Source of the DNA: Paramecium tetraurelia
Lineage: Eukaryota
DNA: 64,000 nucleotides
NCBI GenBank assembly: GCA_000165425.1
Contig: CT868003.1
Span: 124,001 to 188,000, forward strand
Reading direction: 5' to 3'
Below are positions 1 through 64,000 of the stretch, one piece after another (position 1 is the stretch's first letter; every line of letters begins with the position of its first letter). The position numbers and the translations under genes were made by a program. Under the pieces are notes generated by a model. The model ran no database searches. It was not told where the DNA came from and saw nothing but the letters and a program-made list of their open reading frames with translations.

Positions 1-1335
1 AGAAGAAGATTTATAAGCATTACTACTAGGGATTGTGAGTGCTTTGAGTTTTCTCTAAGAGAAGGGGATTTCACATGGAGGTATTGATTCATGCTTATAA
101 TAAGATATTTGCACATAAGAAATATTTTTTGATTCAAATAGTTCTAGTTTTAAAGTTCTAGATTCCAATTTGATTAATGGAAGAGCATATGCAATTCAAG
201 AATTTATTAATGGTAAATTAAAGTATTTGGCACCAGAAATCATAATCCATCCTACCTAACCAATGTCAGAATATTAATTACATAAGAATGATATCTGGAG
301 TTTGGGCATGGTTATTTTAGAGGCAGGTACTTTAAAATCAAATGATACGCTATATAAAAATGGATTGCAACCAAAACTCATTTAAGATAGAATTAATGAA
401 ATTGGTACTATATATGGAAAGCAGTTTGCAGAAAATATAAAAATGATGTTAAATTTCAATCCAAATGAAAGATTGGATTCAGTTAATTTATTTAATTTCC
501 TTCTTGAATAATAACGTATAGCAAATGAATCTGAATAATAGATTTAATAATAATAATAATTATTATTATAATAATAGTAATAGTAATAATAACAATAGTT
601 ATTAATGAAACAATAATAAGTAATGTATTAATAATAATAATATTATTATGAATAAAAGATCTCTCATTAAAGTCCAGTTAATAGATAATAATAATAATAA
701 TCATAAAAGAATTTGTAATAAAATCAATATTTTTTTTAATAATAAAAGTAGTTATAATAACAATTCTAATTTAATTAAACGCAACAATCATCACCATATA
801 GGAACTAGATCTAAATCTAACCACATATTAGCAACTAATAGCAAAGAACAAATTGCCATCAATAATAGCCTTCCTAAGATTTCATGATGATACAACATGA
901 AAGAACTGTTTCAATTGAAAAAATGCCAAGTAGAATAATTAAAAAAATCATATATCCGGATTGTAAAGTCGGTTATTAAGACGGTTCCCATTCAGCCTCT
1001 CGTATGGGTATGAAATATTATGTTATGTTTTAGGACAAAATCAGTATTGGCAATCAAAACACACTCCATAAAAAACTCAGAAACAATCAAGCCCACTGCC
1101 GAGGTAACAAAGCTCCCCCTATTAATCGTAATTTATGTATCAGAAATATAATGTGATTGGCAACAAAGAAAATTAGGTTCCATTAAATACGAACGAATAG
1201 TTGAGATGGAAATAGGATATGGGGTAGTCGAAGTTGGTAGTTCAATAATATAATTAATAAAAACCTTCAATTAACGAGGAACCGATAAGGAGAGTAATAG
1301 TTTAATCATAAGCTTTAAGAGATAACTTTGTGTGA
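1..1335 (+). CDS. Kinase-like (probable pseudokinase) protein with poly-Gln C-terminal region, 5' partial
   Basis: Code-6 translation gives LSFLQEKGISHG|DICTQEI...KVLDSN...YLAPE...NDIWSLGMVILE...MLNFNPNER. 24-nt intron at 81-104, TAA/TAG poly-Q from ~530, TGA at 1333-1335. Internal intron pattern at ~1000-1150 is uncertain. Confidence 0.75.
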
Positions 1336-1362
1336 ATTTATTATATAAATTATTATTATAAG

Positions 1363-2273
1363 ATGTTGCCAAAATTACATCAAAGTTCCTCTGTCTAGGC
1401 AGTGAGAACATCTGAAGATTTCAGTTTAAATGAAGTCAAAAGAAGATAAAAATAATTAGAGTTGGAATCTTAGACAGTTGAGAATAGAATCAAATAAATA
1501 AGGAAAGAAAATGAGAAACTGTCAAAAAAAGTAGAGATGGCAGAACAATTGGCACTTGATGTGTATGCCTCACGACTTGCATAGAAGATGAAAGTAATTA
1601 TTTCAGGTGTAATAAGTAAAATAGAAAGAACAGAAGTAACATCAACTATCTATGACTGATCCAACTAAATATTAGTAAACCCAGTATGAGAGAATGCATC
1701 TCAAAAAGATGAAGTAAGAGGTAAAGGAGATGAAACATTCAGATGCTTAATTAATGAAAAATTCCATTAAATTCGAATTGATGAGAACAAATGAAGAGCA
1801 AATTAAAATGGCCTAAAATCTGAGGTTGAGAGCAACTTTGAAGAAGGAGGAGGAAAAATTGTCATAAGCGATGATTCAAGAAAAGTTATATGAGAAATAG
1901 CAAAAGGTGAGGTTGGAGTAGGAGAGGGAGAGATAAAAGATAATAATGGAAAATGAAAAACAGGAGTATTCAATTAAACAATTAGAAGCGTAGGAGTTGA
2001 AGTTGGTTGAAAAACTATAAGCAACGTAATAAAGAGAGTTGGCTGTTAAGGAGAAGTTGATGGCAGCTACGAGATTGGCTCCTGAGGATTTTGATAGGAC
2101 GTATTTAGGGGGGCAATCTATTATTTGTGATCCAGAAAAACAAGTAAAAATGCATATTAAGTAAATAAGGAATAAAAATAAGAAGAGTAAAAAGAATAGT
2201 AGGAATAATAGGAGGGCGGTTAATAAGGAGAAGGAGGATAGTCAGGAGAAGGAGGTTAAGGGACATAAACTGA
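1363..2273 (+). CDS. Uncharacterised coiled-coil (E/K/Q-rich) protein
   Basis: MLPKLHQSSSV...VENRIKQIRKENEKLSKKVEMAEQLA...; long heptad-rich frame ending at TGA 2271-2273. Confidence 0.7.
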
Positions 2274-2352
2274 ATGAATTGATTTATAACGAAGAAAATC
2301 AGTATATATATTTGCATGAGTAATTTTCTTAATTCAAAATAATATTAATAAT

Positions 2353-4917
2353 ATGGATAGATCAACTCATTCAAATGCTGCTAGACCTGCTAGTGGCAAC
2401 AAGGATAAAAATGACTTAGGGAAGAAGGAGCATGTGATAGCCTAGTTAGAACAGATTGTAATGGAACGTCTGAAAAGTACAATCAAGGATATTGAGGTAA
2501 CTGATATTTGATATTTAAATCAGGTCGAATAAGAGAGATAGATGAAGCAAAAACAAGATCAAGGAAAAAACGATTAAGTTGCTGTGGCCTTATGGTCGAA
2601 AATTAAGGGATGGGCAACTGAGTAACCATTTAGTAACTGATTTAATTTAAATTTTTATAGAAAGAATAGCAAATCAAATCACAGATAATCAAAAAATACC
2701 ACAAGAAGCCAGATAGCGATTCGCCAAACCATTTATGGATTAATAAAAATTGATTATGAATATAGAATAAGACAAGTCAAAAGTTAAAATTAAATTAAAC
2801 GAACACTACTAAGCTTTGGCCAAGTCTACACAAGACAATCTTAATTCTGTTACAGCTAGTCTAGGGAGATTGGCATAAGCAGGTTGTTGTGGAAAAGGAG
2901 AAGCCTTGAGAAGTTTTGAAACTGAATTTAGAAAAATAGAGTTGGACTTTATTTAATGGTCATCATTGCCAAATTTAGAAAACAACAATGTTGATATTTT
3001 CGTAGTTAAGACAAATCTGAATTATGAAGATTTTAGATAATTCCTCATTAAATCTTTAAATGATTACTTTCCAAGTGCAGCAGGAGAAACTAAAATTATT
3101 GAAAAACCTGTTGATAAGATTGTCTATGTGGATAAACCAGTTGATAAAATTGTCTATGTCGATAAACCAGTTGAAAAAATTATATATGTGGATAAACCTG
3201 TTGAGAAGAAGGTCATTGAATATGTTGAGAAGGTTAAAGAAGTCCCTGTTTATAGGGATCAACCTGTTTAAGACGACAGATTGAGAATTGCACACGAGAT
3301 GCTCTATGGAATTGGAAGGCCTTAAAATGTCACTGAAGCCTTAAACTTGTACTATGAATTAGCAGAAGTGAACTAAGATGTCAATGCCTTCAATATTATA
3401 GCCTAAGTATTTTCTGAAGGCAAGATCTTTCCCAAAGATTTGAACAAAGCATATACTTATTGGGAGAGGAGTGCTGCATAACAAAATGCGGAAGGTCTCT
3501 ATAGAATAGGTCGTTTGTTATTGGATTAAGTAATTGACGGATAGCTGTTGTCCCAAGGGAAACTATAGTCAAGAGATGAATAGAAATAAGAAGCTGTTGT
3601 ATTCTTTTAATAGGCCAGTGAACAAGGTCATCTGGATGCTCTAGTAGACTTGGGAGAGATCTTTGAGCATGGACTCAAAAGCGAGGATGGTGAATCATGT
3701 ATATTATTAATCTCATAAATATAGATATACAAGAACCTAATTTGGAATCAGCTGAGTTCTATTATACTTAAGGAAAGAAGGTCAGGTATCCCAGAGCCAT
3801 CAATGCGATGGGACTCTTCTATTATAGTCATACAGACTTCTAGGAGAAGGTCGTAGGAAATAACTATCGCAAAGCTCTCAAATATTTCGAAATAGCCAAA
3901 GATCTTGGTTATGCTAATTCACTCTATTGGCTGGCACAATGTTATGAATATGGATATGGAGTAGGAGTTAATTTGGAGCAGGCTAAAAGTTACTATAAGG
4001 AAGGAGCTTTGAAGGGGGATGTTGCATGTAGACTCCAATACATGCACTTTGTGATGAAAGATTGTAGCAATTCAGGAAGATAGGAGGATTATTTGTTTGC
4101 ACATCAATATTTGATTCAAATCATGATCTAAAACCCAGAAATTACAGAAGTCTATTTCTATCTAGGACATCTCTATGAGTGCGGGTTTGGAGTATAAAAG
4201 GATCCACAAAATGCTATTCATTATTATTTTAAAGGAGCAAAACTAAAGAACCCTACTTGCATGACCAAATTAGGAGATTGTTATCATAGTGGATTCGGTG
4301 TTCCTTAAAACTAGAGAGAAGCTCTTAAATTCTATAAGGAGGCTGCTGAATTGAAGGATTCAGAAGCATTAATTAATATGGGTCTAATCTATGAATAGGG
4401 ATATGAAGGAGTGAGCATAGATTTCGCCAAGGCTTTCAATGCTTATGAAGAGTCCTCCAAATTGGGTAATTCAAAAGCCGATTTTCATTTGGGTCTAATG
4501 TATGAGGCTGGGAAATATGTTAAAAAGGATGTCAATTATGCCATACAAAGATATTAGAAATCTGCTCAAATGGGATGCCAAGAGGCCAGAGACCTACTCA
4601 AAAAAAAATAGATTCCCATGTTGTATGATGATTCAGTTGGTGGAAGTACCCATCAAGAGCTCGGTATAAAATTCATATCTAGTTTAGGCATTCATGCTGC
4701 CAATAGAGATGCCATCATGCTCAATTAAGTTATTCCCTAGATTCAAAACCCTTTAGTTATTAATTAAGGTAAAAAAACTAATTAATCCATCATTGCTTAC
4801 AAATCTCAGCATCAGGAAATGGGAGAAGGAAAAATGGTCAGTATTTTAGCTCATCCAAATGCAACTCAATCTAATTACGCTTAAAGCCAATATTAGAAAC
4901 CAGGATTTTAGCATTGA
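2353..4917 (+). CDS. Sel1-like repeat protein with a KPVDKIVYVD repeat insert
   Basis: Multiple Sel1 motifs, e.g. LGHLYECGFGVQKDPQNAIHYY, LGDCYHSGFGVPQNQREALKFY, LGLMYEAGKYVKKDVNYAIQRY; several short introns; TGA 4915-4917. Confidence 0.85.
3104..3208 (+). repeat. Coding 30-nt tandem repeat, about 3.5 copies (KPV[D/E]KI[V/I]YVD)
   Basis: Units resembling AAACCTGTTGATAAGATTGTCTATGTGGAT begin at 3104, 3134, 3164 and 3194. Confidence 0.9.
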
Positions 4918-5130
4918 AATCAAAGCAAATGATAATTTTATATTATAATTAGATTCACAATATTATGTTCTCCCTCTCAATAGATTACCATTCTATTCAT
5001 CGTAAACTCCATTCAAAAGCAAACATATAACTTAGTAATTTAAATAAATTCTCTTTATTCTAAACAAATATATATTTCAAATGTTTCAAATTATTGAATG
5101 AATCATAATTAGATAAATTTAAAACTTATA

Positions 5131-5818
5131 ATGTAGGAATTAGAAGAGTTCTTAGAAAAATAAAAGGATTTAAATATCAATATGCTGACAGACATACTGC
5201 AAACCTAAAGTCTCATCCAACATAATTTGTCTATTGGATTGGACTCTCTAAAAAAATGCATCGAAAATTTGCCTACTAAAATTGTCCCCAAACAGGGATT
5301 GTAATCCAGAATAACCATACATAGACAGAAGTATCAGGTTTATTCTACTTAGCCAACATCAATTTATTTTGAGCCAATTGAATCATAAGAATTTTATATC
5401 ATACTTGAATTTAGAAGAGGAGATCAAGGAAATCTATAGAGACAGGATGTTCAATCTGTCCGTTAGTTTGAGAGACATGAATGGGGATCTTATACAGGAT
5501 GAAGACTGTCCTATTTTCTTGAGAATGTAAAATTACCTTACAACTCAGATACACATCGGAGAAATTTCCAAAGGAAGTTGATTCAAATATAAGAGGGAAA
5601 CCAATATTTAAAGGATAAACTAAAATACTATTTAGAGGAAAAGGTGAATTTTAAAGAATCTCCATCACTGAAGTTTTTCCATCATATAAATATTATATTA
5701 GGTTTCCTCTCATTTCCCTTCAGGAAAATTTCTTTTAGTGATATTTTCGGAGAAATCTTACATCAAACCCTACATAATTGATAATTTAATTGTTAAAGCG
5801 AAAAAATTGCTCAAATGA
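5131..5818 (+). CDS. Uncharacterised protein, 3 introns
   Basis: MQELEEFLEKQKDL...IYTSEKFPKEVDSNIRGKPIFKG...ISITE|VSSHFPSGKFLLVI...IKPYIIDNLIVKAKKLLK*; the frame is restored by three GT..AG introns. Confidence 0.7.
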
Positions 5819-6748
5819 ATTATTATAATTTCATATAAAAATATAATCCGAAGTTGTTTTATTTATGTTAAAAAATATTTCTCTTAATAAAAATTCTTAT
5901 AATAAATTGTAATAACAAAATTAAATAATTCAAATTTAATTAAAATAAATTAAGTAAATAATATTTATAGAAATGTCAATTTGAGGAACTTAACTTTAGA
6001 ACCAATAAGATTAGCAATGCATTTTTATAATAATATTCGTTAGTTGAGCTTAGGGAAATAAGCATTTTAAAACCAATATTTCTAATTGTAAATCAACTTA
6101 TATATTGATATATGTATTTATAATAAATATAATTATCCATTTAATTTTGAAACTTGAATAACTTATCAATATATTTATTTTAAAAAGTAATAAAGTTTTT
6201 GTATTAAATCTCTTATTATTAAAGTTCTCAATAATCTAATTAATAGCATAATTGTACATAGCAATAAATTTAACACAAGTTCTGATATGTATGGATGATG
6301 CTATATAAAAAGTTTTTCTAATAAATTATCCTCCATCAAAAATGATCTAAGTAACAATTTTAGTAAGAACCCTTACTTATATAAAACTAAAAGCACTTGC
6401 AGCGAAGAAAAGAATAATGCTAATGCTCTTTTAATATTACATAAAAAAAATTATGTTATTGGTATTCTTGCTTTGGGGCTTGACCTTTGAGAGATTTTAC
6501 ATTATTATTTCTACAAAAGGATTTGTTATCAAAGAGGATATTGATTCAGTTAAATACAGAATATAGAATATATTGGAAAAATTGATCATTATTCTTATAA
6601 ATTACAGCATTGCTCCCTAATTAGTAAAAAAATACTAGATGTATTCACTCATTTAGTATGGTGAACGAATGAATGTAAATAATAAAAATTGATTGAAAAT
6701 TTGTACTTTAAATAATAGTATTTTATTTTATATAAAATTGGTTAAACA

Positions 6749-7681
6749 ATGAAATCGAAAAAGAGAGAAAAATCATTAGTTAAGGAGCTTGATGCTATTA
6801 GATCATTAAAAAATGAGAGCATTGATTTGAGAGAGTTGGAAGATAAAATGGTTAAGTTAATCGAAAAAGCAGCTCAATTTTATCAGGATTAATTGGATAA
6901 TAATATGGCCTAATTTTATTTTGAATATGGGAGCATTTTAGTTTAAATATTGGAGTAATCCCAAGATTCCGTTGAAAATTCATTGAATTGTGTGGAGATA
7001 TCAAGAAATGACAGGGAATTGAAAAATACATAATTGGCTTTTGAGAATCTGGAAGCAGCAAAAACAATCATACGAAACAGGTTGGATAAGCAAAATATAG
7101 AGATGTATAAATTATAAGACTAATTGCAATGTAATAGTATTTAGATATTAATAGAGATTAGATCGAAGATCAATGAAACAGAATTGGAAATGAGTTTGAT
7201 TTTGATTAGAATAGGAGACCTCTAGACTTGGAGAGAAGATTATAAGGATGGATTATTAAATTTTAATGCGGCATTAGACATATTGAAAAACTCATATAAT
7301 TACAAAGAACTTAGTGCAGTACATTTTAAAATAGGAAATGCTATACTTTTATAAAATGAAAATGGGTGTGAAAAATTGAGTTTGAATCATTTGGAACAGT
7401 CCTTTCGTTATTGTTATTAGTAAATCTACAATAGAGAATGCGATCTGGATTTGAAGGAAAAGAATTTATCAAAGGTTGTTCTTGATAATGATTTATTGAA
7501 AATGCTACTGGAGAAAATGGAGGACACCTATATTTAGTTAAATGAAGTGAATGCTTGTTAGAAGGAGATAGAGAAATGGAAGAGTTCAGAACCAATTTTA
7601 TAACAGGAGATATAATACTTAGGAAAAATTAGTAGATAATCAAACGCAATAAATGGTATTCAAATAAAAAGAAAAATTTGA
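6749..7681 (+). CDS. NASP/Hif1/N1-N2 (SHNi-TPR) histone chaperone-like protein
   Basis: FYFEYGSIL...QLAFENLEAAK...LIRIGDLQTWREDYKDGLLNFNAALDI...VHFKIGNA; basic C-terminus IKRKI*. Confidence 0.7.
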
Positions 7682-7730
7682 ACTTTATTAATTATTATTT
7701 TCTGCTTTTCATTATTAATTATTAAATCTA

Positions 7731-8480
7731 ATGAATATAAATGGGCTTGAAAAAATTTGTAATTAAGCTACAAATTTTTGGAAATAATAATTCATTTCAT
7801 CATCTAAATAAGATTAAGACGTTTCAACCAATGTTGGGTCGAATATCTTAGAAGAATAATCTATTTTTGAGATATCTGCTAAAAAAACTGAATAATATCT
7901 CTTCCCTGATATAGAAAGATATCACTTAAATATCGAAAAATGTGAGCCACAATTTCCTTAAAGTGTGATCTAACAGCCTCAATAATTAGAATTGGAAGAC
8001 AATTATGAAGCCAGTTGTTCGCAATGCTCTGATTGTTAGAGCAAACGAAGAGATAAAAAAAAATCAAAATCAAGATCTTGCAAATCAAGTATTCATCTTA
8101 AATATATTTTTAAGCAAAATAGAGGTTTACCATATCCCAAGAAGCATTCATTATGGAATAAACAAGAAAGGGAACTAGCTTCACAGATATTGCTTAATAA
8201 ATTCCAGGTTCAACTGTGAATTAAGTCAAACATCATCTCCTGAAAAAACTTAAAATTTGTAATAAAAATACTGATCTTCAAGGAGACAATATTACTGAAA
8301 TTATCTTAAAAATTTAATAATTATAACAGTAATCAATTTTAATATTTTAGAAATGAGAATATAGATAATGCTGTTAAAATTAAAGAACTTAAAGAACATA
8401 TATCTTTAGTAGAAAATCATTTGCATCAAACTAAGCAAATCATTCTTTAAAAATATATGGTATTATTTCAATAATAATGA
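7731..8480 (+). CDS. Single Myb/HTH-like domain protein
   Basis: RFTISQEAFIMEQTRKGTSFTDIAQQIPGSTVNQVKHHL follows a 26-nt intron; C-terminal coiled coil; TGA 8478-8480. Confidence 0.55.
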
Positions 8481-8712
8481 CAATGAGTAGATATCTTTTA
8501 TATTTAATTGTTTAAATAGAATCACACGATTATTTATAATATTCTAATATTTCTTAATTTTCAATTTCTAAGAATGGAAGTTATTTGATCCTTACAAAAA
8601 AGAAAATTAAATGGAAAATGGAATCTCCTTATACAAAAAAAGATTACAAAAAAAACAGGGGTTTGATAATTATCTTTATGATGCTATTTATTTATAAATA
8701 GTGAAATAAAAT

Positions 8713-11700
8713 TCAGAAGAATTCTAAATAAACTCTTTTGGTGAAATCATTAGTTCTAAGTTTTGAGAAAAAATCCTTTATTTCGTTTTCGTTGGTGAAA
8801 AATCTACTTTCTGATGAGACTTAGGCTAACTATTTGAGATAAAGCATATTCATATTTTAGTTGGCAATATTGAAAACTAGTAAGTGAATATTCTTTTTTT
8901 CGATTAAGCTCTTCAATCTATCAATTGACATTTGATTATAATTATGAACTCCTTCGCTAAATATACAAACATATCTAATCGTATGTTCATCTTTTTCTTC
9001 ATCAATATTATCAATATCAATTTTATATTAATTCTATTAAAGATTATCTTCAATTCTTACCATGTTTTCATTCAAACTAACATTATCAAACTGCTATTCT
9101 TCATATTACTTCATTGCTTAACTGAATCCTCCTGAAAAGGTCTTGCCTACCCTTGGAGAACTAGTCTTGCATCTAAATTCCATATCAGAACATCGGAACT
9201 CCTCCTATTCTATTTGTTATTTAATCTAATTAGATTTCAAATGTAATGATAATTGTTTGCTTTATTCAGGCTTGTCTTTCTCAAATAGAGATGCTATAGT
9301 GATTTCCAAAGCTGAGAAGATGTTACCCTCGCCTCCTGGTTTTATCAATACCTTTTCTATAGTAGATTCTAACAGTTTTTTGTATGTTCCTTTCAATTAT
9401 AAAGGGAATATCTCATGCAAGGATTCATTGAATGCATATAATCCAACAAATGAGTCATCATTTAATGACTAGACAACATTCTGACACATATGATGTGACA
9501 ATGTAAATTGTTCATTCGTCATTTCAGAAGAGTAATCAAGTAGAAAGATTAATTCAAGTCGTTTCAATTAGTTTTATTGTGAAAATTTGATCAAGCAATT
9601 ATGATCCACATTGCATCTTTTAAATATTTTAGTTAAAGTCTTCAATACGAATTTCTAGAATCCAGGATCATAGTGGCCTTCAGCTTTTAGAATTGAAATA
9701 AATTTATAGCAAGCTTCAACATACTCTCCTCTAATCATTAATAATGATGCCTAATTCACATATGTATATTACTTCTAAGCCGGTGAGTTTTTCCCTTAAG
9801 ATTTCTAGAGGAATTTCTCGAAAAATGTCAACAAAATCACTAATTTCAAGTTGCTGAATTTCAGTTTTATTGGCTTATAAAATTTTTAGTCTCGCTTCAG
9901 CGTCTTCCAATTCCAACCTTGCTTTTTCTAGCATTCCAGCTCTGGCAAAGCAGAATGCTTTTTTGGTTATAATGTTTATTTTCATATATTAAATTGAAAA
10001 TGAATCAGGTAGATTCTATAGATCATCCATGATATCATTAAACTATTTAACACTTTCATTTAGAAATGTTGATTGTGACTTTGTCATACTATAATTGTAG
10101 AGGATGCAAGCTAATTAGTACTTTCGAAAAACAATTTTGTGTTCGATAATAACTTACTTTTTGGAGTATTCTTCATTACTGTTGATTTTGGAGATTGGAC
10201 TAAGTTTCTTTGGAGTTCCCAAATTGTCTAATCGTTCACTTGGTAAATCGGAATTTTCTTCTCTAATCGCATTTTTTTCTTCTTATATAGGTTTTCTTAA
10301 CCAATTTGATGTTTATCTTGGTGTTTATTGACGCTATAGATGTGCTTCAGATTCAATAGAACTCTTTAATTAAGTAGTTTCATTTTAAGTTTTGAATTTT
10401 TAAGTAGTTGGTCTTCTGACAATTCCATTCTAAGAATTTTATATTACTTTGGTTTTGCTTTCCAAATCTTTAATCACTTCTTTCATGACCTTCTCCTCTT
10501 GCCTTTGAAATTTCTATAAAACATTATTTTTCAATCTGAGATATAATTTAATTAGTTATTAATCATCTTAAGGCTAAGCTGCTTGATTTGCATATTATTC
10601 CATTTCTTTTAGACTTTAAAGATCTTGATTAGCTATTAGAACTGATTCCTCCTGTTCATTCATGGCTTCGAGGTATCTTTGATTTCTCATATGGATTTTA
10701 GCAATATTATTGGCACAAATACCAACAGCAGGGTTATTATAGTATTTTTTATAGAATCTCTTAGACATACTTAAGATGATTAAGGCTTCAGCTTCATCCA
10801 TATCTTTAGATCCCTGTAAGAGTTTATTATTTGAATATTTAATGCTATTCAAATAATTGATTATGACTTCATAGAATTTCCTTATTTCCTTGTTGTTAAA
10901 GAGATCCTTATAACTCTCTAAATTAAAATCTTGGACTTCGAGATACTTCATATCAACCTTCGTCAATTTAATCAATTAATTAATAGGAACTTCTAGAGAA
11001 AGTGCGATCACTACACCTTTCCTCCAGAAATAAAATATTAATACTACATGTAAGGCACAAGCAATAATAATTTCATTAATTAAGACAGTTGTTGCCTGAT
11101 CGTTTTGACCAGCCAGTTGTAGGTAATATTGCAAAGACATGGATTACAAGTAGATCATAGAGCATTTCGTAATTATTTCTTTGGTTAAAGTAATGTTAGG
11201 GTAGTTGGGATGGGCAAAATAATAGGTTGAGAAAAATACAACTCTTTGTTCTCCCATTCCATCATATAGCATTCTCCATTGTCTGAATTCTATTGGGACT
11301 GTAACCAATGTGTAGAGTTAATCAGTGAAATCACTGGTTTGATTTGGCCAAATTTGTAAGGCATCTTCTAAAGTGCTATTGAGAAGTTGTCCATCAGAAA
11401 TGATATTAATATTTCCATTTGTTAAAAATGAATTAATTACTGGTCTGCTTGAATTAATAATTGCAAGTTCTCTTTTCTTTTAAGCATGCAACTTGCATTC
11501 ATAACCCTCTTTTCCAGCTCTCATTCTCCAAACATCATTCTTTAAATCTAACTTAGGAAAAGCTATCTGTGTGGAATACTAAGTAATATAATCATAGCAA
11601 TCATCATACGCCTTACAATTGGATATAGAAGTATCATACCAATTGTTAGAAGAATTAGCATCTTCACCTTAAAACGATATGCCTAATCCATTTTGACATA

Positions 11701-12164
11701 AGAAGTGGAAATGATCAAAGGCATTATTTTGGACATAAATCAGTATCAATTTTGACAAGGGTGAATAATACTTTAAAAGTTCATACTATGCAGGATAGTT
11801 TCTCTCCAGTATTTACAAACTAGTAACATTACTAAAATGCCAATCGATTTTAAGCAAGCTCTGATCATCATCTGATTCTTAATAATCTTCGATGTAATAT
11901 ATAATATTTGAGATTGCATAGAGTGAATTGATATTAGGTCTATTGGATCTTCCATAGTAATATCTGGCGAATCTTATTTTGCTCTAATCTAAAATGATTG
12001 ACTAATACCAAAGAAGTCTCATTATAAATTCCCTAAGAGAGTTTCTCGCTCTCAACTCTATATTCTTCATCAAAATATTCACCTAATAACAAAACCAGAC
12101 TAAACAGAAAATAGTAGAGTGATAAAAACACAATCATTAAGATAAGCTTAATTCTCAACTTCAT
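8713..12164 (-). CDS. Receptor-like membrane protein: TM / extracellular domain / TM / HAMP-like / TPR / vWA
   Basis: TM1 LILMIVFLSLYYFLFSLVLLL; TM2 IIIACALHVVLIFYFW; EVPINQLIKL...EIRKFY linker; TPR GICANNIAKIHMRNQRYLEA; vWA ELIFLLDYSSEM...VGLYAFNE...PGGEGNIFSAL; ends RVYLEFF*. Confidence 0.75.
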
Positions 12165-12430
12165 TAAATTAAATATATTAAAATTAAGAATAAAATATCT
12201 CAAAGTTCTTATTATTTTTACTTCCTAAAATTTTGATTTTTAGATTTGATATCGACTTATTAGATGAATGATCCAAATTCTTTGATAAGAATTTTCTATT
12301 CTCCAAAGGAATTTCCAATTGATATTCTTACAAACCCTCTGTGTTATTATGAGAATTATTTATGATAATTAGAGAGACTCTTTAAATAAAAAAAGATCCT
12401 ATTTAAAATATATAGATTATTATAAATTGA

Positions 12431-14117
12431 TCATAATTTAGCTTCATTTTAAATTGTATACATTTCCATTACTTCCTCCTCTTATTTCTTAGAGCAGTAT
12501 TTATAAAGTAATATAGTCAAAACGAAACTTAATACAATGAAAATTGCAAGAAGCCACCAAATGTGTTCCTTTTTATTATTATTTTAATTTGGACTGATTT
12601 GTTAGTCTTAGTGATCCTCGGATTGTGTTGTAACATAAATAGAGACTTGTTAAGTCTCAAACAGAGAATTTATTTTAGTATGATTGAGTTCACTAACATT
12701 GATTCTATAAAGAATTTTATTTGTATTTTGAACTAAGTATTGATCAAACCGATACTCATAAGTGTCATTAATTCTACTTTGTACAAAATATGATTGAGGT
12801 TAGAGTTTTGGATCCGGGTTTCTTTGAGTTTTGAATTATTTAACATCACATTAATAACTAATTTCAAAGAGATCATTTTTTGTGATATTTGGAAGTACAT
12901 AACCCTTATTAAACTGATCCCAAATTCCTGTGGTATTTTAATCTTAAATGATGCTTTTTTTGTCACTTCTTATGATAGTTAATTTGGTAACTGAATAGCA
13001 ACCACCAAAATTTAGAATCATTTCTTTTTCTCCATCCCACTTTGCAATTAGATAAGGTTTAGCTAAATCAATTAAAGATAGAGAAGCCATGAGATTTCTA
13101 TTAATATTACCATAACCTTATTGATATTTAGTTAGTAGCTTTTAATCATAGAAATGAAGAGGAGGCCAATTTTATAGCATTTGATTGGTAGTTTCAATAG
13201 TTCCTAAAGTATTACTTTTAGGTTATTTCAAAAATCCAGCTTCAATTAAGTAAGTCAACGCTCTAGCATTAGAGGATGGTTTTAGATATTCTTCTGAATT
13301 TCTATTGCCGCAAGTATTGGTTCTATCCCATCCAGCAGCATATGCCCAATCTTCGTAACCACCATTAACTTCATAAACTAAATCAGTCATTCTGCCTATA
13401 CTATATTGTTGAATTTATAGATTATTATTTTCAGCAGCAATGTCTTTCATAATCCTTGCAATCATTTCCATGGCACTATCATCTGGTGATTCAGTAGCCA
13501 TTCCATTTTATTTATGATTACATGTTCCCCAAGAATATGAGATACTCTAAAGTAATAATTTAGAATTTTACATTGTCCCCTCCATGAAAGGTGATCCCTA
13601 ATTAGATAATATACTTGTTATAAACTTAGGCCAAACCTCGAGCAGCGTTAGTCTAAAAACAGATGCTAGACGGATTGTCAACATTGAAATCTCTATTAGC
13701 ATCCTTACCCATTTCCTCTCTTACTTTATGGTAATAGCCATAAGGATTTACCATAGGGTAGAGTAGAATTCTCCTATTATTCAAAAATTCTAATTTTGAT
13801 TCACTTGTTAGATACTTGGCTAATTCTGTGACTACATTTTGTCCAATGACTTCATCTCCATGAAAGCCAGCAGCTATTAAGACTGTTGGCAAATCAGCGG
13901 CATTAGGATTCTAAGCAAATTCTGCATAAAAAAATTGGCATTCTTCATCTCCGCAATCCAGATATCTCAGATTATCTAGATCCTTGGTTGGATAGTAGAG
14001 TCTAAAGACATCAGTGTGATCTATTTCTAGTTTTTTGAAGGTGTCTACGATTTCCTGGTATGAGTAATACTAATAGGCTTAAATCAATGAGAATAGTGTT
14101 AGAAATAAAGAATTCAT
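12431..14117 (-). CDS. Type I membrane zinc carboxypeptidase (peptidase M14)
   Basis: Signal peptide, AGFHGDE (HxxE), PMVNPYG, DANRDF, TFHGG, YEVNGGYEDWAY, C-terminal TM IWWLLAIFIVLSFVLTILL. Confidence 0.9.
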
Positions 14118-14323
14118 TTTATTTTAAATATTATACTACTCTTCATTTCACAAGGAATAACAAATAAATATCAGATAGATTTAATTTCAAATTTAGTAAA
14201 TAATAATATTATCAATAGGACTTGCTTTTAGTATATATATATAGCTCCAAATAACTTGTTAAATATATATTTTAATCCTTCTTTAAATCAATATAAAATT
14301 AATTTCCTGCATAAATTTAATTA

Positions 14324-15049
14324 ATGATTGAGGAAGAGTACAGACCTGAAGACAAGGCTTCCTTCAAAAAGAAATACAAAATATTTTAGACTCTTGCTTC
14401 AATGATTAGATAAAGAGGGTATTTTGAATCTACTCCTGCTAAACTTGTAGAGGATGAGACTTTCGAAATATTTGAGTCGAAATATCGCGATAATTTACCA
14501 GAAAAAATCGTATGCTTCAAAGTAGACTATTTAATTAATAATTGAATAGAGAGATGATGAGTCTGATAAATTACTTATCATCTTTTACACTAAATAAGCA
14601 CCTCTCACTCATGAAGAAGCAAAAAAAACCATTTAAGATTTCTCCAACAGGTAAGTTAAGAGACTCATCATGATATTTCCAACTGACCCTTTTGCAACAA
14701 AACCACAGGTCGTGGATAAAAAGGCAAGATTGTTTATCGATCAAGTTAATTCCATTTAAACTTACTCATTTGAGTTGTTTGGAGAAGACGATTTAGTCTA
14801 TGATGTTACCAAGCATGAATTAGTGCCTCAACATATTATCTTGAATGACAGAGAAAAAGAAGTAAAACTATTTGTGATTACATTTAGTTATTATTAAAAA
14901 AATACGGGTTAGTAGATAATCAATTGCCAAGGATTCTACAAAGCGACCCCATTGCCAGGTTTTTGGGACTCCATCATGGTGATGTAGTAAAGATCATAAG
15001 AAAAAGTGAAACAGCAGGATTATATGTTACCTACAGAATAGCCATATGA
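14324..15049 (+). CDS. RPB5: RNA polymerase I/II/III shared subunit RPB5
   Basis: [21 protein letters not shown]...[16 protein letters not shown]...[19 protein letters not shown]; 2 introns. Confidence 0.93.
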
Positions 15050-15113
15050 TTTGAAATATAAATTAGCTAATGTTAAATACCATTTAAGTGTCAAAGTTAT
15101 AATTCATTTTAAT

Positions 15114-15533
15114 TCATTTTAAGGCCATGTGTACAAATTTAGAAGATTCAGTACTAAATTTCACATGTTTTGGAGTTATTTTTTCATCAGAACTCGAACT
15201 ATGAAATGAATCTCTATTCTTTAAAATACCCTTTCTCTCTATTGATTCCTTCGAAATATTCAACTAACTTGTATTTTTATTAATAGAAGCATCTCGTTAA
15301 CGACAAAATTTAGATTCCTTCTAAACTGCCTTAATATCTCGCTGTTTAATTCTTAAAGCAGAACCAATCTCCTAATCCAGTGGACTATCCGACTATATTA
15401 TTTAACTAGGAGGACTTTTTGTTGCCTTCTCAACATCCGCTTTGGTTTTTATATCCAGAGTCCCCAACCGCTCATAATTTTCAAATAATGAATCAAAATT
15501 TGATTGAATCTCCAAGTCTAAATCACTCGACAT
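15114..15533 (-). CDS. Small disordered protein with GILK and RVxF motifs (putative PP1 regulator)
   Basis: Intronless 139-aa frame MSSDLDLEIQ...RKGILKNRDSFHSSSSDEKITPKHVKFSTE...ALK*. Confidence 0.7.
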
Positions 15534-15799
15534 TAATTAAAGATAATATTTAATCTAAAAACCATTATTAAAGATTAGAAGAATAAACTTAATTATTGAC
15601 ATACAAATGAATAAATATCAATTACAATTAATATTTTATGCTAATTAATTTTGAATGCTTCCTATATCAAATAATTTGAATTATTTAATGTTTCAGCTTT
15701 AAGGAAATCAACTTATTTAACTCCCTCAAATTATTTAAACTCTATTTAGTAATCCAAATATGTGCATATCACATGAGTTATGCAAACTAAAACTTGGGT

Positions 15800-16320
15800 C
15801 AAGAGAAGAATCAATTTTGTTATAGAATTTTATTCTACATTACAAAATCCCATACCAACTGTAATCAACAAAATCACTCACTTATTAATATAAATCTAAC
15901 AACTCTACAAAAATTATAGTTCAAAACCCAACTATCCAAAAAATGGAACTTTTCTTGTGCCTTAAATTCATCACTAATTTTTACTTGATAGATGTGCAAA
16001 AAGGAACATTCAATTCTTATAAACAATAAAATACCAAAACTCTCTGATCATATTAATAAGTTCAGTTCAATGTAAATTTGAATCATAAATATCATTGAAT
16101 AAAACCTGTCCTTCATCAATATACCTATTATAATTTTACCAATCATTCTATCAATCAATTAAAATACCTTAAAAAACCATTATATTTCACCTTTATTTTA
16201 TTGACTTTTTTATTTTCACATTTTATCCTTATTAAGTAATCAACAAAGTATTCCATACTAGTTAGTTTAGATCCTTATAATTTTATTATTTCTTTTCAAT
16301 CTTCAATTAAATAACATCCC
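15800..16320 (-). pseudogene. Possible decayed gene remnant
   Basis: Coding-like stretches (NDWQNYNRYIDEGQVLFNDIYDSN) flanked by intron-like gtattttaattgattgatag but interrupted by several TGA; boundaries approximate. Confidence 0.25.
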
Positions 16321-17157
16321 TAAATTTCGTATGATGTGTAAGTTTCCTGGCATCAGAAATCGTAATCAAGGAAAATGTTATAAGAGCAGTTAGGGAGATT
16401 ATTTTAATAATTAATAAAATTATAAATATTTATGTAAAATAAAGTATAAAGAATCAATTTTCTGATTAGAAAATCTCTATCAAATAAATGATTTACATCT
16501 GATGGTTTCCATTATGAGTTGTTACATACTTCTTAAATTGTTAAGTAGATTTTAATTATTGAAAAATATAATAATATAAAGGTTTTTCTTATGTTTAGAC
16601 CAAAAAACTTTGCTTTTTATTAGAATTTAATTTACGTAATATCCATATTTGACTTATACCCTAAATATTCTAGCTTAAATTTAGATTTACTCAATTCCAA
16701 AAATTATTTACATATTTGGCTCAAAATGATTCTTATAAATTCTAATAATAATTGGGATACCGAATATTAAATTAATATTTTGAAATGCTTTATTAAATGG
16801 ATGAAACCTATTTTTAAAGAAAATATTAGTAAATTAAATTCATACATAATTAATATTTTTCAAAGCCTATTTCTAAAGTAAATCTTTATAGCAATTTTTT
16901 AATAGCCTCTACGAATGTTAATAGCACCTAAATAATTCGAAAACTAAAATAACAGTGCTTTGTTAATAATACCCAGTTTTCTACCTCAGCACACTAAAAA
17001 GATTCTTTATATAAACTAAAACGCATGAAGAATCTAAATATGTTTATGAGTTTTATTAAACAATCTAAAAAGGAAACTTATATCTATTTTTATATTTTAT
17101 AATTATACAGTATTTATGTAATTTTTATTCCAATGAATTGACGCATTTATTAATAAA

Positions 17158-18170
17158 ATGAGCAAATAATATAAGACCATAAACGATTTGCCAGATTGGG
17201 TGAAAATGATCACAGGTGGTATCGCAGGTAGTGTTGCAGAGGCTATAACCATCCCTATTGATACAGCTGTATGTTACTTATCGATGTTTCAATATAGAAA
17301 GTGCGACTCTAAATCCAAAAGCCAGATGCTAATGGAAAATACAGATATCACGGATTGTTACATACAACTCGTTAAATATATAGTGATGAGGGAGTTTTAA
17401 GTTTGTTTAAGGGTCTGACAGCAGGTATTCAGAGACAATTGGTGTTTGCATCAATCCGTATTGGATTGTATGAACCTGTAAGGAATAATATTAAGTTTCA
17501 AAGACACGTGATTTCTTCTGTGGAAAAGACTTCAAAGGAGACCCTCCCCTGTCGAAAAAGATCTATGCAGGTCTCGCAACAGGTGGAATTGGTATTTCAA
17601 TAGCAAGTCCATTTGATGTGATAAAGGTGCGATTTTAAGTGGATGGAAATCTACCAGTTGAATAGCGTCGTTATAAAAACTTGACTGATGCCTACATAAA
17701 GATTTATAAGCAAGATGGGTATTTGATATTTTGAGAATTTCAGGTTGCATGGATTTTGGAGAGGAGTAACTCCAAATATCATAAGAAATGCAGTGATAAA
17801 TTGTGCTGAGTTGGCTACATTTGATCACATTAAGGAATCTTTAATTAAGACTGGGTTATTCCATGAAGGTTTAACATGCCATTTTGCCTCAAGTGCTTGT
17901 GCAGGATTCATAGCAGCTGTAGTTGGATAGCCAGTGGATTTGATTAAGACAAGAGTTATGAATCAAAATGTTGGTGTTTTAACAGTTGTGAGTAACATCA
18001 TAAAAAACGAAGTAAAAATTATAATCTATTATGAATAGGGATTGTCAAATCTGTATAATGGGTTTTCAGCAAATGCAGGTAGAATCATTACATGGAACAT
18101 TTGCATGTTTGTTACATTAGGATAAGTTAGATTATATGCATTAAATAATTTCTATAAATCACCTGAATGA
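17158..18170 (+). CDS. Mitochondrial carrier, uncoupling protein (UCP)-like
   Basis: Three carrier signatures PIDTAKVRLQ, PFDVIKVRFQ, PVDLIKTRVM; GIQRQLVFASIRIGLYEP and PNIIRNAVINCAELATFD are UCP-typical; 4 introns. Confidence 0.9.
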
Positions 18171-18188
18171 TCTAATTTTATATATAAA

Positions 18189-19358
18189 TCATGAAAAATA
18201 ATTGAATAGGTTTTCAATTGGTTCCAATTAAAATAAATTAATTTTAGAAATTTCTAATATTTTTTAGAGTCCGTTGAAGGTATTTTTGCTTAAGTAAACA
18301 TTAAGTCGTTTTTAAGATTCTTAAACTGGAGTTTGAGCCTTTTGCTTATCTAATAGGATATCTATCCAGCATCCTTAAATTGAGGCAATGTCTAAGGTTT
18401 TATAATGAGAGAAGTTTTGCAATAAAAACTAAATCAATTGATAAAATAGAATACCTTTATGTCCTTATGAGTAATTGTCAAAGATTTTATAATGAGTTTG
18501 TCAACAAGAACAGTTGGAAATTTCATTGAAGATTTCAAATCGAAAGCATTTTCTAGTAGGATTGTTTTCAATTTCTTGTGATTTGTTAGGTCTACTCCTT
18601 TTTTGAAATCCAAATAAAGCACTTCTAAGTCCAATTATTATTATAAAAAGAAGTTGAGTGTCTCTACTATTCGAGCATCCACAATAGTAATTTTCAAGTA
18701 TAGTTTCTTAAGTTTCAGTTCAATAGATATCAGTTTCTCTATGAGTTAATTTTGATCATTTCTCACCTCTAATTTTATACAAGTGATTTTGTGTTTCATA
18801 AGTTCAATTAAAGCCAGATCTGAAATTTATTGTTCCTTAATTATAATTTCCTCAATTGATGAATTTAATAGAATTTCTTATACTTCCTAAGATATTTATG
18901 GGTTATTAGTTCCTCTGAAATCAAATTTCAATTCTAAGGCTCGGAGTCCAGTATTTAATTTCATAAGGTCAGCAATATCTTCATAGCTTCGAAAGCACAA
19001 ATGAGTAATTTCTCTGATTTATGGTCTCTTCTTTTTGCCCACCAAAGAAGTCATTTAAACTCGCTTATATAAACAAGGGTATATTAAATATTTTAGGTTG
19101 GTGCATTTTGCTATGTGTAAATGATTAAGTACCTATAAATGGCTTGAAAGCTTTCATTTTAGTGTTTTATGCTTAAAAATTTAAGGACTCTATTGATTAA
19201 ATGGAATAATAATTAAACATCCTACAAACAAAGCGACACATCAATTTTTCTTTTGGTGTTAAGAATGCAAATATTTTACAAAATACAACCTTGGACGATT
19301 CAACTATGCATTTCTTCTTTACTCTTGTTTTTCGAATTTTTTTGCTTATTTAATTCAT
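18189..19358 (-). CDS. F-box-like/LRR-like protein
   Basis: VVFCKIFAFLTPKEKLMCRFVCRMF (F-box-like), followed by LEVLYL/LKTILL LRR-like strands; TGA 18189-18191. Confidence 0.6.
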
Positions 19359-19374
19359 AATATTTATAATTATA

Positions 19375-19700
19375 TCATAATTAGTGCAATTTATCAACTA
19401 TTTTCTTAAGGTTTGTAAATCAATCAATATGATAATCATCCATTTCAAGAGCTATAGAATATTTGCAATTGAATAGACAATCTTCAATGCCATTTTCATA
19501 TATTTTGGCAATTTTTTATAAATATTTTTTGAGACTTCTCTCTTCGTCAAGCTTTCTTCTATGATCTTAACATTTGACTATTTCCTAAACACTTTTTAAA
19601 TACGCTCTCTTTATTTAGGAATTGTAATAGGATTCAATTATTATGATCATTTATCCTGTATTTCAATTTCTAATTCGTTAATTTGATTCTTCTTATCCAT
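19375..19700 (-). pseudogene. Small helical protein gene with a frameshift and an internal TGA
   Basis: MDKKNQINELEIEIQDK, frameshift at AAATGA, then MIIIIESYY...EDCLFNCKYS...HID(TGA)FTNLKKIVDKLHQL*. Confidence 0.4.
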
Positions 19701-19714
19701 TAATATTAATTATT

Positions 19715-20427
19715 ATGGATATAATATTGATAATTTTTACACTTGGGTACTTGGTGTAACATGCTGGGGCTTACTTCTTGATTAAATACATTTATGAGAA
19801 AAAGAATATTTCAGGATTGGCCTTTGAAACCTAAGTGATGTATTTTATTGGAGCTGTGATGCGAATCCTCTATATCAGTGATACCAGATTATTAAGCTTC
19901 TCATTAATTTGGATTGAGTTGGTCATCTCAATTGTATTGAGTGCTTACATTTTTTATCTTTTCCATAAATACAGGTATACTCCTTTTCATCTTTTATTAT
20001 AGACATACACGTTTCCATTAAATATAAAATCCATATGTTTCATATCAAACTATCATACCCGTTTGTTTAGTCTTGTCTTTCTTTTTCCACCCTGGAACGA
20101 AGAATGAAAATTACTTCACAGTTCAAATGTTCGTATCCATGAGTATGTTTATCGAGGCTTGTGGCTTGTTGCCTCAAATTTATGTGAGGTAATTTTTTGT
20201 AGAACCCAATTAGCAAAAAAATCGGATCAATTGAAGCAGACATATCCAAATATCTTGTTGCCATGGGATTTTCCAGACTTCTTAGATTAGTCTTTTGGGT
20301 TATGAATTACATGGCTGGAGAAAAGTTTGTGTATTTAATACTTGCAGATGTTATACATACAGTCATCATCGCCGATATCATGTTCATTTGGATAAGAGAT
20401 AAAAAAAAGGGAGCTATTTTAATATGA
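19715..20427 (+). CDS. ERD2: ER lumen protein-retaining (KDEL) receptor-like
   Basis: KKNISGLAFETQVMY...R; SMFIEACGLLPQ; YLVAMGFSRLLRLVFW; ADVIHTVIIAD; 7 hydrophobic segments, 2 introns. Confidence 0.85.
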
Positions 20428-21116
20428 TAACAATCTGCTTAAATAAAATCAATTGTACATCATTATTACACAATATTAAAAAATTTAATGTTATTTACAC
20501 TTGTTTGCATGGCAACAATTGCTTTCTCGTCAATATCATATCATATCATTAATAATACTAATATATAAGTGAGAATCATTTCATAGGGTCGACCAGAAAT
20601 GTATTCATCACCTTAAATTTTAAGAAAATACACTAAAATCTGGAAGTGCAACACTTAAATAGATTCTCATGAGGATAAATTCTAATGTTGTTTTTATATA
20701 TTATATAAGAATTTAAGTATGCTCATTAATTATGATTCCAAACTAAAATGGTATTATTTAATTTAAAATATATTTAATATAACTTACTCATTTTCTGGAT
20801 TATCAGACCAATCTTATTATTAGTAGCATAAATAAGATAACTAGACTACTAGGGTTTTTTATTTAATATATAAAAAATTACATGTTTATTATGTGAAGAT
20901 TAATTAAGCTTAGTACCGAATATCTCAATCATTCCTGAATTTATAATTATTCAATACTTTTTAATTTTATTAAATCCTTTTTTTCACAAGTTTTGCAGAT
21001 GTTTCCAATATAATATCAAAAATTACATAAGCAAGATCATTCTATTAAATCAATTGTATAATAATATCTCTATTAAATAAACATATCATATATCATGCCA
21101 TTACCAATACCAATGC

Positions 21117-22379
21117 TCAAATAGAATAATGACCAGAATTCCAAAAAGTAGTAAACTCGCTATTTTTTTGTACTTTCGGAAATTTTACATATTCAGCCTT
21201 GATATGCTTCTATTCAAAAGACACCTTTTTAATTTAATGAGTTTAATACTTTCAAAATGGTTTCATTTTTTTGCGCTGTATTTTCTCTTAATTTCTCCAA
21301 GTATTGTTAGATTTATTTTTCGTTGTCCTCTTCTAGTTTGCACTTTGTTATATCCAAGATATTAGTAAAAGCCATTATTGTTTCCAAAGTTGGAATGTCC
21401 AAGGCTTTCAATTTAATGTATGTATTATTTTCAATTACTAAATAATCATATCTATGTCGAAATTAAGTGTTCTAGATTTGATCATAACAAGAAAATGCAT
21501 AGAAGATGCGAAGTTCTATTTTAAATATATAATGTATTACAAGGTAGTTTGGTAACAAATGCATTAAATACATCTTGTTTTACGCTGTTTGATTCGTAAG
21601 AGCAAAATAGTAATTCCAATATTTCAAGGTTTTTGATTGACTCCAGAAATTTTAAAAAGTTTTAGTAATGTTCTTCTTTAAAGGTTGGTCCCCACAACTT
21701 GATTTTTAATACCTTTAATTATTCCAAGGGTGGAAATTCGCTGGTAGAAAAGAAGTTATTTATCTCTTATACATGAAATGATAGAGAAACTAAACTTCTA
21801 CAACCTTCCAAAAAGCTTTTATCCTTAAGTTCCATTACAGATGACAAATCTAATTGCTTAATATTCTCGAGGGGCAACCATTTGAGTGATAAGAACTTAT
21901 TGATTCCAACAGAATTGATGGCTGTATACTTTTGGAAAAACTCTTTTAAATATTCTTGTTGAGCTTATGAATCATTCAGGAAATCATGGAAAATAACTTA
22001 AGTCAGATACTGTGGATTTACTTCGTCACATAATTTGTGTTGATCTGATGAAATTGGAGGCAACTTTATTTTGGTTAATGATGAAAATTGTTCTAGTATT
22101 ATTTGCTATAATTAAAGTACTGATAAAATTATTGAACTATTGGAACGTTCCTTTTTGTACTTGTGTGACCAGAAATCTTTTCAAGCATTGTAAAACCACA
22201 ACATTGCATTGATGAGAAACCAATCTCATTTACAAATGCTAAAAAGGTGTTAAAAATTAGAAAATCAAATCCAGGATATCAGGTATCAAAGGAAATACAA
22301 ACGATTCCTCATCCTCATTCAATTTTATTATTCTTCTTCCCTTACTAAAATCTTCCTCCTCTCCTTCAAACTATTGCAT
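21117..22379 (-). CDS. F-box/LRR-like protein
   Basis: LIPDILDLIFQFLTPFQHLQMRLVSHQC (F-box), downstream LRR-like repeats, last 25-nt intron, then TGA 21117-21119. Confidence 0.7.
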
Positions 22380-22688
22380 CAAATTATATTTATGCTTTTT
22401 ATAATTAATTAATACACTTATTCATTTTTATTGAATTCGTTTTCCTTCAGTCCTCTATCATTCAACAATCGTATATTATAATAATAGCAATCTGTTATTC
22501 GAAAGTATCCAGTTTTTTAACTATCTATGAATTTGTTCTGCCTTTATCATTTAAAATAAAGGCAAAACCTTTTGCTTCTCAAAGAAGATGGAATATGAAT
22601 CAACAATATTAACAATGTATAAGTATTGTTTTTAAATATATATGAAAAGTAGAGAAACGATTATTTTATTTAACATCAAATAAATTTA

Positions 22689-23792
22689 ATGAGTATTTCA
22701 TTGTCTGATGTGAAATTATTCATTGTAAAAAACAAAGAACCAATCATCATCAATATCTCTCAGGGCCTGGAATCAATTTTTCATCTCGAAACATTAGCTG
22801 GTACACTAAATTTAAAACAATTAAGAGCAATCTCCCATCAATATTAATTTACCTTTGGTGGATACAAGAAATCCTTTGAAAGTAAGAGTCAATAACAAAT
22901 TTGCACAATTCAATCCAAGTGAGCTCGAAAGCTTCTAATATTATAAGTTACTTCTCTAAAATGGGTAGTTAGTAGAAGGCAAGATTTCATCGAATGATGA
23001 CTACGCTTTAGCCTTTAAAATCAGACAGATCCCCAATCCTATGACCAATAATTCATCCATGTTATCTAATTCTCAATCTGTCAAAAACAAACTCTACTCA
23101 ATAGAACGAGGAACATCGGAATACTAATCTGCTTCATCTTTGAGACATAGCATACCCGAGGTATCTTTTAGTTAGGCTCAAAGGTTATTCTATTTGCATC
23201 TATTTTAGATTTACAAAAGAGTACCTCAATACAACCGAATATAATTACAACGTGCCTGGTACTATAGGTAGTGGTCGCAAAGCAAGTTTTGGATATGGAT
23301 CTAAATAAATTGCTCATGCATATGTTTAAAGAAATGCAGAATAGAATCCTCCCCCGAATGCTTATTTTCTGGGAAACCCCATTTTGTTCCGTAAAGAAAA
23401 TAAAACTAATTTGCCCCAAGATGAGAGATGGAAAAATTAAAATCTTGTGACTTTACCAGGTCCAGCCTCTTACGAAACCTCAAATTCCATAGGAACTGAC
23501 AAGGTAATTAGTTTGAAATGCTATATAGCCCGCAGCAACTATTGGGATAAGGTTTAAACCTGTGATTACTTTTAAAGATTCAGTGCCAGGTCCTAATTCT
23601 TATGAAGTAAACAATAGACTCATTGAACAATCGAGATTTAATAAAATTTCATTTGGTTATGGATAAAAAATTGATTTCACAAAAAACAATCAAACTCCAG
23701 GTCCAGGTGCTTATGATCAGAAATCAGTATTTAAAAGAAACACAAATTAGATTATTAAGAATCTTACACAATTACGTCATAATGATTCATGA
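22689..23792 (+). CDS. SHIPPO/PGP-repeat (ODF3-like) ciliary protein
   Basis: Repeats NPPPNAY, LPGPASY, VPGPNSY, TPGPGAY with SFGYG motifs; extra N-terminal beta-rich domain. Confidence 0.8.
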
Positions 23793-24248
23793 GTATAATA
23801 AATTAATCATTTTATATAATATATCTGATTAGAATGAACTGAAACTAAATCACAGCTGAATAACTGCAATGGAGTTATATTATTGTTACTAAGGGGTTTA
23901 AGGATTAATAAATATTTCAAGTAATTTGAGATACTGTATAATTTATTACTCAAATAATCACTGTGTGACAAGATCTATTATATATATTGAAAAATAAATG
24001 TTATTTCTTTTTTTTTGAAAGTAAGGAACATCTTGATAATAAGTTCTTTTTCGACTATTATTATTTAATTTGATAGTAAACTTTCATTGGTATCACTCAA
24101 GTTTAATTAGTAACTAATTTCTGGTTGCGATTTGGAGAGATAAATGAAAATTTGGATTCATTTTCAATTGTTAAACATGTAATTAAGGATTTAAAGGAAA
24201 ATAGATAACAGTTTTTAAATTATATATATAAAAATTATCTAGAAAATA

Positions 24249-24737
24249 ATGGATAAATTTGGTACTTCCTTTCAGTCTGTTGAGGGGCCAACTGATGGGC
24301 CTAATCTAAAAAATGCTAGGTTGGTGGGTGTGTACATTGGAGCCAATTGGAGTGTTCCATGTTAACGATTTACTCCTTCGTTGAGTAACTAATTATTGTA
24401 TTGAGCAGTCGAGTTTTACACGAAGATAAATGAGGATATTCAATAATTCGAAATAATTTACATTGGTATGGATGAGAATGAGGAGAAGTATAAGGAGACA
24501 GTTACTGATATGCCTTGGTTGTTTTATGATTTCAAAGAGTTTATAAAGTATTAAGTGTATTATGAATATAAAAAACATATATAAGGTAAGAATAAAAGTA
24601 ATGCTATAGGCGTCCCTTGTTTGCTTATTTTGAATCCAAACAATGGCTAAGTGATTACGAATCAAGGGAGAGGCACAGTTGAAAAGGAAGGCCAGGGAGC
24701 ATTCGAGAAATGGTTGACTCAGATGAGTTTCAAATGA
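24249..24737 (+). CDS. Nucleoredoxin/tryparedoxin-like thioredoxin-fold protein with WSVPC active site
   Basis: LVGVYIGANWSVPCQRFTPSL...FEIIYIGMD...MPWL...GVPCLLIL...VITNQGR. Confidence 0.85.
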
Positions 24738-24781
24738 TATATATAAAGATAATATTTTTGGATACTATTGTATGATTGTAT

Positions 24782-25146
24782 TCAACATTTCAAATAATCT
24801 TCCAAACTCTCCTAAGCATATTGGCCAGTTTTGGCAATGTCAAACACCTTCTAAAATTGCTAATTGCACTTTGCATTCCTTTGACTTATAAATAGTAAAG
24901 ATTGAATACACTCCCAAAAAGCAATCGATCAATGATAATGCACTATCTTTGCAAAACTCTGGTTCAACATGCTTTCCTAAGGGTGTAGATCTGCAAAGGT
25001 TAAAACTTTTCCTTTGGTCCTTGCACACTTGATTACCCTTAATAGAATAGATCATCAATTATAAGCTACACACTATAATAATAGATAATGAACCTTTCAT
25101 CATTAGTATATGTATACAAATCTTTTGCAATAGCTTGTGAGGCCAT
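24782..25146 (-). CDS. NDUFA8: Twin CX9C mitochondrial protein, likely complex I subunit NDUFA8
   Basis: CKDQRKSFNLC...EPEFCKDSALSLIDCF...KC; 2 introns; ends YLKC*. Confidence 0.65.
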
Positions 25147-25319
25147 ATTTATTCTTATAAAATATAAATATAATTAAATATATATAATATAAAAATATGA
25201 ATAATTGACAACAAATCGAAAAAACTATATTGATATACTTTTGAATTACTAATCAAATTATTTCAGTTCATTATTTACAAAACTCAAAAAAGCATCCAAA
25301 AAAATAGAAATTAAGTTTA

Positions 25320-27768
25320 ATGTAAAATTACCTCCATGAATAGCTTTGTTAGGAACATTAGGATCGAATAGTGGCTGTGGCCTTTAACGATCAAAATGGT
25401 CTCAGCTAAGGATTGTGTCTTAAGTGTTGGCCCCAAAGTTGCAATAAGAAAGTGGTGCTAGTTGAAGACTTGTTAGATATGACTAAGAACATTAAAGAAG
25501 AATACTAACAAATGGATACTGAAACAAGAAAGAACATAAGGACTCTCTATTAATTGATTTAAGAACTAGAAAAACTCAAGGCTTTTATGAAATAACAAAT
25601 AAATGAATCTATCAAAAATGTCAATGACTGGATAAGGTACGTTTCTGATCAAGATCAATGTGCCAGAACTTCTCTTTCAGTTCTTAATATCGATCTCAAC
25701 GCATCACTGCAGAATGCCTAGTAATAAGTCTAAGAATTATAAAAAGAAAAAGAAAAATTTCTTTAATTTATTTAGCAAAAACTAAAAGAACTCAAAGATA
25801 ATGATCATTTTAATTCTTGTAATTAATTACTTACAGACATCGATAAAGAAAAGTTAGATCCCCCTTAAATCTAAAGTCCTGAATCCTTAGTTGATAAATC
25901 AATGATTACATAAAAAAATTTGTTTTGTTAATAGCACAATAACCAAGGTATTATTATGGTAGACTTAAATAAAAAACCCAAGATTCCTAAACGATTGGCA
26001 TGTGTTTATTGTATCCAATATAATCCTACGTCATACACAGCTATTTAGATTGCTGAAAAGTAATATAGGAAATAAGAAGCCTAAAAAATTGAAAATCTCA
26101 AAAAGTACTCTAAATCGATCGATGAAATGAACCAGACATTCAAGTATATAAATATATTTTTATATAGAAATTTCATCCAAAATGTTACTAGTTCTTTATC
26201 CGAAAAAAAAGAGAAGATTAAATCAAAAAGCTGAAACCCATTTAAATAATCTTAATGTCGATTGGGAAACATTGAAATATGACGAAGTCTCAGAATTTGC
26301 AGAAAAATTAAGTTATAATGGACACGAAGATTTTTCAAAGTCATAAATTTATTTGGATTTTCTAAAAATCAATTAGGAAGTTAATAAAAAGATTAATGAT
26401 GCATTTACTGAAATTCAATGCATTTAAAATTCAGGAGAAACTCAAATTAAATAATTGATGAACAAAGATTCTTTAAATTCTCATGAAGCTTAAACTGATT
26501 TAAATAGCAAACATAATTAAAAAAAAGAAAATATCCAGATAAACAAAACTCAAAAGATTGCATAAGTTAAAGATGCCAATTCTAATAAATAGAAAAATCA
26601 ACCAGAAAATACTCCTACAAATACTGATTAAAACATAGAGGGAAAAAGTAAAAAAAAGAACAGAAGTAAAGAATAAAATTCCAATTAAGATGCTTAGAAG
26701 AGAAAAATAAGCACAATCAATTAAAAATAATCTGAAATTGAAAAACCTATCAGTAAAGTCTAAAAGAATTAAAAGAGAACTGATATTGAAAAAGTGTTTT
26801 CATTTTTATTAAATGATCGCTCAATAAAGCAGGAGGATCCTTGCCGATCCTTTGCCTTTAATTCTAATTGTTCATATCTAATTGCAGCTTGTGACAAATC
26901 TATTAAACTTTTTTCATTCAATACTGAACACTTGATATTTCTACAGAGTTTGAACGACCATCCAAGTATGATTGTATGTTGCACATTCCTCAAAGGGTAG
27001 AATAGATTTATATCTGGATGCTTAGATGGATCAATGTTAATTTGGTCAAATTGTAAAGAAAACGGATCAGTATGGGAATGCGAATAAACTTTGAATGGCC
27101 ATACAGATTATCTTGGACATATTATACATGGTAAAGTTGAGAATATGATCATATCATGTAGCAATGATAAAACCATAAGGTTTTGGAAGAAATCTTAGAA
27201 TTGGGAATTGAAATAAATTTTAGAAGGTCACAATGAATATATATGTAGTATTAGTCTAAATGAATCAGAAAACAAGTTGATATCAGGAGCCTATGATGAT
27301 TAAATATTAATAAGCGAACCAAAAGGATAAGATAAAAAATGGACTGTAATACAATTAATAAAAGTAGAATGGGGGAGAAGATTATGTTTTATAACTGATA
27401 CTTTATTTACATTTTAGCCTTGTAAAAAATAATTAATGCATGTTTATGAGTAAAAGGATTCAACAATAGGCTTTATAAAATCAAGGGAAATCAGAGTTGA
27501 ATCAAAAGGAGATGAATGTTTTTGGCTATTCCCCCAATAATTTAGTAAAAAAACGGGGATTTTAATAAATAAGAATTGCCATCTCGTAAACATTATTAGA
27601 TGGAGGAGGAAGAAGAAGTTTTATACTGATTAGGTGATATTTTTTGGTACAAAGGAAATTTATGGGTCAATGACGGATGATGGCGAGTGGTTAGTTACAT
27701 GGGATGACAAATCCAAGGAAATCCAATTAAGACATTTAGAAATAAAATTATAAGTATAAGATTTATGA
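25320..27768 (+). CDS. Protein with two C-x2-H..C-x2-C zinc modules, coiled coil and C-terminal WD40 propeller
   Basis: CQEH..CLKC; FCQQH..VDLN..KRLACVYC; WD repeats LNGHTD, SCSNDKTIRFW, LEGHNEYICSISLN, DGEWLVTWD. Confidence 0.85.
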
Positions 27769-27840
27769 TTATCATATACAATTTGATTTTTAGATTATTT
27801 TTTATTCTAGTTTGTAAAATATTATAATTTTAATTTAATA

Positions 27841-28254
27841 ATGCAAAATAAATCATTTAAAGATATTTTAGGTTTATAAGTAGTTAAAGTCTAACTCGTT
27901 TAAAAACCTACAAAAGAAAACAAAGATGAACCAATTCACTATGGAGTCATTGTAACAACAACAGAAAAATAAGAAAAATAGGAAAAATAAGAAAAATACT
28001 TACTTCATAATGGATATAAATTTGGAAAAATTTAAGATTTTATTTTGACAAGCGCACATAATCTTAGCAATAATTGGGAGATCACTTAAAATTATGAATT
28101 AGAGACACCAATAAAATTAAATATTTTATTTTAAGCTGGATGTTGTGGATAAAATATGAGATATCATTCTTAAATGAATAACAGCAAGCATGCTTAAGAT
28201 AGAATAGTCAAAATGGTTAATGATTTAATTAACTCTAAATAAAATATAGGCTGA
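27841..28254 (+). CDS. LRAT/PPPDE-like (permuted NlpC/P60) small protein with Ser at the catalytic Cys position
   Basis: Intronless 137 aa: IHYGVIVTT...YLLHNG...RYHSQMNNSKHAQDRI. Confidence 0.6.
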
Positions 28255-28571
28255 AAGAACCCCTTTTTCAGTAGTGAATAGTTTTAATTATTAAATTCTA
28301 ATAAATAATCTTGATAGAGTTTCGCGATTAAAATAACTGTCTTCTTTTTAATATTCGTAAAAGTATCAGCCCATTTTTATGGCATTCTTATGTAATTAGT
28401 TGGATTTAATATGCCTTAATATAGACATAAAAAGTAAACTGAGAATTATGATAAAAATAAGAGCAATTATTTAATAACTAAATTTGTAATCATTCTTAAT
28501 AGCTATAAATCTAATAGATATTATAATCTAAGAATGTTAGATAGGTGAAAAAGTAATAATAATTATAATTC

Positions 28572-29765
28572 TCATGATTTTATAGACCTTGGATTTTTAT
28601 GGTTTTCTATATCTTAAGAGTTCTATTAAAATGGTATTTTGTGAAAGAAATATTTTTATATAGACAAGTAGCACATCAATACTACTGAAAATATGAAGTA
28701 ATAGTTCTCCATTATCATCGCAGGCATAATATTTTCAAAAGATTACCCTATAACCATTATTATTGAAATGCAATGCACAATAATTAAGGAAATGTAATAA
28801 GCTATCTTCATGTATTTCCTATTATATATGCAATTCTTACATGACTTTTTACAACGCTTGACTTGAAATTTAGATCCTGCAGCAGGATTAAATTATTATT
28901 ATTAGGATAAATAAGGACAGAATTAGCCAGTCTATTAAATTCAAGAGCTTGAGACTTTAATCAAGGGTAAATATTTTAATCCTGTATTGACATTGGACAA
29001 AATCAAAGATATAAAGTGGCATGGATAAAATTGGAAATATGCAACTAAATACAACTTGGTTCAATAAGGGAACTTTGACTTTGATGGGTAAAGTATTTGT
29101 AAATTCTTAATAGATGATGTTCAATATTCCAACTTTGCATGCAATGTAAGCAATTTAATTAATATAAATGAGCGAGTGATCCAATCCCTATAATCTACAA
29201 AAGCTTTATTAATATCTAATTAATTCAATCAAATTTAAAGTGATATTTGTTCCGATAATTATTATGTAATAGGTAAATAAAAGTTTCCATCTACAATCAA
29301 TTGATTTGTCGACATAATATTGTGAAATATTAATGCTAGAATAATACACAAGTTATTGCTCAAATTTATTCCATTTCTGTGTTCTTTGTTTGATTTTTTT
29401 CAATTTTTCATTATCATTGCAAACCAAAGTGTTAGATTATTCAGTATATTCTTACACATTTTGTGTGATTTGCAATTACGAGTTAGAAATATCAGCAATT
29501 TCTCTTATTGTAGGTAATCTATCCTAAAATTCTTTAGGTATTCTGAAATTATTTTTTATAGATTATTAATCAAATACCTCTACAATTTTTCTATTCTTTT
29601 TTGTTCACATTGTTTCAACATCTCATTAAACCTTTACTCTTCCAAAATCTAATCCAACTACGTTTCAGATTGTGTTTATTGAAACTCAAGTTCAACAACA
29701 GTTTCATTTTCAGGGCTTGTTTTTAGTGCAACATTTTCAAAGCTAATTTATTCATTATTTTTCAT
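28572..29765 (-). CDS. Multi-pass membrane protein with one apparent frameshift near 28868
   Basis: Hydrophobic segments WKLLFTYYIIIIG, VVFSCIFPILSMPLYIF, WLILSLFILIIII; two more TMs (IAYYISLIIVHCISIIMVI, YYFIFSVVLMCYL) lie in the shifted frame. Confidence 0.55.
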
Positions 29766-30329
29766 ATAGAAATTTAGATATTTTAGAAAATTATTAAACA
29801 ATTGGGAATTATTATTAAACAAAGCCTATTCTTTCAATTGATCCCAAATAAATTAAACAACAAAATCAAAAATATACTTCCGAAAAAAATTTGATTTTTT
29901 TCTCTATGTATTATTCAATTTGAACCAGAATTTTATTGAATATTTATTTCAGTATTCAACTAATTATTCTCGCCTTATTTCATACTCTATAAAGACTTTG
30001 GACAACATAATTAATGTATATACACTTAATAAATGTAAAAAGAAAATGATTATACTCATGTTATTAGACATTTATTCATTTAAATATCTGTCTCTAAAAA
30101 CATTGTTAAATTAATTCATATAAATAATTTGTTTATTAAAGTTGATCATTCCATTCATTAATAAGTCAATAATTATTCATTTTTTAATTTAATATATACA
30201 GATATTAATACAAGTTCTAATCAGATATTCGTTAAAAAGAAGCCGACTCAAGATTGACATAATAAAGAACAATCAAATAATAATTTCTAGATATCTAGAA
30301 ATAAAAATTAAAGATTTTAACTATATTCA

Positions 30330-31174
30330 ATGAAATCCTTATATAACGAAATGGATAAAATACTTCCTTAAACTAAGACTACAGGAGCGTTATGGTTAGG
30401 GAATATCAAGGCAGCTTAGAATATAGTTAGGCTCAACCAAGAGAACATCAAAACAGTACTCACAATAGCCAATAACACCAATTTATCTTACCCTTAACAT
30501 CAAAGAGTGAGACACAAGGTAATTAATCATCATTTATATAGGTTTTCGAAATAAAGGACAATGACAACGTGAACATTCTTGATTTGATTGAAATAACAAA
30601 TTAATACATAGAAGAGTCACTCTAATAAGGTTCTGTGTTGGTTCATTGTATGGCAGGAATTTCTCGCTCAGTTTCCTGTGTTATAGCCTACTTGATTCAT
30701 AAAAATAACTGGAATTATGAATAAGCTTTTAAGTTCGTAAAAACCAAGAGAAATTGTTCCAAACCTAATGAAGGCTTTAAGAAACAATTAATTTAGTATG
30801 CAGAGCAAAAGTTACCAAACAGTTAGACTCATGATAACCAAGAAAAACTATTAAATGATTTGAGGAGGAAATTGTACCTCTCCCCAGATGATGTTGTTAA
30901 AAAAACTTAATTAGTGAAGTCGCCTTAAAAATAGATTACTTCACTAAATTAAAATTCAACTGCTGAAGAAAAATAACAATATCGTTAGTAAATGGCATAG
31001 AAATTGTTTGTGAGTACATTTTTTAAAGACAGCTTACATAAAAATAGCTATTCCTTAACATAAAATAAGATTAGGACTGCTCAACCTGTGACTAAAAGAG
31101 CTCAATTGAGCATGTACCGTTCAATATAGGAATCTGACTTTGGGTTTTTATCAGACAGATTGAACATAGCATGA
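30330..31174 (+). CDS. Dual-specificity protein phosphatase
   Basis: GALWLGN, IKDND, VLVHCMAGISRS, AYL, PNEGFKKQL. Confidence 0.93.
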
Positions 31175-31340
31175 TTTTTTTATCATTTTTATATTTAAAT
31201 TATACATTTCCATATAAATCCAATATATCACGTTAGTCATTTAGTATCTTTAATAAAATGGACTATACAATTTCAGATAAGAATATAAAATAAATTAAAT
31301 TAATTTGTTCTATTTTAAGATATAAGAATAAATTTTATTA

Positions 31341-32955
31341 TCATTAATCCAATGAATCCATAAATTAAAATTGCGAATGTTGCTTTTAGTTAACTCTTTT
31401 TCTTTTCCAATCATCTACAATGTTATTCGAATTTAAAAACTCTAATTTATTATTCTAATTAAGTTAATATTATATACAAATTGTATTTGTCTTATTTGTT
31501 CATTCTGAAATTAATCATAATTTTACTATTGAGCTTGCCAGTAAAATTTTTGTTACTTAGGGGAATTGTTGTCCAAATTGGAACTGCAATTCCATTAAGG
31601 AGATGTAAATGTATTTTAATAAAATTGAAATTACTATGTAGGTGTATAAGTCATTGGAGTTTGATTTATCATAGAGATTGGCGTATTAGTATTATAAGTA
31701 GATTAAAATTGTTTCATATATTATTCCATCATCATTTTATATTAAAGTTGATGGAACTCTTCCATCTAATTTCTATAACTTTGATAGAACAATTAATTCT
31801 AATTTTATTATTAAAGATCAAATTATTATTATTATTATTATTATTATTGGAAAATTGGCAAAAATAGATTGTTTAAAGCATATGGTGTTTAAATACTATT
31901 AATCTCAGGAATCTAAATTTGCTATTATGGTTATAATCGTTAATCAGAATGATGAAAATCATTAGATAACCCAGAATTTTAAACATTAAGTTTGTTTTCA
32001 TTATTTTCTTTTAGATTGATTTAATTAATTTAAATATCAAATTCTTATTTATTTGATTCTGTTATATTTTTGAGGGATTTGAGATGATTTTTACTTAATT
32101 TCTTTTTCTTGTTTATTTTTTTAAGATGCTTAGATTGATTATGGAGTTTTTTTGGTTTGCACTTGAACTGTTAAGAAGATTGGTTTTTTTAAATGAGAGG
32201 ATCTCCTGTAACTTGATCAGAGGAAACTCCTAATTTCTTTAGATAATCTTGGATAGCTTGAAGTTCATCTAATTCATCATCATCTTCATCCTTGAATATC
32301 TTTTGCATTAAACTTTTGAATCTTTATTTATATTAAAATTGAATACCTGTTCTTCACTTGATTTTCAGTTCTTCCTGTCAAGGCTGCCGATAATTATGAC
32401 CATCTCTTACCGTTTTTCACAATATTAGTCAATAATTGAAGGTCTTCAGTTTATGACCAATTGGCTCTAGGGTATAAATGCTGATTCTTACTTATTCAAT
32501 TTTGGGTTAAGATAATTCATCCACCTTTCTCTAACCTATTTGGGGGTTCGTATAAATAAACCACTATTTTTATTGTACAACTCCAAGGCAATAAATGTCC
32601 ATATATGTTTCTCATCTTATTCACTAATTTGTTTTATACATTTTTACTTCATTAAGGAGCGGATGATTTCATCTTCTTGAGAATCCCAATTAATACTCTT
32701 TTGAACAGGGTTTATTAGTGTGATCCATCGTTGTTTCAGAATGGTTTCATCAGTTTATAAGATACTCGCAAGCTCAACCCATTCTTCTTTGTTTGGGTTG
32801 ATGATTTTTTCATTTTTCTATTGAAAATACTTGCTTAGGACCCAAATGAACATCATTTTACATTGCTTATCCCATTTTCTCTTTTTACTTTATTTTTCCT
32901 CTTAAATCAATCTGTTGTTTTTATATATAGATTTCTTACTTTTAAGCAATACCAT
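31341..32955 (-). CDS. Three-repeat Myb transcription factor with Q/N-rich C-terminus
   Basis: KWDKQC..EWVEL..KQRW; NWDSQED..IWTFIA..RTPKQVRERWMNYLNP; NWSQTED..GKRWSQLS..GRTENQVKNRF. An in-frame ATG at 33033 is an alternative start. Confidence 0.88.
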
Positions 32956-33342
32956 CGAAATACTTGCTGTTCGGATTTATGAAATTTTCTTTGATTTTAA
33001 ATTGATTTCTAAAATAAAATGGAATTTCAGCATTTTTGATTGTGCCAAGTTACGAAATGAATTTCTGAAACATATATTAATAATAATTTAATTTTGAAAT
33101 ACTGGTAAAATTCTTTACAAAGGAAAGTTTTAATATTAAATCTCAATACCTCCCAATCCTAACCATTGTTGGTAGCCTTTTAATAATGAAATTTATGCTT
33201 TAAATTAAATGTATAAAAGTTATATTAATTTTTTAATATAAATATCATTAATTAATATATTGAGCAAAATAATTAAAATAAGTCCAGTTTATAATTTACT
33301 GATATTATAGGTTTTTATAAATTATAGCTCTAAAGTACTAAA

Positions 33343-34589
33343 TCAAGTCAAATATGAAAATCCTGCAAGGGCAAGGGGACTATTTAAAATTTTGTTAAAT
33401 TTTGAATTTGATTGATTATTATGCTTCATTGAACTTTTTAATACAGTTTTTGCATCCATAGGCGAAGTCCCCAATTTTCTTTGTGAAACAACATTAACTT
33501 GCTCTCTACTCAATTTTCTTGAGATGTTGATTTCTTCATTCAGAAATGTATTTTTAGGCGGAGAATTCTGAGATCTTGAATTGTTCAGTTAGGAACTATT
33601 TATTGATCTCGAATTTCTGTTCTTAAGTTCCCTAATCTTGTCTTAAATGTCACTAATCATTATAATCTATAATACCTTGTGATTGAACCCCCATATTCTA
33701 TTTTGATTGGACTAGCATAATTTTGAACTAGCGATATTTGCAGAGGTTGTAAAATATTGAAAAACCTTCTGAAATCCTAATAAAATTAAGCCTGTTTTTT
33801 TGACAGTTGTTACATTTCATCCTACATTTATTTGAACAAGTTCTTCAATAATAGTTATTATATTTACGAGCTGCTTTATTGATAATTATTTATCCTGTAC
33901 TATTCCATCGACTGTGGCTACTAATTATTTGAAAGTGTATATATCTTAACTATCTTAATTTTTCAAAATTGCTTTGATTTCATTCTTAATTATACTCATT
34001 TCTTCAATGTCTAATTACTTAAAATATTTCAAAAGATTACCTAAACTTCCTCATCTTTAGTAAGCTCATTCAAGTATGTAGTCTCTATATTTGATAATTG
34101 ATTCTGAAATTCCTCTTATTTTGAATCTAAATACATATGCAAGGCCTTGAATTCTGTGTCTATATCACTTTTTTATGTTTGACATTTATCCTTTACTTAT
34201 TATTTATCGAATTGAATATTTCTGATCTTATCTAAACTTCTTTCAACTGCTAAATTTAATTTCTCCAAACAAGGATGACCTTTTATTGTAGGATCCTCCT
34301 AAAGTGGTTAAACATGCTATCGTTTCTCAGTTGTAAAAGGTTTAACATTGTAATTTGGTTACGTCTTCGATACTTGTGTCTGTGATTCTTTTGTTTATTG
34401 AACTGCTTATAGAGATTCATGATCTAAAACTGTGGGGGCATTGCATTTTAGACAAGGTACTCCACTGTCATCTCTGTGAATAGCATGTGATATGCAATAT
34501 AAACAAAATTTATGTTCGCAATCCAATATAACAAATTAAGTTGGAACAGTTTGACATTGTTCACATATGACTTCATCTTCTTCAGACAT
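33343..34589 (-). CDS. RING (C3HC4) finger plus coiled-coil protein
   Basis: CEQC..LDCEHKFCLYC..CLKC followed by coiled coil; TGA 33343-33345. Confidence 0.8.
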
Positions 34590-34655
34590 TTTGATGTTAT
34601 TTTATGAATAATTTTATTTATTAACAACTTTTAATTTTAAATTATAATAAATAAT

Positions 34656-36514
34656 ATGCAGAATCAATACTTTGTAAAAGGGTTAGGATTTAGTCAGAAA
34701 TAGGAGCCTTAAGAGACTCGATCTTATGGTCGTATTAAAAAAACTCCATATTCGGCATATAACAATAGAAGTTATAATTTAGTATAGAATTCATTTTAAA
34801 TTAGAACTATCACGATATTAGGATGTGTCAACATCATGTAAAAAAGATGGTGGTTATTCTCAATAACGCGATTAAGAATTAGGCTGCAACAATGTTCAAA
34901 TATTTGAGGTAGTTTTGTCAACTTGAATTAGTATTTATGTGCAAAATAAATAAGAGGAAGAAATAAAGGCCTAATTAAGAGTAATCTAAGAAGGATTGTT
35001 GAGATTCCAACATGCTATATCATTATACAATTAGAGATTAAAAGGCACTGGATTTTTTTATATTGCAAAAGTGGATGTAATGTCCCATTTGAAAAAAGAA
35101 TTAAGAAATCAGCACTCCTTATAGTATTAGCCACTTACTCATCAAATATTTAGGAAATGGTTAAAGTTGACACTCGAATTGAAATTAAATCGAGTTCTGA
35201 AATAATAATAATAGAATATGATAGGTTTTTATAAATTCACTCTGTGCAAAATAATAACAAAATAAGACTCATTAAAAGTATGGAGTTTTAATAAATTAAG
35301 AATTACTCAAAGAAAATCAAAGTTAAACAGATTAATAATTAACTTAGGTTTATAGTATTTGAGACTTAATCTATATAATGCTGAAGATGCGACTTACTAA
35401 TACTTAAGGAAACCACATTTATTATAATAAATAGAGGCATTCTAAAAAATAAAGCATTATAAATATTTCAACTCCAATCAGCATTACTTTATTTTAATTT
35501 TAGTCAACAAATTCAGTAACAACATTAAATTACCTAAGATAGTAAATTACATGTATTGAGAACATTGTTCTTTTCATCCATTAAAAGAGTTGATCATCAT
35601 ATAGAGTATGTGGTACCAAACGAATAAAAATAATAATTCGACATAGAACTAGCAAGATAGTTAGTTCATTGCAAATTGGAACACTAAAAACTATAATAGA
35701 GATTTATTAAAAAATCAAATTTGCATGCTCCAATTGGAATCTTTGAATCAATCAAAACAATATTTTATAAATCAATGCTACCCTGTTTCATTCGAATACG
35801 AGGATCTCTAAAATAATCTTAAGCACAAGATATTGAAGTTTAAGATGGAATCTCAAAAAATTTAGTAAATTTAATAATTATTCAAGAGCATTTTAGCGAG
35901 TAAACTAAGCTCAAAAATTAAAACGAAAAATCGAAAATCTTAAAACTTAGACATTAATTTAAGACTTGAAACAATTTTCAGAAAGAATTACATGCATGAA
36001 AGAAAACTAATATTGAATTCATTAAAGAAATGGTAAATGATTACATTTCCTGTCTAATTATACCATGATTATGAGATGAGATTAAAAGTATTGTAAAATG
36101 AAAAGGTGAATTTTTAACCTAATATTTATAGGAAGTAATAATGACTGACATTGAATAACTAGAAATATTGAATAATGAATTGATGAATACCATGAATGAA
36201 GTTAAAAAAACTTTTCTATCTGATGAATCCAATCTTAATACTTCCAAAAAGAATGACCAAAAACAAATAGAAATCCAAAGATTTGATATTTAAGATAACC
36301 TAACCTCACAGAAAGAGATCAAGATTGCTTTTGAATATGTTGATTACCTCAAAGAAGATGTATTTTTGATAATATCATATAGAATATTGATTTAAAGAAG
36401 TAAGTTCAATTGAATGAGTAACTTATGATGAACGAAATTTAATAATTAGAATAAGAACTCTAAGTAAGATATATTCTAATATGAAAGGAACTAAAAAATT
36501 AATTATCAAATTGA
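34656..36514 (+). CDS. Uncharacterised helical/coiled-coil protein, multi-intron
   Basis: Long code-6 frame joined by short GT..AG introns, C-terminal heptads (NEIQQLEQELQ|ELKNQLSN*); intron structure partly uncertain. Confidence 0.55.
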
Positions 36515-36589
36515 ATTTTTTGTGTTATTTTCTTATTCATTTATTTATAAATAAATATAAGTTTAATTTAAATACTTAACATCCTATTA

Positions 36590-37201
36590 ATGATGTAAAT
36601 TAGATAGTAGTAGAGTTGCTATTATAATTCAAATTCCCTAAGATTAAAATCAAGAGTGATGCTCAATCCTATAGTTTAATCCACTTCAGATATCAAATCC
36701 CCCGTAAATATCTCATAAACGAGTAAAGTTTAAGATCAATAATTATAACTCCAAAAAGGATTGAATAATGTTATCGATGAAACTATCTAATCTAATTCTA
36801 ATTGTCATTCTAATAGAAATTAAAAAGAGACATTTTTTATTGTCAAAACTTCTCGAATCAATGATGGAAAAGATTAAAATCAAAAGGTTCACAGCACAAG
36901 TCTGTAGAAATCTTAACCAAAAGGCATATTGAAATAGAAAAGCAAGTTGACTCAATAAAACTTTGAGATTAAATCTTTGGATACCAATGCTATCTCATTG
37001 TTGAACACCAAACGAACTAAATTGTAAAAATAAAAGCCTTCTTTACCTTCTTAAGTATCTTTCCATCCTTTTTTCGCAGAAAACAATTCGCCAAAAAGAG
37101 TGTCTTTTAATAATTAGGTTTATTTTAAAATGATTGACGAATATATCTCCATCAAACCTAAACGATATGTATTAGCAGATCTTAATGATAAAATTGATTG
37201 A
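36590..37201 (+). CDS. Disordered protein with GILK and RVxF motifs (putative PP1 regulator)
   Basis: Intronless 203-aa frame ...PKGILKQK...NSPKRVSFNNQVYFKMI...KID*. Confidence 0.7.
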
Positions 37202-38359
37202 TAATTAAATTTCGTTAATTGTAATTGAGTATTATTATATGTAATATATCATTATACAACAAGAAGTATTGATAACAAAGTTTTAACCCATATTTCCTGA
37301 ATTTAGTAAAGCTTCTTAAAATAAATATAAATAAAAAAGAACAAGAAAAATATCAACTTGGAATTGGTAGTCTAAAAGACTTAAATTAAGTAAATTCCTA
37401 AAGCAAACTCGTCTGGAGCATTGCAAACTTTTAGTTCTTTATATAATGAAACAATAATCTATATATAATTTTAATTTATAAATGGTTTTAGTTTTACAAC
37501 AAGTGTAAAAGCGCCTTAAATCTAATCAAATAAAATATTCATAGTTTATATAGAAATGCAGCCAAGAATTTATGATCAACTTAATTCATATAATGAACCC
37601 TTTTAGAAATACTAAGTCTATATGATTTTGGTTATCTAAGAATAGATCAATTATTTTCGATCATATACTATTTGTAGATTGTAGATGTAGTTGTAAACCA
37701 TTATCAGATGGTATAACAAAATCCTAATATATTTCACATAAATTTGAAGAAATTATTATATAGAATAAGATTGATAATAAGAATTCTTGAATTTCTTCGC
37801 ATGAATCCTATTAAGTACTGCTTTAAAAATAATTTTCATTTTATTATTCTTATTTTATCAAGGGCATAAATAAATTCTAAAATAATATTTACAAATATAT
37901 TGAGTATAGGATTAAGAATTTGAATTGCATATCCAGTTTTCTTTGGTTATTATAATTATAATTGGGTAGTAATATAATCAGCAGGAAGATTAAATTAATT
38001 ATAAGAAAATAAAATTATAGTTTAAGTAGAATTAAGTTAGACAACAAGTGAAAAGGGATGATAGTACAATTCAAATACAAATTAACTTGTTCTTAATCTT
38101 ATTTCAAGTTAAGTCCATGTTTATTTCTATTCTGTTTAAATTTAGCTACTATATTATTCATATTGGCAAGAATTCTTGATACCATTTTATATATAGGATT
38201 TGAGTTTGTTAATTTATGACTTTTTTCTTATTGAAAATTATTTTATTTTATCACAATAGCTCTACACAATTAAAAAGAAACAAATTTCAAAAAAAAATAT
38301 TATGGTAGACAAGAATTTAAAAATGCTTAATTATAATATCAATAGGATGCAGTTTCATA

Positions 38360-39203
38360 TCATTATCTTTTAAGATATGCCTCCAAAGAGAAATCTTCAT
38401 TATCTGTGTCAGTGCTTTCAAATCCTGCATAGCAAAAATCATTTTAGTTTATTGCCATTTATTTAAGTTTTCTTTGAGTTGTACTTTTATTTTGCTATTT
38501 TTCTAAAATAACCGATTATTTGAAGCATTGTGATAATTTCAAATAATTAAAATCTGATTTAACAGATTTAGCAATTATTTTTGGAGATTAAGTTATAGCT
38601 TTATTCTGATGTATAACAGCTTTTTAATTTTTAGTGCAATTATCCATTGAAATTGCTCTTTTTCTCTCAACAAATAATTTGGGCAACACAATCCTATTAG
38701 GCAATTATCTATTGGGATCTTGTTAAATTGAAGAATACTTAATGACAAGGATCGTTTAGCTCTATAAGTTAACTATATAATACAAGACATTTAATATTAA
38801 ATATGCACTGATAAATAATAATAAAATAATCCTTTTGGTAATGACGTTATGAAATCCTTCAAAATTTAGTTTTTCCATCCAGATTGGGGTCAAGCTTTCT
38901 CAATATATCAAATTTAAACATCTCAGATCTTTGGTTAAAAAACTCTTGGTTTGATAATATTTGGCAAAGGCATTTCGTTAGCAAATTATACTGTAATCCA
39001 GTATTATTACTTTTAAATCTTATTAGAAGACTAAATAATCTTCATTCTTGCTATTATTTTTTATTTTTCAAAATTTTGGTTTGTTAAAATATAAGACTTA
39101 TCTAACTATTAATTAGGATTATAGTCCATAATTGACAAATTAGTTTGAAATAACTCTAGAAATATTAAATTGATATGGTAATACATTTGGTTGCTTAATT
39201 CAT
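38360..39203 (-). pseudogene. Probable frameshifted or decayed gene
   Basis: Plausible start (MNQATK, then a 29-nt intron) and end (GFESTDTDNEDFSLEAYLKRQ*), but no single spliced frame connects them without frameshifts. Confidence 0.3.
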
Positions 39204-39531
39204 ATCATCCTGATAAAGAATAAAAACTTTAGACTCAACTTTATTTATTTTAAAGATATACATTTATAAAATTAATTTGTACATTGTTTATTTTACATCT
39301 ATATCTTTATCTGAAGACAGATTCTTAAAGAGGAAATTTACTTTTTATAGAATTTAACATAAAAATGAATGTGTCTCATAAATTGTTTTGGAATTCAAAA
39401 TATTATTTTTCCTAAAATATTTAAAAAAAAAGAAAAGTCTTTAAAAATACATATGTATTCTATAATGATATTGATCATCAATGAAATTAATAGAACAGTA
39501 AATAATTGTTAAAATCAAAAGAAAATATTAT

Positions 39532-42074
39532 TCAAATTTATTAAACTCTCTAGTGTTATTTTCTTCTTTACTGTTCATCAGGTAATGGAAGCTATGGTTT
39601 TGATTCTAAAGGCTATAAATTAACATCTAAGAATTAAGCTGGAAAGTACTTTTCTTATTTGTTGGCGGTGTAGCCTATGATAAATTGCTGTTGTTTGTAT
39701 TGCTATTAAAACCATATTGACTATTGAAATTAGGCACTGTATTTCCACGATTATCAATGGGACTTAAGATTACTTTTGAATTAGGTTTTTTCTCATTAAA
39801 CTACGGATTGGAGACTTCATTCGAGTAACGTTACTTTCCTTCTTTTTCTTCTAGCATCTAATAATTCATTTTTATCTTCTCAGCCACCAATTATGCTCTA
39901 TCTAATTGAGGTTAACTGGTTCCATTTTATTTTTGTTGAGATTCTAAATAGTGACTGAAATAGTACCTTTTCTTTGAGGCATTGGAGAAGTCATTCTCTA
40001 ATTGTATTCAGAATCATTGTAACTATTTTTATCTGTTTATCGAGAATTAATTTCAAGCATTCGATCAGCCTTTTCTTGCTCAATTAAATCGATGGCTGGA
40101 TTAAATGTGAATAATTACCTTATTTATATGGCAGATTAGGAAAATTGACCTTCTTTGCTTTAAAATTGAATGGAGGAATCTTATATTCTTAGGAATCATC
40201 ATCCCATTCGCACGCTGCTTGAAGAGATTCCAATTCAGTTTGATTGAACATCATTTTAACTATGCCAGAATACAATTTAATTTCTTTCTCCTAACTTCTA
40301 ATAGTATCCAAAAGATCTTCTTTTTCATATTCAACCTCTTGTTTCAGATCTTTTTATTCATTTTAAGCCTCTTCCAATTTCTTCCTCAAGTACTTGACAA
40401 GCTTCCTCAATTTATCAACTTCCTCTTAGACATTTTGATATTTAGTTTCAATTTACAAAAGCTCCTATTATTGTTATTCTTATTAAGTAATAAGTGCTTC
40501 ATGCTCCTTTTTCGATTGATCAATAGCTTGTCTCAATTTTTTATATTTCTTTTTCTCATCTTCAGTACCTTTTCCACCTTACACCATCATTTGTTCCTTT
40601 TCCTTCAATAAATCTTCCAATCTTTTCCTTGCTTAACGCTCCTATTCTGCTTAGTACTCTTTTTCCTTTACTTCCAACTCAAATCTCTCTTTCTCTTGCA
40701 ACAACTAATTATTTTTCTCTTTAAACTCGTGTAATTCTTTAAGTTTCTCCTCCGATGGGCCACCACCTGCAGCTGAAACTTATTGTTTACTCCTCTCTTT
40801 CAATCTATCATTCTCCTCTTTCAATCTTGCAAGTTCTTAATTATTCCCTGAATTCCCAGCAGGTTATAAAATATCAAAGGATATTGGTTAACCTGCTGCT
40901 TATTTTGACAGCATTTCTTTTAGTCTTTTGATTTCTTCAGCCTACTCTTTTAATAAAGCATCTTTTGGATCTTCATTTACTTTAGGTTGATTTTTGATCA
41001 TCTTAGCTCTTGAGGCATATCTTAAACTAGATAAAGTTTCATCAAAGTTAAAATCAGAAGGGCTGATAGCTGTGATCATTATGGTTTTTGTGTTTCCGCC
41101 CAAAGAATCCTATAGTAACCTAGTTAATTTAGAATCTCTGTAAGGAATATGCTATGTTTTGCCATCAACAAGGGCTGATATGACATTTCCCAAAGCAGAA
41201 AGTGATAAATTGATTTTAGTTGCTTCTTTTAATCTGTCACCTGTTGCTTGTGTTTTTGATTACCTTTCACTACCTGCCAAATCCACTAAGTTTAATTTAC
41301 CAGCAGTGATTCTCTCATTTCCTTTTGGATCTGTAACAGAACATTCTATGTATACAGTGAAGATGCAATGACTACGACTAGATTCCTTGTTCATGGCAGT
41401 TGCTCCAACTGATCTGTTTTATGTACCCAATTACATGTATCGATCCATTTCTTGGGTTGTCCTAACCACTGCTATGTTTAAATCCTTAATAAACACGCCT
41501 TGTTATCCCTCTTTTAATTCATATTTCTGCTTCACGTCTTTGCTTAATAAATCATGTATTTCTTCATTGTAAATTTCTATGTATGAACATCGAAGTAGAA
41601 ATTTTTTGTTTGTGTCTGAGTTATTATTGATAATGCTGATGATTTAATCAAAAGTTCTGGGGATGATTCCCTTCATCGTTTCCTAATCATGAATAATATT
41701 ATTACATTTGATGGATCTCCAATCATAGTGAAAGTTTTACCACAACCTTTATGATAATTGAATATTAATACCTGTTTAACCATATGCGAATATTGTTCCA
41801 TTGTAACCATCAGCTACACTCTCCACCAAATTGAAAGCAGTCTTCTAATAAATAGATAATTGAGGTGTTTCTGCCCCAAACACGTAATCATATGTATACG
41901 ATTTTACATCATTATCTTATGTCTAGAATACGAATGTTTAAAAAACCATACATTTCGCAATTCCACAGTGTTGGTGTCTTCATAAACTATAACACATGGC
42001 TTGCTTCCATTCTCCTTTTCTCTTTGATTGAATGGACGCATTCTTACAATAACTTTGACACATTCAGCTGGCAT
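39532..42074 (-). CDS. Kinesin-2 family motor (KIF17/OSM-3/KIF3-like)
   Basis: [65 protein letters not shown]; kinesin-2 neck [14 protein letters not shown]. Confidence 0.95.
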
Positions 42075-42921
42075 TTTTTTATATTTTATTAATCAATAAT
42101 TTAGTAACAGTTGACAATTGAAATTTATAATTATCATTTCACAGTTTCATCAATTCTACCGCATCCATCAAAATAACAATCAAGTCTCACTTTCTTTTCA
42201 CTATCACATTTCAGCAAGTCATTTTAGTCTTGTCTACACTATCTCTCTATTCAATATTTTATAACTTTATCATTTTTTGCAAATTATTGTTTCAGGCAGC
42301 ATTAATAATTATAACTATAGTAACTAAACAGTTACTCCTAATTTAAACTGTATATTTAATAGCTTCATAATATAAAGGTGTTATGATGAAAGTTTTCAAA
42401 CTATTATATTATCATATTCTCTCTAGTATTTATAACTACAGATTTTTTATTTAATAATAATTATTTCTCATACTTCTATGTTCCTTTATTTAACTCTTTT
42501 TATAATCAATTATAATATGTAATCATAATTACCATTTTATGATATCAATCTCTTAAACATTCTATTATTCAAATTTGTGAATTAAGAATTTATATTTCAA
42601 AAAACATACAAATTCTTGAATCAATTAAAATTTATTCTTAATTGTAAAACAAACACTATTAATCATATTAGATTACTAAGAATTTATTATAAGCAATGAT
42701 ATTCAGTTTTACATTATTTTATTTTCAAGTAAATGCAAGAATTCATTGAATTATTTATTTTTAATGAACCATTGAATCGTAGATTAGGTGAATCAATGCT
42801 TATATACATGAAAGTTTAAATTTAAATAATATAAACAAAAAATCACTTTCTAGTTTCAATAAGTTATCCCATAATATTAATTAATTTTAATTAAAGCTTA
42901 TTAGTATTTAAGAATTATGTT

Positions 42922-42997
42922 ATAATTATATGAGGATAAACTCGGTCTCGTTCGTCTGAGATTGATGAATCAAACGTCGCTATTCTGATCAAATTAT
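42922..42997 (+). ncRNA. Double-guide box C/D snoRNA
   Basis: Box C ATGAGGA 42930-36, D' CTGA 42956-59, C' TGATGA 42963-68, D CTGA 42985-88. Guides GGTCTCGTTCGT (antisense to SSU ACGAACGAGACC) and AACGTCGCTAT (antisense to LSU ATAGCGACGTT). Terminal stem ATAATT/AATTAT. Confidence 0.85.
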
Positions 42998-43173
42998 TAA
43001 TTTTTACTATTTATCAATTCTATCTCTGATAAATTATTTTAAGTAAACAAAGAATAAATAATTATATTTATATAATTTCAGGGTTCCCTCTTTCTATATT
43101 CAAATATTATCCATAAACATTAGAATTCGAATTATCTATAAGCATACCAAAAATCCATTCAATATATTAAATT

Positions 43174-43307
43174 AAGTAAATTACCTATACATTATGAGTA
43201 ATCATTTACTACTACTAGCATATTGCATATTAATTTACTTCACAGAAACCTCACTATTTCATATATCTTTGGAACTACTTTTTTGTGCAAATAGAAAAAA
43301 AACAATC
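43174..43307 (+). ncRNA. Candidate H/ACA-like small RNA
   Basis: Perfect 10-bp stem AAGTAAATTA/TAATTTACTT (43174-83/43231-40), H-like ACAGAA 43242-47, second stem CTATTT/AAATAG, ACA at 43302-04; no target identified. Confidence 0.3.
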
Positions 43308-43427
43308 TTCTATATCTCGGATATATATAGAATTATCATAATCTTTCAATAAACTCAAAACATCTTAAATTTACTTTAATCAAAATTTCTCTAATCAATC
43401 AATCTAATTACTTTTCCAATAAAAATA

Positions 43428-43441
43428 TAAAACCCATAAAA
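43428..43441 (+). promoter_or_regulatory. Ciliate snRNA/snoRNA-type upstream element (AAACCCATAAA)
   Basis: TAAAACCCATAAAA; related CCATAA cores at 42869 and 43111 precede the two RNA candidates. Confidence 0.35.
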
Positions 43442-43632
43442 GTATAATAATTTTTGATATAGTGTTAGAATTTATTATAAAAAATGAAATAACTTTCGAA
43501 AATATCACAAAATTACAAACTTATTCAAACTTTACCACCATTAGATTAACATTCTATAAAATGGTTGAACTCTCGAATTTACTTAAGTAAAATAATAGGT
43601 AAATACAAATAATAATAATATTTGTTATATTG

Positions 43633-44598
43633 TCATTCCTTTTTATCCTTTTTGGGGGGTTCTTCTTCTAAAGGTTTTGTAGCTCCACAACTCCAGGACC
43701 TTTTAATGGACGTCATTTGTTTAGTAGTCAGAAAAACAGATCTTCTCCTTTGAATCAAACTATTAGTTCGCTTTCTGGGGTTTAATAAATTGGAGATTAC
43801 TTATTCTCTTGTATTATAGAGGCAGAATGGATGATTTCCCATTTCTTTTCTTAATTCTTTTATAATGTGGAATCTTTTCTGGTTGCTGCAGTTTCATCTT
43901 CCTCATGTATTATTTGTTTGATTTGAACTACAAAGGAAATTACGGAATGCTTACCTACTTATTCATGTAATTCAATTTATTTTTTCTTATTGCTATTACC
44001 AGATTTTTGAGATTGCAGATCAATTTCAGGTTGACTGAGAGAATGTGTCAATTTGGATTTACGCCTTCTTTCAAGACGCATTTGGAATGCATCTGATTAA
44101 TTGGCAATTTCATTTTTGATGAGACTCTCAATTTTCATGACTTAATTTGTGTGACTGTCAACAATTCCTTTAACTTGAGCCTCAATCACAAAATGAATAG
44201 AATACCTCTTTGGATTCAGTTTGACTGTAGATGAGATCCAGTTCGATCCTTTTGGTTTATTCTTGAAATTTGGCTCTTTTGACTTGATTGTCATCTTTGG
44301 GTTTTTGGGATTCCTCGAATTTGTTGGTTGCATTAATGAAGGTGGGCTTTAACATCAAGGCATTAAGTTTTCTCTAAAAGTATAGGTGTCTTCTATCCTT
44401 GATGGATTCATAATATTCTACTCCTTCCTAGATGGGATGATGCAAGATGATTACCATATAGAGTGAGATCAAATCTTGTATGAGTTCAATTTAAACTTGA
44501 TCATTCAATTCGATTTCCATTTCAAGATTGAGAATTTGATCTGCGAAATTCTTGGGCAAGGACTTTTTAGTGAATTTCTCCTATCCGAATTTAAACAT
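43633..44598 (-). CDS. Uncharacterised coiled-coil protein
   Basis: MFKFGQEKF..LPKNFADQILNLEMEIE..LISLYM|GVEYYES..YFQRKL..QSDAFQMRLERRR...KDKKE*. Confidence 0.75.
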
Positions 44599-44629
44599 TT
44601 ATTAATAAAATTATATAAATAAATGATCA

Positions 44630-46049
44630 TCATACCTATTGACTTTGATTTAATGTATCAAAAGCATTTTGGACATCCTTCTTAATCTTTAACCTCCTAT
44701 ACCCACGTTTGCATTATTTGATGGTTTCCTAACACCCCAACAGCCACAACAATGATCCTTCGATCGCCCATAGCACAAATGAAAATGTTATTGCTACAAT
44801 ATCCAAAGCTCTTTGATTTTCAATTTGATCTGCAAATCTACCATAAACAGTCTGTATTGATCTTAAATTACTACTTCTTCATCTTTAATGCACTACATCC
44901 CCCAAAGTTAATCCAAACTATCTAGCAATTGCTTCCCATAATCTAAATTAACAAATGATAAATAGGTCATTGTGCAAGATAATGCAAGTCTCAGCAAGTA
45001 GTCCAAATACGTTAGAGTCTTGAAACTCAAAGGGCCTGCATACATACACAAATACTACCGACACATCTAAAAATATATGGGATCATGGGTATCCCATAAT
45101 TGCAGATTAATAAATAGGCAATCACCAATACGAAATTTGCATATTCAGTCTATCTATAACTTAAAAGTGTATCTTGCTGTTTCTGAGCTATCAAAAACAT
45201 TTCTCCATTACATTACTGATTCCAAAAAGGGTATTGCTTATAAAACAGAGCTATTTAGGTATTATAAATACTTTTTGTTCCATCTGAATCAATGAAGATG
45301 TCTCCAGCATTATTTATCTAAAAGTATAATTGATCTGTAATACTATTCGCCTCAACGTACTCCTTGTCCAATTCCAAACAGGACTGAGGTTATTAATCTA
45401 AATTTTCGTCATACTCTACTTCTGGCTAGGCATTAGTTTCATTTTTAGTAGCGCAAGGTATATATGAATCTATACGAATGAGACTAATAGGCATATTCTA
45501 ATTGTTGGTTTCTTTGTTGGTTGTTATCACCTAGATTTTTCCATCATTCATTTCGAGTGATATACTATTGATTGGACAAGTCAAGTCAGAATCTATACAA
45601 AAATACATCTGGTCTATTCCGCAATCCTTCATGTTCCTATCTTCACATGTCTCTGTGGAAGTGACAGTTTAAATTACGTTTTGTTTTATTTATTGTCCAC
45701 ACAAAATAAAGGCAGTTTCGTATTCGGTAGTACTCCAATAGTGAAAGGTTTCTGGAGATTGCTTGGGTACAAGTTCTCCCTTTGAATTTTAATGCTCCTT
45801 GGTCCCAGGCCAATCGAAGGAGGTGAGTAATACCCAATCTTCTGGACATTCACTTGAAGAGTAAGCTTGAATGGAGGAGAATGGATATTATTCCCAAGCC
45901 CACATTTCGTTGATAAAAGCATATTGCCTATTTTATAAGGATTTATCTCCATCCACCGAGGCTAGCCAAAAGAAATAAAAGAACAGTATTCTGCAACAAA
46001 CATTGGCCAATAGCAGAGTCACTCTTGTTGCTTTATTTGCAGTATTCAT
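44630..46049 (-). CDS. Multi-pass membrane protein with Cys-rich ectodomain
   Basis: N-terminal TM, W..YP...CPEDW..FDWPGT..W..LCG..C..CG..C..CPINSI, C-terminal TMs. Confidence 0.75.
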
Positions 46050-46141
46050 TATAAAAGTAAATAATTAATTTTTGGAAGTTAATCTTTTAATAAATAAGAA
46101 CAAAAACATATTTTATTCATTATATCTGTTGTTTATTCTGG

Positions 46142-47393
46142 TCATAGAAAGATTATAATGCAAGTTATATCGTCTCTTGCTAAACTATTCTAAAATTAAA
46201 TCTACATTCTTACTCTTCTCCATGCTTAGATAGCTTCACTCACAACTTTCTCCGCAGCATGTTCCGGATTATCCTTCTCAAAGTATGGGATCACTAAACT
46301 CATCACCTAATTACTAAACTAAATACCTCTTCATTGCTCATGTATTCCCAAACTCCATCAGAAGCCACAATGATAAATTGGTCATGATTAGTCAAAGCAA
46401 ACTCCTTTATTTCTGGAATGGCTGTTACACCTGCCTAAGCTCCCACCTTATCTCCAAAGGATCTCGACATTGCTAAACCCGGGGCTTGTATGTATTGCAG
46501 CCAAACTCTGAAAGGTCCTATGGGATTCCCGTGATAATCTAAATATTAAAGTGATTATACCTCTCTACTATTCAACTCTACCTCCAGCATCTATAATATT
46601 CTTTATTTCCTCAGGATCATCAGGCTTATGATCTCTTGTTAATGGTACGATTTACCAAACTTAATCGAACTTACATAGAATTGCTCTTGAATCACCAACG
46701 TTTGCTGTGTAGATCTAAAAAGGATAGTGTCAAATTATTTGTATTACAATATCTTTTGTGATTAGAACTGATGCAGTTGTAGAACCAGAAAGATTTGTGT
46801 CTGTATCTGAGTTCCATATTTCTCTATTTGTAATTGTAAACGCTCTGGCTATTTGCAATTTAGTTTCGCCTTGATTATCTCCCAAATACTTGTGCAAATG
46901 TTTAGGGAGAGTTTATTTAATAAAATTAGACACATGATGGCCATTCAGACCGTGTCCATCTGAAACTGCAAACAACTTATAACCAATACTATCGTGTAAT
47001 CACATATCTATACTTCTCAAGAACTTTAGGGCAAATTATGGCAGAATCCTAATTGATTTTTGTTGCCTTGTTAATTTGACATCCTGCCTTGGTTCTCATT
47101 GCATAAATTGCTGTTTATCTCCTCTGATATTTTGGTGTTATGGACTTTCTTATCTCAATCTTCTTACGTTAGAGCTAATCACTTGCTGCCAAATGATTTT
47201 ATAACTAAGGTAGTCGCAGCTATTTCTATTTCTCTGTAAACACACTACTCTACTCGATCATTCTGATCTGTGGTAAGAAGAACTTTGATTTATTGTTAAA
47301 GTCAGCACTTTCAGGATATCGTCCAGCTATCTATAATGGTTTAAGACGATAATCCTTTCTCAGATTATTCAGAGATTACGATTAATGGAACAT
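46142..47393 (-). CDS. Protein phosphatase 2C (PPM family)
   Basis: NQDS, FAVSDGHG, SGST, ANVGDSRA, DHKP, GLAMSRSFGD, VASDGVWE, RDDIT. Confidence 0.95.
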
Positions 47394-47419
47394 ATAATTT
47401 AATATATTTAATTAACTCA

Positions 47420-47833
47420 TCATGCTTCATTATTGCTTAGTTTCTCTATCAAAATTCTTTGGTCCTATTCCACCTTCTACAGACTATCCAGTTCGATCTA
47501 ATATCTGTCCAATTCAGCCTTTCTTTCATTCAAAATATTTGATAACTCCATCAACTTCTTCTTTCTATTTTCCTATTCTGTTTCCACTTTATTACGCTAG
47601 ATAACCTACACACTCAATACCTCTCCTATTGCTCTCAACTTCTCAATCTCTATTTTTTTTGAATATTCCTCCAGTGTCTCATTCAAATTTTGAACCACCT
47701 CGTCCAAAGCAAGCACCTTCTTGATAAAATCCATGCTCTCTATCTTCAACTGCTCTGTCTCTCTGTACTTCTCAGCATCCAACACTCTAATTTTGTTCTA
47801 CTCATCAAAAGTAATTGAAATCTCTTCTGTCAT
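47420..47833 (-). CDS. IFT20: Intraflagellar transport protein 20
   Basis: ITFDEQNKIRVLD...IEKLRAIGE|RN...EKKAELDRYQIELDSLQKVEQDQ; one 24-nt intron. Confidence 0.9.
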
Positions 47834-47844
47834 TATTAATAATA

Positions 47845-48576
47845 ATGAATTTGTAATGTGAATAGCCTTTTTAATATAAAAAACTTAGATCCCAATCCCT
47901 CAGTCCTTATAACAATTCCAACTTTATAAAGCAACTCAAAAAATCACTACACTACCCTCCCCAGAAGACTATGGAATTACAATCTTTTGAGTACCTGCAA
48001 AACCAAGAATAAATCGAAACCAATATAATTGGCTCAGGTAATTAACAGCTTGTAACTTACATAAGATTCTATGAAATACTATTGCAAAACCATTAAAAGC
48101 AGAAAGAACTCATTAATTTTTGAAACAGACTCTTATCCCATCAATGAAAGTGCCTAATAAAGTGTGGCAATCAATTAATTTAACCACTGCACTCCTAAGG
48201 TTATAATAGTTAAGAACTTGTAACAAAAAATAACCAGGAGAAAACAACCACCCACTAACCCTATCAATCCTCAAGATTGTAACGATGAAGAAACCATACA
48301 ACATAGTATCGTAGTTTAAAGTCAAAATAATGGATCAACAATTGAAACGAAAAGAGAAAACATTACCATCCTACCCCAAATAAAGAAATCCAAAATCTTA
48401 ATGGGAGAAGAATAACCAATCAAGAGATCAGCAAGATACGAATAATTAATGGTATTAAAATGCTAAATTAGAAAAAAACCTGTGATGACCAACTCCATGA
48501 ACTACAATCATTAATAAAGAAAATGTAAAAATAGCCAATTATTAAGAAGGAGAAAAAAGTAACCTTTCTTATTTGA
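47845..48576 (+). CDS. Uncharacterised disordered protein ending in an RVxF-like motif
   Basis: MNLQCEQPF...; two introns (28 and 20 nt); ends KKEKKVTFLI*. Confidence 0.65.
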
Positions 48577-48784
48577 AAATACATTTATTATTATTATAAC
48601 TTACTAACAATAGAATGTTATTTTAAATCACATTCAACTAATTCAGAGGTTGATCTCCTTCATCATATTTTAACCATTTTTTTTAATCTACTAAATTATT
48701 TAATTTTTATAATTAAAATATAATTAGTATATTAATCTAGTGATGAAATGATTAAAAATAAAATCCAAAACAAAATAAATTAAA

Positions 48785-50007
48785 TCATGTCTATTGAGTA
48801 ATAGAATCCCTCAAATTATTTGTGACCCTTATTGTACTCTAAATTTTTAAACAACATTATAAGCAAGTTTCTTTGATTTTTTCAATCGAATCGGAAACTA
48901 ACTTATTTATATCATTTTCCTCCTTCTAATAATAATTATCCTCAGTTAAAATCACTTCATCATTATAAATTGATTTGCTTAACACATCTACATTATCTAG
49001 TATTTCCTTTTGTGATTAGTTTGCCCAATTTCTTCCCATCGAACGAATTATTTTATTTACAGAGCCATCAATGAAATTGCAAAATTCCTTAAGACTCTAT
49101 GTTAATTCCTCATTTTTTTATTGACTTGTGCTATGTATGAGATCTAGCTATTATATTATGGTCGATTAATTTTCTTAATGCCTTTATTAAATAGATAGTA
49201 ATTTGGATTTTTTAAGTTCCTCATACTTTTTCCATTTTTCAATTACTCTGATCAAAGAAGTATAAGGGATAGTATTTTATTCAATGCAATAAATGCATGC
49301 TAATCTATTCTCTTTTGCTCTTTAAGGATTCAAATCAAATGCTATAATTTCTGTCTTATGCTTTTAACAAAAGATCTTTAGCCCAGGAGTTGCCTAAGAC
49401 TTAAATATAAAAACAATACAATAAAGTTTTCATCTGAAGGCTCCAACTCTGATTTATACCAAATCAACGCTTATACTTCATCCTTTAATTCATCTAAGTA
49501 CTTTAAATATGAATCCATCTTTAAATTGCTCTCCATTTTAGTTATTTATGAATTTATTGCTGTGCGAAAACTGGAAAATTGTTGCTCAAGTAATTTTTGG
49601 GCTTCCTCAATTTTATCAAAATTATAGATATCTATAAATTTTATATTTTCTTCTATTTATTTTTAGACATTCTAAAGTCTCTTTATCTCATTCTCGATAG
49701 TACTGTTAATTTCATCTAAAGTAGTAGCAAGAAGATTTTTTAAAGCTAAAATGTTCTCAGAAAATTATTTTAACACTTCAATATTTTGCTTCGTTAAATT
49801 TTGAGTTTTTAATTCGAATTCAGATTTCATAGTGATTATCCTTTCTTAAGCATCAGTATTGGTATGAATGGCTCTGTCATTAATCTTTAACACGAGACAT
49901 TTGCTGCAAAAGTATCGGTTCTATTCATCACATTGCAAATTAAGACTTGTTGCTATTACATTTTCATCGTGCTGTTAGCATTTTCTATTAGAAATTTAGT
50001 TATCCAT
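48785..50007 (-). CDS. Two-zinc-module coiled-coil protein lacking WD40 (paralog of the adjacent gene)
   Basis: CQQHDENVIA..RYFCSKC; TPGLKIFCQKHKTEIIAFDLNPQRAKENRLACIYCIE..YTSL..EKW; TGA 48785-48787. Confidence 0.8.
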
Positions 50008-50118
50008 TAATTCAATAAGATTTTAGATATATTAAATAATTTTTCATAATCCTCTGTAATATTTAACAATTGATATATAATTTAGGTAGTTTATACAATA
50101 TTTATAAACAATAAAATT

Positions 50119-52541
50119 ATGTCCAATTATAAGGAAGAAAATATTTGCATGATTCATCATTCATAAATTGTCGCCATTAACATGGATCTCAATTCAGATT
50201 GTCAATTGCGTCGTTATTGCAGTAAATGTCTTTTGGAAAAAACTTATGACGGAACTATCTATATAAATAGTGAAGTTCAAGAACATATACAAAAAATTAA
50301 GGAGGAATATCTGGAGAAAAAGGCTTATTTTTTGAAGCATAATGTGGGCACTATTGAATCCCTTTAAAATGCAATTTAAAACATTAAAGTCACTTTCTCC
50401 TATTCTTTAGATAAAATCTTTGAAAATCTATCAACAGAGAAAATTAGATTACAAAATTAATATTTTAATATAGAAGAAACATTAAATGGAGTGGATCTAA
50501 ATAATTTCCACTATTTTAAATTATAAAGCAATGAGAACTTATTTTAGATTGAAAGTTTTAAAAGTTTAATCAAAGCTTCAATAGATTAAATTAAAAATAA
50601 TGAGAGTCTATAATTTTGTAATTAGTAAATTGAGAATCTGTAAGAAGATGATGAAGTATTAACATTCACTAGAGGGTTTAATAGTCAAGAATCCAATGTT
50701 ATTGTAAATATAATTATTATAATAAGGCTACACCCAGCTTGAAAATATTATGCTAGATGCATAAGAAATAAATAATAGCTTTTGATATGAACATTAATCG
50801 AGCCAAGGAAAATAGAATGGCTTGCATACAGTGTATTGAAGAAATTCCAAATTCGTACACTTCACTTAAAACTGTTTAGGATAAATGGAAAAAATTTGAA
50901 GAATTCAAAAAAAATAAATATTAATAGATACTGGAATAAAATAAGGAAAATAAAGATTAAATTTTAGAGTAACTTAAAATAATAAGTGAGGCTCATAATG
51001 AAATGAATCTATAAATTACTCAGTATTTAAATGATTATTGTTAATCTCTAAACTAAGAAATGCAGTAGATATTTAGTTAAATGGGTAAGAACTGGGCCAT
51101 TTGCCAACAAAAAGAAATATTTGACAACATAGAAAAATTAATTACCCCGACTTGCAACTAAGAATTCTCAAAAAACATATCGGAGCATTATGCTAATGAG
51201 GAAAAATTTGTTAATTTAAATGTGTTTGATTCTATTAAAAAGATTAGAGAAACCCTCAAAGAAAGTTTTTATTAAATTTCAAAAATGATTAAAATAAATT
51301 CTAATTTGTAAATAAAGTCAAAAGAGATATAAATTTGTGAAAAACTTTAATCTATTCGACCTCCATTCAGTATGAATTCTAAACAGGTAGAGTTAAGTCT
51401 ATCTATCGAATCTCCACGTAAATTACAAGTAACAAAAGATGTTGTATAAATGAGTTTGAAAATAAAAAAATTTAAACTTAATTTGGTTCCAAAATCAGTC
51501 TCATTATCTCTTTAAATCACATTACCTTCTAAACTTAAGATAGATAAATAATAAATATAAATATCAATGGTTTCAAAATAGTAAAAAATTAGATTTGAAA
51601 ATATAATTGAAGGATAAAAAGTAACATAAGACTAAAATTGCTATGCTCTGATTTTTGATCACACGAATAATTTATTGGTGGCAGGTTGTGGTTAAAATAT
51701 ACAAACCTTTAAATTTAATTCTGGTTCTTTCCAAAGTTAAAGTGTTTTTGGCTAGCATTACAGTAATGTTACAGCATTATGTTTTATAAAGTTTAATCAG
51801 TTTATTTCAGGTGATGCTAAAGGTTAATTGTAATTTTGGAAGGAAGAAAGTAATTCTTGGAAACAATATTAGAAATTATCCTCAGAGCACTTTGAATAAA
51901 TCAATTAAATACTTTATAGCAAGAAATTCAATTAAATAATTACTTGTAGCAATGATAAAAACATAACAGTTTTAGAAAATAAAAACCAGTAAGTTAATAT
52001 ATGGGCTTGCGCCTAAACCATATCTTCCCATTAAAGCAATGTATGTTCTATATCCTTAAACGATTCCGAAACTACATTGATCTCTTCTGGTTCTGATAAA
52101 TAATTATAAATTTATTCAAGACAAATAAACTTTAATTTGATATAAACTATAAAAGTCGAAGATATTATTTATCGCCTTTAATTTATAGAGGATTCGAGCT
52201 TTTGTGCTTAAATTTAAACTGGTATTCATCTTAATTTTTACAATTTTAATAAAAATCAGGAACAATACATTCTTAATCAAACTGCAGAAGTTTAAAATCA
52301 AAAGAGTTGTTCATAAGGATTCCCAATAGGTATTTGTAAAAAACATTCTATGATTTTATGTAAACATGGAACTTACATAAATGTATTAAAGAAAATGAAT
52401 AATTAAATATATCGTACTGAATAATCTATAAATTTTGACACCATGTATTTGTATGGGGCTCTGACTTCAGATGGCAATTATTTAGTGACATGGGATTACA
52501 GATCGAAACAATTTTAAGTAAGATAACTAATTGTAAATTGA
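50119..52541 (+). CDS. Two-zinc-module, coiled-coil, WD40 protein
   Basis: CMIHHSQIVA..RRYCSKC; TPSLKILCQMHKKQIIAFDMNINRAKENRMACIQC; WD repeats TCSNDKNI, SHQSNVCSISLN, DGNYLVTWD. Confidence 0.85.
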
Positions 52542-52585
52542 TTATTAGTAATTAAATTTATAATATTTATATAAATATATAAAAA

Positions 52586-53856
52586 TCATTATAAATTAGG
52601 CAATTTTTGTGACAAAATACTATTTGACCATCCTCCTTAGGAGTGGTCTTGAGTTGAACTATAATTTTTATTTGATCTGGAAGAAGAAAGAAAATTGAAT
52701 TGAGACAACTCTTCAAGAGGAATTATTTTTTGTAATTTCAGTTGACGTTCTAGAAGACTTTTATTTTTTGTAGAATGACATTTCTTGAAATTGAATTAGA
52801 CTGGAGGTAAATCTTCAGTAACAACACTGAGTTATTTTTTATGATATGAAACTACCTTAGGTAGTTCTCTTTAAGTTAATAATTCTCTAATTTCTTGATG
52901 AGCCTATAGTTTTCCAATTTTCTACGCTTACTTGACTACTAGTTACAGATCACTTGATTCAATGTTGGATAATGAGTTTTCTTCTAATGATTCAGTCACA
53001 GTTTGAAAGGTCTCGTAATTGACTTTGCTTTGCATTTTAACCATTTTGGCCAGATCTTGAAGTTCGCTAGCATCTTTCATTAGCATGTTTTTGAACAGTA
53101 ATGGTTATAAGCCATTAACAGTCGAGAAGGATTTTCTGAGTTTGATTGTTAAATCTACTGAATTCTATCTTTTAAGTTTCCTATAGAATTCTGCTTGTGC
53201 TTTGAGGAATAATGAATAAGCTTCGTCGGCGATAGTTTTTTTTTCAGTTTCTTAAATTAACTAGCGAAAGGCTTAAAATTTGTTTGAAATGCTTTATTCA
53301 CTGAGAATCATTTTTAGTTACTATTCTCTTTGAACCAAGAAACTCAGATGGCTTAGCATTGCTCCGACTGATAATGGAACATACTTTTCATCGTATTCCA
53401 AAGTTTTCAGAATCTTCAGCATCATAATTCTGAATGCTGACAAGGCTTCTTGATTATGTGTCAGAGCTTTAAATTCATCCAATGATAAGGCCTTGTCCTT
53501 GTTATAATCGATAAATTGGTATATGGTTGATAAATCATTCACTGTTACTCCATATCCGTAGTGTTTGAATAGCATAAACAAATGAGCCAAAGTAAGAACT
53601 CCTTCATTGTTGCAATCTAAAGTCTATGGGAGTTAATGAATCGATTTACCCTGAAAATCTATTTTAGTTCCATCTATAGTTTTCTTTCTTCAGGATAATA
53701 GAGATATTGAGGTTTTACTTAATCAGATCTTCTCTTAAACCATTGGTTGGTAGGAAAGTTGTGAAAATGATTTCGATTATTCAATTGAACTATATAATTT
53801 TGGCTAGCTTCATCAACGATTGGTACTTAGTCCCATTTAACTTTGTGATATTTCAT
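52586..53856 (-). CDS. EF-hand protein
   Basis: DCNNEGVLTLAHL and DYNKDKALSLDEF loops; basic C-terminal tail ending KLPNLQ*. Confidence 0.8.
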
Positions 53857-53864
53857 TATTAATT

Positions 53865-55518
53865 ATGATGAAATTTTTTATAGTATCAATTCTATTCACA
53901 ACATTACTCTCATGCTAAGTTTATTATAACAGTGACATCCGATTTGATTTCAGCAATGCATAAGCCAATAATTTGGCATATGGAAATGATGGGAAATCCT
54001 TATTCATCACCTTATGTGGACTCTTAAATTATAAATGCGAGAAGTCTAAATCCACTAGAATTTTAGAAGAAACTAAATCTGATTCATCTAATACACCCAC
54101 TACTAATACTGAAACTACAAATACAAATACATCTACAAATGAAAACAAAACAAATACAGACACAGTAATTGATAAAAATTAAGATGGCAATATTGACAAG
54201 AGTGATACTACGACTTCAACAGATACAAACACTCCAGCAATAGATGATTAAAAAAGTGAATCTTAAGTCATCGAAAATAAAACAAATGATGAAAAAAATG
54301 ATAAGGATGATGATGCAAATGAACTTAAATATGTAAACAATGATAAAACATAATCGCTTATTGTTGCCTAAAAGAACACATGTACTCCTTATTCTGAATA
54401 AAGCAATGTAGATCCAAATCAATTAACCTTATTGGTCGAAAATAAACCATTTCAAGGATTAGTTATTGAAAGAAGAGGAATCGTAGAAAAGGAGACTTTT
54501 AAATTAAAATTGAAATGTTCTGAATCAGATGTAATGACAATAGAAGACACTGATAAAGATGGATATCTATTCATCTTAACAACATCATCTGCTTGTCCAA
54601 TCTTAGTTTATAATCCTATTACTTAATTCTTTATGGATTTTAAATTGCTATTCGTCGTAATTCTTTGGGTGGTTGGAATATTCTTACTACTTTTAGGATA
54701 CTAATTAGCGTAATTGTCATCTATGATACTTGCTGTTCTAATGGGTTTTGGATTCACAACCATTGTCATAGGAGAAGCCACATTAAATAGCGACTCTAGT
54801 TATGCAGCTACCTGGGTAGTAGTAGGATCAGGAGTATTAGTAGCTTTCATATATTTCAATGCTTCTATGTAAAGATTCTTTTTCCTTCTATTTAATTTTG
54901 GATTCAGTGTTGGAGTAATTTTATCTTTGATGATTCAATCCTTGTTTTACTATTCAATAGAAACAGATTTGATGTTCTTCCCTTTAACAATCTCCATTAT
55001 TGTTTCTGGAGGTATTTTAGGGTTGCTTGGTCTCAGATATAATCTCTAGATGGGAATTGTATCTACTTCATTAGTTGGTGTAAGTATATTATCATGAATT
55101 AGGCTTATTGCTTAATAAGACCTATTGGTTTTCTTGCAGGAGGTTACCCAAACGAATTGTTGTTAACTAAAAAGGCTGAGTATGGATTTGATATCGATAT
55201 TGAATATTCAGTTTATGCCTATAATGCTGTGATTATCCTAGTGGCCATATTTTTTGGAATCTTTTAAAGAAGATAACATCTAAAAAGAGTGGCTCTTGAC
55301 GATCAATTATAGGCTGATATCAGATATTACGAAATGGGTAATGTAGAAGATGAAGAAAAATAAGTAAATTTTCTTACCCTATTCTATAGAAAAGATAAAG
55401 TAAAAATAGTGATAAGAATGTGACTGTCATTTTTGCTAAACATCTTGAAAATTAAGGTGAAGAACTTTAAGATAAAAAAAGACACTCTCATTTAACTGGT
55501 AGTGATATCAATGATTGA
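53865..55518 (+). CDS. Signal peptide, MRH (M6P-receptor-like) lumenal domain and TMEM198/DUF4203-type 7TM protein
   Basis: FDFS..ITLCG..LKLKC..TSSACP, then VGIFLLLLG..STSLVGAY..IRPIG..GGYPNE; T/N/D-rich insert at ~54070-54330. Confidence 0.7.
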
Positions 55519-55959
55519 TTATTGATGATTGTTAATGTCAATATTTTATGTAAAAAAATTCAACTTTTCACTCATAATTATATTTTGATTTTTCATCTTA
55601 TATAAACAATCACTATTTATTGATCCTCTATTGCTGTAGATTTTAAATTAGATTGTTTATCCAACCTTTAATAAATAATTTTCTAAAACTACAGTATCAT
55701 TATTATATATTAAATTTAATTAAATGAAGAATTTAATTTTCTTCAAACTAAAGATTGAATAGAAATTTTATCAGACTATTAAAAATACTTCCAGTTATCC
55801 AACACTCAAATTTGTAGATCTATATTGGTCTATGTTATCTGCAAAAATACATTCATTTCTTTTTTTTTAAATTATCTATTATTATCATTAAATGTTATTA
55901 TTCGTGTGTTTACGGATGTTTGTTATTGATTTTTTAAATTAATTACTTAATTTTCATTC

Positions 55960-56173
55960 CATTTTGCTTCTATTTTAGTTTGTTATTATGAGACTTTCTA
56001 GTATCAATAGAGAATTAATCGTAATCCAAATAATCCTTATGATTTTTTTTATGTTTCTTTTATTGTTCTTAGAGATTAGAATTAATTAGGTTAATCTATT
56101 CTCCTGAGCTTCCTTAGGGTGGAGATCAGAACTATTATTACACTATTTGATTTTTGCAAAGTATTTTCAATCC
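55960..56173 (-). pseudogene. Relic of the zinc-module (-WD40) gene family
   Basis: GLKILCKN(fs)NSVIIV(fs)DLHPKEAQENRLT aligns to GLKIFCQKHKTEIIAFDLNPQRAKENRLA with two 1-nt deletions. Confidence 0.65.
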
Positions 56174-56720
56174 AATAAAATTATGATGCAGAATTCATTA
56201 TAATTTAACATTAAATGGTTTTATTTTCTACAATTTTATATCAATAATTAGTTTTAATTTAAAAGAATATTCACATTTAAAATTTAAGTTCTTTCTCTCA
56301 TTTTATGATCATTTGATAATTGGATTATACCTATAATTAGAAATATCCTAAATAATTGTAAGAATATATATTATTAATTAAAATTATAGTAAGAAATAAA
56401 ATTGCAATTACTGAGAGATGAAAATATATCTGAAAATAACTTTAAATATAGTTTTTGAATTTTTAATGTTTACATTTTTCGTTTTGGTAAAAATTCAATA
56501 AAGTTATACTATCAATAATCTAAGTTATTTTCTGTTTATTCCTAGGCTTTTGAATCAAGCGCAAAATTTTCTAATTAATGATGAACTCTACACAATCTCT
56601 ACTTCGATTTTAAAGACAAAATAGTAATAATTTCATTACAAACCATTTGAATTTGAGTAGAATTGTAAGAATGTATAGTTAGACTAAATTGAATAGTTAT
56701 CGATTAAAAATATTAATTAA

Positions 56721-58107
56721 ATGAGTGAATAAATTTTAGAGTAAGTATTGGAACAAAGATTAGGATTTGGAAAGCATTATTGGAGATAGTTCTTCATAAT
56801 AAGTTTCATAGACTTCCTAGATGGTGCTGAGTTTCTTTATTTAGCATTACTAATTCCTGCAATAAAATAGGAATGGAATTTATCAATAATGGAACTTTCA
56901 ATATTTGGATCATCTTTTACCTTAGGGTTAACGATAGGTTCGATCATTTGTGGTTTCTTAGCAGATAGAATGGGCAGGAAGACTATATTAATAATAGGAA
57001 CAGTTTTTCAAGTATTTTATTTATGTTATAAAGACTGCAGTCGTTTTTCTTACAGTGTTTACCAATAACATAATTGAAATGATCCTGCTTAGACTTATAT
57101 ATGGGACTGTAATAGGCATGAATCTTCCGATTAGTTCAATATTGATGATTGAAGTTACTCCAAAGCTTCATAGAGGAAAAATTATAGTGGCTCTCTAAGT
57201 ACTTATATTGTTGGGACGTGGTTGGATAATGATATTAGGATATATTTTTATGGAAAGTATTTCAAAGGGTAATTGGAGAGCCATCTCTTTATGTAATAGC
57301 GTTCCGTGTTTGCTATGTATAATTGGAACAATTTTTTGGATTTAAGAATCCCCAAGATTTTTGATTTTAAATGAAGAAATTCAAAAAGGAATTGATAATC
57401 TAAATTAGATTGGATAATTTAACAATTCAGAATATCAGATGTTGACTGAAGACGAAATTTAAAGTTTAAAAGAGTGGGCATAATTGCAAAAATAGCACCA
57501 TTAGTAAAAAGAAAATAATTCTATTAAATAATTGTTTAATTAAGATAATTTGGCAATTACATGGATGAACTATTCAATAAATTTCTTGTTTATGTTTGCA
57601 ATGATGGCTATCTTTAACATTTTACCATTTATTTTGGATGATGAAAACAAGACATTGTTACATTTGTACATTTTGGATATAGGTGAGATTCCAGCTATAT
57701 TTGTAATGTTATATAGTATCGATAAATTTGGTAGATTATCAACTTTGTTATTTTCTACATCAGTACTCACTTTAATTCTATTTTCTACATGGCATTGGAA
57801 ATTGTATATAATCATTACAGGACTTGCCATCTTTAAATTCTGTTGCAAGATAAATTGTGGAACATTGAATGTCTTATTTGCTGAATCCTATCACACTCTA
57901 TATCGTTCCTTAGGACTTGGGACGACAAATGCAATGGGAGGAATAGCAGGATCTCTGGCACCATTTGTAGTCTTCCCAATCTATTTCTATAATTATTATT
58001 TACCATTCTTAATTTGTGGTGTGTTTAGTTTATTCACACTAATTTTATTAATATTTTATCCTATTGATTTAACCAAAAAGCCCTTAGATTAGCTAAAACA
58101 AAAATGA
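56721..58107 (+). CDS. MFS transporter (SV2/SVOP-like)
   Basis: LGFGKH, LDGAE, GFLADRMGRK, IEVTPKLHRG, QESPRFL, DKFGR, AESYHTLYRSLGLG. Confidence 0.92.
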
Positions 58108-58143
58108 TTTATAAAATATATTTAATATTAAAATAATAAAATA

Positions 58144-59716
58144 ATGGATTTGAAATGCTTATAATGTGGTAAGAATTAAATTTCACATTGGTGTTTGGAC
58201 AAATTTTGTCAGAATAATTTGATATGTGATCAATGTTCTTTCAGACATGGGAATCCAGAGAGAATTTACAAGGAAGATCATCCAAATATAATAAATACGG
58301 AAAATTAGAAATTTAAAATTAAAACATAGGTAAGAAAGATGATGAAACAGATGTTAATTATAATAGACAGAATGAACTAATATTACATTTACATTGAAGA
58401 ATAATTTATAGAAGTGAATTCTGAAAAAAAAATAGAAACATATTAAAATAGATTAAAGCTTTACTCCAAATTTCTTCAATTTAATCCTTAGATCCAATCT
58501 GCCTTATTTAATTTAAATAATCAATTAGATAATTATGACTTCCCTAAGAGTAAAAAGGTTGATTAAAATTAATAGAAATAACTAGACATATGTAATAATA
58601 TTTTACATATATTAGGCAAAACATTATTAAGTGAGAAATAATATGCCAAAGCTTCAGAAGAAATATCACGTTTAAACCATGAGGAGTCAAAATCTTTATA
58701 AAGTATATATTTTAAAGTGATATTTTAGTTGAATGCCAGATACTTCAAAAAAATTTGAAATATGCATTAGAATTGTCAACAAAAGCACTTCAGTCACCAC
58801 CAACTGAATCAACTTAAAAATTAAATTTGTAACTTTAATAAGGTTAATATCAAAGTCTCATATTTAGTTAAAATTCTTCATAAATAACAATAATATGGTT
58901 AGGCTTTAAAAATTTTGTAGACTATTGATAATAATAATAATAATAATAATAATAGAGATAAATAGAAATTTCAATTACAACTTGGTATGAAATTAATTAA
59001 ATTCAAGGAAAAACTCTAATAAAATGTGGCTTTTTTGACTTAGGATGTTAGAAGATCAAAGATCTCAAAAAGCCTCAATAATAATAAATATAAGTAAGTT
59101 AAAATTCAGGATAGGAAGGAGACATTAATAATGATAATGAATTTAAATTGGCATTTGGTAATCTTAAATTTAATTAAAATAGCAAAGGCCAATTTTTAGT
59201 TAGTTATTGAAGATAGAAATACAGAAAATAGTTCCTAATCAATTAATGGGGATCCAAGTAATATTTCACTTATCCCTTCAAACGCAAATCAAGAAGTTTA
59301 AAATAACCAAAACAGCCAAAATACATAAGTAATTATTTTCTTAAAAATTCAAAAAGCTCAAGGAATCGGAGGACATTTATAAGGAAATTTTATCGAAAGA
59401 ACCTACAAATCAAAAGGCCCTTTATGGATTAAGTATATATATTATTCTAATTTAGGTTAAATTTTAATTCGTAAAAGAGAATACATTGAGGCAAGAGAAT
59501 TGTTATATTAACTCATATAATTAAATCCGAAATACCGTAAGGCAGGTAAAAAACAATTTTAATTTAGAAAAACTATTACTGTTCATTAAATTGAAATTAT
59601 TAGATCAACAATAAGACGATATAGAAGATTAGTTTTCAAGCATTGATGGATGTTTGGGCTATCTATATCAATGTTGTTTTTAAAGAATAGGGGGTAGAGT
59701 ACACCCAGAATTATGA
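58144..59716 (+). CDS. Protein with an N-terminal Cys/His zinc module and TPR-like repeats
   Basis: CLQC..HWCLDKFC..LICDQC..H; helical repeats e.g. KREYIEARELLYQLIQLNPKYRKA; many introns, 3' end approximate. Confidence 0.6.
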
Positions 59717-59821
59717 TGAGGGAATCCAGATGAAAATTGATTCATTCATCTGAAAGATTTATTAAAATAATTATAGTTATTTTCAATGACAAAATATTTT
59801 GTTTATTGAGAAATTAATATT

Positions 59822-61311
59822 ATGGAAATTGAGTAAGTGATTTTTTCTTGTGAAGTGATAAGAAGACATCTAATAGTGAATAAACATTATTGTCTACAGT
59901 TATTAAACAACAGAATATTGATTAGAGAGAATGTATAGTATATAAGATCCATAAATTATTAGTTAGAACATCCTGCTAAGTATTAGATTGAATTAAATCT
60001 AAAGGGATAAATAAGTTGGAAATTAGCTGATGATCATAAGATTAAAGAATTTGGTGTCAAATACAACAATAAGCTCAAATGGTTTACTGGAATATCTGAA
60101 TAGTTACATTAACTCAAGCATCTTATTTCAAATAAAATATTCATGACTGGAATTTCAATTTTTTATTCGTCACATGAATTACTTGGAACTGGAGCATCTT
60201 GTAAAGTGATTTTGATTAAAGATTATGCCACTCATTTATGTTATGCAGCTAAATGTGTTAGTAAGGATTACATAAGAAAAAAGAAAACATCTGATAGATT
60301 TGATAGGTTAGTGAATGAAATTGAAATATTAAGAACCTTAAAATCACATCCTAATTTAATCAAATTGCAAGAGTTATACGAAGGGGAAAATAGTTACTAT
60401 TTAATATTTGATTATTTGGAAGGAGAGACTCTCCACAAATATGTCAAGAATAATGGTCATCTCATGACAGAACCTACTGTAAGGAGTATCCTTTAAGTAA
60501 AAGAATTCAATTAAATATCATAGTAACTATTGTTAGGAATCAAAATGTGCCATCAATAAAATATAATACATAGAGACATGAAATTAGAAAACGTGGTACT
60601 TACAAAAACGAATAAACCAGAAAACATTAAGATTATTGACTTTGGATTGGCTATTTTTAATACTCAGAATCATCCTTTTTCCATCTGTGGAACTCCTGGT
60701 TATATTGCACCTGAAATTTTAAATTATGAAGATAACAAATATAAGTCAGAGTAATTTATTTACACTCCTTAGATTGATATGTTTGGAATTGGAGCCATGC
60801 TATATAGAATGTAAGTTTATTCTCTTGTAATAGAATGACAAGAGAACCTTTATTCAATGCCGATAAAACTAAAGAACTTCTACATAAGAATTAAAAATGT
60901 CTATTTATAAAAAGAACCATTTCTCAATATTCTTATATTCTGAATTAAATTCTTTTTGGATTGCTGGAGTTTAATCCAAAAAAAAGATTCTCTGCTGATC
61001 AAGCCTTGGAATTACTTTAATCTCAATAAATCAATTAAATAACTTTGAAACATGAATCTAACAGAAACATTAATTTATCGCAAGAATTTCAAATACCTAC
61101 AGACTTGGATGTTATTTAAATTCCTTATTTATTTCCGAATAGGAAAATCAAAAAGGAAATGGGTTTTTATCATTCATATCATATCAACGAAGATATAATA
61201 TAAGGATTTAGGAAATCTTATCTACCTTCTTTTAGTATAAGACAGAGTCTGGATGTTGATCATGATAGTTTAAAAGAGGAAACTGACAGAGATTAAGTTT
61301 TAGAACTATGA
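59822..61311 (+). CDS. Ser/Thr protein kinase (CAMK-like) with an N-terminal beta-rich extension
   Basis: LGTGASCKV, YAAK, NEIEIL, HRDMKLEN, DFGLA, CGTPGYIAPE, DMFGIG. Confidence 0.93.
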
Positions 61312-61402
61312 TATGATTTTCAAAATTATATTATAATTTATGCAATATTATGAAATTTAATATCATTGTTAACAAAATTAAATATAAAATAATTTATAGT
61401 AA

Positions 61403-63197
61403 ATGAATGAATTATAATTCCTTTAATATAGATATTAATTGAGAATAAGAGAATAAAAGTCAGCAAAAGACTTATGGCTTTCAACCTATTGCTGCTTTTT
61501 GTATATGCTACTAAAAGCATTCAATATTACGGGGAAGATGGCAATGGTGCAACTTTATGATTTCATTTATTCAACCAATTTTCCATTAGATCCTGATCCA
61601 GGACTAGTAAGTTTTGGAAATATTTAGTACAATCAAATATTAATTTTCGTAGATGGTTTTGTTACGAAATGGCTGCTCCTTTTAGTTTACCTATGATTCC
61701 AATGCTCTTATAAAAAGTGCAGTTCAGATACATATTTTTCTTTTCCTCATTTGGATCTATTTTGTTCATTTTCCCCCTTTAATTTGCAACGATTTGTAAG
61801 GATTCTCAAGTGTCAATCTGCAATATCTATGTTATGTGGACTTTTACTATAGTGTTTTCATTTATTTCAGGATTTAGTAAGACTTTGCTGCTTTTTTCGA
61901 TGCTGTATTATTTGTCTAATTTGGCTGGTGGTCGAGAGAAGATTATTTACTACAGTTCATTCTATTTTATGTATGTATATAGATTTTATAATTTAAAAAT
62001 TAGACATCAATTTTAATGGTTGATAGGTAGTCTGATAGGAAATTTGCTGGTTCATTTTTGCAGCAGAGGGTCATTAGTAGAAACATTAAAGCATGTTTAT
62101 ATTATATTGATAGTCAGTTCTTTGTTTTTATGTATGTTATTCTTAACGATTCCGGATGAAAAAAAGAAATCTAAATTTAAAAAGTTTAACAAAATAATCA
62201 CCTAATTGCTCATTCAAAATGGAAAGGAGAACCAGAAGGTTTTGAGGTTGGAACTATAAAAAATGAATTAGAAAAACCAAACTAATTAATTATACAATAA
62301 GCTGATTGATGGGGAGGCTGAGGCTGAGGCTGATGAAAAAAATAAGATTAAATAAATTATGGATTCATAGGTGTAAATGATGCAGACTTAACAGTTTTTT
62401 ACAATTCAAAGTTTTTCATATGAGGAAAATAATCTACAGGACATTCTATCAGAAAAACCAAAGTCATCTGAAGATTTGAATTGGATTTATGCTAGTTAAA
62501 AGACAATATCAATTGAGGAATATGTCAAAAATAACTACTTTGGGAATTTATATCTAACCTTATCTGTTCTATGTTTAGATGGATTCTATAATTTCATAAT
62601 ATTGATTTTCAATGTTGGAAGTATGCTGTCCTTTTTATTGTTGTAATTGCCTAATCTATTGACAATAAATTCAGTATTGGATCCAGAAGTCAGAGCCGCT
62701 ACAATATATGAAGGATTTCTGTATGTTGGGATAGGTCAGATTTTTGGATGCTTTTATATGGGGTTGTTTGGAGACTTCTCTTAAAAAATTACGTAAGGAA
62801 TTTTGTAATAAAATAGAGGACTATATTATATCCTTGGAGTATATCAGTTGGGTTGCTTTTTGGCCTGGGGAATCTACATCTTTTAAATAGACTTTTTAAT
62901 ATTTTCAATGTCATTCATCTTGGGATTTACTTGTTCAGCCATGATGTCAACTACAATATCATTTTAGATAGTTTATTTTCATAAAGTATAAATTTGTATT
63001 GAAAATAGTTCATCTACTCAGTAGATTTGATGTATATAATTTTCAGTTTCTCTTTCTCCGTCACCTCCATATTATATATTATTACTAACTTTTTCGGAAA
63101 ATTTAATGGTTTGATACTGCTATAGATTTCAGGGATAATGGGATTATTATCCATTTGGAGGATACATAAAAAATTGAAGGCAAAATTGAATAAATGA
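61403..63197 (+). CDS. UNC-93-like/MFS membrane protein
   Basis: About 12 hydrophobic segments in two halves around a hydrophilic loop; SFISGFSKTLL..YLSN, MGLFGD motifs; several introns. Confidence 0.65.
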
Positions 63198-63238
63198 CAA
63201 TGACTAATTATTATACAATAACGAATGAATAGCTTTGT

Positions 63239-64000
63239 TCAATTCTTCAAGAATGTTGTCAATGAGTCCAACCATTAGATGTACAATCTTTGTTCCTTAT
63301 CCAATGAATAATGTTCAATGAATGCTCCCAACTCATCATTTATTCCAAAGGTTTTCAAATAGTCTACCAAAGCTAATTGTAATCTCTAAAAATAACAATT
63401 AATAATAACCTCATCTAAAGTGATGAAATCTGGACCTGAATAATCTTACAATCCTCTCTCAAATCTTGGAATTTTCTTGTGAGCCTCTAAGTCCTTAATC
63501 AAACTAACTAAATTAACATTAACCTAATAGATAAAATAAATATATATACTTCTCCTTATGATGTGGTACATTCATAGCATAAGATTTATCCATTGCTCTT
63601 TTACAGATAAACTGTGAAGTCAGCATAATCATTATGTGATTCTTATTATTCTTCTTCCTCTTGATTTTACTATTTGTTATTTTATTCTTCTGGTTCTTCC
63701 TCATCTGCTTCATCTGTATTGGGTTGTCTTTATTGGAATTGCACAATGACTTTAACATCACCCACTTATTTTTCCAATGTGATTTCATGATTGCTATCAC
63801 TGTCAACCAATTAGAAACCAGCCTTCTCAACAAATTGAATAGCTGTGTCATCCTCAACATAATTGGTTTTTTCGTATTTCAATTCTTTCTCTACGATTTT
63901 TACTAATTTTTATCCAGCTATTTTATTAATTGAGTGTATACTTTTATTGACCTTCTCCAATTAGGTGCAGAATGGAGCAAAAACTCTTGTAACATTCATT
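63239..64000 (-). CDS. MAM33: Mitochondrial acidic matrix protein MAM33/p32 (C1QBP) family, possibly 5' partial
   Basis: IVEKELKYEK..acidic loop..FTVYLQK..YSGPDFITLDERLQLALVDYLKTFGINDEL..KEQRLYIQWL. Confidence 0.88.

Follow-up and report, generated by a model that had tools for sequence, protein, structure and literature searches.

A duplicated and expressed box C/D snoRNA gene of Paramecium tetraurelia with predicted guides for one SSU and one LSU rRNA site

Introduction

Does the AT-rich gap beside a kinesin gene of Paramecium tetraurelia harbor a functional box C/D snoRNA, and which rRNA nucleotides would its guides select? A first-pass annotation of the 64,000-nt stretch of DNA analyzed here (the window) had proposed a double-guide snoRNA on the basis of box motifs and antisense elements. 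Box C/D snoRNAs act within a ribonucleoprotein of fibrillarin, Nop56, Nop58 and Snu13, and the nucleotide methylated in the target is the one paired with base five ahead of box D or D' (box+5 rule). Fibrillarin matches are located on four contigs of the assembly. Our analysis documents that the locus is a real and expressed box C/D snoRNA gene of a ciliate, and an ordinary one, i.e., an additional representative of a known type that implies no new mechanism and is of modest importance. The ends of this well-supported non-coding RNA (ncRNA) gene are mapped and its promoter is likely identified; protein-centered annotation and the gathering thresholds of Rfam miss it.

A genome-wide ncRNA screen of P. 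tetraurelia has reportedly been conducted by Chen et al. 2009 (RNA 15:503). Our literature search, which covered sources other than that screen, retrieved no description of the gene or of a Paramecium rRNA methylation map; we make no claim of absence from print, since the catalogue of Chen et al. may list the gene. The literature basis comprised excerpts of PMC3273799, PMC11014333 (with its bioRxiv version), PMC6984369, PMC8797249, PMC3349704, PMC3177221, PMC5485702, PMC6461891, PMC6315972 and PMC2656528, and Makarova and Kramerov 2009 as a citation.

Structure and expression of the snoRNA

The structural composition of the locus is presented in Table 1. All four boxes were re-found in the proposed order C, D', C', D across 42930-42988, and box C deviates from the RTGATGA motif by one mismatch (G for T, position 5). 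The G+C content amounts to 38% in the Rfam match span 42925-42993 versus 15-18% in the adjoining 100-nt windows, which bears out the description of a GC-richer island in an AT-rich gap. Both guides had been said to abut their boxes; the D' guide indeed adjoins D', whereas the D guide ends one base short of D and leaves T42984 unpaired. Box C occupies nt 4-10 of the 64-nt RNA, box D ends 2 nt before its 3' end, and terminal pairing in the mature RNA is limited to 1-2 pairs at most. A/T-rich external stems fold in both genomic copies, though no better than in shuffles (z -0.84 and -0.68), and the folding energy of the snoRNA itself is ordinary (z -0.16 versus shuffles), so that folding energies are uninformative.

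Table 1. Features of the snoRNA locus, given as positions in the window
Feature	Position	Strand	Evidence
mature box C/D snoRNA, ~64 nt	42927..42990	+	reads of run X21, 5' starts, presumed adapter junction
box C, ATGAGGA	42930..42936	+	sequence; identical in C18 copy
D' guide, antisense to SSU ACGAACGAGAC(C)	42944..42955	+	D'+5 = T42951; surrogate SSU, TtnuCD30, site table
box D', CTGA	42956..42959	+	sequence
box C', TTGATGA	42962..42968	+	sequence
D guide, antisense to LSU AUAGCGACGUU	42973..42983	+	D+5 = C42980; Rfam consensus, surrogate LSUs
box D, CTGA	42985..42988	+	sequence; 2 nt of mature RNA beyond
conserved upstream block starting TTATCCCATAA (42864-42874)	42864..42908	+	kept in C18 copy; covered by contig X7
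conserved downstream A/T element ending in T5 tract (43001-43005)	42991..43005	+	kept in C18 copy

The recommended Infernal/Rfam search returned no match at gathering score in the window. The best-scoring family, SNORD59 (RF00273; E 0.11, 23.8 of the 45 bits needed for gathering), resembles the locus in the spacing of its boxes and in the sequence surrounding D'/C' and was rejected; its guide differs, and its target is presumably also distinct from those of the Paramecium snoRNA.

Expression was assessed with four of 24 sequencing runs mapped to 42700-43299, with small RNA from one library. This size-fractionated run labeled as the same species (X21; ~60% of the run, 16.45 million reads) provided 1,574 reads, which map exclusively to the + strand and all lie within 42920-43019 (5 of 30 bins). 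The 5' starts accumulate at 42927 (473 reads) and 42928 (443 reads), and the latter peak may largely represent the copy on contig C18, because this copy differs at position 42927. The unaligned 3' letters of the reads are one constant sequence, which we take to be the library adapter and which directly follows 42990 in both copies; for the call of the 3' end, its first two A's were discounted against genomic A's. The C of the window copy was found at the 3'-end marker in 919 reads, compared with 586 reads carrying the T of the C18 copy, and marker 42942 distinguishes 607 reads of the window copy from 380 of the C18 copy (A; n=987). The adapter junction and the copy-specific bases thus indicate an RNA of ~64 nt that reaches 2 nt past box D and is expressed from both copies in a ratio of ~61:39, and an origin of the reads from another locus alone is contradicted by the contribution of both loci. 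The small-RNA data hence revealed the anticipated short, discrete and strand-specific transcript, albeit with ~64 rather than ~70 nt, and the extent of 42922-42997 given previously has to be corrected accordingly (Table 1). The poly(A) run X18 has no reads at the locus, but such a library is no test of this RNA.

Duplicate copy and conserved flanks

The second copy of the gene is located at G000:C18:124943-125025 on the - strand and its flanking genes are colinear on both sides. Both genes are whole-genome-duplication (WGD) copies with 58 of 59 identical bases (98%) in the segment bounded by boxes C and D, where the lone difference is located outside the guides. The neighboring gene blocks mostly exhibit 82-87% identity between the copies (65% and 75% in two blocks), and the other flanks are unalignable. 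Boxes and guides are accordingly retained in the expressed WGD paralog, and comparison with other organisms points the same way: the contigs X4 and X7 of two further organisms cover the gene, and T42942A in X7, which is located outside the guides, is the sole listed difference within boxes C-D (depth 4-5; 4 of 14 other letters unlisted). The boxes, the expression, the duplicated copy and the conservation in two other organisms together substantiate the classification as a double-guide box C/D snoRNA.

Exact pattern searches of the assembly uncovered no further copies with either guide in the same arrangement. The other exact matches (two of four for the SSU 11-mer; L011 and L013 for the LSU 10-mer) exhibit no box context by eye, and a 16-nt LSU complement on C602 (L012) was taken as a chance match, since it is, by eye, part of an open frame of protein-like character and is not accompanied by boxes. 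None of six guide motifs was present in two Plasmodium supplementary files (8,153 characters).

The conservation extends to the flanks of the gene (Table 1). The TTATCCCATAA motif is located ~53 nt before the mature RNA and resembles the ciliate upstream sequence element AAACCCATAA, which precedes C/D snoRNAs of Tetrahymena by 53-125 bp (PMC3273799) and has also been reported for Paramecium ncRNA genes (Chen et al. 2009, cited in PMC3273799). The conserved upstream block is hence a likely promoter, and the downstream A/T element likely serves as a 3'-end or termination signal; T tracts are present downstream of monocistronic snoRNA genes in Tetrahymena (PMC3273799). The 2-nt tail after box D, the upstream element and the scarcity of terminal pairing in the mature RNA match the C/D snoRNAs of Tetrahymena.

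Guide pairing and chance controls

The rDNA of P. tetraurelia was found neither with a strict Rfam SSU search nor with an LSU DNA query of the assembly. A metagenome scan (118 loci, mostly chance matches) and a GTDB scan (32 loci) supplied surrogate rDNA only, none of it identified as Paramecium. The guides are antisense over 11-12 nt each to the Rfam consensus, the surrogate rDNA and, in case of the D' guide, the Tetrahymena 17S rRNA. The D' guide pairs over 12 of 12 nt with a surrogate eukaryotic SSU and the D guide over 11 nt with the common eukaryotic LSU sequence, and the Rfam consensus carries the 11-nt target. The surrogates L021 and L025 originate from the metagenome scan and were confirmed as eukaryotic by Rfam. 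A 13-nt LSU match to L025 is partly due to construction, because the LSU target was part of the motif used to retrieve L025, and the fair figure is 11 nt. An independent set of 32 eukaryotic LSU matches was therefore of interest, which was retrieved from GTDB with an upstream motif: counted from the first position, the pairing comprises 11 nt in 21 sequences, 10 in three, 8 in five and 0-1 in three, and a G is present at the predicted site in all 32. These 32 loci (L134-L165; ~380 estimated) represent eukaryotic LSU rDNA in bacterial and archaeal GTDB records and are likely contaminations.

Might the boxes and guides just have arisen by chance in degenerating intergenic DNA, without a functional RNA? 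Remnants of decayed genes are indeed present in the gap, single guide-plus-D matches of 11 nt readily arise by chance (mean of 1.25 per shuffle), and the ordinary folding energy fits as well. The window contains one complete arrangement of a C box and two guides, however, whereas none of 200 block-wise dinucleotide shuffles does, irrespective of a guide length of 10 or 11 nt. Together with the discrete, strand-specific 64-nt RNA, the 98% identity between the copies and the guide core and box shared with TtnuCD30 of Tetrahymena, this makes a chance origin exceedingly improbable. In the comparison with L025, eight CTGA motifs of the window are associated with perfect antisense stretches of at least 10 nt, and the two longest stretches are the two guides of the snoRNA. 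A separate pair of CTGA motifs near 51885 and 51800 on the - strand, 85 nt apart and with guides of 11 and 10 nt versus the surrogate LSU, is located inside a long open frame and probably reflects chance.

The SSU target

In the duplex with the SSU, T42951 is the D'+5 base and is located opposite the latter A of the AA pair in ACGAACGAGAC. The wording "second A" of the first-pass annotation is correct for the AA pair, but the respective base is the third A of ACGAACGAGAC. The predicted target is likely the equivalent of human 18S Am1383, a number that we adopt from the label of TtnuCD30 and the site table. According to a six-species table of 2'-O-methylated nucleotides (Nm), Am1383, the target of SNORD30, is present in human, Arabidopsis and Xenopus and lacking in yeast, fly and Dictyostelium.

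The closest counterpart is TtnuCD30 of Tetrahymena thermophila, likewise a C/D snoRNA of 64 nt whose 3' end is located 2 nt beyond box D (PMC3273799). It possesses the identical 11-nt core of the D' guide followed by CTGA, and the same target is predicted at 17S 1294-1305 (PMC3273799). The label of this site as conserved in plant and human, together with the occurrence of Am1383 in three species, supports the initial proposal of a conserved SSU site. By contrast, the D guide of TtnuCD30 differs, with a weak prediction for U6 instead of the LSU, and the gene is located in an intron of a dynein gene, whereas the Paramecium snoRNA is intergenic and equipped with its own upstream element (PMC3273799). 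With respect to orthology, both snoRNAs thus agree in guide, box and target and share neither the second guide nor the genomic context. Human SNORD30 and Arabidopsis At3gCDbox93.1 are documented as guides of 18S Am1383 and Am1330, respectively, and their SSU target probably coincides with that of the Paramecium snoRNA. SNORD30 likewise serves one site each in SSU and LSU, but its LSU site is Am3825 and not G4425; no Rfam match to SNORD30 was detected at E values up to 10, and the relationship is hence one of a common site without demonstrable sequence homology.

The LSU target

As proposed in the first-pass annotation, the D guide selects the G of LSU CAUAG*CGACG, which is faced by the D+5 base C42980. 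In the Rfam structure, this G is the 3' member of the pair that closes an apical loop adjoining the peptidyl-transferase segment, presumably the loop of helix 89. In both surrogate LSUs, it follows the middle G of GGGAUAAC at a distance of 33 nt. This middle G is marked as Gm in the Xenopus alignment of PMC6984369 and numbered 4392 in human, 2815 in yeast and 3501 in Xenopus in the six-species table. Addition of 33 to the human and Xenopus numbers identifies the target as human G4425 and Xenopus G3534 and thereby as row 183 of the table. This row lists a Gm in Xenopus only, with the guide mgxt28s-G3524, and an unmodified nucleotide in fly, human, yeast, Arabidopsis and Dictyostelium. The human/Xenopus alignment places the methyl group exactly on the G of CAUAG*CGACG (28S Gm3534), and the modification has been confirmed in X. 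laevis by RiboMethSeq and low-dNTP primer extension. Its guide is NET2, identical with mg28S-G3524, which is not expressed in human (PMC6984369).

The initial view that yeast and human lack a methyl group at this G thus agrees with the table, but the presumption of a possibly lineage-specific site has to be abandoned: given the methylation in Xenopus and its absence in the five other species, the distribution is patchy rather than lineage-specific. With the modification predicted here, a ciliate would join a patchy LSU methylation that is otherwise mapped only in Xenopus among the six species of the table, which bears on the gain and loss of rRNA modification sites. NET2 is an 87-nt vertebrate locus that has its LSU target in common with the Paramecium snoRNA (PMC6984369), and the LSU guide may have originated independently. 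The combination of an SSU target of the TtnuCD30/SNORD30 type with an LSU target of the NET2 type was not found in the tables consulted. The Tetrahymena supplement, a library stated to be non-exhaustive, contains no guide for this G (PMC3273799), and the literature search provided nothing relevant about a trypanosome equivalent. Two candidates for the same site were rejected, i.e., Drosophila Me28S-G3113, whose old position 3277 is the equivalent of yeast 2815, the site investigated here being fly 3381 and unmodified, and NET3, which guides C4004 in the frog whereas NET2 guides G3524 (PMC6984369).

We are fairly confident that both guides work and that the snoRNA directs two ribose methylations, of the SSU A via D' and of the LSU G via D. 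The independent gene would be transcribed from the upstream element, and trimming of a longer precursor would leave 3 nt ahead of box C and 2 nt behind box D. In line with established C/D biology, fibrillarin, Nop56, Nop58 and Snu13 would assemble on the C/D and C'/D' motifs, the guides would pair with the organism's own pre-rRNA, and methylation would occur at box+5, i.e., at the SSU A, the likely equivalent of Am1383, and at the LSU G, the equivalent of Xenopus Gm3534.

It is conceivable that methylation is restricted to the D' guide, with the D guide acting as a folding chaperone of the LSU loop or being idle and the G remaining unmodified or partly modified. Precedents exist, namely several conserved Xenopus antisense elements without detectable methylation, 31 of 75 earlier guide predictions in Drosophila that were unconfirmed, and the hypomethylation of Xenopus Gm3534 at late stages; the mismatch in box C points in the same direction. 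The unmodified state of the LSU site in five of six mapped species weighs against the predicted double methylation. The canonical D box, the 11-bp Watson-Crick duplex starting from position 2, the unchanged D guide in both copies and on the contigs of two other organisms, and the position of D+5 exactly on the G that is methylated in the frog nevertheless argue against an idle or chaperone-only D guide, which we regard as unlikely.

An adjacent LSU site and a second C/D family

A second duplicated pair of candidate C/D snoRNAs is located at L009:1445-1515 (G000:C69) and L010:1445-1515 (G000:C446), on the + strand of these loci and with a AACCCATAA element upstream. Their D guide covers the same LSU stretch one base on, so that D+5 faces the C after the G, a nucleotide without a row in the six-species Nm table. 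Their D' guide looks complementary to the 5' end of the SSU by eye.

These candidates raise the question if the D guide of the Paramecium snoRNA described above might be shifted by one base as well, thereby methylating the next C redundantly with the C69/C446 family. Both share the core of the antisense stretch, but the C69/C446 family is devoid of the extra T before box D and shows no obvious similarity to the snoRNA beyond the D guide and the boxes. Both copies of the snoRNA retain the extra T, and in combination with the box+5 rule it follows that the G is selected and not the next C; a shifted register is accordingly highly improbable. With the G as the selected nucleotide, an independent evolution of the frog-type Gm together with a Cm guided by the C69/C446 family would result in a back-to-back Gm-Cm pair beside the peptidyl-transferase center, a tentative idea that we fall just short of favoring.

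Genomic neighborhood

The snoRNA gap of 1.4 kb is located between the kinesin gene and a gene at ~43585-44691, both on the - strand. The kinesin motor gene (39497-42151, - strand; Pfam PF00225, E 2e-100) has an 86% identical copy on C18. Only four ATG-initiated open reading frames of at least 100 aa are present in the 64-kb window under the standard code, whereas long frames are open under the ciliate code, which, along with the short introns and the colinearity of duplicated segments, is indicative of a Paramecium-type ciliate.

The two flanking genes are ~1.4 kb apart in the window (42151-43585) but ~10.6 kb apart on C18 (G000:C18:117937-128519). Several duplicated genes have been lost on the window side, and the snoRNA and its upstream element have been kept. 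The locus thereby represents a clean case of a snoRNA that is retained as two expressed WGD copies, with neighboring protein genes lost from one of them. A decayed remnant of a calpain-family protease is found at 43075-43216 on the - strand (73% identity with gaps), whose colinear counterpart on C18 is an open Peptidase_C2 frame, and its part at 43075-43118 is also matched by a contig of another organism (B).
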